Shown here: positions 1 to 64,000 of the stretch, one piece after another
Position numbering within the stretch: the first letter of the stretch is position 1
Layout of the letters: every line of letters starts with the position of its first letter
NCBI GenBank assembly: GCA_963719035.1
Contig: CAVRAO010000002.1
Span: 544,001 to 608,000 of the forward strand
Length of the DNA stretch: 64,000 nucleotides
Direction: 5' to 3'
From: Methanobacteriota archaeon
Lineage (GTDB): Archaea; Halobacteriota; Bog-38; Methanoflorentales; Methanoflorentaceae
Program-made: the position numbers and the translations under genes
Notes under the pieces: generated by a model
What the model saw: only the letters and a program-made list of their open reading frames with translations
What the model was told of the DNA's origin: nothing
Databases searched by the model: none

Positions 1-855
1 GATAAAGAGTACACCGATCGGAACGCCTTTTCGGATCGCTCGTGCGTTCTTTGCTGTCATAAAGCGTATTGCGAGCTGTGGTTGTGCGAGGACACCTATA
101 CCGACCCCAAATATAAGGGAGCTAACGATCATGAACGACGGGGAGCCAAATGAGGACATTGACGTGAGGCCATTTGGAGCCATCTTTGCGGGTCCGAGGG
201 CAGCAAGTGATTCGGTCGCGGCTATCGGGCCACCGAGAGAGGCCCAAACTAACGCAAGGAGGATACCAAGGCCGATAACCATGATAAAACCTTGCACAGT
301 ATCGGTCCAAAGAACAGCAAATAGGCCGCCGAGCAAAACGTAGACGGCAACAATCACCGTAAATGCAATGATAGACAGCTCGTATGATGTCCCGAAGGTG
401 ACTTGAATGAGGCTCGCGGTTGCTTTGAAAACGGCAGTCGTGTACGCGACGATGAAGATCGCGATCACGACGCCGCCAAAACCTTGAATGAAGCGCGAGT
501 TGAAGCGCTTTGCGAGGAGTTCCGTAAAAGTGAGGGCTTGCAGGGTCTTGCTCATAACGCGGGTGCGGTTGCCGAAGACGATGAATGCGATGAGAATACC
601 GACAACGATGTTGAGCACGGAGAGCCATAGAAGTTGCATGCCATAAACCTGAGCTTGTCCAGCAAAACCGATGATGGCAACTGCACTGATGAACGTCGCG
701 CCATATGACATAGCAACGACTAATGGGCCGACTCGTCGACCGGCGACTAGCCAGTCTTGTGCGTTTTTCGTCGCCTTATAGCCCCGGTAACCAATGTAGA
801 TCATTACAGCCGAATAGATTGCGAGCATAACGGAGAAGACGACTACATCTGCCAT
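1..855 (-). CDS. Sodium:solute symporter family protein (C-terminus runs off the window)
   Basis: Own translation from ATG 855: MADVVVFSVMLAIYSAVMIYIGY...DWLVAGRRVGP...SYGATFISAVAIIGFAG...GGLFAVLWTDTVQG...QPQLAIRFMTAK, typical SSS motifs. Absent from the ORF track because no stop lies in the window. Confidence 0.9.
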   Translation of the reverse strand, partial: MADVVVFSVMLAIYSAVMIYIGYRGYKATKNAQDWLVAGRRVGPLVVAMSYGATFISAVAIIGFAGQAQVYGMQLLWLSVLNIVVGILIAFIVFGNRTRVMSKTLQALTFTELLAKRFNSRFIQGFGGVVIAIFIVAYTTAVFKATASLIQVTFGTSYELSIIAFTVIVAVYVLLGGLFAVLWTDTVQGFIMVIGLGILLALVWASLGGPIAATESLAALGPAKMAPNGLTSMSSFGSPSFMIVSSLIFGVGIGVLAQPQLAIRFMTAKNARAIRKGVPIGVLFI

Positions 856-978
856 TTACGCTTCCTCCTCTTCATTATCCTCTTTTTGCGGCCACAATCC
901 ATAGACGATGCCAAACACGACGCTAAGATAAATGATTAAAACAGCTGTGAAAACCCACACATCCATGCCCAAAATCAT
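856..978 (-). CDS. Small symporter accessory membrane protein (40 aa)
   Basis: MILGMDVWVFTAVLIIYLSVVFGIVYGLWPQKEDNEEEEA*: one TM helix plus acidic tail. GGAGG upstream; its TAA abuts the symporter ATG. Confidence 0.8.
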   Translation of the reverse strand: MILGMDVWVFTAVLIIYLSVVFGIVYGLWPQKEDNEEEEA

Positions 979-1246
979 CACGCTAAATCCTCCGATTGCT
1001 AATGTCTGCATTCGGCGTTGCAGAGTGATATACCATGCTACAAAGTAGCAAAGTCGCGCGCATATACGTACAAATACTACTTAAGGTTTTTGAAATATGC
1101 GTGCTTACAGCAGTCTAATGGCGTTTCGCCCTCTGTAGTCCACGCATTTAGCGCGAAAGGCTCTGCAACCGCGAAAAGTAGTTTACACTTTTTAAATATG
1201 CCTGCTTTTTATAGATAAGCGGCACAAACAGACATAAAGAATTGAC

Positions 1247-1900
1247 ATGGCAGCACGAGAAGCAGTATCACCAAAGGAGATAGGAAACGAGCTCAAAAAG
1301 CTTGCAAAGCAGCACCGTGTTGAGCTGTCCTTTATTCATCCAAAAGACGTTGAAGTACGTAACTGGGTCAGATGGAAATGTCAGTTTGGCTGCAAAGGTT
1401 ATGGAAAGCATTTAAGTTGTCCTCCCTATGTTCCTGGGCCCTATGAGACGCGGGCGCTCTTGCAGGAGTACGAACGGGCATACATCGTCCATTTCAGCGG
1501 TATTCCCGGCATGCCAACGATTGACCCTAAAGACATACCCGAGAATTGGCATCCTTTTCTGCGAGAACTCATCTTGTGGATAGCAGAGACGATGTATTCG
1601 CTCGAACAACACGCGTTCTACGGCGGCTATTATAAAGCATTAGCATTTGCGGCGTATCCGTGCGCATATTGTGAAGATTGTGTTGCTGAGGAGTCCAAGG
1701 GCATCGTCGACGTGTCGCTTAAGAGGGATTGTCGTCACGCAGAACGAGTGCGAACGTCGATGGAAGCCGCTGGAATTGACGTCTACGCAACAGTCTCAAA
1801 GATAGGCTTTCCTATTGACGTTATTCCCTGCGAGGACAACGTATACGGGAAAATTCAGCACGCCAATATCAATTCATATGGCCTGCTACTTCTCGACTGA
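1247..1900 (+). CDS. DUF2284-like Cys-rich metal-binding protein
   Basis: WVRWKCQFGCKGYGKHLSCPP, CAYCEDC and CRHAERVRTSMEAAGIDVYATV motifs. Confidence 0.8.
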   Translation: MAAREAVSPKEIGNELKKLAKQHRVELSFIHPKDVEVRNWVRWKCQFGCKGYGKHLSCPPYVPGPYETRALLQEYERAYIVHFSGIPGMPTIDPKDIPENWHPFLRELILWIAETMYSLEQHAFYGGYYKALAFAAYPCAYCEDCVAEESKGIVDVSLKRDCRHAERVRTSMEAAGIDVYATVSKIGFPIDVIPCEDNVYGKIQHANINSYGLLLLD

Positions 1901-2281
1901 CTTTCATATCAATAGGGGTGGCAGTTGGGCAACTGACGGATGTTCAACTATGTTTTGTTCTTGCTTGGCAAAAATGAGCAGTAAAGGCTTTTCTTCGTCA
2001 AGCGCAGCTTTAAATTGCCCAATTTCTAGCTTTGGATGGAAGGCTGGAAGCGATAATCTATAGTTTAACTCGTACTTATCAACTCGACTTTTTTTTAGCT
2101 CTGGGCCCGTGTTTAACCTTTTGTCCTAAAGATACCGTAAACAAGTAAGCTCGTCTAAAATCAAATATAGTTACGAAATGCCTTTACATGGCGGTGGATT
2201 ATAGCGAAAAAGGAGTCCATCTCTAAAAAAGACACTTATCAGCGTGAAACCCTTTTATGTTCGCTACGCTGCGTATTTAGC

Positions 2282-2619
2282 ATGAGCGCGGCTGGTGCAG
2301 ACTCACTTAAGGGCACAGAAGCATTCGCGACGTAACTTTTGAGCTTGATAGAGGGTTCTCTACCGAAATCGGATAGGTTGTTTTCGAGGTCAATGATGAA
2401 CACTATGAGCGTTGCTGCGGCGTGATCGGCACGTTCAATAGCTACGTAACCCTCAGACTAATCCGGTTTGCACGTTCTCAGAGACCATGCCGAATACAAG
2501 GATTCTTCGACGACGGAAAACAAACGAGGAAACGCATGCTTGACGACATAGCCTTTACTGAGATTTTCGTTCTAGACGTATGTGGCTTTGTCAGCTTTAG
2601 TGCTAGCATTATCGCCTAG
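2282..2619 (+). pseudogene. Possible degraded hypothetical gene
   Basis: ATG at 2282 follows a TATA-like CTTTTATG. A coding-like frame (IRDVTFELDRGFSTEIG*VVFEVNDEH...) continues into the 65-aa ORF across one frameshift and one TAG. Confidence 0.3.
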
Positions 2620-2780
2620 AAGCATCAAAAAATACCTGGTCTTTACTCACAGCTTTGTTCAACGAAAGAGGAACTTCAAGACTTGCTAGCGCTTCGCTTT
2701 CCTGCAGTCTTTCGAAATATCATCGCTGCAGCATCGCCTAACGTGCCATTTCCTCCATCTTGAAATGCTAAGGCACAGCA

Positions 2781-3239
2781 TTAGGGTCGAGAAGGCCGAA
2801 CGATCATGACGCATTTGTCTGCATTACGCATTACTTCGGTGAGCGTCCCGCCCAAGAGACGTCTTGCTGGTGAGAGGCTCTTTCTGTCCCCAAGGATAAC
2901 GAGATCGTATTTGCCATCGTGTAACTCGTCCAATATCTCCTCACCAGCCGGGCCCTCCCGAACGATTGCGTGTACAATAAGGCCGAACCCGCGCATATAT
3001 TCGCACAGGGGAAGAACAAAGATCTTCTTTGCTGCTTCTTTCTCTGAATCAACGTCTTCAAAGAGCTCTTCAATTCGCTCCAGGTCTTCTTTATAGATCC
3101 TTTTGTAACTGTCGTAGATACCATGCTCTTCAAGCACGTATAAGAGCGTATACTCGATATCGTTCCGAAGCGCACCTACTGCGCACTTAAATCCCTCATT
3201 CGTGACTGGTGATCCATCAACGCAGATGAGGGCTTTCAT
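2781..3239 (-). CDS. Universal stress protein (UspA family)
   Basis: MKALICVDGS...REGPAGEEIL...YDLVILG...LLGGTLTEVMRNADKCVMIVR; alternative coupled start at 3263. Confidence 0.85.
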   Translation of the reverse strand: MKALICVDGSPVTNEGFKCAVGALRNDIEYTLLYVLEEHGIYDSYKRIYKEDLERIEELFEDVDSEKEAAKKIFVLPLCEYMRGFGLIVHAIVREGPAGEEILDELHDGKYDLVILGDRKSLSPARRLLGGTLTEVMRNADKCVMIVRPSRP

Positions 3240-3262
3240 ATGACCACCATGGCTAAGTTCCA

Positions 3263-4570
3263 TTAGTAAAACCCCACAAGGTATTTTATATAAAGGAGGA
3301 GATTGCAGAGCACGAGGGCTATCAATGTGGGCGGAGCCGCAATTTTTATCCATCGGACCCACCCCATACGCGTCCCGTGTTTCTCCAGCGAGTTATAGGC
3401 TACGACGTTCGCCGACGCGCCAATGGGGGTCAGATTGCCTCCAATGTCAGTACCTAATGACACTGCCCACACCATCATGGACATTGCAAGGATCGAAGGA
3501 ACAACCGACATATCCCGGATGACGTAGCTCATGGTCAGAGCAAATGGCACGTTGTCGACCACGGCGCTCGCAAAGCCCGATCCCCAAAGGAGCAAGGACA
3601 TTAGCACCACGTTGTTGCCAGCTGCAACGCGGACCAGTCCGCTGGCAAACGCTGATATCACGCCCGTTTTTTCAAGCGCTCCGACGATAATAAAGAGTCC
3701 AATAAAGAACAGGAGTACATCATAGTCGACCTTCTTAAGGGTGTTCTCAGTCTCTCGTCCTCCAAGGAGCAGGAGGAAGAAGGCCGGAATCAGTGCAGCG
3801 AGGGGAACGGTTATCGGAATATTCCATATTTGTTGAATGTATTCGTGAGTGATGAGGAGGGTTATTGCCGCAAAAAGGGCGCCAAGACCAAGGCGAAGTA
3901 GCCATTTGTTGGTGATTGTGCGCTCTGGACGAATCGCAGAGAGCGCAGAGGTGTCGATCGCAATGGAAGGCGTCACGTTTTTTCGCTGCATGAAAAAGAG
4001 CACCCCTACCGCGAGCAGAGTGGCGACTACAGCGATAGGACCGTTATTTATGGCAAAATCGTTAAATCCAAATCCGAGTTGGGTTCCGAGAATAACGTTC
4101 GGCGGATCTCCGACTAGCGTTGACGAACCACCGATGTTGGCGATGACTACCTCACCGACGACGAGTGGAACCGGGTCTATCTTCAGAATTTTTGCTATCT
4201 CGATAGTGAGTGTGGCTAGAAAAAGCATGACGGTGATGCTGTCGACGAAAGCTGCGAGCAGGCCAGCGAGGAGTGGGAAAACGATAAGCATCGTCTGCGG
4301 GTTGTAATTGAGCCTCTTAGCGACGACAAATGAGAGGTACGAAAAGAACCCCGCGTCGGACAACACAATAACGATGACGAACATCCCGAGCAGGAGGCCA
4401 ATCGTCTCCCAGTTGACGTAGTTGATAGCTTCGTTTAGGTCTAAGATGCCGAGGACGAGCAGGAAAATGCTTCCAGCACCGACGATGATGGTTCTGTTGA
4501 TCTTCTCTGTCGCTAAAATGCCGTACACTACAAGGAAGGTCAAAATGGCAATGATAGCGGATGATTCCAT
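3263..4570 (-). CDS. ArsB/NhaD/SLC13-like ion transporter
   Basis: Multi-TM; ANIGGSSTLVGDPPN, SAVVDNVP and GGNLTPIGASAN motifs. Confidence 0.88.
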   Translation of the reverse strand: MESSAIIAILTFLVVYGILATEKINRTIIVGAGSIFLLVLGILDLNEAINYVNWETIGLLLGMFVIVIVLSDAGFFSYLSFVVAKRLNYNPQTMLIVFPLLAGLLAAFVDSITVMLFLATLTIEIAKILKIDPVPLVVGEVVIANIGGSSTLVGDPPNVILGTQLGFGFNDFAINNGPIAVVATLLAVGVLFFMQRKNVTPSIAIDTSALSAIRPERTITNKWLLRLGLGALFAAITLLITHEYIQQIWNIPITVPLAALIPAFFLLLLGGRETENTLKKVDYDVLLFFIGLFIIVGALEKTGVISAFASGLVRVAAGNNVVLMSLLLWGSGFASAVVDNVPFALTMSYVIRDMSVVPSILAMSMMVWAVSLGTDIGGNLTPIGASANVVAYNSLEKHGTRMGWVRWIKIAAPPTLIALVLCNLLLYIKYLVGFY

Positions 4571-4868
4571 CGTGGTTACGTCTCCGTTGAAGAAACGGCT
4601 CCTACAGTTTTGATTATCGTGAAAGAACCTTTACGATATAGACGTTTCATATTGATCCGCGTTCGCATGCACATTCCGTGCAATAACTATCTTCACATCT
4701 TTTTCGGTTGCTTCAATCAAAAAAGCGCGGCGCCACAACAATGAAATTTCGCAATCTGGGCATTTATTCGCTAAGCGGGAAAAAAGCTTTAAACCTTAAA
4801 GCCGGATTGGTTATTGCTTGCGTTTACCTTTCCTGCTTTTTTGCTAGAACTGCTCTTAAGAGCGACCT

Positions 4869-5085
4869 TTGACGCGTGTATCCCCGACTGCTGCGCTATT
4901 TGCAGGTCATAATGGGGAATTACCAGACGTCATTGGAGGAAATGCTACGTGAAGTCTCAGAACTTATGAAGAACGCTACGTCTGACATTCAGTACGAAAT
5001 ATTCAACATTACTCGTGATGGCAACATCACTAAGTTCGTATCGTCGCGCCAAGATGCAGGTGCGACCATATCGGGGAAAAAATGA
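4869..5085 (+). pseudogene. C-terminal remnant of isopentenyl phosphate kinase
   Basis: GAC GTC ATT GGA GGA A ATG CTA CGT GAA GTC reads DVIGG/(+1)/MLREVSEL (cf. IPK DVTGGMxxK), followed by IFNITRDGNITKF...GATIS; position upstream of fni-rnj is syntenic. Confidence 0.65.
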
Positions 5086-5291
5086 CGACCAACAGAAAAA
5101 TCGAGCACCTTATGATCTGCGCTATAAGCGAGATCACAGCAATAACCGAAGAATTAAGAGTCGCAACGTTACTGACGGGACGTGCGACACTCGCCGCTCT
5201 TAAAAAATGTCCGCCTATAATCACCGGCGATGCCAAAGAAACATTGCAGCACCGCGGAGTTGACCTAACAGAGCTTCATGTGAGGAGGTAG
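5082..5291 (+). pseudogene. fni: Type 2 isopentenyl-diphosphate isomerase remnant with large in-frame internal deletion
   Basis: N-terminal MTTNRKIEHLMICA (IDI-2 RKxxH motif) is fused to C-terminal EELRVATLLTG..L..LKKCPPIITG...LQHRG; only 69 aa; lies directly upstream of RNase J. Confidence 0.75.
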
Positions 5292-5295
5292 TGTC

Positions 5296-6636
5296 GTGGA
5301 GGTAGAAGTTAACGCAATTGGCGGCTACGAAGAAGTCGGGCGCAATATGACTGCTATTCGGGTGAAAAAAGATATCGTAGTCATAGATATGGGCCTCAGG
5401 CTCGACAGGATTGCGATTCACGAGGATGCAGAAATAGAGAAGATGCATCCTCCTGACTTAATCAAGATGGGCGCGATCCCAAATGACGCACCGCTAAGCA
5501 AATCCAGGAAGGCTGTAAAGGCGATAATCTGCACGCACGGACATCTTGATCATATAGGGGCGATTCCAAAGCTGGCTTACAGATATGACGCCCCAATAAT
5601 CGCGACACCGTTTACCGCTGAGCTGATAGCGCAACAGATCCACTCCGAGAAGAAGTTCCGCGTTGAGAATCCCCTCTATAGGCTTGAAGCGGGACGCGTG
5701 TACCAAATAACTCCTGATATCGCAGTTGAATTCGTAAAAGCGACGCACAGTATACCCGATGCAGTATTCGCCGTGCTGCATACGCCGGCCGGCGCGATTG
5801 TTTATGCGAACGATTTCAAGCTCGATCGCACTCCTGTGATTGGCAAACCCCCCGACTTCAATCGCCTTAAAAGTCTGGGAAAAGAGGGGGTGCTCGCTTT
5901 GATCGTAGAAAGCACTCGAGTAAAGGAGGCCGGCAAAACCCCGTCAGAACAGATTGCTAAAGACCTAGTTCGCGACGTACTCCTTGGAACTGAAGAAGAA
6001 GACAAAGGGGTGCTTGTCACGACGTTTTCGTCACATATCTCCCGCGTAAAGACAATACTTGAAGCGGCTCAAGAGATGGACCGACGCCCACTGCTTCTCG
6101 GTCGCTCTATGAAGCGATACGTGGGAACGGCTGAAAGGATGGGATATATAGAGCTGCCAAATGACGTTGGTGTGTACGGAAACCGGAGATCGGTAGATAA
6201 AATATTGACACGAGTTGCGCAGGAGGGGAAAGAAAAATACCTACCAATAATCACGGGACACCAAGGAGAGCCCGGAGCTATGCTCACCAGGGTCGCAAGT
6301 GAACTTACGCCCTATCAAGTTACGCCTGGCGACAAGATAGTGTTCTCTGCGGGGGTGATCCCCAACCCTCTCAACGAGGCAAACAGATATTCGCTCGAAA
6401 CAAAGCTTAAAATGCGCGGTGCGCGCCTCTACACTGACGTGCATACGGGGGGCCATGCGGCCCGCGAAGACCACTGGGAGATGATCAAGATGCTCAAACC
6501 AAGCCACATATTTCCAACGCACGGATATCTCTCGATGACGAGTTCCTACGTAGAACTAGCTGAAGACGCGGGTTATAGCCTGAGGGACAATATTCACCTT
6601 TTAAGAAACGGCCAGAACATTTCAGTAAAAACTTAA
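5296..6636 (+). CDS. rnj: Archaeal RNase J (beta-CASP ribonuclease)
   Basis: GGYEEVGRNMTA, THGHLDHIG, HSIPD, DFKLD, GHQGEPGA and HTGGHA motifs. Confidence 0.95.
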   Translation: MEVEVNAIGGYEEVGRNMTAIRVKKDIVVIDMGLRLDRIAIHEDAEIEKMHPPDLIKMGAIPNDAPLSKSRKAVKAIICTHGHLDHIGAIPKLAYRYDAPIIATPFTAELIAQQIHSEKKFRVENPLYRLEAGRVYQITPDIAVEFVKATHSIPDAVFAVLHTPAGAIVYANDFKLDRTPVIGKPPDFNRLKSLGKEGVLALIVESTRVKEAGKTPSEQIAKDLVRDVLLGTEEEDKGVLVTTFSSHISRVKTILEAAQEMDRRPLLLGRSMKRYVGTAERMGYIELPNDVGVYGNRRSVDKILTRVAQEGKEKYLPIITGHQGEPGAMLTRVASELTPYQVTPGDKIVFSAGVIPNPLNEANRYSLETKLKMRGARLYTDVHTGGHAAREDHWEMIKMLKPSHIFPTHGYLSMTSSYVELAEDAGYSLRDNIHLLRNGQNISVKT

Positions 6637-6765
6637 ACGCCAGGAGGAAAGACTCCTAGAGCCGTATATCGTTAGCGAAATCGTAGCGCTCTCACGAAGA
6701 TGCCAAAAATGAGTAGTTTAAGCCGGTGCAAAACGAGGAAAGCGGGATCACGCGCGGAACCGCTG

Positions 6766-7254
6766 CTAATGAGTCTCGGGTATCCGGTCCGGGGACTCAG
6801 AACCGGGAAAATCCTGAGCTGAGTTTGTGCACAAATACGCCCACACGCCTGTCGTCTCGGAGAGTCGTAACTTATCTAGCAGACTCTGACTTGGCGTGCC
6901 GTAGATGTCGATCAGTGAAAGATTGATGAGCTCTTTAGGGAAGGCAGACCCCGTCACCCCCATGTGAAACTCCGCCGATGCGGAATCATAGTGAACCTGG
7001 AGGACGATCAGTTGCATGCTGTTTTCGTTGAGATATGCGTTGTAGGCGATAATCTGGGGCTCTTTCGCCTTGACTAACTCAGCCAACTCGGCCATTGCCA
7101 CCTTGAGTTTCTCGAACTTGCCTTCACAAATTCTAAAGTCGCCCACAATGATGATACTCTCAGACACGTTATCACCCCTATAACAGCTACCGACCTGCGG
7201 GATAGAAAAAAGCTTTGTGCCAAACCCACGCGAAACAAGTCTTCCCCTCTGCAT
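6766..7254 (-). CDS. ABM/quinol monooxygenase-like dimeric alpha-beta barrel protein, possibly degenerate; likely start about 7167
   Basis: EGKFEKLK..M.EL...V.AKEPQ.IAYN.YLN.....L.V.QVH.DSAS.EFHM...IYGTPS pattern. Confidence 0.5.
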   Translation of the reverse strand: MQRGRLVSRGFGTKLFSIPQVGSCYRGDNVSESIIIVGDFRICEGKFEKLKVAMAELAELVKAKEPQIIAYNAYLNENSMQLIVLQVHYDSASAEFHMGVTGSAFPKELINLSLIDIYGTPSQSLLDKLRLSETTGVWAYLCTNSAQDFPGSESPDRIPETH

Positions 7255-7411
7255 GCGCGACGATTTGCAGAGCTTTCTAGCTGCTAGAATGATGGGCGCA
7301 GAGACTTACCACGCGCTCAAGGATGTCTTGCTTTCAGAGTATGGTCGTGGCGCTAGCTCAAGAGCACATGATTAATAAGATGGCCTGACAACTACCATAA
7401 CGCGAGATTGA

Positions 7412-9262
7412 ATGACAGTCAAGTATGTTCCAGATACGAGCGTGTTGATCGACGGCAGGATCACAAAGCTCATAGACGAAGGCGAACTGCGTGGAGCGGC
7501 AATCATCATCCCCGAAGCCGTTGTCTCAGAGCTTGAAGCTCAGGCAAACCAAGGACGCGAGATCGGCTTTAAAGGGCTTAATGAGCTTAAAGCACTCGCA
7601 GAACGAAAACGCTCGGGTGAAGTCGACCTGATCTACGTAGGAAGGCGACCCACAGCGGATGAAATCAAACTTGCCTCAGTTGGGGAAATTGATGCGATGA
7701 TACGAACCGTGGCGCTCGAGAATGGTGCAACGTTTATCACGAGCGATGTCGTCCAAAGTGAAGTCGCCCGCGCCAAAGGATTGGATGTCACGTACCTCCA
7801 GCCTGAAAAGGGGGCGGAAAAACCGTTGCTGTTACAGAAGTTTTTCACTCGTGACACGATGTCGGTGTTTCTGAAAGAAGGTGTCCCTCCACGAGCTAAG
7901 CGTGGCTCGATAGCAGACCTTCGATTGGTCAATATTAGAAAGACTCGGATGAGCGAAAAGGAGATACGGGCAATTGCTTCAGACGTCATTGAACAAGCAA
8001 AATCCCGCTCTGACGGTTTTATTGAAATAGAACGCCGAGGCGCCACGATCGTTCAACTCGGCTCAATACGAATAGCCATTGCCAGACCCCCGTTTTCTGA
8101 TGGCATCGAGATAACCGCGGTACGCCCGATAGCGACGGTTAAGCTCGACGACTACAAATTCTCTGACGAACTGAAGAATCGGCTGATTCAATCGACACGG
8201 GGCATCCTGATCGCAGGACCCCCTGGATCCGGTAAATCGACGTTGGCTGCAAGCGTCGCTGAGTTTCTTGCAGGACAGGGCTTTATCGTCAAGACCATGG
8301 AAAGTCCACGCGATTTGCAGGTCCCCGACAACATCACGCAGTATTCTGCGCTCGAAGGTGATATGGCAAAGACTGCCGACATCCTTCTGCTTGTGCGACC
8401 AGACTACACGATCTATGACGAGGTGCGCAAGACTAACGACTTCAAGACCTTCGCTGACATGCGCCTTGCAGGGGTAGGAATGGTCGGCGTCGTACATACG
8501 ACCCGTGGTATCGATGCACTGCAGCGTTTGATCGGGAGAGTCGAGTTTGGCATCATTCCTCAAGTTGTCGATACCGTCATTTTTCTCAAGAAAGGTGAGA
8601 TAGAATTAGTCTATGACGTCCATTTTGCCGTCAAAGTGCCTTCAGGGATGATGGAAGCAGATCTTGCGCGGCCGGTCATAGAGGTGCGGAACTTTGAGAC
8701 GAACAAAGTTGAGTACGAGATCTATCTTTTTAGCAGGCAAATCGTCGTTATGGCGGTAGGCCCTAAAGAGCCGGTAAGAGCAAAACCAACGTGGAAGTTC
8801 GCTGCAAGGGAGATTGAAAGGGAGATCGATAAATATACCAAAGAGCCCGTCACTGTCGAGATCCTTTCTGACACACGCGCCAACGTGTACGTCAGCGATA
8901 GGGATATATCACGCGTTATCGGCAAGGGAGGCAAAAACATCGAAAAAGTTGAGGACGTCCTTGGCATCGACATTGACGTCCTTCAAACAAACGAAGAGTC
9001 GCGAAGATCCAAAGATCGTCAAAAAGACGCGCCGCAAAAAGCTCCTTCAAATGCCGAAATTGATCTCGCCGACAGACACGTTATTGTAACGTCAAACGCC
9101 CGTCCTGGTGAAATTGTTGACGTTTTAATCGATGATGATTACCTCTTCACGGCTACCATCGGACGAGGTGGCGAGATAAAGGTGACGAAGGGCACCAACA
9201 TCGCTAATCGTATCTTAGACGCGCTTGACCGTGGAGCACGCATCATGATGCGGAGCGCGTGA
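7412..9262 (+). CDS. PINA-type ATPase (PIN + VirB11-like ATPase + KH)
   Basis: VPDTSVLIDG PIN domain, GPPGSGKST Walker A, MESPRDL, DEVR, KH motif VIGKGG. Confidence 0.92.
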   Translation: MTVKYVPDTSVLIDGRITKLIDEGELRGAAIIIPEAVVSELEAQANQGREIGFKGLNELKALAERKRSGEVDLIYVGRRPTADEIKLASVGEIDAMIRTVALENGATFITSDVVQSEVARAKGLDVTYLQPEKGAEKPLLLQKFFTRDTMSVFLKEGVPPRAKRGSIADLRLVNIRKTRMSEKEIRAIASDVIEQAKSRSDGFIEIERRGATIVQLGSIRIAIARPPFSDGIEITAVRPIATVKLDDYKFSDELKNRLIQSTRGILIAGPPGSGKSTLAASVAEFLAGQGFIVKTMESPRDLQVPDNITQYSALEGDMAKTADILLLVRPDYTIYDEVRKTNDFKTFADMRLAGVGMVGVVHTTRGIDALQRLIGRVEFGIIPQVVDTVIFLKKGEIELVYDVHFAVKVPSGMMEADLARPVIEVRNFETNKVEYEIYLFSRQIVVMAVGPKEPVRAKPTWKFAAREIEREIDKYTKEPVTVEILSDTRANVYVSDRDISRVIGKGGKNIEKVEDVLGIDIDVLQTNEESRRSKDRQKDAPQKAPSNAEIDLADRHVIVTSNARPGEIVDVLIDDDYLFTATIGRGGEIKVTKGTNIANRILDALDRGARIMMRSA

Positions 9263-9426
9263 CGGTCTATTTGAATAGAACGCGGGCGCGTTACACTGGA
9301 CTCATTGCCGCGCAACGATTGAACTCGCTAGTCCACCCGCTGAGATCAAAAGAGATTAGTAGACCGACAGGCACAGCTAGTAGGCGTGCGCGTTCGAGAG
9401 CGCGGCTAATGGAGCTTATAGCCAAC

Positions 9427-9864
9427 ATGAAAAAAGATAAGGTAACAGCGGCTCTGTTGTATGTCGGAATTTTCGCCGGAATCCCTCTAGCAATCATCGT
9501 CGCTCTATTTTTTCTCCCAGTTTTGAATAGCGTCGATCCAACCGCTATCGTCATTCTCATTATTTTCACTGTTGTGCTTGTTGCCCTGTGGATTTTTGTG
9601 CCACGCGAAAAGCCAGTTGTACGACAGCGAAGAAGCGCCAAAGAAAGAAGAACAGCAGCACGCCAAGCGGTTCCTGCACCAAGCGAAGCTTATGAAGGGC
9701 CGACTGACGAGGAAAAGGGAAGAATAGAGAGCTCAGATGAGAAGCGCGAGCCATTCGTCGATGCCGTAGAGAAATCGACTCACCATCCAGCAGCGCAACC
9801 TGAAATACGGCGAAAGGCTCAAAGCAAAGCTCGAAAAAAGAGCTCGAAGAAGAAGAAGCGTTGA
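9427..9864 (+). CDS. Hypothetical 2-TM protein with charged, basic tail
   Basis: MKKDKVTAALL..., two hydrophobic helices and a Lys-rich C-terminus. Confidence 0.6.
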   Translation: MKKDKVTAALLYVGIFAGIPLAIIVALFFLPVLNSVDPTAIVILIIFTVVLVALWIFVPREKPVVRQRRSAKERRTAARQAVPAPSEAYEGPTDEEKGRIESSDEKREPFVDAVEKSTHHPAAQPEIRRKAQSKARKKSSKKKKR

Positions 9865-9922
9865 ACTGCAAGGAACCGGCTAGCTGCAGTGACACAGAAG
9901 ACAAATGTAGGTCACAGCAGTG

Positions 9923-11494
9923 TCAAAGCACGACGGCTTTCGCGACGGATATCCCATCGATCTCTCTGATCTGTGCCAAAACCTGATCTGAAATCGGATC
10001 GTCAAGCGCGAGCACCATCACCGCGCCCCCTCTGACTTTGTCGCGACCTACGTTCATTCCAGCGATATTGATATTGTTGTTACCGAGTAGCGTGCCGACC
10101 TTACCTATGACGCCGGGCTTGTCGATGTGGGACGTTATCAGCATGCAGCCCCTGGTTTCCGCGTCTACGTGATAGTTGCCGATCTTGACGATACGCGGTT
10201 GATCCCCCAGAAAAAGGGTTCCCGACACCGACCAGTCGTCACCCTTGTCGCTGTCTATCCTGACCGTTATTAGACTCTGAAAATCTTCGAGCCGTTCCGT
10301 CTTCGTCTCCGTGATCCTAATGCCCCGCTTCTTGGCAAACATCTGTGCGTTGACAAAATTGACTGGTGACTCCAACACGTGATCGAGCACGCCTTTCAGG
10401 ACTGCTATGGTCAACGGGTGAACATCGCATTGGGCCACCTCACCGACATACGTGACTTCAACGCCCTTAATCTGGCCCTCCACCAGCTGAATACAGAACT
10501 TCCCGAGTTGCTCTGAAAGCGGCATGTAACTCTTGACCGCGCCAAACGTCTCAGGGCGTATCGGAACGTTTACCGCGTTTCGAACTGGTTCACCTTTAAG
10601 GGCGCTCAGCGTCTGTTCCGCGATTGCTACCGAGACGTTGATCTGCGCCTCGACTGTCGAAGCGCCGAGGTGCGGTGTCACGATGCATGTATCTAACGTG
10701 AGAAGTGGACTTCCTATAGGGGGCTCATGTTCGAAGACGTCTAACGCTGCTCCGGCTATCTTGCCGCTTTTGAGACCCTCGAACAGCGCGTCTTCATCAA
10801 TGATGCCACCGCGCGCAACGTTTAAAATGCGGACACCGTCACGCATCTTCGCGATCTCCGGTGCCCCGATTAAGTGATATGTATCCTTCGTCAAGGGGGT
10901 ATGAATGGAGATGAAGTCTGAGTTTGCGAGAACCTCATCAAGCGACGCGATGTCGACGCGAAGCTCCTTTGCACGCTCAACGGTAATGAAAGGATCGTAG
11001 GCAATAACGTTCATCCCGAGAGCGCGCATTCGTTTCGCGACTTCAGCTCCAATGCGCCCGAGCCCGACGACGCCGAGCGTCTTGCCAAAGACCTCGACTC
11101 CGAGAAAACGCGAGCGTTGCCACTCACCGTTTCTCACTGACAGACTTGCCTGCGGGATGCTCCGCGAAAGGGCCATCATCAAGCTTATGGTGTGTTCGGC
11201 TGCTGAGATCATGTTGCCCTCAGGCGCATTAATGACGATGATGCCTTTCGCCGTCGCAGCATCAACGTCTATGTTGTCGACGCCAACGCCCGCCCGCCCT
11301 ATGACTTTAAGATTTGACGCTTCAATGGCGTCTTTCGTGACTTTTGTGGCACTCCTTACGATGAGAGCGTCGTAATCACCAATGATGCGGATAAACTCTT
11401 CCGGCAGAAGATCAGTCTTTACGTCGACGTCGTGTTCTCTTTTTAGGAGATCGACACCTGCCTTCGATACGGGGTCACTTACGAGTATCCTCAT
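9923..11494 (-). CDS. serA: D-3-phosphoglycerate dehydrogenase
   Basis: RAGVGVDNID, GLGRIG, TPHLGAST and a C-terminal ACT domain (DKPGVIG). Confidence 0.96.
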   Translation of the reverse strand: MRILVSDPVSKAGVDLLKREHDVDVKTDLLPEEFIRIIGDYDALIVRSATKVTKDAIEASNLKVIGRAGVGVDNIDVDAATAKGIIVINAPEGNMISAAEHTISLMMALSRSIPQASLSVRNGEWQRSRFLGVEVFGKTLGVVGLGRIGAEVAKRMRALGMNVIAYDPFITVERAKELRVDIASLDEVLANSDFISIHTPLTKDTYHLIGAPEIAKMRDGVRILNVARGGIIDEDALFEGLKSGKIAGAALDVFEHEPPIGSPLLTLDTCIVTPHLGASTVEAQINVSVAIAEQTLSALKGEPVRNAVNVPIRPETFGAVKSYMPLSEQLGKFCIQLVEGQIKGVEVTYVGEVAQCDVHPLTIAVLKGVLDHVLESPVNFVNAQMFAKKRGIRITETKTERLEDFQSLITVRIDSDKGDDWSVSGTLFLGDQPRIVKIGNYHVDAETRGCMLITSHIDKPGVIGKVGTLLGNNNINIAGMNVGRDKVRGGAVMVLALDDPISDQVLAQIREIDGISVAKAVVL

Positions 11495-11639
11495 TACTAC
11501 GATTCCTCGTCAAAAAATTGAAGCGCACAAAGTACGCCAACGCTATTCGAATAGCCTACACGTCAAAAGCGTATTTCTACTTTTTGTTGGAAAGACTTAT
11601 GTAACTACCACCGCAAATAGCAGTCACAAACTGCAAAGG

Positions 11640-13937
11640 ATGCCGAATATGAAAGACAAACCAACTGTCGTCTGGCTAGAGGACGTCCGTATTGAAGACG
11701 TTCCTTCCGTGGGAGGAAAAGGGGCAAGCCTTGGAGAGATGATAAATGCGGAGATTCCAGTGCCGCGCGGTTTCGCTGTCACTGCACAAGCTTTCCGGCG
11801 CTTTTTGGACGAAACGGGCATCGCAAAGCAACTTTTTGCGACACTTCAAGTGAACGTCGACGACGCAAACGAGCTGGCTGCCGCTGCTGAAAAGGCTAAA
11901 AAGCTCATTTTAGCAACAAAAATGCCGCCGAATATGCGCAACGACATCATCACCGCGTACAAAGAGTTGGCAAAAAGAGAGGGCACAGAGCCTTTAGTAG
12001 CCGTGCGATCGAGCGCGACAGCTGAAGATATGCCTGAAGCAAGCTTTGCAGGACAACAGGAAACGTTTCTCAACGTTAAGGGCGCCAACAACGTCGTTGT
12101 CGCGGTTCAAAAATGCTGGGCCTCATTGTACGGAGCGCGGGCCATCTTCTACCGAATCAAGCAAGGATTTGACCATGAGTCCGTGAACATTTCGGCCGTT
12201 GTCCAAAAGATGGTCAACGCTGAAAAATCAGGCGTTATGTTCACATCCAACCCGACAACTGGTGCACCAGAAGCGATCATTGAGGGTTCTTGGGGCCTTG
12301 GCGAAGCCATTGTTTCAGGCTCCGTATCGCCCGATACATTCCTAATCGACAGAAAAACGCGACACATAAAAGCGAACGTCGCTACTAAGAAGATTATGGT
12401 TGTGAAGGATCAAAAAACGGGAGATACAACCACAATGGATGTCCCCGCAGACTTGCAAAACAAACGAGTCCTCAGCGACAGCGAGTTGAAAACGATTCTT
12501 GACCTCGGCGAACTCATCGAAGAGCATTATGAGAGCCCCCAAGATATCGAATGGGCAATCGAAAATGGAGAGGTATTCATCGTCCAATCACGGCCAGTGA
12601 CGACGATCAAGAGTGAGGGGGCAGAGCAAAAAACGGTCGCTGCAAGCGACGCAGAGAGGCTTCTCGAGGGTCTCGGCGCGTCCCCTGGCAAAGTATCGGG
12701 CAAAGTCAAGATCATTAGAAGCGTGGATGAGCTCGACAGAGTCTTAGAGGGAGATATACTCGTTACAGAAATGACCTCCCCAGACATGGTTCCCGCAATG
12801 CAAAGGGCGGCTGCGATCGTGACTGACGAAGGCGGTTTAACGAGCCACGCTGCTATCGTTTCTCGAGAGTTGGGCGTTCCCGCCGTAGTAGGAACCAAAG
12901 AGGCCACAAAAAAGCTTACGGACGGCATGTACGTTACCGTTGACGGTGAAAAGGGCATTATATTCGCTGGAGTGCTCGAGCGGGCTGAGGTGGCTCCGGC
13001 TGCTGGAACGGTCGCTATCGCCGCATCAAAGCCGATTACTGCAACCGAAGTCAAAGTTAACGTTTCGATAGCTGAGGCCACAGAGCGAGCCGTTGCGACG
13101 AGGGCCGATGGCGTTGGACTCTTGCGAGTCGAACACATGATCCTCGGAATGGGCAAACACCCGCACTGGTACATAGCGCACAACAAAAAAGACGAGTTCA
13201 TTAGCGAACTTCAGAAGGGCATTCGAACCGTGGTCGATTCATTCTTCCCGCGTCCCGTGTGGGTTCGCACGCTCGACGCCCCGACCGACGAGTTCCGAGA
13301 AATGGAAGGGGGCGAAGGGGAACCGATCGAGCCAAACCCCATGCTCGGCTGGCGCGGCATACGCCGCGATTTGCGTGACGTTGAAGTCTTCAAGATGCAA
13401 CTTCAGACGTTCAAAAACCTCATTGACGATGGCTACAGCAACATCGGCATCATGCTGCCCCTGGTTCAGCACCAAGACGAAGTCCGACAGGCTAAGCAGA
13501 TTATCGCAGAAATGGGCATTGACTTTGACAAGGTCGACGTTGGTATTATGATAGAGATACCGGCATCCGCCCTCATAATCGAGGACCTTGTCGCCGAAGG
13601 CATCGACTTCGTTTCGTTTGGGACGAATGATCTTACGCAATATACACTTGCAGTCGATCGCAATAACGAGAATGTCGCCTACCTATATAACGAGCAACAT
13701 CCCGCAGTGCTCAAGCTTATAGAATATGTTATTAGGTGCTGCAACAAGGCAGGCGTCGTGACTTCTATCTGCGGACAAGCTGGCTCAAACCCGAAAATGG
13801 CGGATAAACTGGTGCGCATGGGAATTAGCAGTTTATCGTCAAACATAGACGCCGTCGAGCGCGTCAGAGAGGCCGTAGCGCGGACGGAGCAACGCATCAT
13901 GCTCGAGGCCTCACGTGATCTGACGAACGGAGATTAG
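11640..13937 (+). CDS. ppsA: Phosphoenolpyruvate synthase
   Basis: GGKGASLGE, RSSATAED..ASFAGQQ, GGLTSHAAIVSRELG and SFGTNDLTQY; start 11640 or 11649. Confidence 0.95.
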   Translation: MPNMKDKPTVVWLEDVRIEDVPSVGGKGASLGEMINAEIPVPRGFAVTAQAFRRFLDETGIAKQLFATLQVNVDDANELAAAAEKAKKLILATKMPPNMRNDIITAYKELAKREGTEPLVAVRSSATAEDMPEASFAGQQETFLNVKGANNVVVAVQKCWASLYGARAIFYRIKQGFDHESVNISAVVQKMVNAEKSGVMFTSNPTTGAPEAIIEGSWGLGEAIVSGSVSPDTFLIDRKTRHIKANVATKKIMVVKDQKTGDTTTMDVPADLQNKRVLSDSELKTILDLGELIEEHYESPQDIEWAIENGEVFIVQSRPVTTIKSEGAEQKTVAASDAERLLEGLGASPGKVSGKVKIIRSVDELDRVLEGDILVTEMTSPDMVPAMQRAAAIVTDEGGLTSHAAIVSRELGVPAVVGTKEATKKLTDGMYVTVDGEKGIIFAGVLERAEVAPAAGTVAIAASKPITATEVKVNVSIAEATERAVATRADGVGLLRVEHMILGMGKHPHWYIAHNKKDEFISELQKGIRTVVDSFFPRPVWVRTLDAPTDEFREMEGGEGEPIEPNPMLGWRGIRRDLRDVEVFKMQLQTFKNLIDDGYSNIGIMLPLVQHQDEVRQAKQIIAEMGIDFDKVDVGIMIEIPASALIIEDLVAEGIDFVSFGTNDLTQYTLAVDRNNENVAYLYNEQHPAVLKLIEYVIRCCNKAGVVTSICGQAGSNPKMADKLVRMGISSLSSNIDAVERVREAVARTEQRIMLEASRDLTNGD

Positions 13938-13966
13938 TCGCCGCTCCTTCAACTAGTGACTCAGCA

Positions 13967-15046
13967 ATGCACCAGGCTAATGAACTAAAGCGGGTAAATA
14001 GAGGCTACGAAAGAGTTCTTAGCTCTATGTGCACGTACCCGCATCCCGTGGCGGTACGAGCACATATAGATCATATTCACACGAACCTCGGTGATCCGAA
14101 CCTGTTTCCCGAAATTGCCGCGTTCGAACGACGTGCCATTGCTATCCTCGGAGGTTTACTCGGCGCAGCTGACGCCGTCGGTTACATTACCTCCGGTGGA
14201 ACGGAATCGAACATACAAGCAGTTCGAGCGAGCAAGCTAATCTCCAGCACGCAGAAGCCCAACATCATTGTTCCACAGTCGGCACACCAATCGTTTGAGA
14301 AGGCCCGGGATTTTACTGGCGTAGAGGTACGTCAGGCAAGACTCGATGAGCGTTACGCCGTTGACGTTACCGCAGTTGAAGAGCTCGTCGATGAGAACAC
14401 CATTTGTATTGTCGGAATTGCAGGCACGACGGCGCTAGGCGTGATCGATCCGATTCCCGCCCTCGCTCAGGTCGCTTTGGAGAATGACGCTTTTTTGCAC
14501 GTCGATGCGGCTTTTGGGGGCTTCGTTATCCCATTTCTTGAAAAAAAGTACCACTTTGACTTTGCCGTTGAAGGCGTTCGATCAATAGCCATCGATCCAC
14601 ATAAGATGGGTATGAGCACGATACCTTCAGGGGGGCTACTTTTTAAAAGGCCCGGTGACTTCGACGCCCTCAGCACGAACACGTTCTACTCAGTCGAGCG
14701 CTCTATGACCGGCACGAGAGGTGGCGCTTCGGTGGCTGCAACGCTTGCCGTGCTCGAGCATCTTGGGGTCCACGGATATCGAAACGTCGTTCGTGAATGC
14801 ATGCGATTGACGAACCTTTGCGTAGAAGAAGCTGCTGAATTCGGCGTTTATCCAGTAATCTCCCCAGTGATGAATATGATAGCATTCAAGTTGCCACGGT
14901 TACAGCAGCTCGCCCTTCGACTCACCGCGCGCGGCTGGCGGATATCTGTTATGGAGGGCGCACTGCGAATTGTCATAATGCCACATATCAATGAAACGAC
15001 GATTCTTGAGTTTATAAGTGATTTAAAAGAGCTCGTCAAGGATTAG
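13967..15046 (+). CDS. mfnA: L-tyrosine/L-aspartate decarboxylase (PLP)
   Basis: SSMCTYPHP, NLGDP.LFP, TSGGTESN, HVDAAFGG, IDPHKMG. Confidence 0.9.
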   Translation: MHQANELKRVNRGYERVLSSMCTYPHPVAVRAHIDHIHTNLGDPNLFPEIAAFERRAIAILGGLLGAADAVGYITSGGTESNIQAVRASKLISSTQKPNIIVPQSAHQSFEKARDFTGVEVRQARLDERYAVDVTAVEELVDENTICIVGIAGTTALGVIDPIPALAQVALENDAFLHVDAAFGGFVIPFLEKKYHFDFAVEGVRSIAIDPHKMGMSTIPSGGLLFKRPGDFDALSTNTFYSVERSMTGTRGGASVAATLAVLEHLGVHGYRNVVRECMRLTNLCVEEAAEFGVYPVISPVMNMIAFKLPRLQQLALRLTARGWRISVMEGALRIVIMPHINETTILEFISDLKELVKD

Positions 15047-15103
15047 CGGCATCACATTTTTACGCCATCGTCAGAAATCTTTGAAAACTGCCCGTCAGAT
15101 AAC

Positions 15104-16072
15104 ATGGACTTTGAAATTGAGCGAATCATTGAACTAGCGCGGGACAATAGAGCACGCGTGTTGACGCTCCAATTTCCCGAGGGGCTAAAGCGGTATGGCC
15201 CCCAAGTAGCGAAGCGTATAAAGGAACACATCAACGTCAAGGTTCTACTCTCGGGCAATCCGTGCTACGGCGCATGCGATCTGGATTATGAGACAAACGC
15301 TGATCTGCTAGTTCACTTTGGTCATGCAGAAATTCCTGAGCTCGCAGCACACAACGTCTGCTTCGTCGAGGTACGAAGCGAGGTCGACGTTATTCCGACA
15401 GTGAACGATGCACTCGCGCTCATCAACGGACCCCGGGTAGGCATCGTGACTAACGTCCAACACGTCCATACTTTAGACTCGGTTTGCCGTCACCTCGAAT
15501 CAGCCGGGTTACGTTGTTTCATCGGATGCGGGGACGGAAGAGTTAAGTATCGAGGTCAGGTTTTGGGCTGCAACTTTTCGTCCGCGCAGGCGATAGACGT
15601 AGAGGAGTATCTTTACGTCGGAAGCGGCGCCTTCCACGCCGTTGGCGTAGCGCTTGCAACGGGGAAACGGGTCATCGCCGCGGATCCATTCCTACGAAAA
15701 ACTTCAATTGCAGACGTTGACCTCATTATAAAGCAACGGTACGGACTCATTGCGAAGGCAATGGACGCACATACATTTTGCGTGCTTGCTAGCACCAAGA
15801 CAGGCCAGCAAAGGTTTAACCTTGCTTTCGAACTCGTAGAAGAAGCTATAGCACGTGGTTACGACGCGTACACAGTAACAATAAACGAAATAACTCCATG
15901 GACGCTTTACCAGTTCCCTGCAGAAGCATACGTGAACACGGCTTGTCCGCGCGTTTCGATAGATGATTCAGCGCTGTTTAAGGCCCCGATGCTGACGCCC
16001 ACCGAATTCGAAATGATACTCGGAAAACGAGATTTAAGCAAATACACTCTTGACGAGTTTTCCAGCGGCTGA
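15104..16072 (+). CDS. dph2: Diphthamide biosynthesis ACP-histidine synthase
   Basis: LQFPEGLK, PCYGACD, GQVLGC and ACPR (three Fe-S Cys). Confidence 0.93.
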   Translation: MDFEIERIIELARDNRARVLTLQFPEGLKRYGPQVAKRIKEHINVKVLLSGNPCYGACDLDYETNADLLVHFGHAEIPELAAHNVCFVEVRSEVDVIPTVNDALALINGPRVGIVTNVQHVHTLDSVCRHLESAGLRCFIGCGDGRVKYRGQVLGCNFSSAQAIDVEEYLYVGSGAFHAVGVALATGKRVIAADPFLRKTSIADVDLIIKQRYGLIAKAMDAHTFCVLASTKTGQQRFNLAFELVEEAIARGYDAYTVTINEITPWTLYQFPAEAYVNTACPRVSIDDSALFKAPMLTPTEFEMILGKRDLSKYTLDEFSSG

Positions 16073-16114
16073 AGCGGCGCACTTATCTAGCTCTCGACGT
16101 CGCCTGACGACAGC

Positions 16115-17563
16115 TTAAGCGGAAGGAGATTGTAACGGAGGGTTGGTGGCGCGCTCACTTTTCTTCTTCGCGTTAATCGCGAACGCATCGAGTTTCAGTT
16201 GCGTAGCTCGTTCAACAGGTCTCTCGATCGGATACATGCCAGTAAGACAGCCCAAACAGAGCTTTTCGCGGGGTAGATCGATCGAATCGATAAGGCCGGC
16301 GAGGGTGATATACTTAAGTGAGTCAACGCCAATCATTAGTTTTACGCCGTCCACACTTTTCCGGGCGGCAATAAGCTCCCCGTATGTGGGCATGTCGATT
16401 CCAAGATGGCACGGCGAGACGATGGGGGGCGTCCCAATACGCATGTGCACTTCCTCGGCCCCAGCTGCTCGTAGCATGTCGACGATCTTGCGCGACGTCG
16501 TTCCGCGCACAATCGAGTCGTCGATCATCACGACCCGTTTGCCTGCGACGTGCTTCTTAATTACATTTAGTTTGAGCCTTACGGCCGTTTCACGCAAGTC
16601 TTGGCCAGGCATGATAAAGGTCCTACCTACGTAACGGTTCTTTATAAGCCCCTCTGTATACGGCAGCTTTGATTTTTCCGCGTAGCCAACTGCAAAAGCG
16701 ATTCCCGAATCGGGAACTGGGATGACTATGTCAGCCTCTACGTCCCCCTCTGCGAGCGTTTGACCAATCTTTCGCCGCACTTCGTAGATCAGGGAACCAT
16801 CGAGAACCGAGTCTGGGCGAGCAAAGTAGACGTATTCGAACATACAATGCGCCGTTACCGCTTTGTTAACTGCCCGTTGGCTCACGAACCCATCGGGCTT
16901 GAGAACGATGATCTCGCCCGGGCGGACGTCCCTGAGAAGCTCACCCCCAAGCGTGTCAATCGCCGCACTCTCGCTTGACAAGACATAACCATCGTCAAAC
17001 TTGCCAACGCAGAGTGGCTTGATCCCAAAGGGGTCTCGGACGCCGATGACGACATCATTTATAAGCAGCGTAAGGGAGTAAGACCCACGGAGCTTGTTCA
17101 TTAGCTCCTGAACGGCCGTGATAGTGTCGTATCGCATCAGTTCCTTCACCAGAAGGTGCGCGATGACTTCTGTGTCTGAATCTGACACAAATATACGGCC
17201 TTCTGCCTCGAGTCCTTGCCTGATGTCAAAGGAGTTGACGATATCGCCATTATGTGCGATCGCGATGGTGCCGCCCCGGTAGTTAACGAGTGCCGGTTGG
17301 CAGTTTTCTACTTCACTGAGGCCCGTTGTCGAATACCGTACGTGGCCAATGCCGCGCGATCCTTTAAGGTGTCCCAACCGGTGTTCGTCAAACACCTCGT
17401 GAACGAGACCCATCCCGCGCTCAATATGGATTGCAGAGTCGTGTGTCGCAATTCCGGCCGATTCTTGACCGCGATGCTGCAACGCATAAAGCCCGTAATA
17501 GATGGGTAATGCGACATCTTTGGAATCCAAGGCGATTCCGAACACACCGCACTTGTCTTTCAT
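16115..17563 (-). CDS. purF: Amidophosphoribosyltransferase
   Basis: CGVFG, LQHRGQESAG, GHVRYSTTG, DDSIVRGTTS. Confidence 0.96.
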   Translation of the reverse strand: MKDKCGVFGIALDSKDVALPIYYGLYALQHRGQESAGIATHDSAIHIERGMGLVHEVFDEHRLGHLKGSRGIGHVRYSTTGLSEVENCQPALVNYRGGTIAIAHNGDIVNSFDIRQGLEAEGRIFVSDSDTEVIAHLLVKELMRYDTITAVQELMNKLRGSYSLTLLINDVVIGVRDPFGIKPLCVGKFDDGYVLSSESAAIDTLGGELLRDVRPGEIIVLKPDGFVSQRAVNKAVTAHCMFEYVYFARPDSVLDGSLIYEVRRKIGQTLAEGDVEADIVIPVPDSGIAFAVGYAEKSKLPYTEGLIKNRYVGRTFIMPGQDLRETAVRLKLNVIKKHVAGKRVVMIDDSIVRGTTSRKIVDMLRAAGAEEVHMRIGTPPIVSPCHLGIDMPTYGELIAARKSVDGVKLMIGVDSLKYITLAGLIDSIDLPREKLCLGCLTGMYPIERPVERATQLKLDAFAINAKKKSERATNPPLQSPSA

Positions 17564-17588
17564 CGGCTGTCCCTATTTGAAAATATGA

Positions 17589-17753
17589 CTAATACTTGTT
17601 AAGGAAGCTGTAGTTGCGAAGCCTTTTGGAGCGACCAAACCCACAATGGACGCATGTTTTTTTGCGAAAGTTGTATGAGACAGCGCCACAGCGCCTGCAC
17701 ATCACGTGCGTGCGTTTCTGCCGCTTGCCCATTGATGGTGTTCCCTTAGTCAT
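17589..17753 (-). CDS. rpl37e: 50S ribosomal protein L37e (54 aa)
   Basis: Own translation [23 protein letters not shown]...[15 protein letters not shown]; directly downstream of Sm. Confidence 0.96.
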
Positions 17754-17782
17754 TCGGTTGCCTCGCAGAGTGTTGCTTTACG

Positions 17783-18001
17783 TTAAGGCGAGATATACAC
17801 GACGTTGTCGCCGCGAACGACGATGGTGCCAAACTTCTTGATTGCCTCGCCGCCTTTGAGCTCTTCGGCCTTATCAAGAACAAGATTTAGATGAACGTCA
17901 TATCCCTGAAGCTCCCCTCTAAAGTCTCTACCCCCTTTGAGCCTCACGATTACGGGCGTTTCCAAGGATTCATTCAAGATGTCAAGCGGCCTCTGACTCA
18001 A
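17783..18001 (-). CDS. Sm-like archaeal protein (SmAP/Lsm)
   Basis: [32 protein letters not shown]. Confidence 0.95.
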
Positions 18002-18078
18002 TGCACACCTCTTACAAGTAGTTCTTCCCTGATAACATACTTAAGTTTATCTTTGAACCTTGAATAAGATTCGTATAC

Positions 18079-18555
18079 ATGACGACGAAAAAACGGCATT
18101 TCATGAAGGCAGATACGGCGCAGCGCGTTGTAGCTATGCTGAGCACATACGAAACTGAGAACGCGCTCAAGGGCAAGCTCGAAGTGCTCGAAACGTCTGA
18201 TCATACGCTTATTCTTCTAAACGGAGTGCCAGTAGCCCTCTGCATCGACAAAATGCCCTTTTTCACTGTACGAGGAGCGATTGAACTCAACCCGCAACGG
18301 AACCTTGTCACCGTTGATATGGGCGCTGTGCGGTTCATACGAAACGGAGCGGATGTGATGAGCCCTGGCATCGTCGATGCCGACGAAAGCATAACGCCAG
18401 GTGATTTCGTTGTCATTATTGACGAGAGGCACAAAAAACCACTTGGCATCGGAACGGCGCTTATAACTGGTATTGAGATGGTTCACGAAACAAAGGGCAA
18501 AGCTGTGCGGATCGTGCACCACGTAGGCGATAAAATTTGGCACGTTTCGCTATAA
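18079..18555 (+). CDS. PUA-domain RNA-binding protein (MCTS1/Tma20-like)
   Basis: VDMGAVRFIRNGADVMSPGI and KGKAV...HHVGDKIW. Confidence 0.9.
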   Translation: MTTKKRHFMKADTAQRVVAMLSTYETENALKGKLEVLETSDHTLILLNGVPVALCIDKMPFFTVRGAIELNPQRNLVTVDMGAVRFIRNGADVMSPGIVDADESITPGDFVVIIDERHKKPLGIGTALITGIEMVHETKGKAVRIVHHVGDKIWHVSL

Positions 18556-18721
18556 TCGCACTTGTAAAAAGATGACGCAATGCCTTCATTAACAAAGAAG
18601 CGAGCATCGCCCCAATAATGACAGCGCTACGTGCCGCTTCAATCTACATGACCAAAGCACGAAAACTATAAGATGCCCATTGCGTAATAGATTAAGAGTC
18701 GATTGTAGGTGAGAGTTCCAA

Positions 18722-19102
18722 ATGGCGCAAAAAAGTTTGATTGATAGAATTTTTGGAAGCCGTCCGCATGCTGAACCTGATGAATATCTGGAGCTGGATC
18801 TCGGCGAGTATGAAGAAGTAGTCGAAGAAGAGCCCGCAGGAACGTTTGTCAAGGTCGCAGAGTTAATTAACGTCAGCAGTCTCACATCGCTGAAAGACGA
18901 GGTTTACAAAGGCAATATCGTTATCATTGACATAGCTCACATAAAGCAGGACCGCGTCACCCTTGATAGAGTAGTCAAGGAACTACGACAAGTTGCAACG
19001 GACATTCATGGAGATATTGCCGGACTCGGAGAAGATCAGATTGTTGTGACCCCGATGTCGATAAAGATAGACCGCAAAAAGCTCGGGGCAAGCGCTTACT
19101 AA
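18722..19102 (+). CDS. sepF: Cell division protein SepF
   Basis: EYLELDL, VYKGNIVIIDI, GDIAGLGEDQIVVTP. Confidence 0.9.
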   Translation: MAQKSLIDRIFGSRPHAEPDEYLELDLGEYEEVVEEEPAGTFVKVAELINVSSLTSLKDEVYKGNIVIIDIAHIKQDRVTLDRVVKELRQVATDIHGDIAGLGEDQIVVTPMSIKIDRKKLGASAY

Positions 19103-19141
19103 TATTGCAAGTTCGCCCAATACCAAGCACATTTTTTTGTC

Positions 19142-19723
19142 ATGACGCACAAAGCAGCCATCGACAGTACGTGCCCTCTATGCGCAGACGTTCTCACCTT
19201 CAAGTTCAACACTGATGACATTCCTTTTTTTGGCGAAATCATGCTCGTGAGCGCGAATTGTTCGTGTGGCTTCAAGTACGCTGATACGATAACACTCAAT
19301 GAGCGCGAACCTGCTCGATATCAAATAGAATTCGATAGCAGTGACTTCACAACGCGAGTAATCAGATCCTCATCAGGCACCGTTCAGATTCCAGAAATTG
19401 GCGTAATCATTGAACCGGGTTCGGCTTCTGAAGCATTTGTTTCCAATGTCGAGGGAGTCCTCTGCAGAGTAGAAGAGGTGATCGCCATGGCTACGAAATG
19501 GTCGTCGAATGATCCGCGAAAAACAGAGCTGGGAAATCAACTCCTTGAAATGATCGACGCGGTACGAAAGGGCAAAAGCACAATGACCCTCGTGATCGAC
19601 GATCCATTTGGCAACAGTGCAATTATTTCGCCGCGAGCGCAGCGCCGAACACTCTCAGAAAGCGAAGCATGCACGCTTAAAACCGGGATATTGACTGTCG
19701 ACGTTTCCGAGAAAGTCAGCTAG
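19142..19723 (+). CDS. ZPR1-related zinc finger protein
   Basis: CPLC, IPFFGE, CSCGFK, VIRSSSG.V.IPE.G, SNVEG, DPFGNS. Confidence 0.92.
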   Translation: MTHKAAIDSTCPLCADVLTFKFNTDDIPFFGEIMLVSANCSCGFKYADTITLNEREPARYQIEFDSSDFTTRVIRSSSGTVQIPEIGVIIEPGSASEAFVSNVEGVLCRVEEVIAMATKWSSNDPRKTELGNQLLEMIDAVRKGKSTMTLVIDDPFGNSAIISPRAQRRTLSESEACTLKTGILTVDVSEKVS

Positions 19724-20017
19724 ATGCACCGCCTCAAAGCATAAGCTGCGACGTTCGAAGATCGTGCTCGTTTAGGCTGTGAACTGAGGATAAATTTAAG
19801 CGCAGATAACGTTGTCGCCGTTGTGAGGTTAGTTTTTTGCCTTTTTGCGGTCTTTTGCCGTTCAAATGTTGAGAGAAGGCAGTCTTTTAAGGACTGATTC
19901 GCCGTCGCATAGAAATTTAATTGAAGTCACCAGTTCTGTCAGAACAGATACACTAGAAGGCTTACCAAACTTAGATATATAATTATTTCTTGTATTTCGA
20001 AGCACTGAGGCAAAACA

Positions 20018-20602
20018 ATGCTAAAAACGGTAGAAAATCTTGCAAAAGCCTTTGCGGGCGAAAGTATGGCGCGAAATATGTACATATCCTTCGCAAAAAT
20101 AGCTAAAAAAGAGGGATTTGAACAGATCGCAGCGGCGTTGCAGTTAACGGCCGATAATGAACGAGAGCACGCGAGTTGGACTTCCAAACTTATCAACGCG
20201 CTTAACGCAGGCACAACTGAAAAACTTGATGAAATAAAAATCGACGCCACCGTTTCGACATCGCTGGGCAACACCGCAGCGAATCTCAAAGCAGCGATCA
20301 AGGGTGAGCTTCACGAAGCTACGACGATGTATCCAGAATTCGCTGACGTGGCCGACAGCGAAGGATTGCCCGAGGTTGCTAAGAGGCTACGGGCTATTGG
20401 TGTTGCTGAAGCGCACCACGCAGACAATTACGAGAAAATGCTCGCCCAGGTTGAAGCGGGTACCTTTTTCAAGAAAGACCGGGAGGTTGAGTGGGTCTGC
20501 AGAGAATGCGGTTACGTGCACTTCGGCGAAGAACCTCCAGAGAAGTGTCCCGCTTGCGATCACGACCGAGCTTATTACCAGATTAAGTGCGAAGAGTACT
20601 AG
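20018..20602 (+). CDS. rbr: Rubrerythrin
   Basis: AFAGESMARNMY, NEREHA and AEAHHA di-iron motifs; C-terminal CRECG...CPAC. Confidence 0.93.
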   Translation: MLKTVENLAKAFAGESMARNMYISFAKIAKKEGFEQIAAALQLTADNEREHASWTSKLINALNAGTTEKLDEIKIDATVSTSLGNTAANLKAAIKGELHEATTMYPEFADVADSEGLPEVAKRLRAIGVAEAHHADNYEKMLAQVEAGTFFKKDREVEWVCRECGYVHFGEEPPEKCPACDHDRAYYQIKCEEY

Positions 20603-20654
20603 CTGAGCGAAAATCTGAGAGATGCAGGCCTCGTATGCTATTGTGCTCGATGTG

Positions 20655-21701
20655 CTAGCTGTCCTGCAATTTGAAGCGCAAAAGCGCGGCGATGCCTCCA
20701 AGCTTCTCTAATCGCTTGCCCGGCTCGAATTCGGTGCTAAAAACGACGACGTGGCCGTTCGAACTGTTCACGGCAGTCAACAGTTCGTCGACGGCCACGC
20801 CTTTTTCTCGCTCATTGCGCAATGTCTCATCAGCAATAAGCAGCGTAGCGATGGCCCCCCACTCATGCGCTTTGACGACCTCGCCCTTGCCATAGGCAGC
20901 TTTGCCGCCAACAGCAATCTCTCTAAGTAGTTCGTCGATCAAGCGCGCCTCACGCACGAGGTGTGCGTCCTTAATGAGCCGGTCCACAGCACCACGTCGA
21001 AGCGCCTCTTGAAAGCCAGAAATACCAACTGAGGTCGTATTCTCAACGACTATCCGGTCTGGGAAATCCTTGTCCTTCTGCGTTGCGAACCGAACGAAAT
21101 CGTCCTTAATAAATCCGGGACCAGCGATAACGTATTCTTCCGCACCCACGTGGGCCAACTGCTCATATATTTGCGCAAAAAAATCAACCTGTGAAGTCTC
21201 GTCTAGCTTGCCTGCTCTTTGCGTGATGTTCGCAACTTCCTCAACACCATACTGCCGGAGCACACCAATCTGTGCTTCACCTGATTCTACAGTGACAAGT
21301 GCGATTTCGGGGCGATTTGATTCCTCGATCGCTTTGGCAATACGATCAAGCTGATCGCGCCTCCACTGCTTTATGATCGAGACGTCGCGCAACGGTTCGA
21401 CGCTCAACGTATGATGCGACCCAACGTCTTGGCCTGACTCGATGGTCCCGCTGATTCGTAGGCGGTTGGCAAACCGATGAAATTCTACAGAATCGACGCG
21501 AATCCCAAGCCGCATCGGCTTTCGCTCTAACTTCTCCGGCCGCAATTTGTCAGTTGCACTCTCAACTTTGCGAAAGGTCAATGCAAAAACAAGATCGCCC
21601 TTTTCGATGAGGTGTTTTAGATGCCACAGGTCATCTATTGATTCGGGCAGGAGGGTTATCTTCCCTTCAAGCCTTATCAAAGATCTCTTCAAAAGGCGCA
21701 T
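20655..21701 (-). CDS. pelA: mRNA surveillance protein Pelota
   Basis: PESIDDLWHL, EFHRFANRLR, GSHHT, AGPGF.K, LGGIAALLRF. Confidence 0.95.
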   Translation of the reverse strand: MRLLKRSLIRLEGKITLLPESIDDLWHLKHLIEKGDLVFALTFRKVESATDKLRPEKLERKPMRLGIRVDSVEFHRFANRLRISGTIESGQDVGSHHTLSVEPLRDVSIIKQWRRDQLDRIAKAIEESNRPEIALVTVESGEAQIGVLRQYGVEEVANITQRAGKLDETSQVDFFAQIYEQLAHVGAEEYVIAGPGFIKDDFVRFATQKDKDFPDRIVVENTTSVGISGFQEALRRGAVDRLIKDAHLVREARLIDELLREIAVGGKAAYGKGEVVKAHEWGAIATLLIADETLRNEREKGVAVDELLTAVNSSNGHVVVFSTEFEPGKRLEKLGGIAALLRFKLQDS

Positions 21702-21963
21702 AGCGACCGCCTGCTCCGGCCTTGATGCCTCAGTTTCTTGCGGGCCGACCGGATATTCGTAAGTGAGAACTTGTTAAAAGAATCGCGCTCCACACATGAC
21801 CGCTTCGTCAACGATGCTATTTATACATTGATTTTAAGCACTTGTCATTCGCGTGAACGCGGACCTAAATTGCAAGGAAAAAAAATGCTCGTTCAGGCAA
21901 TTACGCCTTGTCAGAGTGAAGCAGACCCAAAGGATTTAAATCAATCTCTTTATACGTCAGATT

Positions 21964-22251
21964 ATGATAGAAGACAGAAATTACGCAGAAGAGGAGGTCG
22001 CAGAAGACTTGCTAGATCTCATTAAGGAGTACGAGGCGGAGATCAAGAAGCTCAAGGAACGTGAGAAAGCCCTGCTTAAGTCACTCCAAGCTAGCCTTGG
22101 CGACGATCCCGCAGCGCAAATTGAGGAGTATGTACGAGTCAAGATTGATCGGTCGCTGCGCCTTTTCGAGCTCGATCTACGAACCCGCTACACCGATGAA
22201 GAAGCGGCTACATCAAAAGAAGTTGATCGGATATTCAAAGAGTACGCTTAG
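21964..22251 (+). CDS. Hypothetical acidic coiled-coil protein
   Basis: 95-aa helical, charged ORF downstream of a TATA-like GGATTTAAAT. Confidence 0.6.
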   Translation: MIEDRNYAEEEVAEDLLDLIKEYEAEIKKLKEREKALLKSLQASLGDDPAAQIEEYVRVKIDRSLRLFELDLRTRYTDEEAATSKEVDRIFKEYA

Positions 22252-22387
22252 GTTGCTTCGTACAGTCAATTGAACACTTGCAGATACAGGTCTGCAAAGG
22301 GCGAAAAAGTGAATCGAACGCCAAAACGCCTATTTTATATAATAGTATTTAGCTCTCCACTATTACAGCCAGCAGCGGTAGGTAGCA

Positions 22388-23317
22388 ATGAACGTGATAG
22401 AAGTCCTTGAACTGACAAAGCGCTATAAGAAAGGCGTCGTTGCTGTTGATAATGCGAGCTTCACAGTGGAACAAGGCGCTGCTTTTGGCCTTCTAGGGCC
22501 GATCGGCTCCGGGAAATCGAGCGTTATCCACATGTTGCTCAACTTCACTAAACCTACTGCTGGAACGATCAGGATATTCGATCGCGAAATCGCTACGCAG
22601 TTTCACGAGGTGCAAAGTAAAATCGGCTACGTTCCCGAGCGCCCCGGCTTTTATGGCAACTTCTCCGCTGAAAAGAATCTCAGAATTTTTGCCAACCTTT
22701 CCGGCGTACATGAAGAGCGCGATGAAAGAATCTCGAAACTGTTTATTTTGGCAGGTCTGGAGGGCAAAGAAACCGACCACGTGCAAACGTATTCGCTCGG
22801 GGACCGAAAGCGACTTGGCATTGCCGCAGCGATGCTGAATGAGCCTGAGTTGCTTATCCTCGATGAACCAAGCGCGGGACTTGACCCGCAGGGCAGGCGC
22901 GACGTAATGGCACTCATTCATGAACTCAACGTCCACGACGTTACCCTCTTTCTCGCCACAAATAACGTCAGATCCATCGCTGAAATATGTGACGTAGTAG
23001 CAATAATGAAATCCGGCCGCGTTGCAGCGCCAATTACGACAAAGAGCTTCATAGAGAACGTTAGAGGGACTAGTCTACATCTCGAAGCTGACCTCGTCAA
23101 CATGAACGAACGAGTCCTACAGGCCATTAAGTCGGTAAAAGGTGTTAAGTCAATCGAGTGCGATCAGCTCAAGATCAGCATCGATTACCGACCAGGCATA
23201 AACGAGGACGTGAACTACGTAATCACGCGAGCAGGGGGCCGATTGCGCTCATTGCGCGAGGCACCATCGCTCGAAGAGGCGTACGTGCGAATGATGGGGG
23301 AAGAAGACGTTGAGTGA
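22388..23317 (+). CDS. ABC-2 type transporter ATP-binding protein
   Basis: GPIGSGKSS, YSLGDRKR, LILDEP; the H-loop appears as ATNN. Confidence 0.9.
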   Translation: MNVIEVLELTKRYKKGVVAVDNASFTVEQGAAFGLLGPIGSGKSSVIHMLLNFTKPTAGTIRIFDREIATQFHEVQSKIGYVPERPGFYGNFSAEKNLRIFANLSGVHEERDERISKLFILAGLEGKETDHVQTYSLGDRKRLGIAAAMLNEPELLILDEPSAGLDPQGRRDVMALIHELNVHDVTLFLATNNVRSIAEICDVVAIMKSGRVAAPITTKSFIENVRGTSLHLEADLVNMNERVLQAIKSVKGVKSIECDQLKISIDYRPGINEDVNYVITRAGGRLRSLREAPSLEEAYVRMMGEEDVE

Positions 23318-24191
23318 GTTTTCAGAGGCTACTTACGCGTTTTTGACGATCGCGCAAAAGGAGTTCCAGTCCGCTATAAGAACGAAGCGCTTTCTCATCT
23401 TCGGCACTATATTCGTGCTGCTTGCACTCATCGGCGCGTATTATGGGAATACCGATCTCACTCGATCAATTTCGCCAACAAGCGGGGCCCCCAACCCAAC
23501 AACGCAGCCGATAAACTACGTGATTAGCGTCGCGTTTTCGTATAGTCAGGTCCTCTTAAGTATTCTCGCGCTTGCGTTGTCATATGACGCGCTCACCCGT
23601 GAGCGGTCCGAAAGAACGCTCGTGCAGCTCCTCATGCGACCTATACGGCGTAGCACGATATTCTTTGGCAAGTTCGTCGCGTATCTTGCCGCTGCGGGCG
23701 GCTTGTTCGTTGCTACGACACTCGTTCTGTACGTTGGCCTGTCTCTCATCACACGAAAATTCCCAAGTTCGGGCGACATCGACTACCTGTTCCTCTCGAT
23801 GGGTGTGATGCTGCTGTATGTCATGTCGTTTATCGCAATCGGACTTCTAATCTCAAGTCTGACGCGCACGAGCCTCGACTCGTTGCTCGGCGCGGTCTTT
23901 GTTTGGATCCTTCTGTTGATCTTCACTTACGCCGGCCTTGCACTCGGTTTAAGCGCCATACACATGAGCGCTACAGCAGAGATCCCCTACACGGCGTTTC
24001 CCGGATACGCAAAAACACTGATCTGGATCAATCCCGGCAGCCACAACGTTGCTATACAATCCCTTGCTGGAGACTTCTCAAAACTCACTTCAGGTCTGAG
24101 TTACACAGCAAACGTTATTTTACTTGTCGTTTCGATCGCCGTCCCGCTTTTGCCGGCTTATTACTTTTTCAAGCGGTCTGACGCAGTCTAA
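23310..24191 (+). CDS. ABC-2 type transporter permease
   Basis: IAQKEF, DALTRERSERTLVQLLMRPIRRSTIFFGKF; about 6 TM; overlaps the ATPase. Confidence 0.88.
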   Translation: MSEFSEATYAFLTIAQKEFQSAIRTKRFLIFGTIFVLLALIGAYYGNTDLTRSISPTSGAPNPTTQPINYVISVAFSYSQVLLSILALALSYDALTRERSERTLVQLLMRPIRRSTIFFGKFVAYLAAAGGLFVATTLVLYVGLSLITRKFPSSGDIDYLFLSMGVMLLYVMSFIAIGLLISSLTRTSLDSLLGAVFVWILLLIFTYAGLALGLSAIHMSATAEIPYTAFPGYAKTLIWINPGSHNVAIQSLAGDFSKLTSGLSYTANVILLVVSIAVPLLPAYYFFKRSDAV

Positions 24192-24350
24192 ACGTCAAAC
24201 CTTAAAATGCAGTTCTTTCCGAGTTATCTCATCGTACTATTCAAGCCTAATTTGCGCTTTACATCAAGATCGAACATTATTTATAAGATCAATCGACAAT
24301 ATTGGTTACACGTAAGGAAGACAAACATCACGAAGAGGTGCCAAACTTAG

Positions 24351-25014
24351 ATGAAGAAGAAAATTGGCTTATTAGCGATAATTGGATTACTAGTTTCATT
24401 CATGGCATTTTCAGGTGTCGCATCGGCCCAAACAAGTAACGTTACAAGTGGTATTTGTTCACGTCAGCAGATGTGCAGCGACTGCCAGCATAGTTAAGCC
24501 TCGTGTTCGAAGCGCTGCAGCACAATACGGTGATAGCACTGATCTATTCATGACGTGACACGCTGGAGAGGGCAAAGGTATTGCGACGAGCAAATGGCGT
24601 TTCCGGAACGCCCACAATAATCATCTCAGGGGCTCAATCGGCTAGGTTAACAGGTGACGTAATTCACAGCACAGATTGACAGCTGCTATAAAAGCGGCTA
24701 TAGGCACGGCAACACCAACACCAGTAGCAAAACCAGTAGTAAAACCAAGCTAGTAGCTGGTAAAACCACACCTGTAGCAACAGCAAAACCAGTGGCGGTA
24801 AAACCAAGCTGCAGTGCGGTAAAAGCAAGCTGTAGTGGTAAAACAAGCTGTAGCAGCCACACCAAAAGCAACTGCACAGCCGACCATTGAGGTCGTTACA
24901 GCAACTCAAACTCCAACCACTTCAACGCAAACAGTCCCAGAGTTCTCACTGCTCGGACTCGGTGCTCCAGCGTTACTAATAGGCGCAATATACTTATTCC
25001 TGAGAAGACGATAG
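24351..25014 (+). pseudogene. Secreted thioredoxin-like PEF-CTERM surface protein with multiple frameshifts
   Basis: Signal peptide MKKKIGLLAIIGLL...ASAQ, CSDC, NGVSGTPTIII (cis-Pro loop), Ala/Val/Thr/Pro repeats, ending VPEFSLLGLGAPALLIGAIYLFLRRR* at 25014; frame broken several times. Confidence 0.7.
24715..24860 (+). repeat. Imperfect coding repeats of about 12-15 bp (gtagtaaaac(c)aagct; VVKQA/AKPV units)
   Basis: Recurrent gtaaaacc(a)agc / gcaaaaccagt units. Confidence 0.6.
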
Positions 25015-25016
25015 CA

Positions 25017-25047
25017 GAGGGTTATTCACTTAACCCCCTCTTTTTTT
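25017..25047 (+). terminator. Hairpin plus T-tract terminator
   Basis: GGGTTA-ttcact-TAACCC followed by T7, immediately after the stop. Confidence 0.65.
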
Positions 25048-25220
25048 ATTAATAGAGCTAGTTGACTTGAGCGAAAGTTTTGTTCTGACCAAGAAATTTT
25101 TTTTGGCTCAATTTACTCCAGTGGAAACACTGAAGCTAAAAGAGAAGCTATTTATATTGCGTTCAAGAGAGTGCGACAAGAATACCAATAGCGCCCCTAC
25201 GGGGCACAGGAGGTAATATT

Positions 25221-25535
25221 TTGGAACCGAGGCAAAAGGTGATGGCTATCCTGATAGGGGCTGCTATCATTACGCTATCTATTCAGGTGGCGACAGCATC
25301 AACAGATTGCCCCGAGTGTAAGGTCGTCTACTACGACGACGTAATGACGGTTAATAACGGTGCTTCCGCACCGCAAGATGCAACTAATGTCGGACCGCTC
25401 TCGCTCCTAGACCCTTCAACAGCGTTTACGAGCCCGAGCCAAGTGAACATCGCAGACACAGGTACTGAAGCTGTTGTAAATGTCCAAGCGGGCGTGTTTC
25501 CCGCTTCCCCTTCTTTTGTCGCGAATAAGAATTGA
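25221..25535 (+). CDS. Small secreted protein with CxxC
   Basis: GGAGGT RBS, signal peptide ...VATA, then STDCPEC. Confidence 0.6.
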   Translation: MEPRQKVMAILIGAAIITLSIQVATASTDCPECKVVYYDDVMTVNNGASAPQDATNVGPLSLLDPSTAFTSPSQVNIADTGTEAVVNVQAGVFPASPSFVANKN

Positions 25536-26653
25536 AAGGTAGCGACAAGCATAAAAACATAGCAATGGTAACACTACCTATGAAACGCGAGGTCGCTCTC
25601 ACGGCAATCGTGTCAATGCTTCTTATGTTTGCGATCATACCTTCTTTTGCTTCCTCATTGAGCTCATTTAGCGAACAAAATGCTCCCGATTTTCATCTTG
25701 CAGATCTGTCAAACACCCAACATTCGCTAAGCGATTATCAAGGAAGTATCGTTGTGCTTGACTTTTTTAGCGTTGAGTGCAGCGACTGTCAGGTTAGTGC
25801 CAAAAACGTCTTAGTGCCCCTCTCTAACAATATCTATAACAACAGCAGCAGCGGCGATGTCAAAGTTCAATTTCTAAGCATTGAGACAACCGGCGCTTCT
25901 GCCGACACAATTAACTCCACGTATGTAAACTCCACAGGTATCACGTGGCCTATCTTAACCGGGGGAGACAACCTCAAAAATTCGTACAGTTCGAACGGCA
26001 TGCCAACCGTATATGTCATTGATCCAGCAGGAAAAATCGTTCTTTCAATGGCCCACCCGCTGGACATCGAAACGTTAAAAGCTGTGATAGACAACCTTTT
26101 AGAGGTTAATGCGCACGCGACACCGACCCCAACTAATCCGTCTGCCATCCCAACTGCTACACCGTCGACGTCGCCAACGCCTATACCAACTCCTCCCGAA
26201 ACCATTCTAAACGCTCACACGTCTGACACCTCCAAAGCAAAACAGTCGAGTGACACTGCAGCAGCAAGTCCATTAGCGCCCAGCAAATCAGTAGTGTCGG
26301 CATCAACAACCTCAGACACACAAGAAAATGGCTCCTCCACAGGGCTCGAAAATTGCTCTGTGCCGCTCACACAACAGGCGAGTCTTTCCACTACATCACA
26401 GAAATGCCTTCTGTACTCGTCGTCACTGCTATCGCCGATAGTGCCTTCCACAGTTTTAGCACAAGCAACTGCTATGTCAGCGGAAGCATCTGCATTATCC
26501 CAGAATGCAATACCAACAATAACCTTGCCAGCTGACACAAACAGCACCGCAAGCTTGCCCTTACAGTCCGTATACGAGTTCTCCCTTCTTGGATTGGGAG
26601 CTCCGACACTGCTAATCGGGGTCTTGTACCTGCTGCTAAGAAGAGTGAAATAG
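25532..26653 (+). CDS. Secreted redoxin/TlpA-like protein with S/T/P linker and PEF-CTERM-like tail
   Basis: APDFHL.D....HSLSDYQG.IVVLDFFSVECSDC...GMPTVYVID; ends VYEFSLLGLGAPTLLIGVLYLLLRRVK; true start probably 25565-25580. Confidence 0.8.
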   Translation: MKGSDKHKNIAMVTLPMKREVALTAIVSMLLMFAIIPSFASSLSSFSEQNAPDFHLADLSNTQHSLSDYQGSIVVLDFFSVECSDCQVSAKNVLVPLSNNIYNNSSSGDVKVQFLSIETTGASADTINSTYVNSTGITWPILTGGDNLKNSYSSNGMPTVYVIDPAGKIVLSMAHPLDIETLKAVIDNLLEVNAHATPTPTNPSAIPTATPSTSPTPIPTPPETILNAHTSDTSKAKQSSDTAAASPLAPSKSVVSASTTSDTQENGSSTGLENCSVPLTQQASLSTTSQKCLLYSSSLLSPIVPSTVLAQATAMSAEASALSQNAIPTITLPADTNSTASLPLQSVYEFSLLGLGAPTLLIGVLYLLLRRVK

Positions 26654-26849
26654 ACGTTATCTTGGAGCTGGAGTTCTTTCACTCTGCCCACCGCTCATAG
26701 CACGACTCTTGTCGCGAAAGCTTTTAAAGCAGTGATGTTTGGCGTTATCTCAAACTGCCCCCAATCGTTTTTATGGCTCTTCGTGGAGCCGCCCCGTGAC
26801 ACGCGAATGCGACGAAAAGGCTTTCTTAGATCAAGTCTAATGGGGATCG

Positions 26850-27842
26850 ATGATCAGAGTTGGTATAATCGGCGGATCTGGCTACACAGGCGGAGAATTG
26901 CTGAGATTACTCGTTCAGCATCCCGAAGCCGACGTCACAATAGTCACTTCGCGAGCCCTCGACGGAACCCAAGTTGCTGACGTTCACCGCTATCTGAAAG
27001 GGTTTTACGACCTGCGGTTTGTAAACGCTGACTCGAAATTAGTTGCAAAAGCAGCAGATGTTGTCTTTCTCGCCGTTCCACACGGCGCCGCTATGGGACT
27101 TGTACCTGATCTCATTGGTAAGGTCCGCATAATCGATCTCAGCGCTGATTATCGACTTGGCCAACGTTACGAGTCGGTGTACGGCCCCCATACCGATCCT
27201 AGGGACGCCGTCTATGGTCTGCCTGAGCTGCACCCTGAAGTAGCGCACGCGAACTTGTGTGCCAACCCCGGATGCTATCCGACAGGAGCCATCTTGGCAG
27301 CAGCGCCTCTGGTCAAAGCAGGATTCGCAGATCACATCGTGTTTGACTCAAAGTCCGGCATTTCAGGCGCTGGGGCTGCTCCGACTGCGACGTCGCACTA
27401 CCCTAACTTAGCTGAGAACGTTGTACCGTACCAACTGACGAATCACCGGCACAAAGCCGAAATCGTGCAGGAGCTTGCGCAACTGGGAGCCGGAACCGTG
27501 AACTTTACCCCTCACGTTATTCCGTCGATACGGGGTATCCTAACGACCGCACATATCTTCACGAACGAAGATGTAGATGGTGACCGGGTTCGATCACTCT
27601 ACGAAAATTTTTACGCCGACCGTCCCTTTATTCGGTTCAACGTGCCCTCACTCGGATCGGTCAGAGGCACCAATTTCTGTGACCTCTTCATTGAACGGGA
27701 CGTCGCTTCGAACCGCGTCGTTGTTGTCTCTGCCATCGACAACATGGTGAAGGGCGCATCAGGCCAAGCTATTCAGAACATGAATCTTATGTTCGGCCTC
27801 GATGAAACAACGGGGCTCTGGACTCCTGCCCTATCGCTTTGA
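26850..27842 (+). CDS. argC: N-acetyl-gamma-glutamyl-phosphate reductase
   Basis: GGSGYTGGEL, DLSADYRL, ANPGCYPT, SGISGAG, DNMVKGASGQA. Confidence 0.96.
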   Translation: MIRVGIIGGSGYTGGELLRLLVQHPEADVTIVTSRALDGTQVADVHRYLKGFYDLRFVNADSKLVAKAADVVFLAVPHGAAMGLVPDLIGKVRIIDLSADYRLGQRYESVYGPHTDPRDAVYGLPELHPEVAHANLCANPGCYPTGAILAAAPLVKAGFADHIVFDSKSGISGAGAAPTATSHYPNLAENVVPYQLTNHRHKAEIVQELAQLGAGTVNFTPHVIPSIRGILTTAHIFTNEDVDGDRVRSLYENFYADRPFIRFNVPSLGSVRGTNFCDLFIERDVASNRVVVVSAIDNMVKGASGQAIQNMNLMFGLDETTGLWTPALSL

Positions 27843-27849
27843 GGTAGCA

Positions 27850-28323
27850 ATGAAAGTTATAGATGTCATGAATCCAAACGTCATTACGGTGACGCCCGAA
27901 ACGACAGTGCGCGAGTGTGTTAAGCTGCTACGGGAGAACAGCGTAAGCGGTGTACCAGTTGTGGCTGACGGTGATCTTGTCGGCATTGTAACGGAAAACG
28001 ATATACTATCCTTACTTGAAATTCCCGAACACACCGGCTACTGGCTGCCTAGCCCGCTCGAGATCATCGAGGTTCCGGTGCGCGAAATAATTGAGCGCCT
28101 GGAACTGAGAGACTCTATGACTGAAGATGTCGGCGACTGGAAGGTGAATCGCGTCATGACGAAGCCTGTTCACACGATCAGCGTTGACGCTGATATCGAA
28201 GCTGCCACCGAGCACATGACAAGACACAAGATCAATCGACTTCCCGTCGTTGACAAAGACGGCAAATTGATCGGAATCGTCACGCGCGGCGATATAATAA
28301 AAGGGATTGCTGAGGGCAGTTAA
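27850..28323 (+). CDS. CBS-domain protein
   Basis: Two CBS repeats with a WLPSP insert; sits between argC and argJ. Confidence 0.9.
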   Translation: MKVIDVMNPNVITVTPETTVRECVKLLRENSVSGVPVVADGDLVGIVTENDILSLLEIPEHTGYWLPSPLEIIEVPVREIIERLELRDSMTEDVGDWKVNRVMTKPVHTISVDADIEAATEHMTRHKINRLPVVDKDGKLIGIVTRGDIIKGIAEGS

Positions 28324-29513
28324 TGCACATCGTTGAAGGAGGAATCTGCGCAGTGCGCGGTGTCAAGGCCTCCGGAATCAAGGATGGCAGAAATGGCGTT
28401 GCGCTCATCACCGGCGGCGGACAGGCGGCAGGCGTGTTTACCACAAACAAAGTCACAGCAGCCCCCGTCATCGTTACGCGTGAGCACCTCAAACAGAACA
28501 ACGAAATCCTCGCAATCGTCGCAAACAGCGGAAGCGCGAACGCTTTTACCGGACCGGAAGGGTTAAACGATGCTAAAAGCGTCGCTAAATCGCTCGCACA
28601 ACGTTTGCACATTCGCGACACGCAAGTTGCTGTGGCCTCAACAGGCGTCATAGGGACTCCACTCAATAGAGATTGGATCGATTCGAGGATCGAAAACCTT
28701 CTATTAACGTTAGCTCACTCAGCAGAGGGAAGTCTTGCAGCAGCCCGAGCAATAATGACGACCGATTCTGTCCCGAAACATATTGCTGTCGACGTCAGCG
28801 GTGTCAGAATAGGTGGCATAGCAAAGGGAGCTGGAATGATCGAACCGAAGCTATGCACAATGCTTGCCTTTATTTACACGGACGCACAGCTCGGCGCTGA
28901 CGTTTTGCAAAAATGCCTCAAGCAAGCAGCCGACCAAAGTTTCAACATGGTCGTGGTCGACGGAGACACGAGCACGAACGACAGCGTGCTTCTCATTGCG
29001 ACAGGTGCGAGCCCTGCAACAATTGAAATAAGCACGTTTCAAGATGCACTGAACTTTGTGTGTGTTGCGCTTGCAAAAATGATTGCGCGTGATGGCGAAG
29101 GCGCCTCAAAAATGATGGAAGTCACCGTTACAGGGGCACGAAATCGTGAAGATGCCGTGAAGGCAGCAAAGGCAGTCGTACGGTCACCCCTTGTAAAAAC
29201 CGCGCTTTTTGGCGCTGATCCGAACTGGGGGCGGATAGTGGCCGCCGTCGGCTATTCTGAAGCGTTCGTTGACCCTTCACTTCTCTCGCTGTCGTTATCA
29301 AGCGGAAAAGGCCCCCCTATAGACTTGCTCCAAAATGGGCTTATATGCACTGCTGCAGCTGATAAATTTGAAGAAGACGCGCTTGCGGCGATAATGAAGA
29401 GCGCTGAGATCTCAATCCAAATTGATTTAGGCGTCGGAGTGGCCTCAGCCACGGCATGGGGCTGTGATCTTACGGATGACTACGTGCGCATCAACGCCCA
29501 GTACACCACTTGA
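28323..29513 (+). CDS. argJ: Ornithine acetyltransferase / N-acetylglutamate synthase
   Basis: STGVIG, IMTTD, KGAGMIEP..CTML, DGDTSTND, DPNWGR. Confidence 0.96.
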   Translation: MHIVEGGICAVRGVKASGIKDGRNGVALITGGGQAAGVFTTNKVTAAPVIVTREHLKQNNEILAIVANSGSANAFTGPEGLNDAKSVAKSLAQRLHIRDTQVAVASTGVIGTPLNRDWIDSRIENLLLTLAHSAEGSLAAARAIMTTDSVPKHIAVDVSGVRIGGIAKGAGMIEPKLCTMLAFIYTDAQLGADVLQKCLKQAADQSFNMVVVDGDTSTNDSVLLIATGASPATIEISTFQDALNFVCVALAKMIARDGEGASKMMEVTVTGARNREDAVKAAKAVVRSPLVKTALFGADPNWGRIVAAVGYSEAFVDPSLLSLSLSSGKGPPIDLLQNGLICTAAADKFEEDALAAIMKSAEISIQIDLGVGVASATAWGCDLTDDYVRINAQYTT

Positions 29514-29516
29514 CGC

Positions 29517-31949
29517 CTACCCTTCAAGCTGCAGTTTGATCTGAAGCGCTTGACGTGCAATATCATTTTTTCGCAAAATCGTTGCCATTGCCTCTATAGA
29601 TTCCATCAAACGCACAGCTTGATCAAGATAGTTGAGTACGTCTCCAGAATACGCATGAACACCAAACGCTGACATCCGTTCAACTATATCAGCGGGATCA
29701 AGTCCGCTCGCACGCTGCTCTATTACCCACTTCGAGAAGCTCCGCTCAGGGCATCCACAAAACGGCGAATCCTTGCAATCACAATCGACAAAGGCAATTG
29801 AAAAAGCGATGACACTACCAAGCGCTTTCTGGTCGAGATACGTGAGCTCATCGCCACTTGCAGAAAAGAACATCTCAAGATTTCCGCCACTAAACACGTT
29901 AGGTGACATGTTAACGCCAAGCGCCTGCGCCATTCGCTGAACATCATTGAGGTACACGGCAGTAAAAACGTGCAGTTTAAGCACGATATCAAGCGGTGGT
30001 TCTCCTTTCTTCACGGATTCAACAATTTGAACCGCTTCATCAATGGCAAGGAAATCACCAGAAACGATATTTCCGAGCTTTGTAGCCTGACCGTCATCAG
30101 AAACGAAGCCTAAACGTTTGAGCCTTTGAAGATGGACTTTAACATCATACTGAGCCAGCATCTTAACTGACTGACCAAAGGTGAGGTTTGCGAGAGTCTG
30201 TTCCGCTTGCTTGTCATCATCGTAAGCTATTTCGACGCCCTCAACAGAGCTTGAGAGCAACTTGATCGCAACTTGATCCTCTGTCTCCGGCCCCCTATAT
30301 TTCTTATCGGGTTCAGCGAGCAGCACTACCTTACCGATGTCGTGATAATCAGGCCTCCCCGCGCGACCGAGCATCTGGTGGAACTCTTGCACGGTAAGCC
30401 AGTCGATTCCCATCGCCAAGGATTCAAACACGACTTGCGACGCGGGAAAATCAACGCCTGCTCCCAGTGCCGCAGTAGTAACGACGACGTCTATACCGCC
30501 ATTGGCAAAATTCGTTTCGACCTTCTTTCGTTCGGCATAAGCGAGGCCCCCATGATAAGGGGCACTTTTTGCTAACAACGCTTTCGAAATTCTATGACAG
30601 CGCGCCCGGGAATTTGTAAAAATGATCGACTGGCCTTTATAACCCTTGCTCGAGGTTCTTTTGATTTCATATCTGACGAGCTTGTTAATTATTGGCAGCT
30701 TCTCATGCTCATGAGCGAAAACGAGGTGACGCTCTATTGGCACCGGCCGCTCTTCGTACTCAACGAGGTCCGCGCCGAGCTCACGGGCGAGCACGTGGGG
30801 GTTGCCTACAGTTGCTGAAAGGTATATGCGTTGTGATCTTGGGGCTAGTGCCTTTAGCCGAGAGATAAGCCCGTCAAGGCGACTTCCACGTTCTTCGTCT
30901 TCCAGCATGTGCACCTCATCGACAACGATTGTCCCGATCTCGCCGAGGAGCTCAGCGTGATTCGTGCGAAGCACCTGATCGATGCCCTCGTACGTTCCCA
31001 CGAGAATATCGGCTGAATAGTCGGGCTCTGCTCGCTCCCAGTCTCGAGTCCGAATCCTGCTGCTGCCGATCCTTATGCTTGCGCTTAGGCCAAGGCCACG
31101 GTAGCGCCCGTCAAACTCACTATGCTTCTGATTTGCAAGAGCGACAAGTGGAACGACGAATAACAGCTTTCCCTTACCACTAAGCACATTGTTAACGCCT
31201 GCGAGCTCCCCAATGAGCGTTTTTCCCGTCGCTGTTGCAGAGACTACGAGCAGGTCCTTGCCCTTGAAAAGCCCTCGCTCGACCGCTATTGATTGGACAG
31301 GAAGCAGCTTTGACAGACGCTGCTTAAGCAACAGCTTCAGCCTATCATCGACGCTGAGCTCATCAATTGTCACGCTTTGGTAGCTCTCCGCTTGTTTTGA
31401 AAGCACGTCATATCGCGTCAAATCAGGATCGACCCCAGAATCGAGAAAACGAATCACTCTGTCAAGGTCGCGTACTTTGTTAAGAAGCGCGTAGAAGTGG
31501 TTGTAACGCACAAAGCCTCGAAAACTGAGCTCTCGCCGCAGTTCGATTTGAGCACAGTCCATGCAGATGTGCCCCCCTTCATGGCGAACAAAATTGGGGT
31601 TGACTGGCTTGTATCGTCGCTTCCCGATGCAAAACCCACAGACATGTACTCGGTTGTAGGAAATCTGATACGCCTCAAAAAGAGCAAGTAGATCCTGAAA
31701 TGCCTTCTGCTCGCGCGGCGTGGAGTGGTCTCGCTCCGCGAGCGTCACGTTGTGCTGCCGCAAAACCCCGAGGACCTCAGCTGGCCTCTTAGGAAGCTCT
31801 TTCCCGCCTTGGACAACCATAAATCGCTTAGGCCTCGGACCCTTGGATGTGTCACCGAGCGTCAACGTTGCGTCTAAGGTGCATTGCGCGGGCTCAGCTG
31901 AAAAAAGCCTAATGTTAGAGCGCTGCGCGTGGGCGATCAAATGAGGCAT
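29517..31949 (-). CDS. Archaeal DEAD/DEAH-box (SF2) helicase, DUF5814-type
   Basis: SATATGKT, DEVH, SAT, QMLGRAGRP and C-terminal CDCKDSPFCGC. Confidence 0.9.
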   Translation of the reverse strand: MPHLIAHAQRSNIRLFSAEPAQCTLDATLTLGDTSKGPRPKRFMVVQGGKELPKRPAEVLGVLRQHNVTLAERDHSTPREQKAFQDLLALFEAYQISYNRVHVCGFCIGKRRYKPVNPNFVRHEGGHICMDCAQIELRRELSFRGFVRYNHFYALLNKVRDLDRVIRFLDSGVDPDLTRYDVLSKQAESYQSVTIDELSVDDRLKLLLKQRLSKLLPVQSIAVERGLFKGKDLLVVSATATGKTLIGELAGVNNVLSGKGKLLFVVPLVALANQKHSEFDGRYRGLGLSASIRIGSSRIRTRDWERAEPDYSADILVGTYEGIDQVLRTNHAELLGEIGTIVVDEVHMLEDEERGSRLDGLISRLKALAPRSQRIYLSATVGNPHVLARELGADLVEYEERPVPIERHLVFAHEHEKLPIINKLVRYEIKRTSSKGYKGQSIIFTNSRARCHRISKALLAKSAPYHGGLAYAERKKVETNFANGGIDVVVTTAALGAGVDFPASQVVFESLAMGIDWLTVQEFHQMLGRAGRPDYHDIGKVVLLAEPDKKYRGPETEDQVAIKLLSSSVEGVEIAYDDDKQAEQTLANLTFGQSVKMLAQYDVKVHLQRLKRLGFVSDDGQATKLGNIVSGDFLAIDEAVQIVESVKKGEPPLDIVLKLHVFTAVYLNDVQRMAQALGVNMSPNVFSGGNLEMFFSASGDELTYLDQKALGSVIAFSIAFVDCDCKDSPFCGCPERSFSKWVIEQRASGLDPADIVERMSAFGVHAYSGDVLNYLDQAVRLMESIEAMATILRKNDIARQALQIKLQLEG

Positions 31950-32732
31950 CTACTGGTTTCCTGTCCTAAGATCGACCGATTCGTAGGAAATATCGTGGGA
32001 CAGGAGCTCCGCGATCAGTGGTGGCACGGCCTCATCGACTGCGACGACGACCGTTGAGAGCCCCCGAAAAGCAGCTTCAATAACGCCTTCTGCAGCTGCG
32101 TATTGGATCAGCGGAGATATATGAGCCTTTTTTACGGAGACGAGCGCTTCCAAGCCCAGAACTGCGACGGGCTTATTTGTCGCTACCTGTTTAAGCGCTT
32201 CGAGGTCCACGGCTGCTGACCCACCGCGTTGAACCCGGGGAACCACGGCGATCGTGACATGGACTCGATCCATTGGGATGATCCCACTTAAATGCTCCAC
32301 CCCAACGTCATCCCCCTTGCGCGCATCACCTATCGTCGTCCCGTAAGCACGCGATGCAGTGCTATTGGAATAAAACGCGTGTAGGATCCCATCGCGCATC
32401 CTTAGTCCGACTTTGGTTCCGCTGCCGATGTCTTCTTCAGCAATGGCCGTCCAAACGGTCACCTTCCCAACGATGTCCTCCGTGACGTATCGTATGTAAT
32501 TGTTAAGCTCGTTAGTCCATTCGATGATAAGCTCAATGCCCGCTTTGGTGACCTCGTATTGCCCGCGCCTATTGAACTTCACGGAGCCGTCCGTTACAAG
32601 CTCCTTAAGATACTCAGAGACAGCTTGAGGAGTCACTCCGACCCGGTCGGCAATTTCTTTTTGCCTGATCTTGGGCTGAAGCGCAGCTACTTCTACAAGC
32701 ACCTGCATCTTGGTGCTCTTTCCTTTCTTCAT
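31950..32732 (-). CDS. Winged-helix transcriptional regulator (MarR/Crp-like archaeal family)
   Basis: QKEIADRVGVTPQAVSEYLKEL HTH; TVWTAIAEEDI. Confidence 0.85.
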   Translation of the reverse strand: MKKGKSTKMQVLVEVAALQPKIRQKEIADRVGVTPQAVSEYLKELVTDGSVKFNRRGQYEVTKAGIELIIEWTNELNNYIRYVTEDIVGKVTVWTAIAEEDIGSGTKVGLRMRDGILHAFYSNSTASRAYGTTIGDARKGDDVGVEHLSGIIPMDRVHVTIAVVPRVQRGGSAAVDLEALKQVATNKPVAVLGLEALVSVKKAHISPLIQYAAAEGVIEAAFRGLSTVVVAVDEAVPPLIAELLSHDISYESVDLRTGNQ

Positions 32733-32747
32733 CGGCGCAAAAAAAGA

Positions 32748-33251
32748 CTATATTTTTGACAGCTCAAATCGATGACCCTTAACTACGAGATGTTGCGATC
32801 GCTTGGCGATACCCCTGAGGAAGGTCGGACTCTGATTCAACGTGCGCGAAAGGTTTTGCACGGAACAGTTGCCATTTTTTACCTCGCTTTCCATCGCATC
32901 TGCGACATCGCGAAGTGCCTCATCATCAGTGATCGATATCCGAATAAGGTCACAGAGGTCCGAGATGGAACACTGAAAGTCGGCGCGAAGCTTCGAGTAG
33001 CAGGTGTGGTACTCAATCTGCGGCTTGTGCCCGGGCTCAGGCATCCGCCACTTGCTCTCGACAAGACCGGTTTTCTTGAGCATATCGAGGCTATAGAAGA
33101 TATCTTCATGGCATATTTCGTTAAGCTCGGCCTCAGTTCTCCACCCATTGAGTAATGAGCTAAATACCCGCTTATGAGAGTCAGACTTAAAAACTTGCAA
33201 GAGCGGGACCAAATCAGCAGGGTCATTGACTATGCGGGTCCTGTTGTTCAT
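32748..33251 (-). CDS. ArsR-like archaeal transcriptional regulator
   Basis: RTRIVNDPADLVPLL and LVESKWRMPEPG conserved patterns. Confidence 0.75.
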   Translation of the reverse strand: MNNRTRIVNDPADLVPLLQVFKSDSHKRVFSSLLNGWRTEAELNEICHEDIFYSLDMLKKTGLVESKWRMPEPGHKPQIEYHTCYSKLRADFQCSISDLCDLIRISITDDEALRDVADAMESEVKNGNCSVQNLSRTLNQSPTFLRGIAKRSQHLVVKGHRFELSKI

Positions 33252-33370
33252 GTGACTACCTCTCATTATACAACGCTTCTAAGGTAATTAAACCTTTTTG
33301 AACTCCGGAATAGACATTAGTGAGGAGCGCGCTTGTAGAATACAAGACAAATCACGTCAATTTGATTTCG

Positions 33371-35631
33371 ATGAGACCACGAGCGAATAAACGCTCAAGA
33401 GCGAAAATCCGCGTGAAGGGCGTTGTACAAGGGGTCGGCTTTCGACCTTTCGTTTACAAGCACGCCGTCGAGTTGCATCTGACTGGCTACGTCAAGAACC
33501 TCGGCGCCCACGTTGACGTCGACGTCGAGGGATCACACGCTGATATCGTTCGATTGATAGCGTTTCTCAAACAAGGTCCGCCCATATCACGCATCGACGA
33601 CGTTTACGTTGAATGGCACCGCCCGCGTGAATACACCGATTTTTCAATTGCTTCGAGCGGTAAAGGTGAATTTGGCTTCACGTCACCGGATATAGCCATG
33701 TGTGACGATTGTCTCCGCGATTTGAGACAGAGCAGCAGGTACGAAGAGTATTGGGCCACCTCTTGTGTCAACTGCGGGCCACGATTCACCGTCACTGAGC
33801 GACTTCCATACGATCGTGAGACTACCTCAATGGTTGACTTCCCAATGTGCTCCAAATGTGAACAGGAGTACCCGAAACCCACAAGACCGACGGCATCATG
33901 CTCAAACCATCGCGTGTGAACGCTGCGGCCCGACTCTTGCGCTGCTCGATGCCGATTTCAAACGCTTGGATGAGCCAATCCGCACTGCCGGACGACTGCT
34001 ACTTGCAGGCCACGTTCTTGCAATAAAGGGGATCGGCGGATTTCATCTCGCGTGCATCTTTGATTCCGCCGTTAAACTCAAACGGCGTCTAGGGAGACTG
34101 ACACAACCCCTAGCGATTATGGCGCCGAATGAGGCGTGGGTAGAGGATAATCTTCACGTGAATGAAGTGGAGCGCTTCCATCTCACGTCCATCAAACGGC
34201 CTATAATGGTGCTTGACAAACGCGATGAGAGTGCGTTCGGGGAAGTCTCCAATCTCCACAACATAGGTGTAATGCTGCCCTACAGCGGCCTGCACCACCT
34301 CCTCTTTGACATAGTAGATCAACCGCTTATTATGACGAGTGCAAATGCGCCGGGCGAACCGATGATTATTGCCATCGACGACGCACTTGCGAGCTTAAAT
34401 CAAAAAGCAGATTTCTTCCTACTGCACGATCGGCGTATCGTCAACCGCTGTGACGACTCGGTTATAAGGGTGCTCGACCAGCCAGCGTTTATCAGGATGT
34501 CGCGCGGTTATACCCCGACCTCTTTCGCAGTGCCCGTTCAGTACCGATAAGAACATCCTCGCATTGGGGGCTGAGATGAACGCAACGGTGACGACCTATA
34601 AAGATGGACGGTGCTACGTCAGCCAACACGTGGGCAACATCGACAAGCCGAAGACCTTCGATTACCTCGAAGCCTCAGTCCACAACCTCGTCTCCATGAG
34701 CGGTGTCGACGTGAGCGTTATCGCGCATGACTATCATCCGACGTTGCGTTCAACGCGCTTAGCTGCCGAACTCGGGGACACGTATGCCGTTCAGCACCAC
34801 CAAGCGCATATTGCATCGCTCTTTGGCGAGGGAGCGCCTAGAGAACTCATAGGCATCGCTATTGATGGCATAGGTTACGGGTGGGACGGCACCATCTGGG
34901 GTGGGGAGGTGTTTTCACCGACTCTTGAACGGATTGGCAGCCTCATTCCCGTGCCAATGCCAGGCGGGGATTTAGCAACTCGATACCCCATACGAATGGT
35001 CGCTGGCATCCTCCACAGCATTTGCGAAGTCAGCAAGCTAACGTCGACGCTCACTTCGTTAGGTCTGAGTGAAACCGAATCGTCGATTCTTTTGGAGCAA
35101 ATTGAACGGATGGTTAACGTGCCGTTGACCTCAAGCACCGGGCGAGTGCTCGACGCAGTTTCCTTAGTATTAGGTGTATGCCAAAAAAGGACGTATGATG
35201 GAGAGCCCGCAATGACGTTGGAGGGGGTCGCACACTACGGGCATCCCGACATTGCACTTCCCCTCGAAATAGCGACCTACCAAGGACGACAGGTCTTAGA
35301 CACGCGCCCATTACTTGCCGAGGTGCTCCACGCGAAAGAGGAGCGCAAAAGCGTGAAGAACATCGCCGCCTCGGCCCAAGCTACTCTTGCACGAGGCATC
35401 GCAATGATCGCCATGGAAGCAGCAGAATCAGCGGGAATAAAGAACGTCGGATTATCGGGAGGCGTCGCTTACAATAAAGCGATCGTTAAGAGCGTGGGCG
35501 AGCTGTGCGATGCGCACGGCTTCGCACTCTTTACAAACACGAAAGTACCTAGAGGAGATGGAGGGATTTCGTTCGGCCAAGCGGTGCTTACGGCTCTGGT
35601 CAAAAGCGGCGACCACGGTTTGACGCTTTAA
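33371..35631 (+). pseudogene. hypF: Carbamoyltransferase HypF, split by two +1 frameshifts (probably sequencing indels)
   Basis: GVVQGVGFRPF, CxxC zinc fingers, HAQTIACERCGP, KGIGGFHL, QHHQAH, DGIGYG.DG.IWGGE, GDGGISFGQ; extra C at about 33872 and 34534. Confidence 0.9.
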
Positions 35632-35734
35632 AATACGTAATTTACTGCGAATTAACTATAATAACACTTTCTCGCGCGTTGCCCAGTAGGCGTCTCCAAG
35701 AGGGGCTATGAGCCTTTTTGGTTCCCCTTTTTGC

Positions 35735-36565
35735 TCAGAAGCCACCAATAATGTAAGCGAGTAAAACGATGAACATTCCGTACTTAATGATGGCCGATGC
35801 TCTTGAAGGAGCGCTCCACGACAGCAATAGACCATATAGCAGAATCAAATCAGCTACTATGATGATTCCTAGGTATGCGGGACCTAGAATTGAAATGATG
35901 TAAGGAAGTGGACTGATAGCAACGGCAGCAAGCATAAAAATCGTCGCCACCGCGAGAGATTGGGAGACCCCATAACGGATAGGCATCGTCGACGCTCCTA
36001 CTCGCTTATCTCCTGGGAGATCCTCGACGTCTTTAACGATTTCGCGCGACGTGATCGCCAACATTGCGCTCAAAAAGAGCATCCCCGGAAGAAAAAATGC
36101 AGATACCGCTGCCCCTCCAAAGAGAAAGACTGACCCGGTCAGGTACCCAACGAGCAGGTTGCCAACAAGAGCAGATCGCTTCAGTTTCCACGAATAAAAC
36201 ACTAGGAGTGCGGCGTTCAACGTAGCGAGTCCAAGACATATAGGGTTTATAAACAAAGCGACTGCAACGCCGAAAAGCGTAAGCGTGATCGCGTAGAGCA
36301 GTGCATCCCTCTGTGTAATCCGTCCGCTTGGGAGGGCGCGGCGAGGCTTGTTGACCTTATCAATCGCAACGTCAAAGTAATCGTTAATGACGTTCCCGCC
36401 TGCGGCCACGAGAAATACAGCGACAAACACTAGAACGCTAGGGCCGATGACCCTGAAAGAGAGCGTCGTTTTGCTTACTAAGATGCCGATAAGCGCGGCA
36501 GATGCTGCCATGAGGCAGTTCGCAGGTCGTATCTCATCAAAATACTCGTAGATTCGTGCTCGCAT
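35735..36565 (-). CDS. Digeranylgeranylglyceryl phosphate synthase (UbiA family)
   Basis: RPANCL, NDYFDVAIDKVNKPRRALPSG, REIVKDVEDLPGD. Confidence 0.9.
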   Translation of the reverse strand: MRARIYEYFDEIRPANCLMAASAALIGILVSKTTLSFRVIGPSVLVFVAVFLVAAGGNVINDYFDVAIDKVNKPRRALPSGRITQRDALLYAITLTLFGVAVALFINPICLGLATLNAALLVFYSWKLKRSALVGNLLVGYLTGSVFLFGGAAVSAFFLPGMLFLSAMLAITSREIVKDVEDLPGDKRVGASTMPIRYGVSQSLAVATIFMLAAVAISPLPYIISILGPAYLGIIIVADLILLYGLLLSWSAPSRASAIIKYGMFIVLLAYIIGGF

Positions 36566-36605
36566 AAGCCTGGCACACCAAGTTTCCTTCGATCTGAATG
36601 GATTG

Positions 36606-37400
36606 TCACGTTCCAAGCTTAACCGGATCGATGATTCTCTTAAGAGTCGCAACCGCCGAGTATGCGGCGAGTTTGCTCGTGCGCTTATTTTCGGTCGGAA
36701 CGTTTTCAAATCGGGCGGTAAACGTTCCAAACTCCCCTTCAACCACGACTACGTGCACATTACGAGTGTACGTTGGATCGACCGCGATGCGAACGATCGT
36801 TTTCTCGAATCCAACTCCCGCCAAAGCAAGCGTAGCCGAGACGTTAATATTCTGCGGAAACCCTGCAATCGCCTCGTCAGCTGTTCCTTCGAATATGGGA
36901 CCAGGGCGTGTCAAATTCACGTCATTGTTTAAAACGTAAGGAGCGGTTTCAAGGCCCTTAGGAGGCTTGGTTGTCGTGAGCGTCACCCGATTAATTGCTC
37001 CCTGCGATGCCGCAAGAAGTGCGTCAATGCCCCCAATAGCGCCTGAAGGGATGTATAAGCAGCACTTGTTTGCGCGCGCCGCTGTATATACACGTTGGCG
37101 AAAGCCCGCGTCAACCAGCGCACCAACACTGAGTATCATCAGATCCTTGCCCTTAGGTAACACGCTAAGCGCAATTTCGCGCGCTGCCTGGACGGAGGCA
37201 CATTCAACGACGAGATCGGAGCCGTCAACGATCTGCTGCAACGATACGACAGCAGTCGCAGCGGCGCTCACGTCTGCCAGATGTTGTGCACGATCAAGGT
37301 GCCTATCCATCAATAGCAGTTCACCCTGGAAGCTGTCAGCGTTTAACGCGCGACAAATTTCGCTTCCCATGGCGCCACATCCAACGATTCCAATGATCAT
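36606..37400 (-). CDS. nadX: L-aspartate dehydrogenase
   Basis: GCGAMG, VECAS, SGAIGGID, FPQNINV, N.RTS.LAA. Confidence 0.92.
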   Translation of the reverse strand: MIIGIVGCGAMGSEICRALNADSFQGELLLMDRHLDRAQHLADVSAAATAVVSLQQIVDGSDLVVECASVQAAREIALSVLPKGKDLMILSVGALVDAGFRQRVYTAARANKCCLYIPSGAIGGIDALLAASQGAINRVTLTTTKPPKGLETAPYVLNNDVNLTRPGPIFEGTADEAIAGFPQNINVSATLALAGVGFEKTIVRIAVDPTYTRNVHVVVVEGEFGTFTARFENVPTENKRTSKLAAYSAVATLKRIIDPVKLGT

Positions 37401-37448
37401 GTTGAAATCCTTTAAGGTAGTTAAGATAGAAAAGCGTATGGTGATCCT

Positions 37449-38261
37449 TTGAATTCACGCGACATTGAGAGATTTTTAGCTGAGGATAAAGGATTTGGCG
37501 ATATAACGACCGCCCTCCTTCCTGACATCGATGGGTCTGCCGACATCGTTACGCACGAAGACGGAATCATAGCAGGGTTGTCAGAGGCAGAAAGCATTTT
37601 CACCTACTACAATCTTGTTACGGCTCCACTCTGCTGTGACGGAGACGCAATCAAAAAAGGAGATACGATTATGCACATCGTAGGACGCGTCAGGGATATC
37701 CTCGTCGCTGAACGGGTTGCGTTAAACTTCCTAAGCAGTATGAGTGGGATCGCTACCGCTACGCGCCGTTGTGTGCAAGCCGCTGGCGGTGTAACGATCG
37801 CCGCGAGCCGAAAGACGACGCCGGGCTTCCGTCGTTATGAGAAAAAGGCTGTCGCGCTCGGCGGAGGCGACCCGCACCGCTATACACTCTCGGAGTCTTA
37901 TCTGTTCAAGGACAACCACCTGCAAGTGATCTCTATAGAAGAGGCTTTGCAGAAAAAAGCGTTCTTCACAAAGAAAGTGGAAGTCGAAGTCGAGTCCGTC
38001 GACCAGTGCGTTAAAGCAGCACGGCTTGGTGCAGACATTATCATGCTCGACAACATGGGCGTTGAGGAGATCACTACGGCAATCAACAAATTAAAGGAGC
38101 TCGGTCTACGCGGTAACGTGTTGCTTGAGGCTTCTGGTGGTATTAGGCCTGAAAACGTCGAGGAGTACGCCGCTACAGGAGTTGACGTTTTGTCTCTCGG
38201 TTACCTGACTCACTCGTCGCCGTGGTTAGATTTCAGCCTTGAACTGCGAACACAGGACTAA
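37449..38261 (+). CDS. nadC: Quinolinate phosphoribosyltransferase
   Basis: ED.GFGDITT, SRKTTPG, KDNH, EVEVES, MLDN, EASGG. Confidence 0.94.
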   Translation: MNSRDIERFLAEDKGFGDITTALLPDIDGSADIVTHEDGIIAGLSEAESIFTYYNLVTAPLCCDGDAIKKGDTIMHIVGRVRDILVAERVALNFLSSMSGIATATRRCVQAAGGVTIAASRKTTPGFRRYEKKAVALGGGDPHRYTLSESYLFKDNHLQVISIEEALQKKAFFTKKVEVEVESVDQCVKAARLGADIIMLDNMGVEEITTAINKLKELGLRGNVLLEASGGIRPENVEEYAATGVDVLSLGYLTHSSPWLDFSLELRTQD

Positions 38262-39439
38262 ACAAGCGAGGTCGCTATCATATTCACCGATTCAACTAAC
38301 GTTTCGACCTCTTCAACTGTATTGTACGCCCCGAATGATGCCCGTATAGTCCCTTTGATGCCAAGAGACTCCAAGGCGGGCATCGCACAGTGGTAACCGC
38401 TTCTTGTGCAAATCGAAGCGGTCTCATCGAGGATCATTGAGACGTCGTGTGGGTTCAGCTGTCCCACATTGAAGGAAACTACTCCCGCACGGTCTTTTGG
38501 CCCGTAGACCGTCACATTGTCAATTTCAGCTAGTTTTTGGGCAGCGACCCGAGCGAGATTCGCGACGTGTTTTTCGACATTCGCAACGCCAAGCGTGTTC
38601 ACATATTCAACAGATCGCCCAAGGCCGATAATGCCTGGTATATTTGGGGTCCCCGCTTCGAAACGGGCGGGGGGTTCAAGCAGTTCGTATTCGCAACCAC
38701 GCACCCATTCAACTGCGCCGCCCCCCAATATAGTCGGGCGCAGCCCCTCAGGATCTTGAAGGATCAGGATACCCGTCCCTTGCGGGCCAAGCAACCCCTT
38801 GTGCCCGGGCACCGCCAGAAAGTCGCAACGTAAATCTTTCGCGGACATGCGAAGGTGGCCGGCGGACTGTGCTGCGTCTATCAACACTGGTATGTCATTT
38901 CTTCGTCCAATCTTTATGACGTGGTTTATGTCTTGAATGGAGCCAAAGACGTTTGACACGTGAGAGAGGGTGATCAGCTTAGTTCGGTCAGTAATGGCCG
39001 TGTCAATCCGAGCGGGATCGATGATGCCTTCTTTATTCGATTCAACCACATCGAGTATAACCCCGTGCGTACAGAGAGAGACCCACGGGAGGTAGTTGGA
39101 ATGGTGTTCAATCGTTGACGTTATGATGTGGTCTCCAAGCGCCCACTCTAGCCCATGCGCGACGATGTTGATGCTTTCCGTCGTATTCTTGGTAAAGATG
39201 ACGTTCGTAGGTTCACACGAAAAAAAGTCAGACACGGTTTCGCGGCTGTTTTCGTAGCGCTCGGTTGTCTGTCGAGCAAGTCGGTGTGCGCCCCTTCCGT
39301 AATTGCCTGCATAGACGAAGAAGTACTCGTTTATCGCTTCTACTGCGGGTTTTGGTGTCTGGCTTGTGGCAGCGTTATCAAGGTAAATGACGCGCTCAAG
39401 AACTGGGAAATCCGTCCGTATCGCGTTAACATCGTACAT
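38258..39439 (-). CDS. Cysteine desulfurase (SufS-like, class V PLP)
   Basis: YLDNAATSQ, EHHSN, DAAQSAGH, GHKGLLGP, RSGYHCA. Confidence 0.9.
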   Translation of the reverse strand: MYDVNAIRTDFPVLERVIYLDNAATSQTPKPAVEAINEYFFVYAGNYGRGAHRLARQTTERYENSRETVSDFFSCEPTNVIFTKNTTESINIVAHGLEWALGDHIITSTIEHHSNYLPWVSLCTHGVILDVVESNKEGIIDPARIDTAITDRTKLITLSHVSNVFGSIQDINHVIKIGRRNDIPVLIDAAQSAGHLRMSAKDLRCDFLAVPGHKGLLGPQGTGILILQDPEGLRPTILGGGAVEWVRGCEYELLEPPARFEAGTPNIPGIIGLGRSVEYVNTLGVANVEKHVANLARVAAQKLAEIDNVTVYGPKDRAGVVSFNVGQLNPHDVSMILDETASICTRSGYHCAMPALESLGIKGTIRASFGAYNTVEEVETLVESVNMIATSLV

Positions 39440-39573
39440 CAGGAGTAAATAGTGGGTGACCTGAATAGCTTTTGCGGTAACCGAATATTGCGCTTCCTAA
39501 TGTCTTAAGTCAGTGTAATCGTCCTAGGTGTAAGCGGCAGTCTCAAGTACGGAACCGGCCCACCATACATCTA

Positions 39574-39969
39574 ATGCACAAAAATCCCGCGCTCACGGTT
39601 GACGCTGTTATCGTGGAAGACGGAAAAATCCTGCTGATCAAAAGGAAGAATGAACCTTTTCAAGGACAATACGCATTGCCAGGCGGATTTGTAGAATATG
39701 GTGAAACCGTTGAAGCGGCGCTCCGAAGAGAAGTCCTCGAGGAGACGGGACTCGTTGTCGACGTATGCTCGCTCGTAGGCATCTACTCAGACCCACATCG
39801 CGACCCTCGAGGGCACGTCGTTTCTGCAGCGTTCGCTGCCGTTATCGTCAGAGGCGAGTTAGCAGGCGGTTCCGACGCAGCAGAAGCAAATTTTTGGGAG
39901 ATCGCGAATTTACCACCTCTTGCGTTTGACCACGCGCAGATTATACGCGATGCGCTTCGAAGTCACTAG
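39574..39969 (+). CDS. NUDIX hydrolase (ADP-ribose pyrophosphatase-like)
   Basis: Nudix box GGFVEYGETVEAALRREVLEETG; RDPRGH; LAFDH. Confidence 0.92.
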   Translation: MHKNPALTVDAVIVEDGKILLIKRKNEPFQGQYALPGGFVEYGETVEAALRREVLEETGLVVDVCSLVGIYSDPHRDPRGHVVSAAFAAVIVRGELAGGSDAAEANFWEIANLPPLAFDHAQIIRDALRSH

Positions 39970-40823
39970 CGCACTTCGAGAGCTTTCTTTATTAACGGCG
40001 CGACGCTGATGACACTCTCAGCTCTCTCGATAGTATCGGTCGCTATGATGCTGTCCACCCCTGCGCTGTACAAGCGAAGCCGCGCGTTAAGAGAGAGCAC
40101 AGGATGGATGCACGCAACGTGCACTTGTCGGGCTCCCTGTCCTCGCAAAAGCTTAATGGCTTCTGCCATAGTGCCGCCTGTTGAAATCATGTCGTCAACC
40201 ACGACAACGTCGCGGCCGTCAACGTGCACCGTCTTGGGTTGGATCTCAACGTGCTCAGGCGTGACTCGCTTCTTTACGAGCACGTCGAATTCACAACCCA
40301 TAGCCTTAGAGACGTCACTTACCAGCGCGGTTGCGCCCTCATCAGGGGCGATTAGCAGCGGCGACGTGAACTCCATACTCTCCAGGTGCTTGCCAATCAG
40401 GCCAGCTGCGGAAAGGTTCACTGGCTTTTTTCTGCTTCTGAGATGAAAATGATTCAGAGAAGCAGGATCGTGGATATTTACCACGTAAGATTCGTCAGCG
40501 TCAATCGCCTGTGCAATGGCGCGGGCACTGATCGGTTCTCCGAGCTTAAATCGTTTGTCTTGCCGCGCATAGCCAAAATAAGGGATGACAACTCTCAGAT
40601 AACCGTCCGAGGCGGCATCGATGAGCTGAAGGAGGTATATAATATCATCATTGGTCGTGGTGCTCTGGACGATGAGCGTATCGCCGTCGAGCTCTTCTGC
40701 AATGCGCAAGTACAGTTCTCCATCGGGAAACTGCTTGAATTCAACTATGGCTAGATCGCAACTGATCTCTCGTGCAACGCGCGAACCTAGCAATTGCGAA
40801 GCGGGACCGCCTAAGACCTTCAT
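39966..40823 (-). CDS. prs: Ribose-phosphate pyrophosphokinase
   Basis: FPDGE, PYFGYARQDK, APDEGA, VDDMISTGGT. Confidence 0.95.
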   Translation of the reverse strand: MKVLGGPASQLLGSRVAREISCDLAIVEFKQFPDGELYLRIAEELDGDTLIVQSTTTNDDIIYLLQLIDAASDGYLRVVIPYFGYARQDKRFKLGEPISARAIAQAIDADESYVVNIHDPASLNHFHLRSRKKPVNLSAAGLIGKHLESMEFTSPLLIAPDEGATALVSDVSKAMGCEFDVLVKKRVTPEHVEIQPKTVHVDGRDVVVVDDMISTGGTMAEAIKLLRGQGARQVHVACIHPVLSLNARLRLYSAGVDSIIATDTIERAESVISVAPLIKKALEVR

Positions 40824-40932
40824 GTTACCTCCTGCAATGCGTGCTCTACCTATGAACCAAACATAGATAAGTCACTCTATCTACTTCACCAAAAACATCG
40901 CGTTCGTCCCGATTACTAAACCCGTTACGCGT

Positions 40933-41553
40933 TTATGATTGGACGACCACGGTATGTGCGACACGATCTCCCAAACGTTGTTTATCCTCAGATGACCAGA
41001 TAAGAACCGCCGCTAGGAGATATGGAGCAATGAAAGGGATCAAATCGATGATGCGCAGTATCGTGCGTGTTGCCGCCTCTGCATAGGAGATTGATGAATG
41101 ATCTTCCTTTCTCACGACTTTGATCTTAACGACCATTTTGCCGACAGTCTGCCCGTTCCATCCTTCGAGCACCGTAAAATAGAGGAATGCGATAATAACG
41201 TCGATCAGCATTAGTAACCCAAAGAGCGGACTTATTGTCACTTGCGCAGTTGCCGCGTCAATAGTGATTGTTCCCGCACCGGTGAAGCCTAGTAACCAAA
41301 AAACAACACCGAGGATGATGACATCAACGAGTTGCGCGACAAAGCGGATCGTGACGCCTTGGTAAGGCAGTACAGTAACAAAAGCTGTGGGTGGTTCGAC
41401 TCGTAGTGAGGGATTGTACGTCGGAGGGCCTTGTGGCTGCTGCTCGATCGGCGACGTTTTGCGCTTCAATGCCTCGCCACAGGCCACGCAGTACTCAGCG
41501 CCAGGGGAGGCAAGAGTGCCGCACAGACCACATTTTTCTTCGTCCACATCCAC
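40933..41553 (-). CDS. Zinc-ribbon + RDD family membrane protein (copy 1)
   Basis: CxxCG...CxxCG; IRFVAQLVD, GQTVGK, QRLGDRVAHT; GTG start after GAGGTG. Confidence 0.88.
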   Translation of the reverse strand: MDVDEEKCGLCGTLASPGAEYCVACGEALKRKTSPIEQQPQGPPTYNPSLRVEPPTAFVTVLPYQGVTIRFVAQLVDVIILGVVFWLLGFTGAGTITIDAATAQVTISPLFGLLMLIDVIIAFLYFTVLEGWNGQTVGKMVVKIKVVRKEDHSSISYAEAATRTILRIIDLIPFIAPYLLAAVLIWSSEDKQRLGDRVAHTVVVQS

Positions 41554-41594
41554 GTTTTTCACCTCGTTTGCTCTTGCTAAGCGACAGGGCGAGC

Positions 41595-41620
41595 ATTCCT
41601 TTTAACCTTTTCTTATCATT
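41595..41620 (-). promoter_or_regulatory. BRE/TATA promoter shared by the RDD paralogues
   Basis: AAGAAAAGGTTAAAAGGAATG on the minus strand; near-identical copies at 42335-42360 and 43203-43228. Confidence 0.6.
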
Positions 41621-41683
41621 TATCCTAAAATTGTATTTGCACCGCGCGATCTGACGCGAAGCGAATTTAACGTGACTCAATTG

Positions 41684-41710
41684 AAAAAAAGAAGAGGGGC
41701 CTTAGCCCCT
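41684..41710 (-). terminator. Hairpin plus T-tract after RDD copy 2
   Basis: AGGGGC-TAAG-GCCCCT then CTTCTTTTTTT. Confidence 0.7.
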
Positions 41711-42299
41711 ATTGTGCTCGCACTACGATTGTGTGTGCAACGCGATCGCCGAGACGCTGTTTCTTGTCTGATGACCAGATCAGGATTGCCCCGATGAGGT
41801 ATATGAAGATCCCGTCGATGATACGAAGGATCGTCCTTACAGCAGCCGCCCCATAGTCGATGGGTGAGCCGTCCGCCTCTCTAACAACCCTGAGCTTGAC
41901 TACCATTTTGCCGACAGTCTGCCCACCGTGACCCTCGAGCAGGGTAAAGTAGAGGAAAACGATTACCAGCTCCAAAGCGAGGATCGCCCAGTAAGTCGAC
42001 GTAATCGTAGCTGTGTTAGTTACTTGATCGACAGTAATAGCTGATCCGCCAAAGAGAGCAAAGAGTATGCTGCCGATAATCCCCAAAATAATACCATCAA
42101 TGAGAATCGCTACAAAACGGATGCCGACGCCCTGATACTGCATTTCGGCGCCTTGCGCTGCATACGTTGGAGCGGGCTGCGTCATAGCTGAACCTTCAAC
42201 TGGTTGTGACGCGGCGGCTAGCGGTGCGCCACAGCTCTCGCAAAATTTGGCATCTGATACAGCGGGAGTGCCGCACTGTGCACATTTTTCTCCTTCCAC
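41709..42299 (-). CDS. Zinc-ribbon + RDD family membrane protein (copy 2)
   Basis: CAQCG...CESCG; IRFVAILID, GQTVGK, QRLGDRVAHT. Confidence 0.88.
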   Translation of the reverse strand: MEGEKCAQCGTPAVSDAKFCESCGAPLAAASQPVEGSAMTQPAPTYAAQGAEMQYQGVGIRFVAILIDGIILGIIGSILFALFGGSAITVDQVTNTATITSTYWAILALELVIVFLYFTLLEGHGGQTVGKMVVKLRVVREADGSPIDYGAAAVRTILRIIDGIFIYLIGAILIWSSDKKQRLGDRVAHTIVVRAQ

Positions 42300-42535
42300 G
42301 TTTTTCACCTCCTTTTTTTAAATAATAGGGCTAACATTCCTTTTTAACCTTTTTCTTTCAAACCAACGCCGCAGCGAATTTTGACTTTTTAACTCATCGG
42401 GACTACTGCGCTTGGTCGTTAAGAAGCGCCTGTCATGACCGTCTATACCTCCAACACCAAAATGGCTGTGAGAAGAAAGGCGTTATCCGCTCCTTCTTCA
42501 ACAAAATGTAAAATCAAGAGCTCAACGCTATCCGT

Positions 42536-42558
42536 AAAAAGGGAGGGGCTACACCCCT
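42536..42558 (-). terminator. Hairpin plus T-tract after RDD copy 3
   Basis: AGGGG-TGTAG-CCCCT then CCCTTTTT. Confidence 0.6.
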
Positions 42559-43164
42559 TTACGCTTTTACTACTACCGTATGCCCTACACGATCGCCTAA
42601 GCGCTGCTTTTCTTCTGAAGACCAGATCAGGATAGCACCGAGTAGGTAGGGGATAAAGTACGGAATCTCGTCGAGAAATCGGAGGATCGTCCGGACTGCA
42701 GCTTGCGAGTAATCAATTGGTGCCCCATCTGCTTCTCGCACAACTTTGATCTTCACTGCCATCTTCCCGACGGTCTGCCCGTAATGCCCTTCGAGCAAGG
42801 TAAAGTACAACATAAATACCGCGAGGGAAACGAGCCCGCCCAAAACACCGGCAAACGAAAAGGTGACCGTACCGGATGCACTGTTAGTTATGACGGCGAA
42901 CGCGTTGAAGGGAGCTGACAATATGCTCGCGATGATCGCTATGATAACGGTATCGATAAGTATCGCGACAAAGCGAATGGCGACCCCTTGGTAGGGTGTC
43001 TGGGTATATGGCACGTACACACGAGGTGCCTGATACCCGGGCGCGGGAGCGAATGCAGGGGCAGAATGAACTGGTTTGACGGTAAGAGCCGCGCCACAAC
43101 CCTCGCAATATTTGGCGCCGGGTGACGTCACAGTGCCACACTGTGCGCATTGATTCTCGTCCAC
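42559..43164 (-). CDS. Zinc-ribbon + RDD family membrane protein (copy 3)
   Basis: CAQCG...CEGCG; IRFVAILID, GQTVGK, QRLGDRVGHT. Confidence 0.88.
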   Translation of the reverse strand: MDENQCAQCGTVTSPGAKYCEGCGAALTVKPVHSAPAFAPAPGYQAPRVYVPYTQTPYQGVAIRFVAILIDTVIIAIIASILSAPFNAFAVITNSASGTVTFSFAGVLGGLVSLAVFMLYFTLLEGHYGQTVGKMAVKIKVVREADGAPIDYSQAAVRTILRFLDEIPYFIPYLLGAILIWSSEEKQRLGDRVGHTVVVKA

Positions 43165-43439
43165 GTTTTTTTCACTTCCTTTAACTAAATCATAGGGAAA
43201 ATATCCCTTTTTAATCTTTTCTTACCATTCAATTGTGTCTCTTTATGCGGTTTGCGATTACGACTGCATTTGTTCTTCGATCACTCTGATTGTGTTTCAG
43301 ACTGGAATGACACTAACATCGTCATTTCTCTGCCCAAAATTTAAAGACACGAGGGCCGTAGTTGTGTTAACAGAAAGGTTAGGACCCACATCTTACGAAA
43401 GTACCGGTGAGTTCGTGAACACGAGAGAGGCTCCACCAA

Positions 43440-44033
43440 TCACTTGCTCACCACTACGGTGTGTGCTGCGCGGTCGCCTAGGCGCTGCATCTTCTCTGAT
43501 GTCCAGATAAAGATCGCCCCAATAAGATAATCGAACAAGCCGTCAATAATTCGAAGGACGGTACGCACCGCTGCTTCGCTGTAGTCGATCGGCATCCCAT
43601 CTTCTTCTCGCACGACCTTGATATTGAGCGCCATCTTGCCAATCGTTTGTCCATAGCGTCCCTCAAGCAGCGTAAAGTAGAGGAACCAGATAGCAAGTCC
43701 TATTAGGGATGCCAGAGCAATGGACCCCCACGCAATGGTTGATACGTTTTCAGAGACCGCCGTGGCGGCTACTGCTGCTGCAAGGAATGGCAACGCCACG
43801 AGTCCTACAATGATGCCGATTATGAAGTAATCAATCAGTATTGCTACAAAACGAATGGAAACGCCTTGGTAGGGTGTAGGAGCGCCTGTGTAATATGTAG
43901 GCGCCTGGTAGGCTAGGGGACCTTGTGCTGGCGTTTGCACACCTTTCGGAGCGATCAGAGCCCCACAACTCTCGCAATACTTAGCGCCGGGTGACGTCGT
44001 AGTGCCGCATTGAACGCATCGATTTTCGTCCAC
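43440..44033 (-). CDS. Zinc-ribbon + RDD family membrane protein (copy 4)
   Basis: GTG after GAGGTG; CVQCG...CESCG; IRFVAILID, GQTIGK, QRLGDRAAHT. Confidence 0.88.
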   Translation of the reverse strand: MDENRCVQCGTTTSPGAKYCESCGALIAPKGVQTPAQGPLAYQAPTYYTGAPTPYQGVSIRFVAILIDYFIIGIIVGLVALPFLAAAVAATAVSENVSTIAWGSIALASLIGLAIWFLYFTLLEGRYGQTIGKMALNIKVVREEDGMPIDYSEAAVRTVLRIIDGLFDYLIGAIFIWTSEKMQRLGDRAAHTVVVSK

Positions 44034-44271
44034 GTGATTCACCTCTTTTGTTAAGACTATGCTTTTTACTATTTCAAGCCTTCTTTTCGCTTTAGGATCC
44101 GAAAAGTGCTTTAGCGCGCCCCTAAAGCCGTTGAGCGTCGAGTAACCCAGGGGGGCTTCTAGCACCCATCTCGAAGCTTGTGTTTTAGGACGTCAGCGAG
44201 GTTTCATTTTACACCCACATACATCCACGACCGAGAGTACAGCGACCGATCACAAAGAGCTTGACTTCATA

Positions 44272-44315
44272 AAAACTTGACCAAAACTTGACCAAAACTT
44301 GACCAAAACTTGACC
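44272..44315. repeat. Perfect tandem repeat (AAAACTTGACC) x4
   Basis: Four exact 11-bp units starting at 44272, 44283, 44294 and 44305. Confidence 0.95.
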
Positions 44316-44532
44316 AGGTTTGCAAGCAGGTAAGCAATCGTATTAGTCGTATTCAGAATATGCCAGAGATTATCGTTTCATTTTTGCCCTCAAAATTCGC
44401 GGAACGCTGGTTATATCCCAACGGGCCAATCTTTTGCGCTTAAACAAAAATGCGGCACTTTCATTCTCGGGCTAGTCCCGAGACCACTGCGTCTTGCAGC
44501 GCAACGCACCGCGTACGGAGGGGTCTGAAGAG

Positions 44533-44748
44533 TCAGCCGAATTTTGGAGTAAACCGTTTGCCGTTGTCACCAGGATACGGCTCGGTGTGGCGAAAGCGAT
44601 TTTCCCATATCTCCATAGGTATCGAAGGAAAAGCCTGACAGACGCGAGGGCTAATGTAGTTCTTGCAGCTCAGACATAGCGGGACTTTTTTTTGTTTCAC
44701 GCTCATCTCATACGGTATTAGAAAGAGTGTTCGTCTTGTCCCGGTCAC
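44533..44748 (-). CDS. Small Cys/His protein coupled to the nifH-like gene
   Basis: CLSCKNY..RVCQAFP.IP.EIW.N...HTEPYPGDNG.RF; its GTG overlaps the upstream TGA (alternative ATG 44706). Confidence 0.7.
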   Translation of the reverse strand: MTGTRRTLFLIPYEMSVKQKKVPLCLSCKNYISPRVCQAFPSIPMEIWENRFRHTEPYPGDNGKRFTPKFG

Positions 44749-45599
44749 ACGGCTTTGGTCTTTGGCACGTGCTTCCTATATAGCTCTTCGAGCTCAGGCA
44801 ACTCCTCCACAGGCGTTGGGATCACTTTCACATCGTTTTCCTGCACCTTTTGCGCGAGCTCTCGGAAAATCGCCGCCTCCTTTGACTGGGGAGCGTGTTC
44901 GACCACAGCTCGGCCTTCAAGTTCACACGCCTGAATGACCGAACTGCGCGGAACAAATTCCACGAATGCGCTGCCCAACCGCTGGGCAAACGCAGGAACC
45001 ACTGCCCGTTCCAAGGCGTCATCGCCGTTACTGTTACAGATAATACCTGACAACCCTGTGTCGCCGCGGCGCGCAAGGCGCTGCACCGCCCGCGCGATGT
45101 TGTTCGCCGCATAGATGCTCATAAAACCTCCGGAACAAACGAGGTAGATCTCGCTTGCAAATCCTTCACGGATGGGCATCGCAAACCCACCGCACACGAC
45201 GTCGCCGAGCACGTCGTAGATGGCCACATCAATTTTAAAGGTTTCAAACGCCTTGAGGTCTTTCAGAATCTGCAGCGCCGTGAGGACCCCGCGCCCTGCA
45301 CAGCCGATTCCTGGCTCCGGACCCCCCGCTTCAACGCAGTAAATGCCGCTTGGCGTCTTGAAGATAATGTCGTCGAGCGATATAGCGTGCGCGTCCTGCC
45401 CGTGACGGAGCTTGTCTCTGTAGATCTCCAGAACAGCGGGAATGAGGTGCCCGCCTGCGAGTATCCTCGTTGAGTCTCGCTTGGGGTCGCAGCCGACCTG
45501 CATGACATTGACCCCACACTCATTGAGGGCCGCTGAGATGTTCGAAGCGATAGTGCTCTTTCCGATTCCTCCCTTACCGTAGATTGCGATTTGTTTCAT
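44745..45599 (-). CDS. Nitrogenase iron protein-like (NifH/NflH) reductase
   Basis: YGKGGIGKST, GCDPK.DST, EAGGPEPGIGCAGRG (C100), DVLGDVVCGGF (C136); GAGGAG RBS. Confidence 0.95.
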   Translation of the reverse strand: MKQIAIYGKGGIGKSTIASNISAALNECGVNVMQVGCDPKRDSTRILAGGHLIPAVLEIYRDKLRHGQDAHAISLDDIIFKTPSGIYCVEAGGPEPGIGCAGRGVLTALQILKDLKAFETFKIDVAIYDVLGDVVCGGFAMPIREGFASEIYLVCSGGFMSIYAANNIARAVQRLARRGDTGLSGIICNSNGDDALERAVVPAFAQRLGSAFVEFVPRSSVIQACELEGRAVVEHAPQSKEAAIFRELAQKVQENDVKVIPTPVEELPELEELYRKHVPKTKAV

Positions 45600-45612
45600 T
45601 GTGATGTCTCCT

Positions 45613-46968
45613 CTACCAGCGTGCCGCGTACCGCCGTTGCGTTGACCGCCACCGGTCGCTCCACTCGTTCTGGATGCACTCGAGCAGATTGAGGATGCCG
45701 CGGTAGCCGAAATATTCCCGATTGAGCAAGCGGAACTGCCTGACAGGGCGCACGACCTCGAAGATGTACGGCACGTCCAGCCCCTCGCTCGCGTGCCGCT
45801 CGATCGTGCTTCCGAAAACGACCCGCGGCCGCACAGCCTCGAGGTTTCTCCTTGTCGCGTAGACGTCAGTCCCGCACGCGACGCGGGGCGTGAGGCCAAG
45901 GTCGCACAATTCGTGTTCGAGCAGGCCCACGGCGTTGGGGTGTGCGGAGCGAAGGGCAACGAGCGCTGGTGTCAGCTCCATCTCCTCGGTGGCAAAACGG
46001 ACTAACGGGATGCCGACCGTGGCGTCGGCCACGATGGCTGCGGGGGTCCGATAGAAAAAGCGCGCTATAGGCCATCGCCGGCGACACGTTTCCGTGACCA
46101 TTCGTTCGCCGTCCGCGATCAAGCCCTCTGCAGCAGACTCCGCGTTGAAACGCTCGCCAAGCGCGGTGAGCCAACGTCGCGTGTTGGTCATGCCGATGGG
46201 GAGGGGTAATTCTGAACAAAGCGGTTCGACCTCAAAGGTGTCGGCGAGATACGCGACGGCTCTGTAGCCAGCGTCGTGGCTCAACTGCAGCACACCCTCA
46301 GCGGCGGCGACGTTCGCCAAATCGCTGAGGGGGGTATCGTGGGTGAGTGTGGCCACCACCTGAATGCCCAATCGAGAAAGAACGTGTTTTACCCACTCAA
46401 GATCGGCCATCCACGTCGGATTCGCATTGGCGTGCGGTGCTACGAGGCACACTGAGTTTGGGATCGTTCGGCGCGTTTCGGCGAGCGTGCGGAGCATCGC
46501 GTCGAGAGCGAGGTCAATGCCGTCGTATTGCGATCCGCGAAACCCTGCGCACTCGATAGGAATAATCTTGAAGTCAACCTTGGGCTGCATATCCTGACAC
46601 ACCGCGACGATGTCGTCGCCCACGATTTCTGGTCCGCAAGCACTCAGCACAAAGAGCGCTGAGATGTCGAGCTCTTTCGCCTCAAGGATCGTGCGCGCGA
46701 GGAGCTCTTCGCCCCCGTGGACGATCTCATCCTCACACAACTTGGTGCACAGCGTCGTCGTCTGGGCGTAGTCGCAGTCCTGCCAGGAAAAAGCGCCGTC
46801 AACGAGGTAATTGCACCCCTGCGGGGCGTGCGCGAGAACGGCACTATCGCTAACCCCCAATGCCGTTTGGGCGGCGCCGCTGAGAGCGCACCGCACATAC
46901 GGGTCAAGGCATGCATCGGTGGGCGTCGTGCGTACCGCACACGCCTCGTCAGTTTGTTTCGTTGCCAT
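45613..46968 (-). CDS. Nitrogenase component 1 beta-like subunit (NifK/NflK-like)
   Basis: C27 (RCAL), C52 (HAPQGC), C111 (SACGPEIVGDD), IVHGGEE.L, YFGYRG. Confidence 0.9.
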   Translation of the reverse strand: MATKQTDEACAVRTTPTDACLDPYVRCALSGAAQTALGVSDSAVLAHAPQGCNYLVDGAFSWQDCDYAQTTTLCTKLCEDEIVHGGEELLARTILEAKELDISALFVLSACGPEIVGDDIVAVCQDMQPKVDFKIIPIECAGFRGSQYDGIDLALDAMLRTLAETRRTIPNSVCLVAPHANANPTWMADLEWVKHVLSRLGIQVVATLTHDTPLSDLANVAAAEGVLQLSHDAGYRAVAYLADTFEVEPLCSELPLPIGMTNTRRWLTALGERFNAESAAEGLIADGERMVTETCRRRWPIARFFYRTPAAIVADATVGIPLVRFATEEMELTPALVALRSAHPNAVGLLEHELCDLGLTPRVACGTDVYATRRNLEAVRPRVVFGSTIERHASEGLDVPYIFEVVRPVRQFRLLNREYFGYRGILNLLECIQNEWSDRWRSTQRRYAARW

Positions 46969-48379
46969 AGAGCATCCCTCGGAAGAGTGTTGAGCGTGGG
47001 AGACGTTGGTTCTCCATGGCTTGTCTGAGCAGCGCGGCGATGTTATGAATGCCCCGAAAGCCGTAGTGGGGCAGGTACGCAGGGTTGAGGAGCGTGAGAT
47101 TCACCACCGGACACCCTGGATAACGGGCAGCGTTACCGAAGAAGATCGGATCGTTAAAACCCCGTACGATTGCTTCGAGCTCGCGCTCCGTCTCGCGCGA
47201 CGAACGGAAGCTCCCCAAACGGAAGAGACCTTTGGTAAGGATTACTTCGGGATTGACGCCGGTCTCTAACAAGAACTTGATGCTCGGCATCCGCTCCTTG
47301 ATCGTGTACGGGTGCACGTTAACGACGACCGGGTGGGCGCCGCACTCTTCGGCCATCCGTGCGAGGGAGAGGGCTCGAATGGGGCCGGGAAACTCTGATA
47401 TCTCGATAATAGCAGTTTTGCCCTCGAGCGTGTGTTGCATGTAATCAAGGTCCGGGCGTATCCGTTCGGTCTCGTCCCGTATCACTCGCTCAGCCTCCTT
47501 CTCCAAACCGAGCGGCCGTGCGATGCCCATAAGCCATTCCTCCGTCGCTGCAAGCCCGTATGGCTGCCCAGTCCTGCTGTACGGGATGCCGAAGCGCGCT
47601 TCCATGGCGTCGCCGAGCTTTTGTCCCCAGTCATAGCACCACGAGGCATTGAGTTCGACCTCGCGTGCCCGACGGATCTCTTCGACCGTGCACCCGCCGG
47701 CGATAACTGCGTTGATCTTGACGCCAACCGCGTGCAGCAGCTTTGTGATCTCGTCGAGGTCGTCGCTAAACTCGGTCAAAGAGGGGCCCATTCGCGCGCC
47801 GATGAGGTTGATCGTTGCCTTCCGCGTTGCTCTCGGAGGCTCCATCAGATCCATGATAAGCTCAAATGCGTCCTCGTAGCCGCTGCGGAAGTCGCCACCA
47901 AACCCCTCGCTGCGAAGCGCGAGCACCCGAGCGTGTACTAGCTTTTCGGCCTCGCGCGCAACTCTCTCGACGTCGTCGCCAATAATCCCCGAACAGCAGC
48001 AGGAGAGGATGACGATAAGGTCCGGATGGTAGCGCTCGTCGGCCTCCTTTACCGCTTCGAGGAGCTTCCCTTCGCCGCCATAGATGATATTCGTTTCATC
48101 TAGAGAGGTGCAAGCGGTCGGCTCGAGGGGAACGCCGCGGAATTCGCAGCATTCCCGCGTCCTCACGATATCGGAGACCCACAAAGGGCATCCCGTCGGA
48201 CCGTGCACGAGGGGGACTACGTGACGAATGCCACTTATGACATAAAACGAGGTAAAGAACTTGCACATGGGTGCGTGCGAGGCCTGCAGTTTCGGAACCA
48301 TCTCACCCCGTTCGACCTTCTTAACGAGCTGCTGCAGGGTCCCGTGAAAAACGATGTCGTCGCTATCGTTGTTGTTCAT
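46949..48379 (-). CDS. Nitrogenase component 1 alpha-like subunit (NifD/NflD-like)
   Basis: C39, C64 (HGPTGC), C128 (SCCCSGIIGDD), IIYGGEGKL, C248 (ASWC), PHYGFRG. Confidence 0.9.
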   Translation of the reverse strand: MNNNDSDDIVFHGTLQQLVKKVERGEMVPKLQASHAPMCKFFTSFYVISGIRHVVPLVHGPTGCPLWVSDIVRTRECCEFRGVPLEPTACTSLDETNIIYGGEGKLLEAVKEADERYHPDLIVILSCCCSGIIGDDVERVAREAEKLVHARVLALRSEGFGGDFRSGYEDAFELIMDLMEPPRATRKATINLIGARMGPSLTEFSDDLDEITKLLHAVGVKINAVIAGGCTVEEIRRAREVELNASWCYDWGQKLGDAMEARFGIPYSRTGQPYGLAATEEWLMGIARPLGLEKEAERVIRDETERIRPDLDYMQHTLEGKTAIIEISEFPGPIRALSLARMAEECGAHPVVVNVHPYTIKERMPSIKFLLETGVNPEVILTKGLFRLGSFRSSRETERELEAIVRGFNDPIFFGNAARYPGCPVVNLTLLNPAYLPHYGFRGIHNIAALLRQAMENQRLPRSTLFRGMLYGNETN

Positions 48380-48990
48380 GTGTTTGATGCCATCTTTTAT
48401 GTGCTCGTGCGCGTGTTTAGCTGGCCAAACGCGTCAGGAATTAAAATCGTGAAGTACTAATAATAACCTGTGTTCAAAAGTGATAAAGGTTAGCCGATCC
48501 CGTCCTTCTGAGCTCGGTTTTCGCGCCCGCAGCAGAGGCATCTAATCTACTAAAGACTGCTCGTAGCGGCGCGTCGCTTCCAATCGCCTGAGCAAAGCTT
48601 TAGAGATTTTGCTTTTTTGCTATCTACTAGGAGACTGTCCGGGTATCCTCGTTCCTATCTGGAATCCCTGGAGTCTCTAAACATACTGCGCGTTAATCGT
48701 GGCATGATGGCATTTCGGACCAAGGTGCGCACGATAAAGCCTTTAAGCAAGAGATGTCACCCCCTCAGTTTTTTCACTTAGTTAAGCCAACCAAGGGGGT
48801 GGTAAACACCTTAAATCACGCTGCACTCGAGACAACGCTGTTTTTTATACGCGGTCTTTTCTTAGCTTTTGCTTAATCAATACTTTCGAGAGGCAAACAT
48901 AGCCTTCCACGAATAAAGACATGGGACCGTTGAGTCCGAGAACAGAGGGCATATGGTGCGGCTCCTCAATTCGTCGTTGCCTTGAACTCA

Positions 48991-49167
48991 TTATGCCTTC
49001 AGTTCGCTTAGCTGAGTTACATAGTCGCCTAGGTCTTCTGTCTGCTCAGTCCGAAGACCTATTACGGCGGTTTTGAGACTCTCCGCACACCTCTTGCAGT
49101 TCGGATCGTTCGCATTTAGACAGCCAATATGAAGCGCGTAGAAACATACATTGTTTTCTAAGTCCAT
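48991..49167 (-). CDS. Unannotated 58-aa 4-Cys microprotein
   Basis: MDLENNVCFYALHIGCLNANDPNCKRCAESLKTAV...; ACAGGA upstream; paralogue at 55753-55908. Confidence 0.65.
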   Translation of the reverse strand: MDLENNVCFYALHIGCLNANDPNCKRCAESLKTAVIGLRTEQTEDLGDYVTQLSELKA

Positions 49168-49181
49168 CGTCCTGTGATAGC

Positions 49182-49325
49182 TTAATTTCTGCTTCGTTGG
49201 GCACTGGCAGCTGCAGCATCCATGATCTCTGCTACTGTGAGTCTAGTCTCGATCATTTCGTTGAGTGTCTGTTCTACAATAGCGGCGACTTGGCGTTCAT
49301 GCTTCGTCAGTGTTCTTGTTGCCAT
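49182..49325 (-). CDS. 47-aa helical microprotein
   Basis: MATRTLTKHERQVAAIVEQTLNEMIE...; strong GGAGGTGA RBS. Confidence 0.6.
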   Translation of the reverse strand: MATRTLTKHERQVAAIVEQTLNEMIETRLTVAEIMDAAAASAQRSRN

Positions 49326-49399
49326 CACACTCACCTCCGATTTAATCCACTCAGGAAAGTTTCTTAACTCCGCGTGAAGCAGGCATTTTGTGTAAAAGC

Positions 49400-49420
49400 G
49401 TGACAAATCTTCTGTGTCAC
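49400..49420. promoter_or_regulatory. Palindromic operator-like site GTGACA-N9-TGTCAC (copy 1)
   Basis: gtgaca aatcttctg tgtcac; same arms and spacing at 55982-56002. Confidence 0.6.
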
Positions 49421-49593
49421 ACGAGGCGCGTGAAAAGATGCCAGCAACGAGGTGCTATAAGGGCGCCTTCGGCCTTTCTGACAGCGCATCGTACCCTAAT
49501 TCCAATCCTTTTTTTGGAATGGGTAGAGATCTGACCACAGAAATCGGTCGAATAGAAAACTTGATACGCGTAAGAACGTCATCTATCGACAGT

Positions 49594-50394
49594 ATGAGTT
49601 ACAGGGGCAAGGCGCACGAAGCAATTATTGCGGAACTCGTTGACCAGATCAAAAAGGAGGGTTCTGTCCAAACCCTAGCAGTTGAATCCTACAAGAACCT
49701 CAAAGGGATTTCCGGAACGACTCACCAATTTGACGTCTACTGGGAGTTTCAAGCGAGGGGAAAAACACACAGATGCGCAATCGAGGCGAGATACTGGGAC
49801 AAACCAGTCAGTCTCCGAGAACTCGGCAGACTCCGAAAAGCTCTTAATGATGTGCAGGCTCCTCCAACAGGCATTTTTCTCGCGTCGAGCGGATTTGAGA
49901 AACACTCGCGTGGGTACGCACAGCATCAAAACATAGATGTGTGGGTTTATCCGTTCAGCATCAAAGCAGAAAACGAAGAGGTCACTTTTTTTGTCGCCAA
50001 ATTTGACCACGTGTCACCTGTTTTTGATGAAGTTTGGATAGATAAAGTCCTAAAACCAAAGCTCCAAGATGGAGCCCCCGTACCGGTAAACTTAGGGGGC
50101 ACCGACGAACAAACGCACCTATTTGATGAGCATTGCGCTGCTAAGACCGTGCGAGAGGTTCTTAACGAACACTACCTAGCAAAAATGACTGACGTGCCAG
50201 CTCACGAAATTTGCGTGCTGTTTGACAAGCCAACATATATCGAAACAGGCGATCCCGCTGCCCCTATGTTGAAATTAAACGGATTAGATGCAGTTTTTTC
50301 CATGACGTCACATGCAGAAGCGCTTCGACACGTATCGATGGATTATGCACGCCGTGCAGTCGAATTCATTGCTGTTCTTTTCAACGAGCGATAA
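49594..50394 (+). CDS. Mrr-like PD-(D/E)xK restriction endonuclease domain protein
   Basis: GISGTTHQFDVYWEF...AIEARYWDKPVS...GIFLASSGF...YA; start taken at MSYRGKAHE. Confidence 0.7.
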   Translation: MSYRGKAHEAIIAELVDQIKKEGSVQTLAVESYKNLKGISGTTHQFDVYWEFQARGKTHRCAIEARYWDKPVSLRELGRLRKALNDVQAPPTGIFLASSGFEKHSRGYAQHQNIDVWVYPFSIKAENEEVTFFVAKFDHVSPVFDEVWIDKVLKPKLQDGAPVPVNLGGTDEQTHLFDEHCAAKTVREVLNEHYLAKMTDVPAHEICVLFDKPTYIETGDPAAPMLKLNGLDAVFSMTSHAEALRHVSMDYARRAVEFIAVLFNER

Positions 50395-50715
50395 AAAAGG
50401 AGTCGTGATTGTGAGCGTCGCCAAATATAAAGACGAGATAAAAGTCGGGTCGACCTAAGTCATAGATCTGAACGATCCGCAGTTAAAGGTTCTCTGCTCG
50501 CGTGAGGTGCTGCTTCCTGATCTACATCACGTAGCATGACCGGAATTGCTCGTTGTTCTTCTTAACCCAAACCTGCTTAGTGGAATGTCAATGAAAAAAG
50601 GAACGAAAAATGTAGCTATGCGCCTAAGTAGGGTTATTACTTTAACTGTAGATGTCTATCCTAAGTACAGTATCTCTTTAGATAAAACGCCGCTATTGCG
50701 AAATGGGGTATATTA

Positions 50716-51239
50716 TTGAATTTGCTAGCCTCGATTGCTACTATGTTGGTACTCACAGAAGCTGGAGCTTATACTGTTTTTGAAAGTGAAACTGGATTTA
50801 AGCTTACGTGGCCAACGCGGTGCAAAACTGACCAGAGCGCGTCAACTGCTACAAAACTCTACATATACCTTGCCGATGACACGCCGGTCGACGCGATCAC
50901 CGTCAGCACTGACGAAAGTTTCAATGAGCGCGCGACGCTTGATACGGTCACTGAACGATATGCAGACGCCATAACAAGCTCTTACAAAGAACTCAAGGTG
51001 CTCTCTAAAGAACGTACAGACTTTGAGTGGGAATGCCGCATTTCGCACAATCTACAGAGGCACGCTCGCTGTCCAGTACCGACGACAATACCGTGCGAGA
51101 AGAGACGCTTAAAGTGAACCAGACGTGGACTCTCAGGAACGCACGGGTTTATACGCTTACATATAAAGCCCTCGCACAAGATTATAATCGGTACTGGCCA
51201 CAGGCGCGCTCGATAATGAAGTCATTCACGCTAGAGTGA
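50716..51239 (+). pseudogene. PsbP/DcrB-like exported protein, frameshifted
   Basis: GFKLTWP..., then TLSGNAAFRTIYRG in a second frame, then QTWTLRNARVYTLTYKA...Y..YWP..RSIMKSF in a third; +1 shifts near 51017 and 51080. Confidence 0.6.
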
Positions 51240-51431
51240 AACCTCTCTAGACGTTGATGCACCATCTACATTCGCTGTGCCATTAAAGATGCTAAACGTC
51301 TGAACGCGACAGAAGCGTTGAAGATGGACTCAATTTGTCGTCACAAAACCGCCCGACCAAAAGGTGTTTAGAGAGCGCGATTTTTTTCTATTGTGCGCGA
51401 AAGAACTTGCTAATCTAGCAGATGAAATAGG

Positions 51432-52265
51432 ATGAAAAGGTATTGCCCAAGTTGTGGAACCCCAATAACCAAACAGGCCAAATATTGCGAGCAATGTGGC
51501 CTGGCTTTGCGTCAAGCTCGTTCGCTTGCTAATTCAACAAGTGTTGTCAATCGTGACGATCGCGCTCAACTGACTGTGAGTCAAACAGGCCACACCAATC
51601 AAGCACTGGGAAACAAGGGAGCAACATCATCTCGTTGGAGGCGTGCACTCCTAGACCCGTCAACGCTCGCCCTTCTCGTTTCTAACGTCGTTGTCATAGC
51701 TTTTGCTTTCGATCAACAGTGGAGCCTGATAACGCTGCTATGGATTTATTGGGCGCAAAGCGTTATTATCGGCGTGTTTTACGTGTTTAAGATCCTCGAC
51801 TTGACGCATTTTTCGACAAACGGCTTCTACGTAAACGATAAGCCAGTTGCCCCCACAGAAGAGACAAAGCGGCAAACGGCGTTGTTTTTCGCCATTCACT
51901 ATGGGATTTTTCATCTCGTGTATTTCTTTTTTCTTGTAGTCTTCACATTTATCGGATTCTGGCAGGTTTCAGCTTACAGCACTGCTGCAGCTAGTGTTCT
52001 TTTTATTCTCGCCAGTATCGCCTTATTTTTTGCAAATCACCTCTACTCTTTTTTACACAACCGTGAACAGGAACGCGAACGGATAAGGAACATTGGCAGC
52101 GTGATGTTCTCCCCGTATGCACGAATTATTCCGATGCAGCTCACGCTTATTCTTGGCGTTTTCCTCGTTGACCAAGCGGCCCTAATCCTATTTCTTGCGT
52201 TAAAAACGGTCGCGGACGTCATTACGCACGTCGCAGAGCACGCTCAGGATCTACCAAGCGCGTAA
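51432..52265 (+). CDS. Zinc-ribbon + DUF6498-like membrane protein
   Basis: CPSCG...CEQCG; LLWIYWAQSVIIG, FFAIHYGIFH, MFSPYARIIPM. Confidence 0.75.
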   Translation: MKRYCPSCGTPITKQAKYCEQCGLALRQARSLANSTSVVNRDDRAQLTVSQTGHTNQALGNKGATSSRWRRALLDPSTLALLVSNVVVIAFAFDQQWSLITLLWIYWAQSVIIGVFYVFKILDLTHFSTNGFYVNDKPVAPTEETKRQTALFFAIHYGIFHLVYFFFLVVFTFIGFWQVSAYSTAAASVLFILASIALFFANHLYSFLHNREQERERIRNIGSVMFSPYARIIPMQLTLILGVFLVDQAALILFLALKTVADVITHVAEHAQDLPSA

Positions 52266-52510
52266 CAGTGCTCGGCCGGAGCGAAAAACAAGCGATCTTA
52301 TTTACGTTAAAATAGCGAATAGGAAGCCGCTCTAGAGTCAGTTATTCTTCGCGAAGGGTCCGCCCCCATTCACGAGACTGCGCGAAACGCAACAGAGCGG
52401 ATAAATAAACGTGAGTGACTTAACACAACGTATAGAGATGACCCATACACCTCTTCTAAACTTTTGCGCGCTAAGTGCAAAGCTAGGGCGAGCAGTCGTG
52501 AGACCCCCGC

Positions 52511-53944
52511 ATGCAACCCAACAATACCTTTAAGAAGCTTACCTTCTTTGACGTCACCAATTTGCTCGTCGGCGCCATCGTCGGCGCTGATATTTACGTT
52601 GTTGCCTCCTTGGGGAGCCAATATCTCGGGCCTGCAAGCCTTGTTGCGTGGATTGCCGCCGGAGCGATCGCCATCATCATAGCGCTCAACTTTGCTGAAT
52701 GCGCAACGCTCGTGCCACGGGTCGGCGGCGCCTATGCGTACGCACGGGAGGTGTGGGGAGATTTCGCGGGGTTTGCCGTCGGCTGGGCGCTCTGGCTCGC
52801 CGAGGTGGCGGCGCTCGCCGTTTTTCCCGTTGCCTTCGTGCAGTACTTCACGTTTTTCTTCCCCACCCTCACCACAGCAGAAGGCGCGGCCATTAAAGTG
52901 CTTTTCATCGCGTCGATCACCTACGTGAACATACGCGGGACAAAGATGGCAGGAAGAGCCAATGACGTTCTCACGATTGCGAAGCTCAGCCCTCTTCTGC
53001 TGTTAATCGTCGCGGGGTTGATCTACATGGCATTTAATCCGGCGGCCACCTATGCGAACTTCGTGCCCTTTGCCCCGCTCGGCTTCGATCACTTTGGACA
53101 GGCGCTCATTTTGATCTTCTGGGCGTACGCAGGATTTGAACTCGCAGTTATTCCGTCGAACGAGATTGAAAATCCGACCCGGACGATACCCAAAGCTATC
53201 ATTGTCGGAATGGCGATAGTCACGCTGTTCTACCTGTTGACGAACTTCGTCATCATCGGCGTTGTTAACTGGACGTCGCTGCAGTTCGATCCCGCACCCC
53301 TTGCCACCGCTGGCAGCGTGGCGTTTTCGCTGACGCCCACGCTGGCGCTGGTCGGCGGCCTCGTGCTCGGCGTTGGCGCGCTCATATCCGTTTCCGGGTC
53401 CGATGAGTCGGGCACGTTGTCGACATCCCGACTGTCCTATGCCATCTCACTCGACGGTCTCTTTCCACGTTTTTTCAGCGACCTTCACGCGCGATACGGC
53501 ACGCCGCATAAGAGTCTCATCGCCCAAGGCGTTCTCGCGTTGGGCCTCTCGCTGTTCGGGGGCTTGACTCAGCTCATCCTCTTTTCGACCTTTAACCTTG
53601 CGTTCGTGTATCTCACCACTTGTGCAGTGGTTCTCGCGCTGCGAGAGCGAGGACGGATTAAAGCCGGCCGCACCCTCACTGAAAAGATGACCGGACCGAT
53701 TCTCCCTGTCGCGGGCATACTCTTGTCGGCGCTTTTGATCTTTGAAAGCGGCATAACAACGGTCATTTTTGGACTCATAACGATTGCAATAGGGGTCCCT
53801 ATTTACGCGTTCTATTCACCACGGAGCGAGTTAGGGGTCGTTAAAGCGACGTTTTATTCCACGGAAGCTATACTTGCGCGAGTTGCGCGGACGCAGCGGG
53901 TCTTTCTGGGATATTTGTTACGACTAGTAACGCCCCGACGCTGA
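52511..53944 (+). CDS. APC-family amino acid permease
   Basis: GAIVGADIY, PRVGGAYAYA, WAYAGFE, EIENP.RTIPKA, DGLFP. Confidence 0.9.
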   Translation: MQPNNTFKKLTFFDVTNLLVGAIVGADIYVVASLGSQYLGPASLVAWIAAGAIAIIIALNFAECATLVPRVGGAYAYAREVWGDFAGFAVGWALWLAEVAALAVFPVAFVQYFTFFFPTLTTAEGAAIKVLFIASITYVNIRGTKMAGRANDVLTIAKLSPLLLLIVAGLIYMAFNPAATYANFVPFAPLGFDHFGQALILIFWAYAGFELAVIPSNEIENPTRTIPKAIIVGMAIVTLFYLLTNFVIIGVVNWTSLQFDPAPLATAGSVAFSLTPTLALVGGLVLGVGALISVSGSDESGTLSTSRLSYAISLDGLFPRFFSDLHARYGTPHKSLIAQGVLALGLSLFGGLTQLILFSTFNLAFVYLTTCAVVLALRERGRIKAGRTLTEKMTGPILPVAGILLSALLIFESGITTVIFGLITIAIGVPIYAFYSPRSELGVVKATFYSTEAILARVARTQRVFLGYLLRLVTPRR

Positions 53945-54228
53945 CTCTAGCCCCGCAGATGGCGCCAATTTCGCTCTGCTCAGTGAGCTGCTTGACCGCA
54001 CGGCGACTTTTCTACCGTTGAAAACGAGCTAGCGTGTCAGCAAATCCTCATCGCGGTTTGCTCCGGCATGGGCCAGCCGGAAGACAACCGGAACTGCACT
54101 AAAAGGAGGCCACAAGCTACGTGTTTGCGCCCTGGCACCGGCTCAGAAAGGCTTAAGCTTATTCTCGCTCATGCAACATACTTGATTAATTCTTTTGAAA
54201 TCACAGGACGTTGAAGAAGGCGAAACGG

Positions 54229-54771
54229 ATGGCAAAAAAAACGGTAGCGATCATTGCGCTGCTTATTATCGCGTCTCTATCAGTCGCCGGCTGCACGAAG
54301 TCGACCACGACCGCGCCAGCGACGCCCCCCGACTCGCAGCTGGCGCAATACATCGCGCGATATAACGCCACGTTAAATAGTGAACACCTGAACAACGTGA
54401 CGGCGTGGCGTGTCATCCCCATAAATGCGACGTCTGCGAAGATACAGGATGCCTGGACGTACCCGTCGCCTACAAACAGTGCAGTAAGCGTCACTTACAG
54501 TGAAAACGTCACGCTAATTAGGTTCAATTCTCCTGAGCAGGCGACAACATTCGTTAGCAACCAGAGTGCGGGCTACCGATTAGTAGCGACCTCGTTTCCG
54601 AATAAGCTCAGTCCCGAAGCGAATCAGCGGGCGAAAGGAAACGGCACGAGCGTTTATGCCATTTATGATACAGGTTCCTCACTAGGGACTGTAGCCAAGC
54701 TGATTGTCCAGACCGATCAATACGTTTGGATTGGCGACTATCAATACTTTGAATACTTGCCATCGCCCTGA
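54229..54771 (+). CDS. Lipoprotein
   Basis: MAKKTVAIIALLIIASLSVAGC lipobox followed by a Thr/Pro linker. Confidence 0.8.
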   Translation: MAKKTVAIIALLIIASLSVAGCTKSTTTAPATPPDSQLAQYIARYNATLNSEHLNNVTAWRVIPINATSAKIQDAWTYPSPTNSAVSVTYSENVTLIRFNSPEQATTFVSNQSAGYRLVATSFPNKLSPEANQRAKGNGTSVYAIYDTGSSLGTVAKLIVQTDQYVWIGDYQYFEYLPSP

Positions 54772-54979
54772 CAGGCTGACGCCGGTCTTGCATACGCGTT
54801 CTTGCCCATGTTGAAGCTCAGCTCAGTGTGAACAAGAAGCTCTCGAGTGCGGCTCACGGTTGTCTTCAAACGGTGCGCCTAAATGGTCACGGTCAAAAGA
54901 ACATACTTAAACGGTAGTACTTCTTTTTATGTCTCTGTTTTTGTTAGTCTTGAAACGAACGAGCTGGGAGGTCGAGCGC

Positions 54980-55606
54980 GTGATACGAAAAGTCGCGATA
55001 ATGTGCGTCGTGCTGGCGCTCGTGAGCGTTCTTGCGGTAGTGGCCGGTTGCACTTCTGCAAACCCCGCAAGCCCAACCCCGTCGACGCAAACAGGAACGG
55101 CCACAACCAACGCTAGCGCCACGCCATCGCCCACTAACCGCCAACCCACAACAATTCCGATCATACCATTTCCGATTGTGACGCCCTCACCCGCCTCCAC
55201 CCCGGCCGGGGCCCGGGTCGCCACAACCCTCCGCGTTTGGGAGGGATATATGGGCCAGCCCGCGTTTTGGCTTGACTATCCGATGTATTACGTGGCACTC
55301 AAGCAGGGAGGCTCTGAGCAAGTCCGCTATGTGATAAACGGCGCGGATGGAAAACACCCGTGTGGCTTGGCGAACTACTACATAGATAACCAGGCAGCAG
55401 GCGGCACGTGGGATATCACAAAGCCACAGCCCCAATATTGGCAAGGTTGTCCCGGAGGACTGCCAGGTGGAGCCGGAGGGCTCTACCTATACCCCAATGA
55501 CACGGCAAAGTTTGCGGTCGGATGGCACACGCTGAAAATAGACTACCTAGGAGATAGCACCTACGCGCCCTCACAATTCGTGGCCCCATTTTTGGTGGTG
55601 CCATAA
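54980..55606 (+). CDS. Lipoprotein with Thr/Pro linker and Ig-like C-terminal domain
   Basis: GGAGGT RBS, VVAGC lipobox, GWHTLKIDYLGDSTYAPS (Big_3-like). Confidence 0.75.
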   Translation: MIRKVAIMCVVLALVSVLAVVAGCTSANPASPTPSTQTGTATTNASATPSPTNRQPTTIPIIPFPIVTPSPASTPAGARVATTLRVWEGYMGQPAFWLDYPMYYVALKQGGSEQVRYVINGADGKHPCGLANYYIDNQAAGGTWDITKPQPQYWQGCPGGLPGGAGGLYLYPNDTAKFAVGWHTLKIDYLGDSTYAPSQFVAPFLVVP

Positions 55607-55709
55607 ATCAACAATTGAAAATATATGGGCAGAAGCGGCATAAAACCGCATCGAAACGCTTGGCGGCCTACAAAAAGAGCTTAAGAACAGCGTGCCGCAC
55701 CATTTAATC

Positions 55710-55749
55710 AAAAAAAAGGCGCTGTAGCGAAAGCTTTGCAGCGCGTTTT
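55710..55749. terminator. Bidirectional hairpin terminator
   Basis: A8-GG-CGCTGTAGC-GAAA-GCTTTGCAGCG-CG-TTTT between convergent genes. Confidence 0.6.
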
Positions 55750-55752
55750 CGT

Positions 55753-55908
55753 CTAGTTCTTATGAGCGGTCGGTCGAAGCACGCTGTTCACGGCATTGGC
55801 GAGGCGCTCTGCACATTTGTTGCAGTTCGGATCGTTGGTCGTGTTCACGCAGCCGAACGAAGTCCATACAGACAGGCGTTTTTTTTAATGGAATGTGTTC
55901 GTTGCCAT
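55753..55908 (-). pseudogene. Paralogue of the 4-Cys microprotein (compensating indels or stop)
   Basis: MATNT../NACLYGL/FGCVNTTNDPNCNKCAERLANAV; shares ttgcagttcggatcgtt with the copy at about 49095. Confidence 0.55.
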
Positions 55909-55981
55909 CACGCTCACTCTGATTTAAGCTGCACAGAAAAATCGTATAAGGTCGCGTGAGGCAGCGATTTCGTGGAAAAGC

Positions 55982-56002
55982 GTGACAGCGTGTCTGTGTC
56001 AC
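55982..56002. promoter_or_regulatory. Palindromic operator-like site GTGACA-N9-TGTCAC (copy 2)
   Basis: gtgaca gcgtgtctg tgtcac. Confidence 0.6.
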
Positions 56003-56101
56003 ACACGGCGTGAGTCGGCGAGATTCGCAAACAGCGAAATTTAACTACTTGCGCGCCGCTCTTAGCGAATAAACATCCAGGTTCACAACTCGTTTTCGAC
56101 T

Positions 56102-56341
56102 ATGAACAGCGACTGCATAGAAGTCGATGAGCTTATACTAAAACTAGCGGATTACAAAAATGACTATACCGACGTGGCGGCCGAAAAGCGGTTACGCAAG
56201 TGCTCGCGTTCTTGGGAAGCGTACCAGTATCTGGAGAACCATGAGCACGACGCGTGGCTTCCAGACAGCGCACGGCAACAATTAATGCGGAGTATAAACC
56301 GGATACGGGTGCGAATGCGTCAGCAGTATGAGTACGGTTGA
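56102..56341 (+). CDS. Hypothetical protein
   Basis: 79-aa ORF with ATG start and helical, charged composition. Confidence 0.5.
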   Translation: MNSDCIEVDELILKLADYKNDYTDVAAEKRLRKCSRSWEAYQYLENHEHDAWLPDSARQQLMRSINRIRVRMRQQYEYG

Positions 56342-56436
56342 GTCTATCACTACGCGACCACTCTGAAGTTAAATCGGCAACGTTAGAGGATCTGCTGAAC
56401 TGACTACAGACGTCGGGGGCTTCAGCTCAACTGTTT

Positions 56437-57093
56437 TCACTTGAGAATTATCTCTTCGACGGCACGTCTCTTTCGCGGAGCGGGAGCCTCATCAGGGTAA
56501 CCGAGCGGTAGCAGAGCAACTACATGGATGTTATTTTTCCAGCCAAAGATGGCTTTAATTTTCTGTTCGTCGAGCATCCTTACCCAACAACTTCCCAAGC
56601 CAAAATCCAAGGCCCTCAATACAATATGCTCAATAGCAATTGCAACATTGAAAGCGATGCCTGGCGCTAGCTCCTGGACATTCATGGTTTTAAGTTGTTC
56701 GGCTCGTTCACGAAGAACACGCATCATTGTCTCCTCAAGCGCCCCCTCCTTTCCAAATTCCTGACTTCTAGCTGTGATTCCTTCAAAATAGCCGTGCAGG
56801 TCTGCACAACAGACAAGCACAACGGGCGCCTGCGCAACAAACGATTGGTGATAGGCAGCTTCCGCCAATTTCGCCTTTTTCTCGTCGTCTAAAACTATCT
56901 TAAACCGCCACGGTTGTGTATTGGAAGCTGATGGCGCTAGTCTCGCAGCTTCGATCAGTGCCATAATATACTCATCTGGCACGGGATCCCGCTTAAATTT
57001 CCTTATACTGCGCCTTTTTTCGATAGCGTCCTTTGTTGGTAAATTCAGTGTGGCCATATCGGACAGGTTTCTCTCGCTTCGCATCTCCTTCAT
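56437..57093 (-). CDS. Nitroreductase family protein
   Basis: RRSIRKF, APSASNTQPWRF, GLGSCWV, LGYP. Confidence 0.92.
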   Translation of the reverse strand: MKEMRSERNLSDMATLNLPTKDAIEKRRSIRKFKRDPVPDEYIMALIEAARLAPSASNTQPWRFKIVLDDEKKAKLAEAAYHQSFVAQAPVVLVCCADLHGYFEGITARSQEFGKEGALEETMMRVLRERAEQLKTMNVQELAPGIAFNVAIAIEHIVLRALDFGLGSCWVRMLDEQKIKAIFGWKNNIHVVALLPLGYPDEAPAPRKRRAVEEIILK

Positions 57094-57175
57094 TGCTTTA
57101 GTATCTATGCGCTAAACATTTAAAAAGTATAATGGACTCAAATCAGCCGAGGCATACAAGATACTGCAACCGTCG

Positions 57176-57463
57176 TCAGACCAATGATGCGTCCTTGCAG
57201 ATCACTTGTGCGCGTGCCTTACCTACCGAGGTCAATCGGGCACTACTCTGGATAGTGTAAGTTGAGCCTTTGACTTCGATCCACCCGTCCTCAACAAGGC
57301 GCTCGAGAAAGTCTTGTATTTCATCTTCACTGCAACCTGTTTTTCGCGCTGCTTCTGGAACGACCAGCCAGCCACCTGTATCGCTTTGACCTTCTTCAAA
57401 ATTCAAGCGCGCTAATTGACAGAAAAAATAATCTCGACGATTTTTTTCATCGGCGCCTTCCAT
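57176..57463 (-). CDS. Small winged-helix-like protein
   Basis: AARKTGCSEDEIQDFLERLVEDGWIE...RLTSVG pattern. Confidence 0.55.
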   Translation of the reverse strand: MEGADEKNRRDYFFCQLARLNFEEGQSDTGGWLVVPEAARKTGCSEDEIQDFLERLVEDGWIEVKGSTYTIQSSARLTSVGKARAQVICKDASLV

Positions 57464-57704
57464 ATCTAGCTTCCTTTTTACGTTGCTCTGAATTGCGTCA
57501 GTACTAATGACCCCTCCAGCGTCCTCGAATTAGACGCATGCAGTAATCAGAATTACCCTACCTTATCGCAATTTCTCTTTATGAATAAGAATCTTGCACG
57601 ATCAGATTCCGCTTCAGACAGCAAAAACCAAGGAAAAAGAGGAATACGGGTCGTAATTTTTTAGAAGATACAGCTTGCGAAGACGGATCACACTCGCGCT
57701 TAAA

Positions 57705-59954
57705 TTATTTCTCAACAATCGGGAGCTTCACCGTGAAGGTCGATCCTTTTCCCACCTCACTCTCAACGATTATTTCCCCACCGTGCGCTTCAACGATCCG
57801 CTTTACCACTGCGAGTCCGAGTCCCGTCCCCTTGGCCTTGCCCGTAAAAAGGGGCTTAAAGAGCTTGTCTTTGAAGTCCTCGCGGATTCCAGTTCCCGTA
57901 TCGCTCACACGCACTGCAATTGCGCCGTCTTCCGAAAACGCATCAACGTTGAGTTTCCCTCCGCCCGGCATCGCCTGCGTGGCGTTGAGGAGGAGATTTG
58001 CAAATACACGATGGAGGAGGAGAGGATCTGCCATCACGTGCAGATTTGGAATCCGCACCTCAATACGCACATCGTCTGTCGGCGGCAGTGATTTGATAAC
58101 GTCTTCGATTAACCCCTTTATATCGACCGCTTCGTTCTCAGGGACGATCGGACGTGCAAAGTCTTGGAGATCGCCGACGATCTTGTTCATGTAGAAAACT
58201 TGTTCGCTAATTTTGTCAAAAAGCTCAGATTCCCTTTCCCAATCGTCAGGACCGCGTTGCTCGGAAGGGATTCGCTCGATGCGGAGCCTTTGCAGGTCAA
58301 CGACATATTGGAGGACTTGTAACGGATTTCTGAGATCGTGACCTATCATCGCGGCGGTCTCGCCGATGCCTGCTAAGCGTTCGGCATTTTTGAGCGCCTC
58401 TTCCGTCTTTTTAAGCTCGGTAAAGTCAATGCCGACAGCTAAGTGTCCTGTGGGCCGCCCATCTCTGTCGCTGAGCCTCTCGTTAGCCCACTGGATCCAC
58501 ACGCGCTGTCCGTCCTTCGTGACGTTCTCGTTGAGGGTGATAGGATAATCAGCAGGGGAAGTTAGGATGCTGTTGACAAGGGGCTTGAGCGGTCTTCCAG
58601 TGCTCTCCACCTCCGGAACGATGATCATAACGTCTTGCCCGATAAGTTCGTCGGGCAAGTAGCCGAAGAAGCTGGCTCCGTAGTCGTTAATGAACGTAAG
58701 AATGCCTTCTGTGTTGGTTGTAAGGATGATGTTGTTTGCAGTTTCGACAAGCGTACGGAACTGCTGCTCGCTCTCTTTGAGCCGGGCAGTCCGCTCGTCG
58801 ACAAGCGCTTCGAGATGCCCAGAGTAACGCTGTAATTCCCCTTCTGCCCGCTTCAGTTCGGTAAGATCTCTCGCTGCAGCAAACACTCCTTGAACCTTGC
58901 CAGCTTCATCCTGGTATACCGTGGCGTTGTACATTACGTCAGTGATGCTCCCGGACTTATTTTGAATTGCCAACGCGTAGTCCTTGACAAAACCATCGGC
59001 GAACACCTGCTGGTACCCTCTGCGTGCCACTTCGGGTTCAGTAAAGTAGTCGCTGAAGTCACTGCCGATAAGCTCGTCACGAGCGTACCCGGTCACCTCT
59101 TCCGTAGCCTTGTTGGCGTCGGTGATCTTACCTTCGGCATTGATGGTGACGAGGGGGTCGAGACTCGCTTCGATGAGGCTTCTCGCGTAGAGAGATGCTG
59201 CACGGAGTTTCTCTTCGGCTTGCTGCCGATCGGTGATGTCTCTTGTCGTCTCGAGAATTGCGACCGGAACATTCCGCGCACCGTACTGCAAAGTCCAGTT
59301 GCTACTGACCGTGATCCCGGCGCCGGCGCGCCTAGTTTGTCGTAGCTCTCCCTCCCATCGCCCTGTGCGGAAGAGGTAGTCGGTGATCTCCTCAAGAGAT
59401 GCGGGAAATACGGTCTTCAGCACCGAATGAATCAGTTCCCCTCGTACGTCGTCTTGCTTCCATCCGTACTGTCGTTCCGCACCCTTGTTCCAATACTTAA
59501 TATGCCCATCGAGATCAAAGATGATGATTGCATCATTCGCTGCGTCAAGCATATCGAGGAGCAGTTGTTCATCAATGGCATCGCGTTCCTCTGTCACATC
59601 GTGTCCGAGCATGAGCACGCGCGTGACAGAGCCGTTCCTCATCGTCACAGGATAGAGGGACACTCGAAAACGCCGCCCTTCATGAAGCTCCTCAGCGTGT
59701 ATTGGCGCTCGTGAGGACGCCACTTCTTTCATCCACTTCCTTCGCATCCCTGCTACATCAGCGGGATGAGCATCGTACGCGCAGGTGCCGACAAGCGCGG
59801 CTGCACCAGTGCTAAATCGCTCCAAGGCTGCGTCGTTGACGGCGAGTACCATTCCGTCAGCGTCCATAAGCAACGCCGCGTCAGAAAAAACGCTGAGGAA
59901 GTCTGGAACTATTTCAAATAGATCCGCTGATCCATCGCTGCGCGGTTTGATCAC
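57705..59954 (-). CDS. Multi-PAS sensor histidine kinase (soluble)
   Basis: Four PAS/PAC repeats; H-box IGHDLRNPL, N-box NLLLNA, DTGTG, GTGLGL. Confidence 0.92.
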   Translation of the reverse strand: MIKPRSDGSADLFEIVPDFLSVFSDAALLMDADGMVLAVNDAALERFSTGAAALVGTCAYDAHPADVAGMRRKWMKEVASSRAPIHAEELHEGRRFRVSLYPVTMRNGSVTRVLMLGHDVTEERDAIDEQLLLDMLDAANDAIIIFDLDGHIKYWNKGAERQYGWKQDDVRGELIHSVLKTVFPASLEEITDYLFRTGRWEGELRQTRRAGAGITVSSNWTLQYGARNVPVAILETTRDITDRQQAEEKLRAASLYARSLIEASLDPLVTINAEGKITDANKATEEVTGYARDELIGSDFSDYFTEPEVARRGYQQVFADGFVKDYALAIQNKSGSITDVMYNATVYQDEAGKVQGVFAAARDLTELKRAEGELQRYSGHLEALVDERTARLKESEQQFRTLVETANNIILTTNTEGILTFINDYGASFFGYLPDELIGQDVMIIVPEVESTGRPLKPLVNSILTSPADYPITLNENVTKDGQRVWIQWANERLSDRDGRPTGHLAVGIDFTELKKTEEALKNAERLAGIGETAAMIGHDLRNPLQVLQYVVDLQRLRIERIPSEQRGPDDWERESELFDKISEQVFYMNKIVGDLQDFARPIVPENEAVDIKGLIEDVIKSLPPTDDVRIEVRIPNLHVMADPLLLHRVFANLLLNATQAMPGGGKLNVDAFSEDGAIAVRVSDTGTGIREDFKDKLFKPLFTGKAKGTGLGLAVVKRIVEAHGGEIIVESEVGKGSTFTVKLPIVEK

Positions 59955-60080
59955 TGCCTTATCACCAATAGCCGTTCAGTCGTGATCGAATGTCTAGCTG
60001 CCAACAAACGTTACTTTCGCGAATATAAGGTTTCACCCATGAAAAACAGCCGCGACCGGCTATTTCTGCAGCTTACAAGA

Positions 60081-60335
60081 TTACGAAGGCTCTGTGTGCT
60101 CGGCATCGTCTTTTTTCAACCGCTCGTAGAGTTCTGGGCCGACGCACTCTTTCGCATAAGCACACCAATGGACGCACATGTTCATTTCATTAAAAACCTC
60201 TAGTCCACACTTGCTGCATCGTACTTTGACATCTGACGAAAAAATCTCAATATCCTCATTACATCGCGGGCATTTCTTGATTGTAAGGGTCGGCGTACGT
60301 AAGCGCGACGCCCCTGGACAACTGCCGAACATCAT
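60081..60335 (-). CDS. Small Cys-rich zinc-ribbon protein
   Basis: CPG...CPRC.EDIEIFSSD...CSKCG...CVHWC.YA.EC. Confidence 0.75.
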   Translation of the reverse strand: MMFGSCPGASRLRTPTLTIKKCPRCNEDIEIFSSDVKVRCSKCGLEVFNEMNMCVHWCAYAKECVGPELYERLKKDDAEHTEPS

Positions 60336-60568
60336 CCTCTCCTACGCTGCTCTCAGGCTTTTTTCATAAACATTTTAGACTAACGAGAGCTCGCTACGCT
60401 GCTGCAATGAATTGTTATATACTGAATATTAAGCATTTTCACGATTCGTGCATACGAGATTATTGGCGTTTGCTTAATCACTAAATTCCGTCTGTCGTCC
60501 AGTCTATGCAAGTTTTTGAGATCGCGATGCCTAAGCTTGCGTTCGACGTGCTCGAAGCGGAAGAGTAT

Positions 60569-61024
60569 TCACCAATATTTCTTACCTGCAAGAAACGCAT
60601 CGACGCCGTGTTTCTGTATTTTTTTAAGATTCTTAATGTTCGCGTCTCCGTGTGCTGGCGTTAGAAAATTAAATTTATCACACGTTTCAAAGTCGTTACA
60701 CTCCCAGCACCCCTGAAAGTCGTGCTTGCGGGCACAATTCCTAATCTTGCACTGCGGTGGCCCTCCGTTGTCGCGGCATCCACGTTTGCATCGGAGCTTC
60801 ACCATGGCTCCTAACGTTTCATAGCACTGTGGATAATTAGCGAAGGGCTTAAAAACTACCGCTAGTGCTGGGGCGATACGTTCAAATCGATACTCACGTA
60901 GCTTCCTTCTCAGATCTCGAGCTAGATCTGGTATCTCTCCCGCGTTCGGGCAGTTATCGCAGCATAGCCCGCAGTAAGCGATCCGATGGATACCTTCGTT
61001 TGGTTCACTAGCATGTGTAGTCAT
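60569..61024 (-). CDS. DUF3795-like Cys-rich protein
   Basis: IAYCGLCCDNC...CKRGCR...CKIRNCA...CWEC..FETC. Confidence 0.8.
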   Translation of the reverse strand: MTTHASEPNEGIHRIAYCGLCCDNCPNAGEIPDLARDLRRKLREYRFERIAPALAVVFKPFANYPQCYETLGAMVKLRCKRGCRDNGGPPQCKIRNCARKHDFQGCWECNDFETCDKFNFLTPAHGDANIKNLKKIQKHGVDAFLAGKKYW

Positions 61025-61310
61025 TGTGCATCACTAAGAAGACGAAGTTGTTATACATCACGATTAAGCGTGTTATAGTGCCTACTAACAAGTGACACAT
61101 TAGAGTTTATATTATGACGTAAAATCGCTATAGTTGTTACATTCATTTTTTTATCTCTCTATCTGTCTTACTGTCGCCAGAGCTTTTCTTAAGTACTCTT
61201 AAGGTGAGGAATAGCATTGGAGATCAAAATGTAAGCAAGCTACTCCGCTCAACAAGCAGCTTGCAGTTGAGCTGTTGTATTTTTTACTCTACGGAGATAT
61301 ATGAAGCTTT

Positions 61311-62144
61311 TTAAAGTGATCTTTTAGGCGGAGGAAAATCGCAAAATTCAAGAGTCCTAACGACGATGACTCTTACTGGAGCATTTTTGACTATCTCATC
61401 TGCGACGCTCCCCAAGATAAACTTGAGCCGTTTAGACCGCTCCGTAGCTCCGATCATGAGCAGATCGTAGTTCCCTGTCTCTGCCTCGTGTAGTATCGTC
61501 TGCGCGATTGGACCTTTTTTAACCACCGACGTGAATTCGATATCAAGTCCTTTAAAAAACGCTCCGATTCTTTCCACAGCTTCAGAGCCTACTTCTCCCT
61601 CTGAAACACTCATAGCCGTGACTTTGCCGCCCGGTCGTTCAACGAGGTTCTTCGCAACTTCAGCAGCCCTCTCTGAGTGTTTATATCCTGATGTAGGGAC
61701 GAGAATTTTTCTAAATCGCGTTTTCGAACCTCGGATATAGCTCATCGATATAACTTCGCAGCATGCGTGCCTAATTACGTGGTTGAACACATCTCCAAGC
61801 ACCACTGATTCGCGCAGCGAACGCAGGCTTGCGCCCATCAATATTACGTCTGACCCCCAGTCCATTGACTTTTCAACTATGACTTCCGCCGCGCTTCGGG
61901 CAGCTACTATCGAGTATTGCATACGTACGTCCGGCTTGTCGCGAGGGCATATCATTATGCCTTGCAACAGTTGTCGCGCTTTCTGCTTTTCCTCGTCAGC
62001 ATATGAATACGGGAGGTGGTAGGGTACTTGTATGACGTGCAACACGTGGAGGGTCCCTTTTGGATCAACAAGCTTAGATGCTATCTCCATCATCTGTTCG
62101 GCCGTTTCAACAAATGAGACCGTCACTAAGATATTGTTGTACAT
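61311..62144 (-). CDS. Universal stress protein (tandem USP domains)
   Basis: YNNILV..., FRKILVPTSG..., DLLMIGA...ILGSVADEIVKNAP. Confidence 0.88.
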   Translation of the reverse strand: MYNNILVTVSFVETAEQMMEIASKLVDPKGTLHVLHVIQVPYHLPYSYADEEKQKARQLLQGIMICPRDKPDVRMQYSIVAARSAAEVIVEKSMDWGSDVILMGASLRSLRESVVLGDVFNHVIRHACCEVISMSYIRGSKTRFRKILVPTSGYKHSERAAEVAKNLVERPGGKVTAMSVSEGEVGSEAVERIGAFFKGLDIEFTSVVKKGPIAQTILHEAETGNYDLLMIGATERSKRLKFILGSVADEIVKNAPVRVIVVRTLEFCDFPPPKRSL

Positions 62145-62434
62145 GGGTTTTCATTAAGTGCTGTTTTGCTCAGCTTATGAGCTTTAACAAACCTCACAAG
62201 TTGAAGGGACCTGCGGCCTCCGTAAAAGAGGAGAAGCGGAAATAGCAGCAGATACTTTAGATCCAAGGTGAGAATGAAAAGCATAAAAAAAATCACTGAA
62301 GCAGCAAATATTAGCCCCCCAAGCGTAAAACGAAAGAGAAGCAAACCCCGAGCTCCAGCCCCCATCATACGGACTGATAAAACGTCCTCCTCCGTTGGGG
62401 TAGACCAATCACGTAACGTTTCAATGATGTTCAT
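62126..62434 (-). CDS. Small 2-TM membrane protein
   Basis: Two hydrophobic segments; lies between the permease and USP, overlapping the USP start. Confidence 0.6.
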   Translation of the reverse strand: MNIIETLRDWSTPTEEDVLSVRMMGAGARGLLLFRFTLGGLIFAASVIFFMLFILTLDLKYLLLFPLLLFYGGRRSLQLVRFVKAHKLSKTALNENPCTTIS

Positions 62435-62478
62435 CGCTTCTTTCGTTCTATATGCACAGCGTTATTTCTTGTTATGCA

Positions 62479-64000
62479 TTACGGTTCATCCTTGTGAGAC
62501 CCCTCCGCGTCCTCCAAGCGTCTCTCAGCGCTTTCCTTGGCACTGTCCTCAGGTCTTTCTTCTTCAGCACTTCCTTCGGCGTTTTCCTTAACAATTTCCT
62601 CGGCGTGTTCCCCAATCTCCGCTATTCCCTCTATTTGTTCTAACTCCTTTTCTTCCTCAAGGATGCTGGTTGAAGGGGTAATCTCAAAAACGTCAGGATG
62701 AAGCTTTGCCGCATTTTCCGGAGAGGTGAGAAGCGTACCCTCAATGGGCTCATTTAGCTTAAGGCCATGCTGTTTTCTGTAAGCGTAGTAGGCGAGAATT
62801 CCGATAATAAACCAGACTGTCCCGAAAATGCGGCCCACCTCGTGCAAGCTCAGCACGAGGATCCAGACGATCAGGTTGATCACAAACCCAAGAACTGCCA
62901 ACAGTGGCAGTTCTACAGTCCCTTTTTTTCGTTTGACGCGTATCGTCAGCGGCGACCGGAATGGTCGATAGAGTTCTGGTCGTTTGTTACGCAGCTTGAT
63001 AAGCGACAGATTCGTCAGCATAAAAGCGATCAACGCCCCGTAATTGTACAAATCAGCTAAGATAATCGTGGGGTCTTCAGTCGTAAGGTCGTATACGTTG
63101 ACTAAGTAAACGAACAATATAAAACCAAGAGAAGCAAGCGTGAAGACGACAATCGTACGATGTGGAACACGAAACTTAGGATGGACCTTGCTAAACCAAG
63201 CCGGCATTATATTATGCCTGCCCATAGAGTAGGTCACCCGTGAAGAGCCAATAACTCCTGTGTTCGACGATACCGCAACGATGGTAAAACCGAGCAGGCC
63301 AACCCACAGCGGCAGCAACGTGTACAGAAAGCTGCTTGAGCCAAGTTCATTTACCACCCCTCGAGCGACTCCGGCGACCGGATCAGTCTGATATGTCGTT
63401 GCTATGTCAAGCGGCGTCAGCGTTCTCAACCCAACGGATAATAAGGCAATGGTCAACGCGACAACGATTACGGCTATTGTCAAGGAAAACGTCGTACGAG
63501 GAATTGTCTTACCCGGATTTTTAGTCTCTTCAGCAGCTTGCGAGAGTGATTCCAACCCGATATACGAAACCATCGCAACGGTGACTGCCCATCCAAAATT
63601 AGACCATGATACGCCAGTACCAAGCTGTGACAGGTTGGAAACGGCGATCGGAGCAGACCACGCGATAATGAACCCCAAACCGATAACCACGATCTCGCTG
63701 AAGATATCTACCACACACATTACGGCGTTGAAAGACGCAGACTCCTTAATACCGATCAAATTCAGCACTATCAAGAATATAATGAAAACAACCGTCCCCA
63801 TCACCTGGAACGTATAGTCTCCCTGCGCGTTTGAGAAATTGACAACTGAGAGCCAATCGAGAATTGGATAGCCTGCATTTGCAAGGTTTTTTGCGAATCC
63901 GCCTAAATACCCCATCGTAAACCACGCAAATATTGCGATACATATCGTATAGTCTAACAGAAGACCCCAGCCCGCTAAGAAACTATAGAAATCCCCGAAC
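62479..64000 (-). CDS. APC-family permease with acidic C-terminal tail (N-terminus beyond the window)
   Basis: Frame open to the window end (FGDFYSFLAGWGLLLDY...); SYIGLES..QAAEETKNP, SRVTYSMGR. Confidence 0.9.
   Translation of the reverse strand, partial: FGDFYSFLAGWGLLLDYTICIAIFAWFTMGYLGGFAKNLANAGYPILDWLSVVNFSNAQGDYTFQVMGTVVFIIFLIVLNLIGIKESASFNAVMCVVDIFSEIVVIGLGFIIAWSAPIAVSNLSQLGTGVSWSNFGWAVTVAMVSYIGLESLSQAAEETKNPGKTIPRTTFSLTIAVIVVALTIALLSVGLRTLTPLDIATTYQTDPVAGVARGVVNELGSSSFLYTLLPLWVGLLGFTIVAVSSNTGVIGSSRVTYSMGRHNIMPAWFSKVHPKFRVPHRTIVVFTLASLGFILFVYLVNVYDLTTEDPTIILADLYNYGALIAFMLTNLSLIKLRNKRPELYRPFRSPLTIRVKRKKGTVELPLLAVLGFVINLIVWILVLSLHEVGRIFGTVWFIIGILAYYAYRKQHGLKLNEPIEGTLLTSPENAAKLHPDVFEITPSTSILEEEKELEQIEGIAEIGEHAEEIVKENAEGSAEEERPEDSAKESAERRLEDAEGSHKDEP

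Follow-up and report, generated by a model that had tools for sequence, protein, structure and literature searches.

A nitrogenase-like operon related to VnfE/VnfN-like pairs in a methanogen genus without cfbC

The 64,000-nucleotide stretch of DNA analysed here (the window) carries an operon encoding nitrogenase-like alpha and beta subunits (A and B), a NifH-like Fe protein (H) and a small Cys/His protein (Table 1). The nearest relatives of A and B with a readable genomic context are VnfE/VnfN-like scaffold pairs and not catalytic D/K subunits. Our best explanation, to which we give even chances, is a stand-alone ATP-driven two-component reductase of VnfEN-like (maturase-like) ancestry that would act on some small substrate. 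The Fe protein is likely to be shared with CfbD, replacing CfbC in F430 synthesis.

Table 1. Genes of the operon, with positions in the window.
Product	Coordinates	Strand	Length and Pfam match
Alpha-like (D/E-like) subunit, P0001 (A)	46949..48379	minus	476 aa; PF00148, 2.7e-72
Beta-like (K/N-like) subunit, P0002 (B)	45613..46968	minus	451 aa; PF00148, 2e-75
NifH-like Fe protein, P0003 (H)	44745..45599	minus	284 aa; PF00142, 2.5e-95
Small Cys/His protein, P0004	44533..44748	minus	71 aa, GTG start

The gene order, the gene sizes and the tight coupling reported in a first-pass annotation of this DNA were borne out by the ORF coordinates, all on the minus strand, and by the Pfam matches. The alpha and beta ORFs share 20 nt, a gap of 13 nt separates beta from H, and H overlaps the small ORF by 4 nt. 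Metatranscriptome contigs from four runs of a single study, mostly 90-95% alike, span positions 44533-48268 and cross the H/beta and beta/alpha junctions, but we give this coverage little weight since such libraries can contain DNA. The small protein had no match in Pfam or NCBIfam. Its gene was found downstream of H only in loci L013-L019 and L091, and its homologues (79-88% amino acid identity) are restricted to the seven nearest loci. Nucleotide differences per codon position numbered 38/36/143, a third-position bias that indicates a real coding gene. It is an accessory gene specific to the source lineage.

All the operon proteins scored below the curated cut-offs of the NCBIfam equivalogs. 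The best match of alpha was nifE, with 164.3 bits (cut-off 505.1), and its scores were 126.2 for nifD (653.55), 73.1 for VNFD (823.1) and 77.7 for ANFD (873.8). Beta reached 40.2 bits with nifK (427.3) and 29.8 with nifN (326.8), while the Fe protein reached 350.3 with nifH (394) and 344.1 with CfbC (NF033200; 402). On the CfbD model (268.4), alpha and beta scored 47.5 and 29.6 bits, and the BchN/B/Y/Z and BchL/X models gave scores far under their cut-offs. A catalytic Nif/Vnf/Anf identity was rejected on these scores, on the missing His442, Gln191 and His195 and on branching outside the Nif/Vnf clade. Likewise, A and B were rejected as CfbD, with scores under the cut-off and a genuine CfbD encoded elsewhere, as DPOR/COR (group V) on the Bch scores, and as canonical NifEN on the nifE and nifN scores and the position of alpha outside the canonical NifE clade. 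Group VI NFL, which section 7 of PMC13474568 describes as devoid of NifB and of a Cys275 equivalent, with no more than four of the six Cys, was rejected because C248 and all six Cys are present and NifB linkage is seen in the family. The initial assignment as neither Nif nor CfbCD holds and extends to Vnf/Anf, NifEN (by HMM cut-off), Bch and the Mar clade. It had also been supposed that the family was sequenced yet unexplained; our search of article texts found no paper describing it.

The Cys ligands are retained. C39/C64/C128 of alpha and C27/C52/C111 of beta fall in the P-cluster columns of NifD/VnfD/NifK/VnfK, and alpha C248 aligns with the Cys275 column of NifD/VnfD. In an L-INS-i alignment with one NifD and one VnfD, each above its own HMM cut-off, the His442 column reads MHSY in NifD, GHAY in VnfD and LTLL in alpha. 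The Gln191/His195 loop of alpha, GDFRSGYE, is of the shorter, E-type length (VSQSAGHH versus -DFRSGYE in the same alignment). The three P-cluster-type Cys per subunit, the Cys275 equivalent, the missing His442 and the replaced Gln191 and His195, all noticed at first pass, were recovered. Among 109 family sequences, alpha H35, H53, H59, C64, C78, C230, C248 and H356 are invariant and C39, C90, C127 and C128 occur in 98-99%; beta C27/C52/C111 are conserved throughout the family.

The distribution of the family is patchy, with carriers amounting to 20 of the 401 sampled genomes of the phylum. Carrier records are labelled Methanomicrobia/Methanoregulaceae/Methanocella/Methanothrix, Methanolliviera, Bathyarchaeia and Chloroflexota, and not Firmicutes and Methanobacteriales as had been suggested at first. 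Archaeal and Chloroflexota copies share 62-95% identity, a level that between two domains points to A and B being under strong purifying selection; a protein of the cultured methanogen Methanocella paludicola is 80% identical. Where loci had room, B followed A in 42/43 archaeal and 21/23 Chloroflexota cases and H followed B in 41/41 and 16/17, respectively, so that the order A-B-H is conserved. Besides NifB, the only recurring neighbour was a TPMT/TehB-like (thiol/chalcogen) methyltransferase, located after H within 1.6 kb in 7/37 archaeal loci, and none of the conserved neighbours indicates a substrate.

In phylogenetic analyses, alpha grouped with VnfE-like proteins in one clade (support 99/99) and beta was sister to VnfN-like proteins (SH-aLRT 95), while a quick tree separated the NifD/VnfD/NifE clade from the alpha family (SH-aLRT 99). 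The trees, a check proposed at first pass, placed A and B beside scaffold pairs instead of catalytic D/K. We named these relatives VnfE/VnfN-like by synteny (loci L110-L183), as they are located between vnfK and nifB in vnfH-(PII)-D-G-K clusters. These early-diverged pairs are collinear with A and B throughout (alpha is 38% identical over 474 aa and beta 39% over 425 aa), also keep six Cys and share the motifs SHxxPCKF, G[DE][FY]RSG, GGC, C.D.G and N.HP[YWF]; the VnfE-like sister too scores only 164.4 on the nifE HMM. However, they adjoin VnfD (972.8 bits), VnfG and VnfK, whereas the source genome has no nitrogenase structural genes, and, unlike them, the operon supplies an Fe protein of its own and, in bacteria, a NifB as well. 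NifEN with its L-cluster is another parallel, both systems having no His442, a Cys275 equivalent, a shorter 191/195 loop and NifH and NifB partners, but the operon is distinguished by its sub-cut-off nifE score, the absence of an N-terminal precursor-binding Cys and the absence of a NifDK client.

These likenesses raise the possibility that A and B are a cofactor scaffold, maturase or carrier that takes the NifB cluster, perhaps modifies it with the Fe protein and hands it to a non-nitrogenase client, a part that in methanogens the L-cluster sites of McrC/Mmp7, within the MCR activation complex, might play. That the VnfE/N-like pairs are sister to both subunits and that the 191/195 loop is of E-type length favour such a role over our own reading, and the missing His442 and the NifB linkage are in keeping with it. 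We nevertheless consider it unlikely. McrC/Mmp7 were absent from all four genomes tested, three of Chloroflexota and one of Bathyarchaeota, and A and B were the sole PF00148 genes in two Chloroflexota genomes, of which one is a closed chromosome; with no client visible there, the cassette must act by itself. The source genome (G000) has, apart from A, B and CfbD, only one further PF00148 paralogue. The restriction of the family to 20 of 401 genomes also contrasts with NifB, which is universal in methanogens according to a preprint. Moreover, a passage of PMC8890362 places the precursor-binding Cys (Cys48, NifD numbering) in most maturases, although some VnfE are without it, and residues 1-38 of alpha contain no Cys, leaving none N-terminal to C39. 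Finally, a nitrogenase D/K client for a maturase was absent from G000, from 17/20 carriers and from the two Chloroflexota genomes.

As reported at first pass, nifB, nifE/N and nifI are absent from the window, their matches in the genome being on other contigs or distant on contig C2. The absence of NifB nevertheless fails as a distinguishing mark, since the source genome encodes a NifB on contig C12 (355.8 bits; cut-off 343.65) and Chloroflexota loci carry a NifB-like gene. This radical-SAM gene directly follows H in 15/15 Chloroflexota loci with enough sequence downstream of H, compared with 1/37 archaeal loci. Chloroflexota NifB-like genes scored 252 and 238 bits on TIGR01290, and the next-best family, MoaA, 61-69. 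Because of this linkage in all 15 loci, we favour an [8Fe-9S-C]-type cluster made by NifB over a novel type of cluster. An L-type cluster in the operon core is somewhat more probable than its absence, and the different active-site cluster suggested earlier has little in its favour.

Such a cluster invites comparison with MarBHDK (9d9u/9fmg), also a stand-alone B-H-D-K set with six P-cluster Cys, a Cys275 equivalent and no His at the His442 position. The Mar cofactor is a NifB/MarB-made [8Fe-9S-C] cluster, according to PMC12552129. Group IV-C is marked by Cys270 and by His429 on the Mar-specific loop; C248 matches the Cys, and the HMMER alignment to 9d9u_A covers residues 49-325 only. Mar differs in belonging to another clade, with similarity of alpha to MarD of only about 112 bits, and membership of group IV-C was rejected since the clade of its anchor (P0221, 453 bits to 9fmg_A/9d9u_A) was separate from the operon family. 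The operon also differs from Mar in its order, D-K-H-(B), and in having no adjoining sulfur genes. Nfa (IV-A) and Isr (IV-F), compared by description only, are nitrogenase-like H-D-K systems that have no His442, as in the operon. Sections 2.3.1 and 2.4 of PMC13474568 describe a NifB-like gene accompanying Nfa, and the same review notes that Isr diverges at the P-cluster Cys, all of which are kept here. A Mar- or Isr-like organosulfur reductase, obtaining sulfur by C-S cleavage of volatile or sulfonated organosulfur compounds, would fit a gene set equal to MarBHDK once NifB is counted, the methyltransferase found in 7/37 archaeal loci and the observation, in PMC13753814, that most group IV systems adjoin sulfur-metabolism genes. 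We hold this to be improbable. The family falls outside the Mar clade, it has no conserved sulfur-metabolism gene beside it, 8 Chloroflexota loci yielded no riboswitch, and passages of PMC13753814 report no relevant MAR activity beyond group IV-C.

The operon might also encode a minimal N2-fixing enzyme, similar to Nfa or to L-cluster-loaded NifEN, that gives organisms lacking canonical nitrogenase a source of ammonia in anoxic habitats poor in nitrogen. Canonical nitrogenase alpha was absent in 17/20 carriers of the phylum sample, and NifD/NifE occurred in 1/17 other genomes of the source genus, one that is 6% contaminated. L-cluster-bound NifEN and NifB are reported to reduce N2 (PMC13245594), and section 2.3.1 of PMC13474568 implicates Nfa systems without key nitrogenase residues in N2 fixation. 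Still, we rate this explanation as doubtful, with His442, Gln191 and His195 all missing. No nifI/P-II gene was found near the operon, the sole P-II gene being on contig C8, and the operator motif GGAA-N6-TTCC did not occur in the window. Furthermore, carriage of the family was unrelated to canonical nitrogenase (3/20 carriers versus 68/381 non-carriers), and three carriers have both.

The operon's Fe protein (P0003 in G000) was alone in exceeding the PF00142 cut-off, both in G000 and on two closed chromosomes from the genus. In G000, G001 and G002, cfbE-cfbD-cfbB was found without cfbC, whereas cfbE-D-C-B was intact in G003 and G004. A CfbC-type NifH was detected in 0/18 genomes of the source genus compared with 5/6 of the sister genus, whose CfbC scored 403.2 and 412.2 bits (cut-off 402). 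McrA and CfbD (C2:308113-309180, 501.2 bits) are both present in G000; the genome search for separate cfbCD and nifB suggested at first pass thus recovered cfbD and NifB but no separate cfbC. As G000 is 91% complete, absence there alone would not count, and the two closed chromosomes carry the argument. With cfbC lost and H the sole NifH homologue in the genus, H probably serves CfbD as well. This CfbC-like role is based on gene loss and not on CfbC family membership. P0003 is 44% identical to a true CfbC. CfbCD (group IV-B), encoded in the same organism, has the Fe-protein fold in common with the operon, but CfbD is single-subunit whereas the operon core has two subunits. One could then argue that the Fe protein alone matters, indispensable in the genus as its sole NifH homologue, and that A and B are relics travelling with an H kept for CfbD. 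This is very improbable given the 62-95% identity between archaea and Chloroflexota, ligand Cys/His that are invariant or at least 98% kept in 109 sequences, and the retention of A and B in the sister genus, where cfbC is still there, and in bacteria without CfbD. One split A/B copy was seen in a 77%-complete MAG (G015), with no other frameshift or sign of relaxed selection seen in the genus.

Under the stand-alone reductase reading, the Fe protein, which has a P-loop and a pair of Cys to bind a [4Fe-4S] cluster between its subunits, would take low-potential electrons and pass them, with ATP hydrolysis, to an alpha2beta2 core. There, a P-type cluster would sit at the alpha/beta interface on the six Cys. 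Electrons would then pass to an [8Fe-9S-C]-type cluster of NifB origin, bound by alpha-Cys248 and by a second ligand other than His442, for which the invariant His356 is a candidate from sequence conservation, and this cluster would reduce some small substrate. In the source genus, the same Fe protein would stand in for the lost CfbC and drive CfbD in coenzyme F430 synthesis. A bolder version, which we regard as a long shot, is an E/N-type alpha2beta2 that keeps its NifB-made L-type cluster for its own catalysis, possibly low-rate N2 fixation in those methanogens and Chloroflexota that have no canonical nitrogenase, with the same Fe protein also driving F430 synthesis in one methanogen genus. 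As part of that same doubtful version, the operon would be a living "maturase-like" pre-nitrogenase.

Nitrogenase-like enzymes with carbide clusters do more than fix N2, examples being Mar and the MCR activation complex with its clusters, and the origin of catalytic nitrogenases from scaffold-like ancestors is debated. The family described here adjoins an early-diverged VnfEN branch and is a compact D-K-H(-B) cassette moving between archaea and Chloroflexota. With cultured methanogens such as Methanocella paludicola among its carriers, the scaffold-to-catalyst question is open to bench tests. The loss of cfbC predicts one Fe protein for two different catalytic partners, and such sharing, if true, would link a nitrogenase-like operon with F430 synthesis, an essential pathway, in an abundant methanogen group.

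The four genes of the operon are arranged head-to-tail on the minus strand of the window, with a 20-nt overlap between the alpha-like and beta-like genes, a 13-nt gap between the beta-like gene and the Fe protein gene (H), and a 4-nt overlap between H and a small ORF. None of the operon proteins reached the cut-off of an NCBIfam equivalog: the best score for alpha was 164 with nifE (cut-off 505), and the best scores for H were 350 with nifH (cut-off 394) and 344 with CfbC (cut-off 402). The small ORF presented coding constraint and was limited to the seven nearest loci.

Genes of the nitrogenase-like operon, with positions in the window
Feature	Position	Strand	Length (aa)	Pfam match
Alpha-like	48379..46949	-	476	PF00148
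Beta-like	46968..45613	-	451	PF00148
Fe protein H	45599..44745	-	284	PF00142
Small ORF	44748..44533	-	71	

The G+C content was 0.55 to 0.60 across the operon (window 44001-48000) versus ~0.49 in the flanking 2-kb bins and 0.46-0.55 elsewhere in the window, which fits either a horizontally acquired operon or the base composition of genes that are highly conserved as a set. Directly downstream (window 40933-44165, minus strand) are four tandem paralogues of an RDD-family membrane protein, of which three carry a zinc ribbon at the N-terminus; the array is conserved solely in the nearest relatives. A promoter and terminator scan gave chance-level output, the promoter model not being applicable to archaea. 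In four metatranscriptome runs from a single study, contigs that were mostly 90-95% alike span 44533-48268 and cross the two internal junctions between genes, a weak hint, from libraries in which DNA can occur, that the operon is transcribed as one unit in relatives. No such contig was placed further upstream than 48348 or further downstream than 44533, an absence from which nothing is inferred.

Alignments placed alpha C39, C64 and C128 and beta C27, C52 and C111 in the P-cluster columns, and alpha C248 in the Cys275 column. The first-pass annotation had reported these seven Cys as kept, His442 as absent and Gln191/His195 as replaced, and the alignment columns bear out all three statements. 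Alpha has LTLL at the His442 column, compared with MHSY in NifD and GHAY in VnfD (both above HMM cut-offs), LNAI in its VnfE-like sister and FNH in true NifE. Its Gln191/His195 loop, GDFRSGYE, lacks one residue relative to NifD, VnfD and Mar-like sequences; the shorter loop is common to alpha, NifE, VnfE-like proteins and a paralogue on contig C12 of the same genome. Among 109 sequences of the family (homologues of alpha), H35, H53, H59, C64, C78, C230, C248 and H356 were invariant, while C39, C90, C127 and C128 were kept in 98-99%. Of these residues, the sister clusters share H35, C39, H59, C64, C128, C230, C248 and H356. H356 lies in a loop aligned to the 'FEFAH' stretch of NifD, which lines FeMo-co, and is a candidate second cofactor ligand of alpha.

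A word-index search listed, as its best 120 proteins, sequences with 65-90% identity whose source names included Methanoregulaceae, Methanoculleus, Bathyarchaeota and Dehalococcoidia, as well as a 'nitrogenase associated protein [Methanocella paludicola SANAE]'. The family corresponds to one 50% cluster among 1.84 billion representatives; the next full-length matches were proteins P0125 (38%, 3.5e-106) and P0126 (36%, 2.1e-96), followed by a drop to 2.8e-54. Species genomes contained 94 stretches coding for a relative; 80 loci were retained, 54 archaeal and 26 from Chloroflexota according to record titles. The family was found in 20/401 genomes and 10/127 genera of an even phylum sample and in 15 of the 24 genomes of the window's own class; most genomes compared are incomplete MAGs, for which absence means not found in those searched, closed chromosomes excepted. 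This patchy spread, the identity of 62-95% across two domains and the local rise in G+C fit a horizontally moving cassette under strong constraint.

The conserved module was counted by tblastn at loci with room for the next gene. Beta followed alpha in 42/43 archaeal and 21/23 Chloroflexota loci, and H followed beta in 41/41 and 16/17, respectively. Each of the 15 Chloroflexota loci that extend 1 kb or more past H had a NifB-like radical-SAM gene (~275 aa) no more than 1.6 kb after H, as did one of 37 archaeal loci, on a Bathyarchaeota chromosome. The TIGR01290 scores of this gene (252 and 238 bits) fell short of the cut-off, with MoaA as the next-best family (61-69 bits). A TPMT/TehB-like methyltransferase occurred within 1.6 kb after H in 7/37 archaeal loci, and the neighbourhood survey of the loci revealed no further conserved neighbours. 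Two Chloroflexota loci (L071 11567-12703, L078 11626-12681) have an extra ORF of ~350-380 aa between H and the NifB-like gene, carrying a squalene-cyclase/prenyltransferase-type alpha-alpha toroid domain. On a Dehalococcoidales chromosome (G006, locus L075), H is truncated, with 127 aa left, and an unrelated 338-aa ORF comes after it; no NifB-like gene is present downstream, suggesting that the cassette may be decaying there. Two other loci (L068, L090) encode alpha without an adjoining beta.

To place the family, we built an IQ-TREE phylogeny from 61 D/E-like sequences, covering the family and Nif/Vnf/NifE, Mar-like and VnfE-like proteins, with CfbD as the root; Mar was anchored by P0221 (453 bits to chains 9fmg_A/9d9u_A). 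The family was recovered with 100/99 support and grouped with the VnfE-like and P0125 sequences (99/99), with the Nif/Vnf/NifE and Mar-like clades outside this group. The operon had been described as neither Nif nor CfbCD, and in this tree the family is indeed apart from Nif/Vnf/NifE, Mar-like and CfbD sequences. A tree of beta (33 rows) agreed, joining the family to VnfN-like proteins (SH-aLRT 95). Alpha shares 38% identity with the VnfE-like protein over 474 aa, and beta 39% with the VnfN-like protein over 425 aa. The 20 diverse representatives drawn from the top 150 all fell below the NifD and NifE cut-offs, so the neighbourhood of the family consists entirely of nitrogenase-like proteins. 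An ESM Atlas query with protein P0138 did not identify the neighbouring clade.

The sister proteins were named from their gene context. A metagenome scan with the sister clusters, in which P0125-like loci were sought, yielded 80 loci, almost all of them belonging to the P0126 family. The gene order of the 42 loci longer than 12 kb is H, two P-II genes in some cases, genes of 465, 120 and 461 aa, the P0126-like gene and its 450-aa partner, often followed by NifB and a NifV-like gene. One of them, L113, was above cut-off for NifH (464), VnfD (972.8), VnfG (166) and NifB-NifX (489), with VnfK at 862.7, just under 873.95. Given this gene order and these scores, synteny identifies the P0126 family as VnfE-like and the partner as VnfN-like. 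On metagenome contigs, loci L110-L183 comprise full V-nitrogenase clusters with vnfH, in some cases two P-II genes, then vnfD, vnfG and vnfK, a divergent vnfE/N-like pair, nifB-nifX and a nifV-like gene, and a NifA-like activator is frequent upstream; their E/N pair scored far below the NifE/NifN cut-offs. A second nitrogenase-like system was observed on a Bathyarchaeota chromosome (G005:C1:678943-682153, locus L093), where a 739-aa ORF fuses a NifH domain to an E-like domain and adjoins a further PF00148 match.

Earlier studies name 'early diverged VnfE clades' and a maturase-like nitrogenase ancestry (PMC8890362) and, in a figure legend, describe VnfE/N as unresolved in both position and cluster content (PMC12176620). 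They also describe nitrogenase-like groups IV-A to IV-F, V and VI (2026 review, PMC13474568), groups IV-A, D, E and F having partial or unknown function with sampling from bacterial genomes (PMC13753814), archaeal nitrogenase-like pairs without cofactor ligands (noted in 2012, PMC3464626) and further methanogen nitrogenase-like proteins of unknown function (10.1101/2023.10.20.563283). Passages of the M. paludicola genome paper mention only two nifH homologues (PMC3146512). Our literature search found no description of the cassette, the VnfEN link or the loss of cfbC, and supplementary trees may contain the clade.

Three Cys are also kept by VnfN-like proteins and the true NifN of the sister genus, so the six-Cys pattern is not decisive between an enzyme and a scaffold. 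Alpha and beta seem unlikely to be a scaffold or carrier. The genome of the window lacks NifD/K, and 17 of the 20 carriers in the phylum sample were without a nitrogenase alpha, which speaks against nitrogenase as the client of a scaffold. The MCR activation complex is disfavoured as a client too: one Bathyarchaeota and three Chloroflexota carriers gave no McrC/Mmp7 match, whereas the genome of the window did. Moreover, alpha and beta are the sole PF00148 genes of two Chloroflexota genomes, one of them a closed chromosome. The D-K-H-B cassette in those bacteria has no visible client, as expected of a stand-alone enzyme such as MarBHDK. Gene content thus leads us to prefer a stand-alone reductase, at about an even chance. 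N2 is an improbable substrate: context gives it no support, the nitrogen-control operator motif GGAA-N6-TTCC had 0 matches in the window (0.92 expected), the sole P-II gene of the genome is on contig C8, and canonical nitrogenase showed no association either way (3/20 carriers versus 68/381 non-carriers). Organosulfur compounds are likewise an improbable substrate, again with no contextual support and with no riboswitch near the operon in eight Chloroflexota loci.

The genome of the window (2.19 Mb, 13 contigs, 91% complete, McrA present) has four PF00148 genes, encoding alpha, beta, CfbD (501 bits, cut-off 268) and the C12 paralogue. The earlier statement that nifB is lacking is true of the window only, since contig C12 encodes a 299-aa NifB above cut-off (355.8 versus 343.65). 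Genome-wide, cfbD and nifB were thus present, but cfbC was not found, and the only PF00142 match above cut-off was the H of the operon. The C12 paralogue (G000:C12:148131-149318; L001 1450..2640, plus strand) is a 396-aa protein of the nitrogenase family, encoded by a single gene with no K-like partner alongside. It retains three P-cluster-type Cys, the Cys275 equivalent and a GDYRSGY loop, was found in 37/401 sampled genomes of the phylum and 12/12 of the window's own family, and could be another NifB-cluster user or carrier.

In this genome the F430 cluster has the order cfbE-cfbD-cfbB, and 128 bp separate cfbD from cfbB. The arrangement recurs on two closed chromosomes from this genus (G001/G025, G002/G026), where cfbD abuts cfbB; each has a single NifH homologue, located in the operon. 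In two sister-genus genomes the order is still cfbE-cfbD-cfbC-cfbB; their CfbC scored 403 and 412 (cut-off 402) and is 44% identical to the H of the operon. In two sister-genus genomes, the cfbC match contains one in-frame TAG (G010:C1:337770-338558, G013:C125:3156-3944); as ORF calling at locus L100 gave an intact 269-aa CfbC, this TAG may lie at the match edge rather than inside the gene. Class-wide at E <= 1e-40, a CfbC-type gene was detected in 0/18 genomes of this genus and 5/6 of the sister genus, and the operon-type H in 13 of the 18. One of the 18 had an additional canonical NifH, whose contig also carries nifDK and nifE and belongs to a MAG with 6% contamination, and one had a partial second copy at a contig end. 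MCR and CfbD are present in these organisms. With cfbC lost and H as the sole NifH homologue, this gene content suggests that the H of the operon very likely also feeds electrons to CfbD.
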